Source: Nitrosopumilales archaeon (GTDB lineage Archaea; Thermoproteota; Nitrososphaeria; Nitrososphaerales; Nitrososphaeraceae). From it: a stretch of 13,641 nucleotides of DNA. Positions within the stretch are counted from its first letter, which is position 1. Every line of letters begins with the position of its first letter. The stretch is taken from positions 9,594 to 23,234 of the forward strand of contig JBIQJB010000030.1 in the NCBI GenBank assembly GCA_044507735.1, given 5' to 3'. The notes beneath the pieces are model-generated. The model searched no databases. It was given only the letters and a program-made list of their open reading frames with translations, and was not told where the DNA came from. The position numbers and the translations under genes were made by a program. This document shows, piece by piece, positions 1-13,641 of the stretch.

Positions 1-4
1 ATGA

Positions 5-565
5 TTATACGAACCCCATTGCGAGATTTGCCATCACAAATATGAGAGCTACCTGAAAGACTCCCTGGCTCCCGGCAAGCTTGATGTTTCTCATTCCCCA
101 TCTTATTATCTTGTCCCTGTTGGGCTCTTTCTTTTGGAGTTCGAGAAATATCCGTATCTCTGTGGGCATGAGCATCCCAAATCCCTGCACGGAGAGAATT
201 ATGACAATGACCGCTGCTGCAATTATCGTGGGTGATGGAACCGCCAGCATGCCCAGCTTACCTGCAAGGGTTATGCCAGAAGTTATCGCGACTGCCGCAA
301 GCGCGGGCATCAGAAATAGCATCACTGGCACCAGCTTTTTGATTACCTGCGTGCGCGCTTGAGGGTCCAGTCCCTTCATAACCTGGCTCATAACGATGCC
401 CATAAACAGGTCGATTCCAGTCCACGTGCCTCCAGTCAGGACGTGCACGTAATTGAGGTGGAGCAAATTCCCAGAAGCCAGGACTATCAAAAGGCCGGCA
501 ACTGGCACGAGCAGGGTAAGAAGCGAGTAAGGCGAAATAATCTTGTGCTTCTTTTCCTCAATCAA
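5..565 (-). CDS. Multi-pass membrane protein (~186 aa), possibly CopD/DUF2269-like
   Basis: About 5 hydrophobic segments and an HVLTGGTWTG motif resembling the H-x3-G/A-x2-W-x-G of CopD-like helices. Start moved to the in-frame TTG at 565 because TTTAAATA (591-598, minus strand) lies 25 nt upstream and the track start at 589 abuts that box. Confidence 0.75.
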   Translation of the reverse strand: MIEEKKHKIISPYSLLTLLVPVAGLLIVLASGNLLHLNYVHVLTGGTWTGIDLFMGIVMSQVMKGLDPQARTQVIKKLVPVMLFLMPALAAVAITSGITLAGKLGMLAVPSPTIIAAAVIVIILSVQGFGMLMPTEIRIFLELQKKEPNRDKIIRWGMRNIKLAGSQGVFQVALIFVMANLAMGFV

Positions 566-590
566 AGGCGAGCTCCATGCGAGATACAAC

Positions 591-598
591 TATTTAAA
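591..598 (-). promoter_or_regulatory. Archaeal TATA box for the 5..565 gene
   Basis: TTTAAATA on the minus strand, 25 nt before the TTG at 565, consistent with a leaderless transcript. Confidence 0.55.
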
Positions 599-700
599 AG
601 AATGCGGTAAGGCGGACTTTCCGCGACGCATGCTCTAGCCTTATAATGCGATACTTAATACGAATGTCCTTCATCAAGGAAGCCTGGTAGTAGTAAGATC

Positions 701-895
701 ATGTCAAGCAAGCAAGTATGGAAAAAGTGCACATTTTGCAACAATGGCAGGAAGACCTGTTTCAAGTGCGGAGGTAGCGGCAAGGTCTCTCCGGGATGGA
801 ACACTTGCTACGATTGCAAGGGCTTTGGGAGTGTGCTGTGCACCGAGTGCGGCGGCAGCGGCGGCCGGCGCGAAACTATCTGGTCTCCTGAATAG
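701..895 (+). CDS. Stand-alone DnaJ-type cysteine-rich zinc-finger protein (64 aa)
   Basis: Four CxxC(xGxG) repeats: CTFCNNG, CFKCGGSG, CYDCKGFG, CTECGGSG. No J-domain or HPD motif. Confidence 0.8.
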   Translation: MSSKQVWKKCTFCNNGRKTCFKCGGSGKVSPGWNTCYDCKGFGSVLCTECGGSGGRRETIWSPE

Positions 896-932
896 AGTTT
901 TATTCCCGCTCTATTGATCGGCAGGCTGGAAT

Positions 933-1472
933 ATGAGTTCGAGCCAGAGTCTAGAGATCACGCCTTCGCTAAAGGCCGCTCTTGCCGAACTGTATTACAA
1001 GGAAGCCTGCGACCAGCAAGGGTGGGCACACGTGTCGCTCAAAGACATCCGCATCAGTGACAGCAACGTCCTAGTTTTCAACAAAGGTCCTCATAGGGTC
1101 AGCATTAGGCTGATGGACAAGATCGCCCAGGAAATCAGGGAAATTTCTTCAAGACCAGTTAATGATGATGGAAACTCTTACGTGTTTGACTACCTTGCAT
1201 GCAAGGTGGGACAGCAGAAAAAATACGAAGGAGTGATGCTTGCCAACCCTGCAGCGCTTTGCTGGGTCAAGGTTGGGAAAAAGACATTTTCCGACGAGCA
1301 GGTGGATGCTCTTGGCCGGATAAAACTTCCCCTGGCTGTCTTTCGGATAAGAAACGTTCTCGTACAGCCGGGAAAAATCGAGATGAAATGGGAAATGAAA
1401 TCCGGCGAAGAGTGGCTTGACGAGCTTGACGAGCAGAGGGACCAGGCCGAGTCAGACGACGATTATTTGTGA
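933..1472 (+). CDS. Hypothetical cytoplasmic protein (179 aa), possibly degenerate PD-(D/E)xK-like fold
   Basis: Long ORF with ATG start, a T-rich TTTTATT element upstream (898-904) and an acidic C-terminus. Function not recognisable with confidence. Confidence 0.75.
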   Translation: MSSSQSLEITPSLKAALAELYYKEACDQQGWAHVSLKDIRISDSNVLVFNKGPHRVSIRLMDKIAQEIREISSRPVNDDGNSYVFDYLACKVGQQKKYEGVMLANPAALCWVKVGKKTFSDEQVDALGRIKLPLAVFRIRNVLVQPGKIEMKWEMKSGEEWLDELDEQRDQAESDDDYL

Positions 1473-1507
1473 GCCAAAAAAGAAGTAAGAGAGGGAATCA
1501 TTCCAGC

Positions 1508-1627
1508 TCAGGCGATGACTCCCGTCTCTGTCATTAACTGCCAGCAGCCGACGCAATAGTTACCGGTTGCTGTAAAGACCTCTGCTTCTTTGTCCTTGCA
1601 GTTTTCGCAAGCGATGTGTTCTGTCAT
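1508..1627 (-). CDS. Small zinc-finger protein (39 aa), absent from the ORF track
   Basis: Manual translation MTEHIACENCKDKEAEVFTATGNYCVGCWQLMTETGVIA* with two CxxC motifs. Purine-rich SD-like GGAGG and AGGTG directly upstream, pyrimidine tract downstream on the minus strand. Confidence 0.75.
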   Translation of the reverse strand: MTEHIACENCKDKEAEVFTATGNYCVGCWQLMTETGVIA

Positions 1628-1756
1628 TCCCTTTCCACCTTTTTCCTCCTCATCCGCTAATTTGCAGTTCGCGAATTAAATCGTTGGCAGGCAAGAGTAT
1701 TGCAGTTCCGGTTGCCTGTCGCAAGCTATATCATTGCCTGCAATGCTAGCCGCTCC

Positions 1757-2302
1757 ATGGAAACAACGAGACGGTCAACAATGACCATAGCTATTCTGGC
1801 AATCGGGTTGGCAGCCACCCTGGTAGCAGCGATAGTGCAGAACAGCGCAACTGCACAGCAACAACAACAGCAGCAGAACCAGGTTATCTACAGGATTCAG
1901 GAGACCCGGATGTCAAGCGCCGCTCCCGTGGCCCATACGGGGAACCTGCCACATGCGGTTGTGTTTGCGCTGCCACTGAGAGATGACGGCAAGATCTATA
2001 CCGGAAGGGTCACGTTCACTGCAAGCAAGCCCATCGAAGTAGAAGTGCTGCACGTGTACAACCCAGCGCAGGAACCTGACGCTGAGCACGGCGCGCCGCC
2101 TACTGCTGTCATTAATGGCACCCTGATAACCTACTCTCACCTGACAGGCATTGTGGACAACAACTATGTCTTGGGGGATGTGCCGACTGCATCTGGCACG
2201 TTTGAATTCACTGGGAGCGGGCTTGTGTTCCACAAGAGAAGCTCAGAACCATTCACCGTGACGTACACCATCGACGCGGTGGTAAAACCGCTATCCCAGT
2301 AG
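1757..2302 (+). CDS. Exported His-containing beta-rich protein with N-terminal poly-Gln linker (~181 aa)
   Basis: ATG 1757 is followed by a signal-peptide-like segment (TIAILAIGLAATLVAAIV...ATA), a Gln run at 1856-1876 and a beta-strand-like domain. TATA-like TATATC lies about 25 nt upstream. Confidence 0.8.
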   Translation: METTRRSTMTIAILAIGLAATLVAAIVQNSATAQQQQQQQNQVIYRIQETRMSSAAPVAHTGNLPHAVVFALPLRDDGKIYTGRVTFTASKPIEVEVLHVYNPAQEPDAEHGAPPTAVINGTLITYSHLTGIVDNNYVLGDVPTASGTFEFTGSGLVFHKRSSEPFTVTYTIDAVVKPLSQ

Positions 2303-2322
2303 GTCTGGGGTCGACACCCTCC

Positions 2323-2350
2323 TTTTTTCTCAAATCAGGTTTTGTTTTTT
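2323..2350 (+). terminator. Oligo-T archaeal terminator
   Basis: TTTTTT...TTTTGTTTTTT just after the stop at 2302, between convergent genes. Confidence 0.5.
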
Positions 2351-2384
2351 GCGATAACTCAGGATACCCTGTAGTCAAAGACAC

Positions 2385-3368
2385 CTATCTGTATTCGTCG
2401 CCACAATCCCCGATAGCCTCAAAGAGGTTGTCTGATTTTTTGCAAACATCTTCGATCCTGCCGTTGTCGTCGCTGTCAAGCCTGAAGCCAAAGACGCGTG
2501 CATTGTCATCGATGTGGTTTGATATCCCAAGCCGCGCGCCGATAATCACTCCAGCCACTGCAGGCTTGTCGAGGATATAGCGCGTGGCCACGTTTGCGAT
2601 GCTGACCCCGTGCTTCTTTGCTATCGTGTCCAGCGCCGAGAGCAGCTCTTGGAAAAGCTCCCATCCTCCCCAGATGTCTACCATGCGCTTGTATTTCTTG
2701 AGGCTTGCAGTGTCAAGGTCATGGGGCTCAGGCTTTCCTACATACCGCTCTGACATGAGGCCGCCGCAGATGGTGCCGTAGGCAAGCAGGCTAGTCTTGT
2801 TTTCCTGGCAAAATCTCGCCATCTTGACCTCGGGCCTGCGGTCGACAATCGAATACTGCACCTGGTTTGACACTATCTGGATGCCTGCGTCCTTCATTAT
2901 CTGCATGCGCTCTGTGTCAAAGTTGGTCAGGCCGACGTTCCTTATCTTGCCCTCGATCCTAAGATCCGACAGGTACTTTAGCGCGTCAATGTAGTACGGG
3001 TTGTTGTAGTCCCACCAGTGGAACTGCACAAGGTCAAGGGCGTTCACTCTCATGCGCCTGAGCGAGCGCTCGATGCTTGCCTGCGCGATCTGCTTTGTTA
3101 TCCGTTGGGGCTCTGGCACCCACTTTGTAAGGGCCTGCATTTTTTGCCGCTCGTCTTCCGGCAGCCTCTGCCTGAATTCTCCGACAAAATCCTCAGCTGG
3201 GCCGTAAATGTCGGCAAGGTCCCACGTGGTAAATCCCGCATCGTGATATTTTCTCATGTCCTCCACCGCGGCCTGCGGATTGATGCGCCCGTGCGCCCCT
3301 GCAACCTGCCACATGCCGTTGAGGACCCTGCAGATCTTTAACCCCGGTGCCAGCTCGTAGTGTTCCAT
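2385..3368 (-). CDS. Aldo/keto reductase family oxidoreductase (327 aa)
   Basis: AKR motifs: GMWQ, WDLADIYG (catalytic Asp and Tyr), LTKW (Lys), LDLVQFHWW (His), GKIRNVGLTNF, NQVQYS, VIIGA. Confidence 0.95.
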   Translation of the reverse strand: MEHYELAPGLKICRVLNGMWQVAGAHGRINPQAAVEDMRKYHDAGFTTWDLADIYGPAEDFVGEFRQRLPEDERQKMQALTKWVPEPQRITKQIAQASIERSLRRMRVNALDLVQFHWWDYNNPYYIDALKYLSDLRIEGKIRNVGLTNFDTERMQIMKDAGIQIVSNQVQYSIVDRRPEVKMARFCQENKTSLLAYGTICGGLMSERYVGKPEPHDLDTASLKKYKRMVDIWGGWELFQELLSALDTIAKKHGVSIANVATRYILDKPAVAGVIIGARLGISNHIDDNARVFGFRLDSDDNGRIEDVCKKSDNLFEAIGDCGDEYR

Positions 3369-3493
3369 CTCTCTATCTCACTATCTCACTCTTCTCGCAA
3401 CCATTTCCATGATAAATCTTACCCGTTTTGTTGTAAGCTAACTTGCAGCATTGAAAATGTTGACTCTTTTATTTTTCAAACAATCGTTACAGT

Positions 3494-3898
3494 GGATGTT
3501 GCGCAAAACGAAAGCATGGCGCAACATACACCTGCAGACAGCAACGAATGAAAAACCATGGCTGATGGCGCTGAATAGGAAAGACCCAGATGTTGACGTA
3601 CGTACGTAAGTTGAGCGCAGAGATATTGCTGAGGGTGCTGTAAGGGAAGAGGGTAACGGAAATGTCGCGGTATAAACAGGGATGGCACGGGCCGGAGCAC
3701 ACAGCCGTCAATGGATGGCAAGGTTAGCCGGCCAGTTGCAACCGTGCGATCCCGAAAAAGCTGCAGGTGATGAAGCGTTCACGCATTTCGGTTGTAATCT
3801 GAACGTACGAAAGTAAGCAACGAGGAAAAACACACAAGAAAAAGAGGGATGCGCTGGCCCGCAATGACGTGCATTGGGCGGGTCGGCAGTTCATCCCC
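3494..3898 (+). ncRNA. Candidate large structured non-coding RNA (~400 nt), family unrecognised
   Basis: No convincing ORF. Stems at 3496-3504/3519-3527, 3529-3537/3761-3769, 3679-3690/3742-3753, 3775-3781/3800-3806 and 3846-3862/3878-3897, with A-rich linkers. G-U wobbles favour the + strand. Boundaries inferred. Confidence 0.5.
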
Positions 3899-3923
3899 AA
3901 TCAAAATTATAAAATTGTTCTAT

Positions 3924-4076
3924 CTAGTGGTGATGGCCACCGCAGCCACATCCACCCATGCCGTGGTGTCCGCCAGATGATGACATCGACGCACATGAGG
4001 GGCACTTGCTGGAACCGTTCTCGGACATGAACATGACGCCGCATGAGGCGCACTTTGTCTTTTGCAATCCTTGCAT
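3924..4076 (-). CDS. Small zinc-ribbon protein with Gly/His/Cys-rich tail (50 aa), absent from the ORF track
   Basis: Manual translation MQGLQKTKCASCGVMFMSENGSSKCPSCASMSSSGGHHGMGGCGCGGHHH*. A TATA-like TAATATT (4099-4105, minus) overlaps the upstream gene's stop codon, about 23 nt before the ATG. Confidence 0.8.
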   Translation of the reverse strand: MQGLQKTKCASCGVMFMSENGSSKCPSCASMSSSGGHHGMGGCGCGGHHH

Positions 4077-4102
4077 GCACTCATGCTGCAACCGCTAGAA
4101 TA

Positions 4103-4834
4103 TTAACCACTCGTCGTTCTCTGGATCGCAAGCAGGCTCTTTCGAAAGAGTGAGACTAGGAGCATGGCGTCCTTTTCCGTGGGAGTGCCCTTTGCCAGGA
4201 GCTTTTTGACCGCCGCCTCAAGCAGGGGCTTTTTGTGAAGGTCATAATTGCTGGCATCTGCAACCTTGCCCACATACTGGAGCACAAGGTCAGTGTCACA
4301 CTGCGACGCAGGCCTCATGTTCTTCTTTGTCTTTCTTGCCGGCAACCCTGGCTCCTGCTTTGAAATTTCATACAGGATCACAGCAAGAGCATGGGACACG
4401 TTCATTGTGCGGTATCTTGTTTTTGTGTCAACCAGCGCCACGAGGTCGCACATCGCTAACTCTTCGTTGTTGAGACCCGAAGCTTCCCTGCCAAGCAGTA
4501 TGCAAAATTTCTTGCCGCTGCTTTCGTGGACTATTCTGGACAGCTCCTCCGCGCAAATGGATTCGCGCAGGACGTTGAGCCGGCTTGTGGCCTGTATTGC
4601 AGTCGTTCCAACGAGCACGTCAAATTTTTTCCTCAGTTGCTTTAGAGAGACTGTCTTTGCAGACGCGAGGATGCCCTTGCCATGCGTAGAATATCTTACA
4701 GCCTCGTCCATGTCAAAGTCCGGATTGACAAAGTACAACTTTCTGTGACCAAAATTCTTCATCAGTCGTGCAACGTGGCCGACATTGATGTGCCCGTGAG
4801 GCTCCACCAGTGCGACTGCTATCACCGCTATCAC
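4103..4834 (-). CDS. trmJ: SPOUT-family RNA 2'-O-methyltransferase, TrmJ/TrmH group 1 (~243 aa)
   Basis: Motifs LVEP..INVGHVARLMKNFG, LLGREASGL and TMNVSHALAVILYE. Start placed at GTG 4834 (alternative 4825), downstream of ATAAAT at 4855-4860 on the minus strand. Confidence 0.88.
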   Translation of the reverse strand: MIAVIAVALVEPHGHINVGHVARLMKNFGHRKLYFVNPDFDMDEAVRYSTHGKGILASAKTVSLKQLRKKFDVLVGTTAIQATSRLNVLRESICAEELSRIVHESSGKKFCILLGREASGLNNEELAMCDLVALVDTKTRYRTMNVSHALAVILYEISKQEPGLPARKTKKNMRPASQCDTDLVLQYVGKVADASNYDLHKKPLLEAAVKKLLAKGTPTEKDAMLLVSLFRKSLLAIQRTTSG

Positions 4835-4996
4835 TACGCAAAATCCCGCCGCCCATTTATGCTTTTGACTTTTTTCCAAAATTATTCGTGATGCTCGAAC
4901 ACACGGATATTTGTAGACATGGCTGAAGCTGCAGCAGATCTATTTGTGGTGGCGTTGCAAAGGATACTGGTGTAAAAGAAACGAAGGGCTAACTTG

Positions 4997-5149
4997 CTAG
5001 CGTGGTATTTCCCTGCGCGGTACCTCCTTGAAATACCCGCATTGGCAAATTAGTACTGCAGAGCGGCTTTCAATTTCGTGCTCTGCAATGCAGACGGCCT
5101 CGGACGCAGACCTTCCGCAATTCGGACACTCCTTACGGATGGTTCTCAA
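4997..5149 (-). CDS. Small CPxCG zinc-ribbon protein (50 aa), absent from the ORF track
   Basis: Manual translation from TTG: MRTIRKECPNCGRSASEAVCIAEHEIESRSAVLICQCGYFKEVPRREIPR*. CPNCG and CQCGY knuckles. An in-frame TAG just upstream limits the start to this TTG. Confidence 0.7.
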   Translation of the reverse strand: MRTIRKECPNCGRSASEAVCIAEHEIESRSAVLICQCGYFKEVPRREIPR

Positions 5150-5284
5150 GGGTTGTGTAGCCTAGCCTTCACTTCCGCGTCTTTATGATTTATGAATGGA
5201 TGTTCTAGTTTATTGTACTAAACGTTTTTGACCTTATTAAGGAACGTTCGGCGATAGTGGTAAAGTGAGAGTGTGGCTACTAAT

Positions 5285-5809
5285 TCATGCGTAAAACGCC
5301 GCTAGTGCCTCATCTATTCTCTCTTCAGGCACTCCGAAAAACTCGAATGCATCTTTTCTGGTTGCAACTTGAAGGTTGGAGTTTGATGTAGCCTTCAGGT
5401 ACGCATCTGACGCCCCTTCCATGATTGGTCTGGCATATGCATTCCACTGCGCAAGGCTCTCCTGCTCAGGGTTCTTCAAGATGGCAGCCAGCCTTGCAAA
5501 GGCTGCTATTGCAGCGACTCTGTATTTTTGAAGCATCATCTTGCGCTGATCATTATCGGGAAGCGACGGAACAAGCGAGCACATGCGGAACTGATATTCG
5601 TCAAGGTTCTTGGCTATGCTTGCAGCCTGCCCTATTGCTGGCATGCTTTTTCTCGCGGCCCTCATGTCTTGCACTGACGTTGCCTCAAAAATGCCCGACA
5701 TGCCTCTGATGCTCAGGTCAGGAGAGGTCACACCGTCTCCTGATAGGACCCTGGTACAGCCAGAGCCAGCCAGGTGTCTTGAGACTATTGCGCTTAGGAT
5801 CGACGCCAA
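5285..5809 (-). CDS. Hypothetical protein (174 aa)
   Basis: Long ORF with TTG start, helical-looking composition and TTTTTAAT upstream (5843-5850, minus). No motif recognised. Confidence 0.7.
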   Translation of the reverse strand: MASILSAIVSRHLAGSGCTRVLSGDGVTSPDLSIRGMSGIFEATSVQDMRAARKSMPAIGQAASIAKNLDEYQFRMCSLVPSLPDNDQRKMMLQKYRVAAIAAFARLAAILKNPEQESLAQWNAYARPIMEGASDAYLKATSNSNLQVATRKDAFEFFGVPEERIDEALAAFYA

Positions 5810-6048
5810 TTCTTTGTCTTCTTGATAGTGGCGATGCCGGACATTAAAAATGGTATGATGATGAAAAATGATAATCCTGGCACAAGTGGCTTGAGCTGCA
5901 ATTTCTTTTGCAAACTATCTGCGATTGGAATCACGCGCTCATTCCTTATGGTTTTTGTTTCAACCACGCCTTCAGGCAGAATCACTTTTTTTCTCGCTGC
6001 CATCTTGTCGAACGAAACTAAAATTCGCATCTTGCGTGCGTTGCTCAA
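5794..6048 (-). pseudogene. Probable 5' remnant of tnpB running on into host intergenic DNA
   Basis: The TTG start overlaps the tnpA TGA (TTGA, 6045-6048), the usual tnpA-tnpB coupling. The basic N-terminus TKTIRNERVIP..LQKKL loosely resembles the first strand of TnpB/Cas12f. There is no RuvC or zinc finger, and the last ~30 codons cross the next gene's promoter. Confidence 0.4.
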
Positions 6049-6449
6049 ACTTCGCGTTTCTGCTCTTCAACATACTTTTTGATTACGTCCATTGAAACAT
6101 GACCGTATGTCGATACAAAATAGCTTCTGGTCCAGAGGGTTGGCAACCTCGTTCTCAGCTCAGGAAATTCCTGTCTCAGAATGCGAAATGTATAACCCTT
6201 CAAATTGGAAACAATTCTGTTAGGAGTGTGAATTGGCTGTGCTTCGAGGAATATGTGGACGTGGTCCGGTTTTATTTCCAAAGAAACTAGTTTACAACCT
6301 ATTTCCTTGACTCTTTCTAGCAACAGTGCCCTCAATCGCTTTTCAATGTTGCCAACCAGAACTTTTCTTCTATACTTTGCACACCAGACAAAATGGTAGT
6401 TCATGAAGTGAACCGAAGTCTCTGATTTGCTGTAGCCTTTTGGCAACAT
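6045..6449 (-). CDS. tnpA: IS200/IS605 family HUH (Y1) transposase (134 aa)
   Basis: YHFVWCAKYRRKVL, HUH motif PDHVHIF, LKG, LWTRSYFVST and catalytic Tyr in IKKYVEEQK. ATG 6449 is preceded by ATATATAC about 20 nt upstream. Confidence 0.96.
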   Translation of the reverse strand: MLPKGYSKSETSVHFMNYHFVWCAKYRRKVLVGNIEKRLRALLLERVKEIGCKLVSLEIKPDHVHIFLEAQPIHTPNRIVSNLKGYTFRILRQEFPELRTRLPTLWTRSYFVSTYGHVSMDVIKKYVEEQKREV

Positions 6450-6508
6450 CGGCTTAGATGTCTGGTATGTATATATGATTTTCTGATAAGCGACTGCGAC
6501 TGCGAATG

Positions 6509-6562
6509 AGAAGCAAATCTCCATCCTGCGCGTAAACGACACGAAGTTCTTGTTTGCCTTCT
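6509..6562 (-). repeat. IS200/IS605 left-end subterminal imperfect palindrome
   Basis: Minus strand CTTCGTGTCGT-TT-ACGCGCAGG (6525-6546) forms a bulged hairpin with a CGTTTACG apex, enclosed by the inverted repeat AGAAGCAAA (6509-6517) / TTTGCCTTCT (6553-6562). Confidence 0.65.
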
Positions 6563-6864
6563 ATCTCCCTAAGATTGCTAATGGTGGTATCCTGCAAGAA
6601 ATGGGGCGCCCCTGTTCGGCAAAGAGCCATTGCAATAGGTGCTTCATGGCTCGAGTGCGCTGGAATGTTGAAAAAACAACAACAAGAAGGCTGTTCGTAA
6701 ACCCGTGAAAACCAGTTGCGTCAGGTGTCGATAAAAAATCATATGTATGGAATCTAGAAAATACATGAAAGCATCATAGACAATTAGAGAATTGATGATA
6801 GTATCGTAGATAATGGAAATTATTATTCAAACAAAATGTTTTTATGCAATTCCTGCCAATATAT

Positions 6865-7004
6865 GGTGATGACGTCAAAAGCCATGGCTTGACCGTGGCG
6901 CTTGGCGGACAAAACTGCATCGGGCAAAAAACGCGACTTTAACGGCATGGGCTGTAACAAGGTCGTTGATGCAGGATCGCCAAGCGCCTTTCTCCTCTCT
7001 TTCC
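6865..7004 (+). ncRNA. Candidate small structured RNA (~125-140 nt), family unrecognised
   Basis: Perfect 11-bp stem 6897-6907/6978-6988 encloses three further nested stems. TTTTTATG lies upstream (6840-6847 region) and a pyrimidine tract (6989-7004) downstream. Confidence 0.55.
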
Positions 7005-7069
7005 TATGAAAGTTCTTTACTGTAGATCCAATCCAACCGATTAAGAATTATGCGCGTATCTTGCTGGCG

Positions 7070-7711
7070 ATGTATTCCAAAGTAGTTGTAGCCTCTGTAG
7101 TCGCTCTTGCCGCCATCATCGCTGGAATTTCAGGTACTGCACTGGCTCAAAACCAAACGTCACCATCGTCATCAACAACGGCAACAACAGCCGCGACAAA
7201 CAATATCACCGCTGCATCAAATATGACCCTTGACGAGGCAAAGAACCAATATCTTTCAGTGTGGAATCGGACCGCGTTTAATGTCACTTTCAACACGTAT
7301 GTCCAGCCTTTTAGTGCCGCAGGGTATGGCGTCTATGAGGAGCACGGAACCACCTTTGAACCCGGAGAACCAATGGTGCTTTACGTCGAGCTTGTGGGCT
7401 ATGGCCACCAGCGGGTTCTGGACGACAAAGGCAATCCTCTGTACCTGATGAACATGACTGCCGACTATATCATCGCGGATGCAAACGGGACTGCGCTTCA
7501 GTCTATCGAAGACGTGCCGGCAGGAAGCATAGTATCACACAAGCCCAACACAGAGCTTTTCCTCGAGCTGTCCCTGACGCAGGAGTCGCCGTTTCCAGAA
7601 GGTGATTACCTGATCAAATATATCATCACCGACGAAGTGTCAGGCGAGAGCTCTGCAATCGAAAAGCAAATCACTGTCGCCAGGCAAACAACGGCGCCAG
7701 GCACGGTCTGA
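7070..7711 (+). CDS. Exported protein with Ser/Thr/Asn-rich linker and beta-sandwich-like domain (~213 aa)
   Basis: Signal peptide MYSKVVVASVVALAAIIAGISGTALA, low-complexity S/T/A/N linker with N-x-T sequons, and FEPGEP / PEGDY..KYIITDEVSG patterns typical of Ig-like folds. Confidence 0.85.
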   Translation: MYSKVVVASVVALAAIIAGISGTALAQNQTSPSSSTTATTAATNNITAASNMTLDEAKNQYLSVWNRTAFNVTFNTYVQPFSAAGYGVYEEHGTTFEPGEPMVLYVELVGYGHQRVLDDKGNPLYLMNMTADYIIADANGTALQSIEDVPAGSIVSHKPNTELFLELSLTQESPFPEGDYLIKYIITDEVSGESSAIEKQITVARQTTAPGTV

Positions 7712-8353
7712 TCAGGGGGCATAATCCACTAGGTATCTGGTCCCTCCAAGCGAGGGGTCGACCCTAGCCAGCACCTCTACCCAGTAACTGAACTGCGAAG
7801 GGCTGCCGATGTACAGGTCTTCTACTGGGAACTCTACCTTGTTCCCCTGCATGTCCTCTATCTTGACGGGCCGGAGAATGAATGTGTTGACGGTAGCGTC
7901 ATAGACTGCAAAATACCAGCCATCTGTTGAGGAGTCGCCGGTCGCAAAATGCGGGAACATGATTGTGTACTGCTGCATCCTGTTGGTCACAGGGCTTGTG
8001 GTGATGATCTGCCAGCGGTAGATCGTTTCGTATTCCTGACTGTTGTTTGGGTTGCCCGCAAGGTTGATCGTGAAAAAGAATGCGTCGCCCCGCTTCACCA
8101 CGCTGGCCCCTAGGATGTCGTGGTAGTCCCTCCTGATCTCACCGCCGCCATCCTCTGCCTGCACAGACTCTGCATCATCTGCTGCATCAAAGATCCTGCT
8201 TTCGGCGGCGCCGTCGTAGACACCCAGGGGCGGACCATCATTGCTGTCGGCTTGCGGAGCATAAGGGCTCAAGGCTATTGAGACTGGGACCAATGCCGCG
8301 ATTGCCACGGCAACTGCAAGCACGTATGCCCCCTTTGCCACATGCAGGATCAC
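7712..8353 (-). CDS. Membrane-anchored or exported hypothetical protein (213 aa)
   Basis: N-terminal hydrophobic helix (AYVLAVAVAIAALVPVSIAL) and an acidic beta-rich domain. Its stop abuts the convergent gene's stop (TGATCA, 7709-7714). GTG start uncertain. Confidence 0.8.
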   Translation of the reverse strand: MILHVAKGAYVLAVAVAIAALVPVSIALSPYAPQADSNDGPPLGVYDGAAESRIFDAADDAESVQAEDGGGEIRRDYHDILGASVVKRGDAFFFTINLAGNPNNSQEYETIYRWQIITTSPVTNRMQQYTIMFPHFATGDSSTDGWYFAVYDATVNTFILRPVKIEDMQGNKVEFPVEDLYIGSPSQFSYWVEVLARVDPSLGGTRYLVDYAP

Positions 8354-8552
8354 ACACAGGTGGTATTTTCACATTTTGTTGATATGGAGTTATGTGTGGA
8401 ATCTGTGAAATCTTGAAGGTGGGGAAATGAGGAGAAGGTCAACTGCTCTTATTAAGAATGATTTCGCCTTCATCATTGAAAGCCCCTGAAAGGATAACTA
8501 AGTCTCGTTTTAAAGTACACGAAGCGCATCGAGGCGCATTTGAGGAGGGGGG

Positions 8553-8888
8553 TTAACAGGGCCATTTCCAAGCATGGCTGGATCTGGATATTATCTTGGA
8601 ACCTTTGGAGGGCGCGCCTTTTGGATTCTTGCTCTCTTGTTCAGAAACAATATCCCATTTCCAGATTGTCCAGCATAAAATATCGAACTGTCTTGTTTTC
8701 GTCAGGGGAAAATCTAGGCCAACTAATTTCTTGTCCAATTCTTCCATAGCAGGAACATTTGTCACAAGGGCCTTTCTTATCTTGTCAATTAGCTCAATAG
8801 CATTCGAAAGTTCTTGCCGCTTTGGCAAGACACTCCAATAGTCATAGATTGATCTATACTTATCAGAACCGTAAGGATGCTTTGTCAT
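8553..8888 (-). CDS. Hypothetical protein or gene fragment in an AT-richer patch (~111 aa)
   Basis: Protein-like segment MTKHPYG...KTRQFDILCW inside a 197-codon open frame whose upstream part overlaps the divergent gene. Possibly a remnant. Confidence 0.4.
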   Translation of the reverse strand: MTKHPYGSDKYRSIYDYWSVLPKRQELSNAIELIDKIRKALVTNVPAMEELDKKLVGLDFPLTKTRQFDILCWTIWKWDIVSEQESKNPKGAPSKGSKIISRSSHAWKWPC

Positions 8889-9073
8889 AAGAAAATGAAC
8901 AAACGTGAAGGCACACGACAACATCAATGGGCGGACAAGAATTAAGTAGCTACTGTTAGCTTGACGGAGGTGCGCAAGATTCCACTGAGGAAATATGTCC
9001 CAACGTCCATAGAAGTTGGCAGAACCTGGCTGGCTAGTCTTGTGCCAAAGAATAATAGGTGACAGGTGTAGCA

Positions 9074-9673
9074 ATGCAACACACCTTGTTAAGGGCAATG
9101 CTTCTGGGCGCCGCAGTTGCCGCTGCGCTGTTGGTGTATTTCTCACTCACACTTTACGTTATTCCAGAGTCGTACCAGATACAGCCGCGCAGGCCTGAAG
9201 CCGCTGTCACAGGCGTGAGCCTTTCAGCGACAGAGATATCACTCGGACAGTCATTTGTCATTTCAGTCGCGGGGACGAACAGTGGCGACGACGCAGACAT
9301 GCAGATCGTCTCCATTGGATTTCCAAACCTTACAAGGACTGACAGCAATGTCAAGATAATCGATCACAATTTCGACCAGACTCCTAACCTGATAAGCGCT
9401 GGTGACGATGTAGGATCGGCGTATGGCGGATCTGCAGTTACGGTAAAGGCACAGTATGCGTCTGTGGAGGCATTCAGCCGTCCCTGGAATGGCGGCAACA
9501 GCTATAGCATCAACCTGCAGGTGGAGCCCGAGAAAGAGGGAAGGTTTTTGATATTTGTCAAGTCAGTCGCCTTTCCCCACAGCTGGGACGGCGCCCACTG
9601 GCCTGCTGAGGGCACGGTTGACTACCAGCAGGAGTTTGTGCGGGTGTACGACGTGCAGGTGACAAAGCCTTAA
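9074..9673 (+). CDS. Membrane-anchored extracytoplasmic Ig-like protein (~199 aa)
   Basis: N-terminal transmembrane helix (AMLLGAAVAAALLVYFSLTLYVI) followed by a beta-rich domain (LGQSFVISVAGTNSG...LQVEPEKEGRF). ATG 9074 preferred. Confidence 0.85.
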   Translation: MQHTLLRAMLLGAAVAAALLVYFSLTLYVIPESYQIQPRRPEAAVTGVSLSATEISLGQSFVISVAGTNSGDDADMQIVSIGFPNLTRTDSNVKIIDHNFDQTPNLISAGDDVGSAYGGSAVTVKAQYASVEAFSRPWNGGNSYSINLQVEPEKEGRFLIFVKSVAFPHSWDGAHWPAEGTVDYQQEFVRVYDVQVTKP

Positions 9674-9698
9674 TTATCGAGTGTGCGAAAATGTGGCA

Positions 9699-10763
9699 AT
9701 GAATTACACCCGGCAGAGTCCTGTCCAGCGCATAATTGGCTCCAGCTCCAAGCTCCTTGTAGGCTATGTGTTGGTAAGCATAGGCGTTTTGCTAGCAGCT
9801 GGAGGCGGAAGCTGGGATATCAATAACCATCTGCTCAACAAGCCTGAAACATTCTTCGCCCCTCCTCATGCTGTGCTCTATACTGGTGTAGGGGGAGTGG
9901 TAGCAGGTGCAGTTACGCTCTATTCTACTTCAAGGAGCGCCGGCTTTGTTTCCCGGCCCATAAAGCTGGTTGTAGCCGGCGTAATTCTGCTGGTCACCGC
10001 AGGTCCTGTAGACTTTGCGTGGCATTCTGCATTTGGCCTTGACGGCCTGCTGAGCCCTCCCCACTTTGTGCTGGTAAGCGGCATGGTGGTGAGCAGCATC
10101 GGTGCCCTGGCGGGCATGGTGCAACACGGCAGCATGGCCTTTCGAGAGTTTCGTCTTGCACGTCCCCTAATCCTGGTCGGTGTTCTGCCGGTGTGGCTGG
10201 CAGTCTCTGGAGTAGTGGACATGTTCTCGTTACCCTTCTCCAAAACGGACTACTTCAACTTCGACCCACACCCGGTGCTCGGGGTGGCAGTCGCAACGCT
10301 TGCATTCCCCGCCATGATGTCTGTCATGGTATTCACCTCTTCTGCGCTCTCCGGCAGGCGCTTTGGCGTGGTGAGTGCAGTCGCAGCCGCATTCATTGTG
10401 ACAGGGATGCTTGCCTCCATCATACCAAATAGTGCCCTTGTCCCGACGATTCCGTTCTATCTTGTCAACATAATACCGTTCGCCGCGGCTGATGCGCTGC
10501 TGTCGTTTTCCAGATCTAAAGTGTCGCTGTATGCCGCCGGTGCCATAGTGGGTATCGCTTTCCTTACGCTTTACTACCCGCTGATAGTATACACCTACGG
10601 AGTAGTCCTCGGCCACGAGCGGATCTGGCCGAGCATGATCGCAAATGCCTATTTTGAAATGCTCGGAACGCTGATGCCCCTTGTCATAACGCCTGCTGCA
10701 GCCATGGGCGTAATCGGTGCGCTGGCAGGGGACAGACTGATCTCCAAGGATCAGGATCTATAA
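9699..10763 (+). CDS. Polytopic membrane protein (~354 aa) with two D-x3-H-x12-H motifs
   Basis: About 10 hydrophobic helices. Motifs WDINNHLLNKPETFFAPPH and VDFAWHSAFGLDGLLSPPH. Starts 25 nt after the upstream stop. Confidence 0.88.
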   Translation: MNYTRQSPVQRIIGSSSKLLVGYVLVSIGVLLAAGGGSWDINNHLLNKPETFFAPPHAVLYTGVGGVVAGAVTLYSTSRSAGFVSRPIKLVVAGVILLVTAGPVDFAWHSAFGLDGLLSPPHFVLVSGMVVSSIGALAGMVQHGSMAFREFRLARPLILVGVLPVWLAVSGVVDMFSLPFSKTDYFNFDPHPVLGVAVATLAFPAMMSVMVFTSSALSGRRFGVVSAVAAAFIVTGMLASIIPNSALVPTIPFYLVNIIPFAAADALLSFSRSKVSLYAAGAIVGIAFLTLYYPLIVYTYGVVLGHERIWPSMIANAYFEMLGTLMPLVITPAAAMGVIGALAGDRLISKDQDL

Positions 10764-10830
10764 CATTGCTATTGGGTCTAGACTTAGTACAACAATGCAT
10801 GCCCTTTTAATATTGAGATGCACGTTGAGG

Positions 10831-11076
10831 ATGGTAGTGGCATCTGTACTAGAGATTCGTGAACCAGATACCTCGCTAAGATTCTCCCGCCAGTTTCTTA
10901 TATGCGATTCTTGCTTTTGGGCCGCCTCTGCAATCAATATCCGGAGGCACGACATTTTCACGTGTCCAGAATGCAAGACAGAAGTTTCCCACATCCCTCT
11001 CACTGACGACGAGATCTTTACCTTCAATTACGACGGCAGGCGTGGAGTGGAACTCGAGTTTGGGTCTGTCCGTTAG
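10831..11076 (+). CDS. Small zinc-ribbon protein (81 aa)
   Basis: FLICDSCFWAAS...CPECK...IPL...YDGRRGVELEF. TTTTAATA at 10805-10812 precedes ATG 10831. Confidence 0.8.
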   Translation: MVVASVLEIREPDTSLRFSRQFLICDSCFWAASAINIRRHDIFTCPECKTEVSHIPLTDDEIFTFNYDGRRGVELEFGSVR

Positions 11077-11663
11077 AGCAGGTCTCGCATAATAATTGGC
11101 GAGGACTTTCTCCAGTTAGCCATGCATTTAACGAATACAATTTCTGTATCAATCTTTGCTAATATAGAATCAAAGATGGCGCGGGTGCTGCGCAGAAAAT
11201 ACTTGCATTGATTTCAGTAGGTCGATAACGGCGGTGAAAAAAGCCGCGCTCTAACATCTTGTATGCGGCTTTTCTGTTCCCTGGCGGCTCTATCCTTGAC
11301 ACCTTCTCTACCGGGTCATGCAAATAACTGCCCATGCGGCGGCGTGCAATTTGGCAAGAGTGTCGCAACCATTTCAGACATTTTATGAGGATAGAATTTT
11401 CAGTTCGTAGCTGGCGATTCTTTAGATGATTGATTGATTGTTGATTGGCGGCGCGACAATATGTGTCGCTTCGCTGAAGAACTCTATTATCGAAGAGGGG
11501 TTGCCGAGATTTTTATTCATTGTGATGATCATCTGTTCCACAGTGAGATGCGTTAACAAGAACGATATCGACGCTGTCGCCATGCGGGCTTTGATTGACA
11601 TTGACACGTCCCAGTCGTCGTCATCATCATACGTTCGCGCAGCCAAGACAATGCTGGCAGAGT

Positions 11664-11669
11664 AGGTGA
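11664..11669 (+). promoter_or_regulatory. Shine-Dalgarno sequence of coxA
   Basis: AGGTGA ends 5 nt before ATG 11675, implying a leadered mRNA and that GTG 11666 is not the start. Confidence 0.7.
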
Positions 11670-11674
11670 TTCTC

Positions 11675-13201
11675 ATGGTGCTGGAAGTCCGTCAGCCGCG
11701 CCCGCTCTGGGAAATCCTCTTCTCGACGCACCACACAGACATCGGTCTCTTGTACATCATCTTTTCCCTCACGCTGTTCTTCATGGGTGGCGCACTGGCA
11801 ATTGCCATACGCAGCGAGCTCTTCCTCCCGGGCGGCGGAGACATAATTCCAGACTCCAACACTTTCCACAGGATATTTACTGTGCATGGAACAACAATGC
11901 TTTTCCTCTGGGTAATCCCGTTTGCTTCCGGCATTGGCAACTACCTGATCCCGATCATGGTCAGGTACAAGGACATGGCCTGGCCTAAGCTGAACGCTGT
12001 TGCATTCTGGATGATTCCTGTGGGAGCTGCTCTGGTGTGGCTTGGATTTGCAGATACTGGGTGGACTGCATACCCTCCATATTCCATTCTGCGAGCACCG
12101 GGTCCGGCAGCGGATATGTGGATTTTTGGCTTAAAGATACTCGGCATTTCGTCGATACTTGGTTCGATCAACTTTATCGTTACAATACTTAAGATGAAGC
12201 ATCCGGATCTGCCGCTTATGAGGACGTCGCTTTTTACCTGGTCAATTCTTTCGACTTCGCTGATAATCCTCGTTTCCATGCCTTCTTTTGCCGCGGCGCT
12301 TATCATGACGTACACCGACAGGCTCGGGATATCCGGATTCTTCAATCCCGCAATGGGCGGAGACCCTCTGGCCTACCAGCACATGTTCTGGTTTACCTTC
12401 CATCCGGAGGTCTATGTCTTTCTGCTGCCTGCAGTCGGTATCATATACGAGGTCATACCGAAATTCTCAAGAAAGCCTGTCTTTAGCTACCAATCAGGGG
12501 TTGTTGCCTTTGTCCTGTTGACGATCGTTTCATTTGCATCATGGGCTCATCACATGTATGCAACAGGAATGAGCTTTACCGAAAAGACTGTCTTTATGGT
12601 AGGTACCCTGGCAGCAGTGCCAGCGTCAGCTATGCACATTTTCAACTGGGTTGCAACCATGTGGGGCGGAAGGATCAGGTTCAGGGCACCCATCACATTT
12701 GCCGTTGGTGGCATTGTCCTGTTCTTCCTGGCAGGAGCAGGTGGTGTTGTCAACAGCGCCATGCCGCTAGACTTCCTCACTCATGACACTTACTGGGTGG
12801 TGGGGCACATGCACCTGTTCCTCATGGGCCTGATAACACACGCATTCGTGGGGTTTGTGTACTATCTATTCCCGCTTATCACCGGGAGAATGTACAACGA
12901 AAGGGCCGCTATGGTGCATTTCTGGCTCATGTTCATTGGAGTGGCGCTGATATTCATCACCCAGCACTTGCTCGGGCTCTATGGCCAGCCAAGGCGTGTC
13001 TTTGACTATGTTCCAGTGCAGCCTCTGATCATAATGAACCAGATATCGACGGTTGGCGCATGGGTAGTCGCAGCGGGCATGATGATCTTCCTTGTAAACC
13101 TCATCAAGAGCACGGTATCGGGCAAGCCCGCCAAGATGGATGACCCATTTGAGATTGGAGAGCAATACTACGACTATAGGCGGCGCGTGCCACACCACTG
13201 A
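11675..13201 (+). CDS. coxA: Heme-copper (cytochrome c-type) oxidase subunit I (508 aa)
   Basis: All six His ligands present: TVHG, WFTFHPEVY (A-type HPEVY), WAHHM, GHMH. Also DMAWPKLN, GWTAYPP, GGDP and PRR. Confidence 0.97.
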   Translation: MVLEVRQPRPLWEILFSTHHTDIGLLYIIFSLTLFFMGGALAIAIRSELFLPGGGDIIPDSNTFHRIFTVHGTTMLFLWVIPFASGIGNYLIPIMVRYKDMAWPKLNAVAFWMIPVGAALVWLGFADTGWTAYPPYSILRAPGPAADMWIFGLKILGISSILGSINFIVTILKMKHPDLPLMRTSLFTWSILSTSLIILVSMPSFAAALIMTYTDRLGISGFFNPAMGGDPLAYQHMFWFTFHPEVYVFLLPAVGIIYEVIPKFSRKPVFSYQSGVVAFVLLTIVSFASWAHHMYATGMSFTEKTVFMVGTLAAVPASAMHIFNWVATMWGGRIRFRAPITFAVGGIVLFFLAGAGGVVNSAMPLDFLTHDTYWVVGHMHLFLMGLITHAFVGFVYYLFPLITGRMYNERAAMVHFWLMFIGVALIFITQHLLGLYGQPRRVFDYVPVQPLIIMNQISTVGAWVVAAGMMIFLVNLIKSTVSGKPAKMDDPFEIGEQYYDYRRRVPHH

Positions 13202-13224
13202 GAAGGAGAGATGATGGTTCTACC

Positions 13225-13641
13225 ATGGCGTTATTGATGTCGGTCAAGCGCGCATTCAGCAGATTGTTCGCAACAAAGCCGCATGGGGACGACGACAAGT
13301 TTCAGATCAAGTACAATGACCACTATCATGCAAATGACAGAAGTGCCGGTCTGCCAAACCTGGAATGGATCAGCATGCTTGACAGGACCGTCTGCCTGAA
13401 GGATGGCTCGGATCTCGGAAAAATCGAAGCGCTGAACGTAGAAAATGTTGTTGTCAAGAATGGGTCAATGAGCCCCACCAGATATTGCTTTGGCCACCCG
13501 ATGCTAAGAAAAGAGCAGCACAGCGGTCACTATATTGTTGACTTGGCTAGCAGCGAATTGTCTCTTTACCAGAGAGACATGGTTCCAAATCCGTCGCATT
13601 ATGTAACACTTGGCGGCTGGTATTTTGGATATATGCCAAAG
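13225..13641 (+). CDS. PRC-barrel-like hypothetical protein, 3'-truncated by the window edge
   Basis: Frame open for 139 codons to the end of the window: MALLMSVKRAF...EWISMLDRTVCLKDGSDLGKIEALNVENVVVKNG...YMPK. V..KDG.DLGKI is PRC-barrel-like. The start may instead be ATG 13237. Confidence 0.7.
   Translation, partial: MALLMSVKRAFSRLFATKPHGDDDKFQIKYNDHYHANDRSAGLPNLEWISMLDRTVCLKDGSDLGKIEALNVENVVVKNGSMSPTRYCFGHPMLRKEQHSGHYIVDLASSELSLYQRDMVPNPSHYVTLGGWYFGYMPK

What the first reader, a model, noticed from the sequence alone, without database searches (positions are those of the whole stretch)
3494..3898. Candidate ~400-nt multi-domain structured RNA of no family I recognise
Seen: a 550-nt gap with no credible gene but dense pairing. 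Stems are ATGTTGCGC/GCGCAACAT (3496-3504/3519-3527, perfect); long-range CACCTGCAG/CTGCAGGTG (3529-3537/3761-3769); GCGCTGAA/TTGAGCGC (3568-3575/3611-3618, one mismatch); GGGATGGCACGG/CCGTGCGATCCC (3679-3690/3742-3753, 11 of 12) enclosing GCCGG/CCGGC and GCCGTC/GATGGC; GCGTTCA/TGAACGT (3775-3781/3800-3806); and GGGATG..GCTGGCCCGC..AATG/CATT..GCGGGTCGGC..CATCCC (3846-3897). The main stems are mutually compatible, linkers are A-rich, and mismatches read as G-U on the + strand. A T-rich TTTTATTT (3467-3474) would put a transcription start near the first stem. Inference: an independently transcribed large ncRNA, ribozyme-like RNA or relic of a mobile RNA. This is the best candidate for an undescribed system here.
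Basis: partly seen in the sequence, partly recalled or inferred. Interest (0 to 1): 0.8.

Follow-up and report, generated by a model that had tools for sequence, protein, structure and literature searches.

The report
New structured RNA gene in Nitrososphaera
A roughly 400-base stretch between genes of a soil ammonia-oxidising archaeon encodes a folded RNA of a family that is in no RNA catalogue; its counterpart in a cultured relative is highly expressed, and its job is still unknown.

Summary
The + strand folds better than shuffles (z -3.26; minus strand -1.82).

The organism is an archaeon of the genus Nitrososphaera. Its RNase P and SRP RNAs lie elsewhere, and Rfam 15 gives no match.

Full-length homologues, each single copy with its own conserved upstream T/A-rich box, occur in 23 of 72 species genomes of the genus. 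I found none credibly in about 130-145 genomes of other genera.

On 29 distinct sequences, 54 proposed pairs are 84.5% paired (34-43% when slid). 23 pairs changed on both sides, and G-U outnumbers A-C 152:72, which fits the + strand.

A new long-range helix joins the conserved 5' motif GAAAGC to a conserved 3' motif.

No reading frame is conserved.

In a complete congener genome, three stranded RNA-seq runs show a + strand RNA at depth 4000-6000. Flanks are at 0-470 and the 5' third at 1-7% of the core, which suggests processing.

Function is unknown. My best guess is a stable protein-binding or self-associating RNA.

The parts
3419..3442 (+). Conserved upstream element TTACC-N-TTGTAAGCTAAC (ACCAA-N4-5-TTGGTARGYTAA in other clades), about 55-75 nt before the RNA. 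Possibly a regulator binding site.
   Evidence: Conserved in the alignments. Unique in the window's own genome. The function is inferred.
3460..3481 (+). Promoter-like region: the conserved TTGAC box (3460-3464) and the T/A-rich TATA-like box TTTTATTTTTCAAAC (3467-3481).
   Evidence: Conserved across clades. Similar T/A-rich boxes lie 22-33 nt upstream of this genome's RNase P and SRP RNA genes. In the congener G087, read coverage starts about 20-35 nt downstream of the aligned box.
3494..3898 (+). Predicted primary transcript of the new ncRNA. The start is predicted at 3494-3505 and has not been mapped. The end is after the terminal hairpin.
   Evidence: Fold z -3.26. Full-length homologues. 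RNA-seq of the homologue, mapped to the window.
3496..3527 (+). 5' hairpin ATGTTGCGC/GCGCAACAT. Its loop carries the conserved motif AAAACGAAAGC.
   Evidence: z -3.76. The stem is kept only in the window's clade and two neighbouring clades (A-C), without compensatory changes. It may lie partly upstream of the real start.
3510..3515 (+). P1, 5' strand: GAAAGC.
   Evidence: Pairs with 3783-3789. 86-88% of cells are paired in 29 sequences, with A-U to G-U to G-C series. An alternative register, GGAGCC/GGCUCC, occurs in L108.
3783..3789 (+). P1, 3' strand: GCAUUUC (A3785 bulged). It is the start of the conserved motif that reads GCUUUCAGUCGUGCUG in most relatives.
3529..3537 (+). P2, 5' strand: CACCTGCAG.
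   Evidence: Pairs with 3761-3769. 8-9 of 9 pairs form in each of the 13 sequences of clades A and B, with U-A to C-G and G-C to A-U double changes. In other clades a CCUC/GAGG helix takes its place (read by eye).
3761..3769 (+). P2, 3' strand: CTGCAGGTG.
3538..3678 (+). Variable, purine-rich region with clade-specific hairpins.
   Evidence: Length and sequence differ between clades. z -0.19 for 3560-3625. In G087 the aligned part is at 1-7% of the core's depth.
3679..3753 (+). Central hairpin P4, made of three helices:
- P4a, 3679-3690/3742-3753
- P4b, 3691-3695/3728-3732
- P4c, 3704-3709/3714-3719, with an AAUG loop
   Evidence: z -4.41. The covariation is strong: for example AU 17/GC 8, AU 14/GC 11/GU 3 and GC 11/AU 7/GU 4 at single pairs. 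This is the most abundant part of the RNA in G087.
3733..3741 (+). Conserved 9-nt bulge CAGUUGCAA, holding the self-complementary UUGCAA.
   Evidence: GTTGCAAC is in 23 of 29 sequences. GTTGCGCAAC, still self-complementary, is in 2 that sit in separate clades. It is missing in the 4 sequences of one clade.
3820..3845 (+). A-rich linker. In G087 the 3' ends of the abundant species fall in the aligned stretch.
   Evidence: G087 positions 1515 and 1527 map to window ~3840 and ~3852.
3846..3897 (+). Terminal hairpin P7: outer stem 3846-3851/3892-3897 and inner stem 3853-3862/3878-3887. The nearly invariant stretch CGTGCATTGGGCGGGTC lies at 3868-3884.
   Evidence: z -3.69 on + and -1.67 on minus. 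Covariation: UA 21/CG 5, CG 28/AU 1, and many G-U. Model R1 finds it only in this genus.

Best explanation
Window 3494-3898 (+), together with its promoter region 3419-3481, is the gene of a previously uncatalogued, lineage-restricted structured non-coding RNA of Nitrososphaera, a genus of ammonia-oxidising archaea.

Shown here:
- It is a conserved, single-copy unit that keeps its own upstream T/A-rich box while its neighbouring genes change.
- Its helices P1, P2, P4 and P7 are maintained by compensatory and G-U changes on the + strand.
- No reading frame is conserved.
- The homologue in a cultured congener is transcribed from the + strand to a level about 10 to over 100 times that of its flanks.

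Inferred:
- A transcript of about 400 nt starts 20-30 nt downstream of the T/A-rich box.
- The conserved 5' motif (GCG..AAAC GAAAGC) clamps onto the conserved 3' motif (GCUUUC AG UCGU) and, with P2, closes a junction. That junction carries a variable purine-rich arm and the conserved central hairpin.
- The 5' third is then removed, leaving a stable core: the central hairpin plus the 3' motif, with or without the terminal hairpin.

Most likely role (inference, about 0.3): a stable trans-acting RNA that binds a protein or another RNA. The likely contact surfaces are its three invariant, mostly unpaired features:
- the CAGUUGCAA bulge
- the AGUCGUGCU stretch
- the GUGCAUUGGGCGGGCC arm of the terminal hairpin
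For: No known family:
- Rfam 15 gives 0 matches at gathering score over the whole window and only two junk matches (E 0.92 and 5.6) at the edges of the region.
- It gives 0 matches at E<=5 in four homologues.
- Archaeal RNase P RNA (177.9 bits) and SRP RNA (119.6 bits) lie on other contigs.

Copy number and distribution:
- Single copy in the window's own genome.
- The motif CGTGYATTGGGCGGGYC occurs with 0-1 mismatch in 24 of 72 species genomes of the genus.
- 23 of the 72 carry a full-length homologue that I aligned.
- Record titles name Nitrososphaera or Nitrososphaeraceae for 14 of 19 pattern hits in genome contigs. All 14, and none of the other 5, were confirmed by model R1.
- R1 hits 12 of 20 congeners and 0 of 130 genomes of 17 other genera of the family.
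- In the order it hits 5 of 6 congeners and gives only 2 weak hits (25 bits) in 145 other genomes.

Structure:
- A4 (29 distinct sequences, 54 pairs): 84.5% of cells paired against 33.8-43.1% when slid. Covariation score 0.222 against 0.066-0.103. 0 of 500 shuffles reach the observed pairing, the number of cells changed on both sides, or the score. 23 pairs changed on both sides.
- A3 (19 sequences, 27 pairs): 74.6% against 33-45%, score 0.312 against about 0.10-0.12.
- Terminal hairpin alone: 5 of 12 pairs changed on both sides.
- Strand: 152 G-U cells against 72 A-C cells, and z-scores better on +.

Expression:
- 20 RNA runs from 6 studies hold the homologue of genome G087.
- In 3 raw stranded runs the depth is 3400-6200 over L055 1354-1497, with the first mate on the minus strand about 50:1. 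Flanks are at 0-470.
- Coverage begins in the bin 1210-1245.
- Sharp ends lie at 1335 and at 1515/1527.

Independence from neighbours: the flanking genes are an aldo-keto reductase and a Cys/His ORF plus TrmJ in the window's clade, but a racemase and uppS in others.
Against: - Expression was seen only in a relative. There are no RNA data for the window's own organism.
- The start and ends are not mapped. Random-primed libraries under-cover ends, so I cannot decide whether the near absence of reads over the terminal hairpin (depth 0-12 in 2 of 3 runs) means it is cleaved off or merely not primed.
- The low 5' coverage could be partly technical.
- P1 is mostly invariant, so it rests on few changes. 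In four B-clade sequences and in L108/L117 it needs a shifted register that the column count does not credit.
- The RNA is missing from many congeners. Five high-quality genomes give no R1 hit at E<=0.01 (their best hits have E 0.08-0.97). Three of them have racemase and uppS adjacent with nothing between. One genome keeps only half of the hairpin and one only the hairpin. So the RNA is dispensable.
- No partner, target or phenotype is known. Searches of the window's own genome for sites complementary to the conserved motifs found nothing.
Confidence: 0.8

Rival explanations
1. A transcribed but functionless relic, for example of a degraded gene or a mobile element. It survives in some Nitrososphaera lineages and its hairpins merely make it stable.
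For: - It is patchy within the genus and lost or truncated in several genomes.
- It sits in different neighbourhoods in different clades.
- IS605-type genes lie next to it in one genome.
- Its conserved 14-mer TTTCAGTCGTGCTG also occurs inside a paralogous aldo-keto reductase gene of congeners.
Against: - Compensatory changes keep four helices over sequences that are only 47% identical per column on average.
- Invariant unpaired motifs and a conserved promoter region persist.
- It is single copy and absent from viral contigs.
- The likeness to the reductase gene is 20-48 nt, with E-values of 2e-4 or weaker even in a five-sequence database.
Confidence: 0.08
2. There is no RNA gene as such. The terminal hairpin is a (bidirectional) transcription terminator for the convergent small ORF, and the rest is untranslated flank of the neighbouring genes with chance pairing.
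For: - On the minus strand the hairpin is followed by CTCTTTTTCTT, and it lies 27 nt past the stop of ORF 3924-4091.
- Many homologues have T4-T8 shortly after the hairpin on the + strand.
- One genome keeps the hairpin without the RNA body (L030).
Against: - The hairpin also occurs where the downstream gene is co-directional (uppS).
- Its loop and 3' arm are nearly invariant, which is unlike terminators.
- Its wobble pairs fit the + strand.
- The body upstream is conserved, covaries and is the most abundant part of the transcript.
Confidence: 0.05
3. A cis-acting leader (riboswitch-like) of the gene downstream on the same strand.
For: In 4 of the 4 loci of the D, E and L040 lineages whose downstream ORF I scanned, a cis-prenyltransferase gene (uppS) follows on the same strand within about 50-500 nt.
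Against: - In the window and its clade the downstream genes are convergent.
- In G087, depth falls to 0 between the RNA and uppS in 2 of 3 runs.
- Three congeners have uppS without the RNA.
Confidence: 0.03
4. A small protein gene, or an RNA with both coding and non-coding roles. An example is the 44-45 codon frame 3682-3816, whose product contains AGQLQPC.
For: An ATG-started frame spans the central hairpin in the window and in G087 and shares short peptide motifs.
Against: - The conserved blocks fall in different frames in close relatives (L049 against L032 and L016).
- The frame is cut by UAG where GGTTAGTTGCAACC replaces GGCCAGTTGCAACC, in 8 of 29 sequences.
- There is no Pfam match.
- The substitutions are compensatory for pairing.
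Confidence: 0.02

Closest known systems
Orphan large structured ncRNAs of bacteria (OLE, GOLLD, ROOL, HEARO, raiA; Rfam families, names recalled)
   Same: Several hundred nucleotides long, with many helices supported by covariation. Restricted to a narrow lineage, abundant, and with no coding frame. Function is not evident from the neighbouring genes.
   Different: This one is archaeal. No Rfam model scores at all. It is smaller, appears to be processed to a core of about 190-240 nt, and is confined to part of one genus.
Archaeal RNase P RNA and SRP (7S) RNA
   Same: Stable, highly structured and abundant archaeal RNAs, each transcribed from its own TATA-type promoter.
   Different: Both are present elsewhere in this genome and are universal. 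This RNA is dispensable and lineage-specific, and shares no motif with them.
Leader-trailer processing stems of archaeal rRNA precursors (textbook knowledge, recalled)
   Same: A conserved 5' leader pairs with a sequence downstream of the mature domain (P1/P2). The leader is under-represented in the steady-state RNA.
   Different: I recognised no bulge-helix-bulge motif. The observed ends lie in purine-rich single strands, not in the helix. Back-joined (circular) reads are under 1% of depth.
Hairpin plus U-run terminators
   Same: The terminal hairpin is G+C-rich. It is flanked by an A-run upstream and, in many homologues, a T-run downstream.
   Different: Its loop and 3' arm are nearly invariant over 29 sequences, while its 5' arm covaries. 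Archaeal termination needs only oligo-T (recalled).

Membership tests
Any Rfam 15 family (4227 models, among them RNase P, SRP, tmRNA, 6S, group I/II introns, OLE, GOLLD, ROOL, HEARO, raiA) | A covariance-model score at or above the family's gathering score | tested here: not met
   - 0 matches at gathering score in the window.
- Best E-values are 0.92 and 5.6, for 17-22-nt fragments at the edge of the region.
- 0 matches at E<=5 in 4 homologues.
Archaeal RNase P RNA / SRP RNA (divergent copy) | It would have to be the genome's only copy of that RNA | tested here: not met
   RF00373 scores 177.9 bits at G000:C3 and RF01857 scores 119.6 bits at G000:C10. Both are outside the window.
C/D box sRNA | Conserved C box RUGAUGA and D box CUGA, brought together by a terminal stem, about 50-70 nt long | tested here: not met
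   The window has GUGAUGA at 3767-3773 and CUGA at 3799-3802. They are only 25 nt apart and have no flanking stem, and the C box is not kept in L033 or in clades D-F. Box consensus recalled.
Archaeal H/ACA guide RNA | A hairpin with a two-sided internal pocket, a K-turn or K-loop, and an ACA box just 3' of the stem | tested here: not met
   After P4 comes GAAAAAG and after P7 comes CAATCAAAA, so there is no ACA. P4 has a one-sided 9-nt bulge. No GA/GA motif is conserved. Family features recalled.
Hairpin plus U-run terminator (terminal hairpin only) | A G+C-rich hairpin directly followed by a U-run on the transcribed strand, with a sequence free to vary | tested here: inconclusive
   The T-run follows on the minus strand in the window and on the + strand in many homologues. 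But 15 columns are invariant and the wobble pairs fit the + strand. A terminator role may coexist with another role.
IS200/IS605-associated guide RNA (omega RNA of TnpB or IscB) | Overlaps or abuts a tnpB or iscB gene on the same strand, and is multicopy with the element | tested here: not met
   The only transposase gene in the window (Y1_Tnp, 6045-6542) is 2.1 kb away. The RNA is single copy. A TnpB-like ORF lies beside it in 1 of the 10 neighbour ORFs scanned, and there it is convergent.
Small protein-coding gene | An open frame kept across relatives | tested here: not met
   Frames shift between close relatives and stops interrupt them. No Pfam family matches.
Riboswitch or other cis leader | The same downstream gene on the same strand, with read-through | tested here: not met
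   Downstream genes differ and are convergent in the window's clade. There is no read-through in 2 of 3 runs.
The new family defined here (a Nitrososphaera ncRNA) | An upstream TTGAC and T/A-rich box; a 5' GAAAGC motif paired to a 3' GCUUUC motif; a central hairpin with a GUUGCAAC bulge; a terminal hairpin with GTGYATTGGGCGGG | tested here: met
   All four features are present in the window. R1 scores the window at 80.8 bits; the window was in the seed alignment.

The most novel reading that the evidence does not exclude
The RNA is an architectural, self-associating RNA. The bulge of the central hairpin always carries a self-complementary word: UUGCAA in 23 of 29 sequences. In two separate clades it was lengthened to UUGCGCAA, which is still self-complementary. 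That is what one would expect if two copies kiss through it.

If so, this would be an archaeal counterpart of the bacterial large RNAs recently reported to form homo-oligomeric assemblies (ROOL, GOLLD, OLE; recalled, not checked here). The cleaved precursor could also be self-processing.
Probability: 0.12. Interest if true: 0.85.

Novelty: new variant of a known kind. Interest (0 to 1): 0.7.

Why it matters
Ammonia-oxidising archaea of the soil are major players in the nitrogen cycle. Apart from RNase P and SRP RNA, I found no report of a large non-coding RNA in them. Five full-text searches returned no paper on such a transcript. The one relevant paper, of which I read only the matching passages, counts just SRP and RNase P RNA as abundant ncRNAs.

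Here is a third abundant structured RNA, with a covariation-supported fold. It is present in cultured strains for which RNA-seq already exists. It could therefore be studied at once by northern blot, probing, pull-down and cryo-EM.

Its patchy distribution within one genus also offers natural presence/absence comparisons. Orphan large RNAs in bacteria have repeatedly led to new biology, and very few are known in archaea.

Tried and rejected
Known families. Rfam at gathering and at permissive thresholds gave nothing, both on the window and on four homologues.

Divergent RNase P or SRP RNA. Rejected, because both are found elsewhere in the genome.

Coding. A 44-45 codon frame over the central hairpin looked tempting (AGQLQPC, AFSR). 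I rejected it because the frames differ between close relatives, stops interrupt them, and there is no Pfam match.

Paralogues or repeats. The unit is single copy. The upstream elements are unique in the genome.

Trans targets. No site in the window's own genome complements the three conserved motifs within 3 mismatches, other than the locus itself.

Virus or mobile origin. There were 0 hits in viral contigs.

Relic of an aldo-keto reductase gene. The exact 14-mer TTTCAGTCGTGCTG was found in 15 of 238 genomes of the family.
- 6 of the 15 are the RNA locus.
- Of the 8 other places I inspected, 6 lie inside a paralogous reductase gene (peptide ISVVLP), 1 in another genus is not RNA-like, and 1 is not RNA-like within the genus.
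- One further hit in another genus was not inspected.
- The likeness does not extend beyond 20-48 nt, so I treat it as chance.

Circular RNA. Back-joined reads exist: 1450>1324 with 39 reads but only 2 start places, and 1451>1322 with 4 reads. They are under 1% of depth. Other back-joins sit at a direct repeat, which suggests template switching.

C/D and H/ACA guides. Rejected on reading (see the membership test).

Wider homologues. R1 found none in 130 genomes of other genera of the family. It gave only two 25-bit hits in 145 genomes of the order, which I take as chance. No model of the central domain was built, so divergent relatives without the terminal hairpin could have been missed.

Rows dropped.
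- Of the 30 loci, I did not align L025, L028, L031, L035-L037, L039 and L045. They are 2-mismatch hits without the other motifs, and the reversed-pattern control hits about as often.
- L023 was not alignable.
- L030 has the hairpin only.
- L044 comes from G009, an unpublished genome, and was not used. G009 is nevertheless counted in the tallies (38 of 72, and 24 with 0-1 mismatch).
- A3 left out the four sequences of the clade whose central hairpin differs (19 of 23 used).
- A4 uses 29 distinct sequences: 22 from the genus genomes, L121 (a metagenome contig) standing in for the cut copy of the 23rd genome (G005, L019), and 6 new ones from metagenome contigs. Identical copies were removed.

Supplementary files of papers were not opened; they may list unannotated transcripts of Nitrososphaera.
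Full report
WHAT IS THERE

The region 3369-3923 is a 555-nt gap. It lies between an aldo-keto reductase gene (2385-3368, minus strand; Pfam PF00248, E 5e-73) and a small Cys/His-rich ORF (3924-4091, minus strand), which is followed by a TrmJ-type RNA methyltransferase gene (4103-4879, minus strand).

The 405 nt fold with z -3.26 on the + strand (0 of 100 shuffles as good) and -1.82 on the minus strand. By part:
- central hairpin 3679-3753: z -4.41 on + and -2.06 on minus
- terminal hairpin 3846-3898: z -3.69 on + and -1.67 on minus
- 5' hairpin: z -3.76
- the regions of stems 3568-3575/3611-3618 and 3775-3781/3800-3806: z -0.19 and -0.15, i.e. chance

THE ORGANISM, AND WHAT THE RNA IS NOT

The genome (2.33 Mb, 55 contigs) holds an archaeal RNase P RNA (177.9 bits) and an archaeal SRP RNA (119.6 bits) on other contigs. 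So the organism is an archaeon, and this RNA is neither of those.

Record titles of public contigs that carry the same element name Nitrososphaera or Nitrososphaeraceae for 14 of 19 pattern hits. R1 later confirmed all 14 and none of the other 5.

Rfam 15 gives no match at gathering score in the window. At E<=10 it gives only two fragments, at the edge of the region. It gives none at E<=5 in four homologues.

Five full-text literature searches found no paper on such a transcript. One preprint on a Nitrososphaera transcriptome counts only SRP and RNase P RNA as abundant ncRNAs; I read only the passages around the search terms.

RELATIVES

The element is single copy in the window's own genome. 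A first BLAST search found it in 8 of 24 congeners and in 0 of 16 genomes of other families of the order.

The most conserved word, CGTGYATTGGGCGGGYC, occurs with 0-1 mismatch in 24 of the 72 species genomes of the genus. Two-mismatch hits are no more frequent than those of the reversed control.

I aligned full-length homologues from 23 of the 72 genomes. Scans of public contigs added six further distinct sequences. One of them (L104) is 88% identical to the window.

A covariance model of the terminal hairpin (R1) gave these results:
- 12 of 20 congeners and 0 of 130 genomes of 17 other genera of the family
- 5 of 6 congeners and only two 25-bit hits among 145 other genomes of the order
- 0 hits in viral contigs for the pattern search

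Within the genus the RNA is patchy.
- Five high-quality genomes have no R1 hit at E<=0.01.
- In three of them the racemase and uppS genes, which flank the RNA in other species, are adjacent with nothing between.
- In G046 only the 3' half of the terminal hairpin is left.
- In G063 only the hairpin is left (L030).

Neighbouring genes differ between clades. The unit nevertheless keeps its own upstream region: a semi-palindromic element, a TTGAC box and a T/A-rich box. Similar T/A-rich boxes lie 22-33 nt before this genome's RNase P and SRP RNA genes.

STRUCTURE

Terminal hairpin. 12 pairs, 5 of them with changes on both sides, and many G-C to G-U steps.

Central hairpin plus two 3' helices, on 19 sequences:
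- 74.6% of cells paired, against 33-45% when the partner is slid
- covariation score 0.312, against 0.10-0.12
- 0 of 500 shuffles reach it

Full length, on 29 sequences and 54 pairs:
- 84.5% paired, against 33.8-43.1%
- score 0.222, against 0.066-0.103
- 0 of 500 shuffles for percent paired, cells with double changes, and score
- 23 pairs with changes on both sides

Examples of single pairs: AU 17/GC 8, AU 14/GC 11/GU 3, GC 11/AU 7/GU 4, UA 21/CG 5.

These alignments are MAFFT alignments, not fitted to the structure. But I derived the structure from these same sequences, so the comparison with the slid controls is somewhat favourable to it.

G-U cells outnumber A-C cells 152 to 72, which points to the + strand.

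- Supported: 3529-3537/3761-3769 (P2), the nested central stems (P4), and the terminal hairpin (P7).
- Kept in three clades but without compensating changes: the 5' hairpin.
- Not supported: the other two stems.

New here is P1. The conserved 5' motif GAAAGC (3510-3515) pairs with the conserved 3' motif GC(A)UUUC (3783-3789). The series of changes is:
- GAAAGC/GCUUUC in most sequences
- GAAGGC/GCUUUC in two sequences (L017, L020)
- GAAGA/UCUUC in L026
- GGAGCC/GGCUCC in L108, in a register shifted by one

A second block, GCGA/UCGU, is predicted by duplex folding in most sequences.

Where the 5' hairpin exists, P1 would be a loop-to-strand pseudoknot.

The local helices 3' of P1 differ between the two large groups of clades. 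I do not regard them as settled.

NOT CODING

A frame of 44-45 codons spans the central hairpin in the window and in G087. However, the conserved blocks lie in different frames in close relatives, and a UAG cuts the frame in 8 of 29 sequences. None of the ORFs in the gap has a Pfam match.

EXPRESSION

For the homologue in G087, a complete single-contig genome of the genus, 20 RNA runs from 6 studies hold the stretch.

Three raw, stranded runs were laid on L055:850-1900. They show:
- depth 3400-6200 over 1354-1497, with the first mate on the minus strand about 50 times more often than on the + strand. In most stranded libraries this means a + strand RNA.
- flanks at 0 in two runs, and 10-470 in the third
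- no reads in two runs up to 1209, and the first reads in the bin 1210-1245. This is 20-35 nt after the aligned T/A-rich box.
- the 5' third (1210-1317) at 1-7% of the core's depth
- piled-up ends at 1335 (5') and at 1515/1527 (3'), plus many short inserts spanning 1351-1455, which is the central hairpin
- the same break at 1455/1456 in the contigs of a run from another study (X1)
- depth of only 0-12 over the terminal hairpin (1534-1569) in two runs

I cannot tell whether the terminal hairpin is cleaved off, or whether a very stable 3'-terminal hairpin simply cannot be primed by random hexamers.

Mapped through the alignment, the abundant core corresponds to window ~3650/3660 to ~3840/3852.

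There are no RNA data for the window's own organism.

HOW IT MOST LIKELY WORKS

Shown: a conserved, single-copy, non-coding unit with its own promoter-like region, helices kept by compensatory change, and strong + strand expression in a relative.

Inferred:
- A precursor of about 400 nt.
- P1 and P2 clamp the 5' leader onto the sequence just past the central hairpin. They close a junction that carries a variable purine-rich arm and the conserved hairpin.
- The leader is then removed, and a stable core remains.

The invariant, largely unpaired features are the natural candidates for contacts with a protein or another RNA:
- the CAGUUGCAA bulge
- AGUCGUGCU
- the GUGCAUUGGGCGGGCC arm

I therefore commit, at about 0.3, to a stable trans-acting ribonucleoprotein or scaffold RNA.

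The bulge always carries a self-complementary word. In two separate clades it was lengthened in a way that keeps it self-complementary. This leaves open a self-associating RNA.

The terminal hairpin may in addition help termination in both directions: T-runs follow it on either strand in many species.

VERDICT

This is a real feature and a new RNA family, confined to part of one genus and dispensable. It is abundant where present, and its function is unknown.

Noticed in passing
window 3924-4091 (-): A small ORF of 55 codons. It has two CxxC pairs (weak zinc-ribbon/rubredoxin-like Pfam hits, E 0.007-0.1) and a tail GGHHGMGGCGCGGHHH. Its 3' end is conserved next to the RNA in the window's clade and two neighbouring clades. 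It could be a small metal-binding protein.
   Followed up: partly
L087 (G046:C31), about 530-600 nt upstream of uppS: Only the 3' half of the terminal hairpin and the sequence after it survive. The RNA body is replaced by unrelated sequence, so the gene was recently lost in this species.
   Followed up: partly
L030 (G063:C55): The A-rich linker and the whole terminal hairpin are kept next to the Cys/His ORF, but the RNA body upstream is replaced. The hairpin may have a use of its own, for example as a terminator for the convergent ORF.
   Followed up: no
L131, L132, L134, L135, L139, L140 (congeners): The RNA's conserved 14-mer TTTCAGTCGTGCTG also lies inside a paralogous aldo-keto reductase gene (peptide ISVVLPTM). 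The likeness extends to at most 20-48 nt, and is probably chance. It is odd, though, because a different aldo-keto reductase gene neighbours the RNA in the window.
   Followed up: partly
window 6045-6542 (-): An IS200-like Y1 transposase gene (PF01797, E 1e-38), 2.1 kb from the RNA. In G082 a TnpB-like ORF (OrfB_IS605 plus Cas12f1-like TNB) lies convergent to the RNA homologue.
   Followed up: no
L055 1237-1290 (G087): RNA-seq reads that 'go back 51' (1290>1240: 68 reads with 18 start places in one run) sit at the direct repeat GACGCAGG. This is probably template switching, not a circular RNA.
   Followed up: no
window 3733-3741 and alignment A4 columns 337-344: The conserved bulge word GUUGCAAC is self-complementary. 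L043 and L040, in separate clades of the RNA tree, both have GUUGCGCAAC.
   Followed up: partly
window 11666-13201 (+): A gene for haem-copper oxidase subunit I (CtaD/CoxA, E 1e-155), which fits an aerobic ammonia oxidiser.
   Followed up: no
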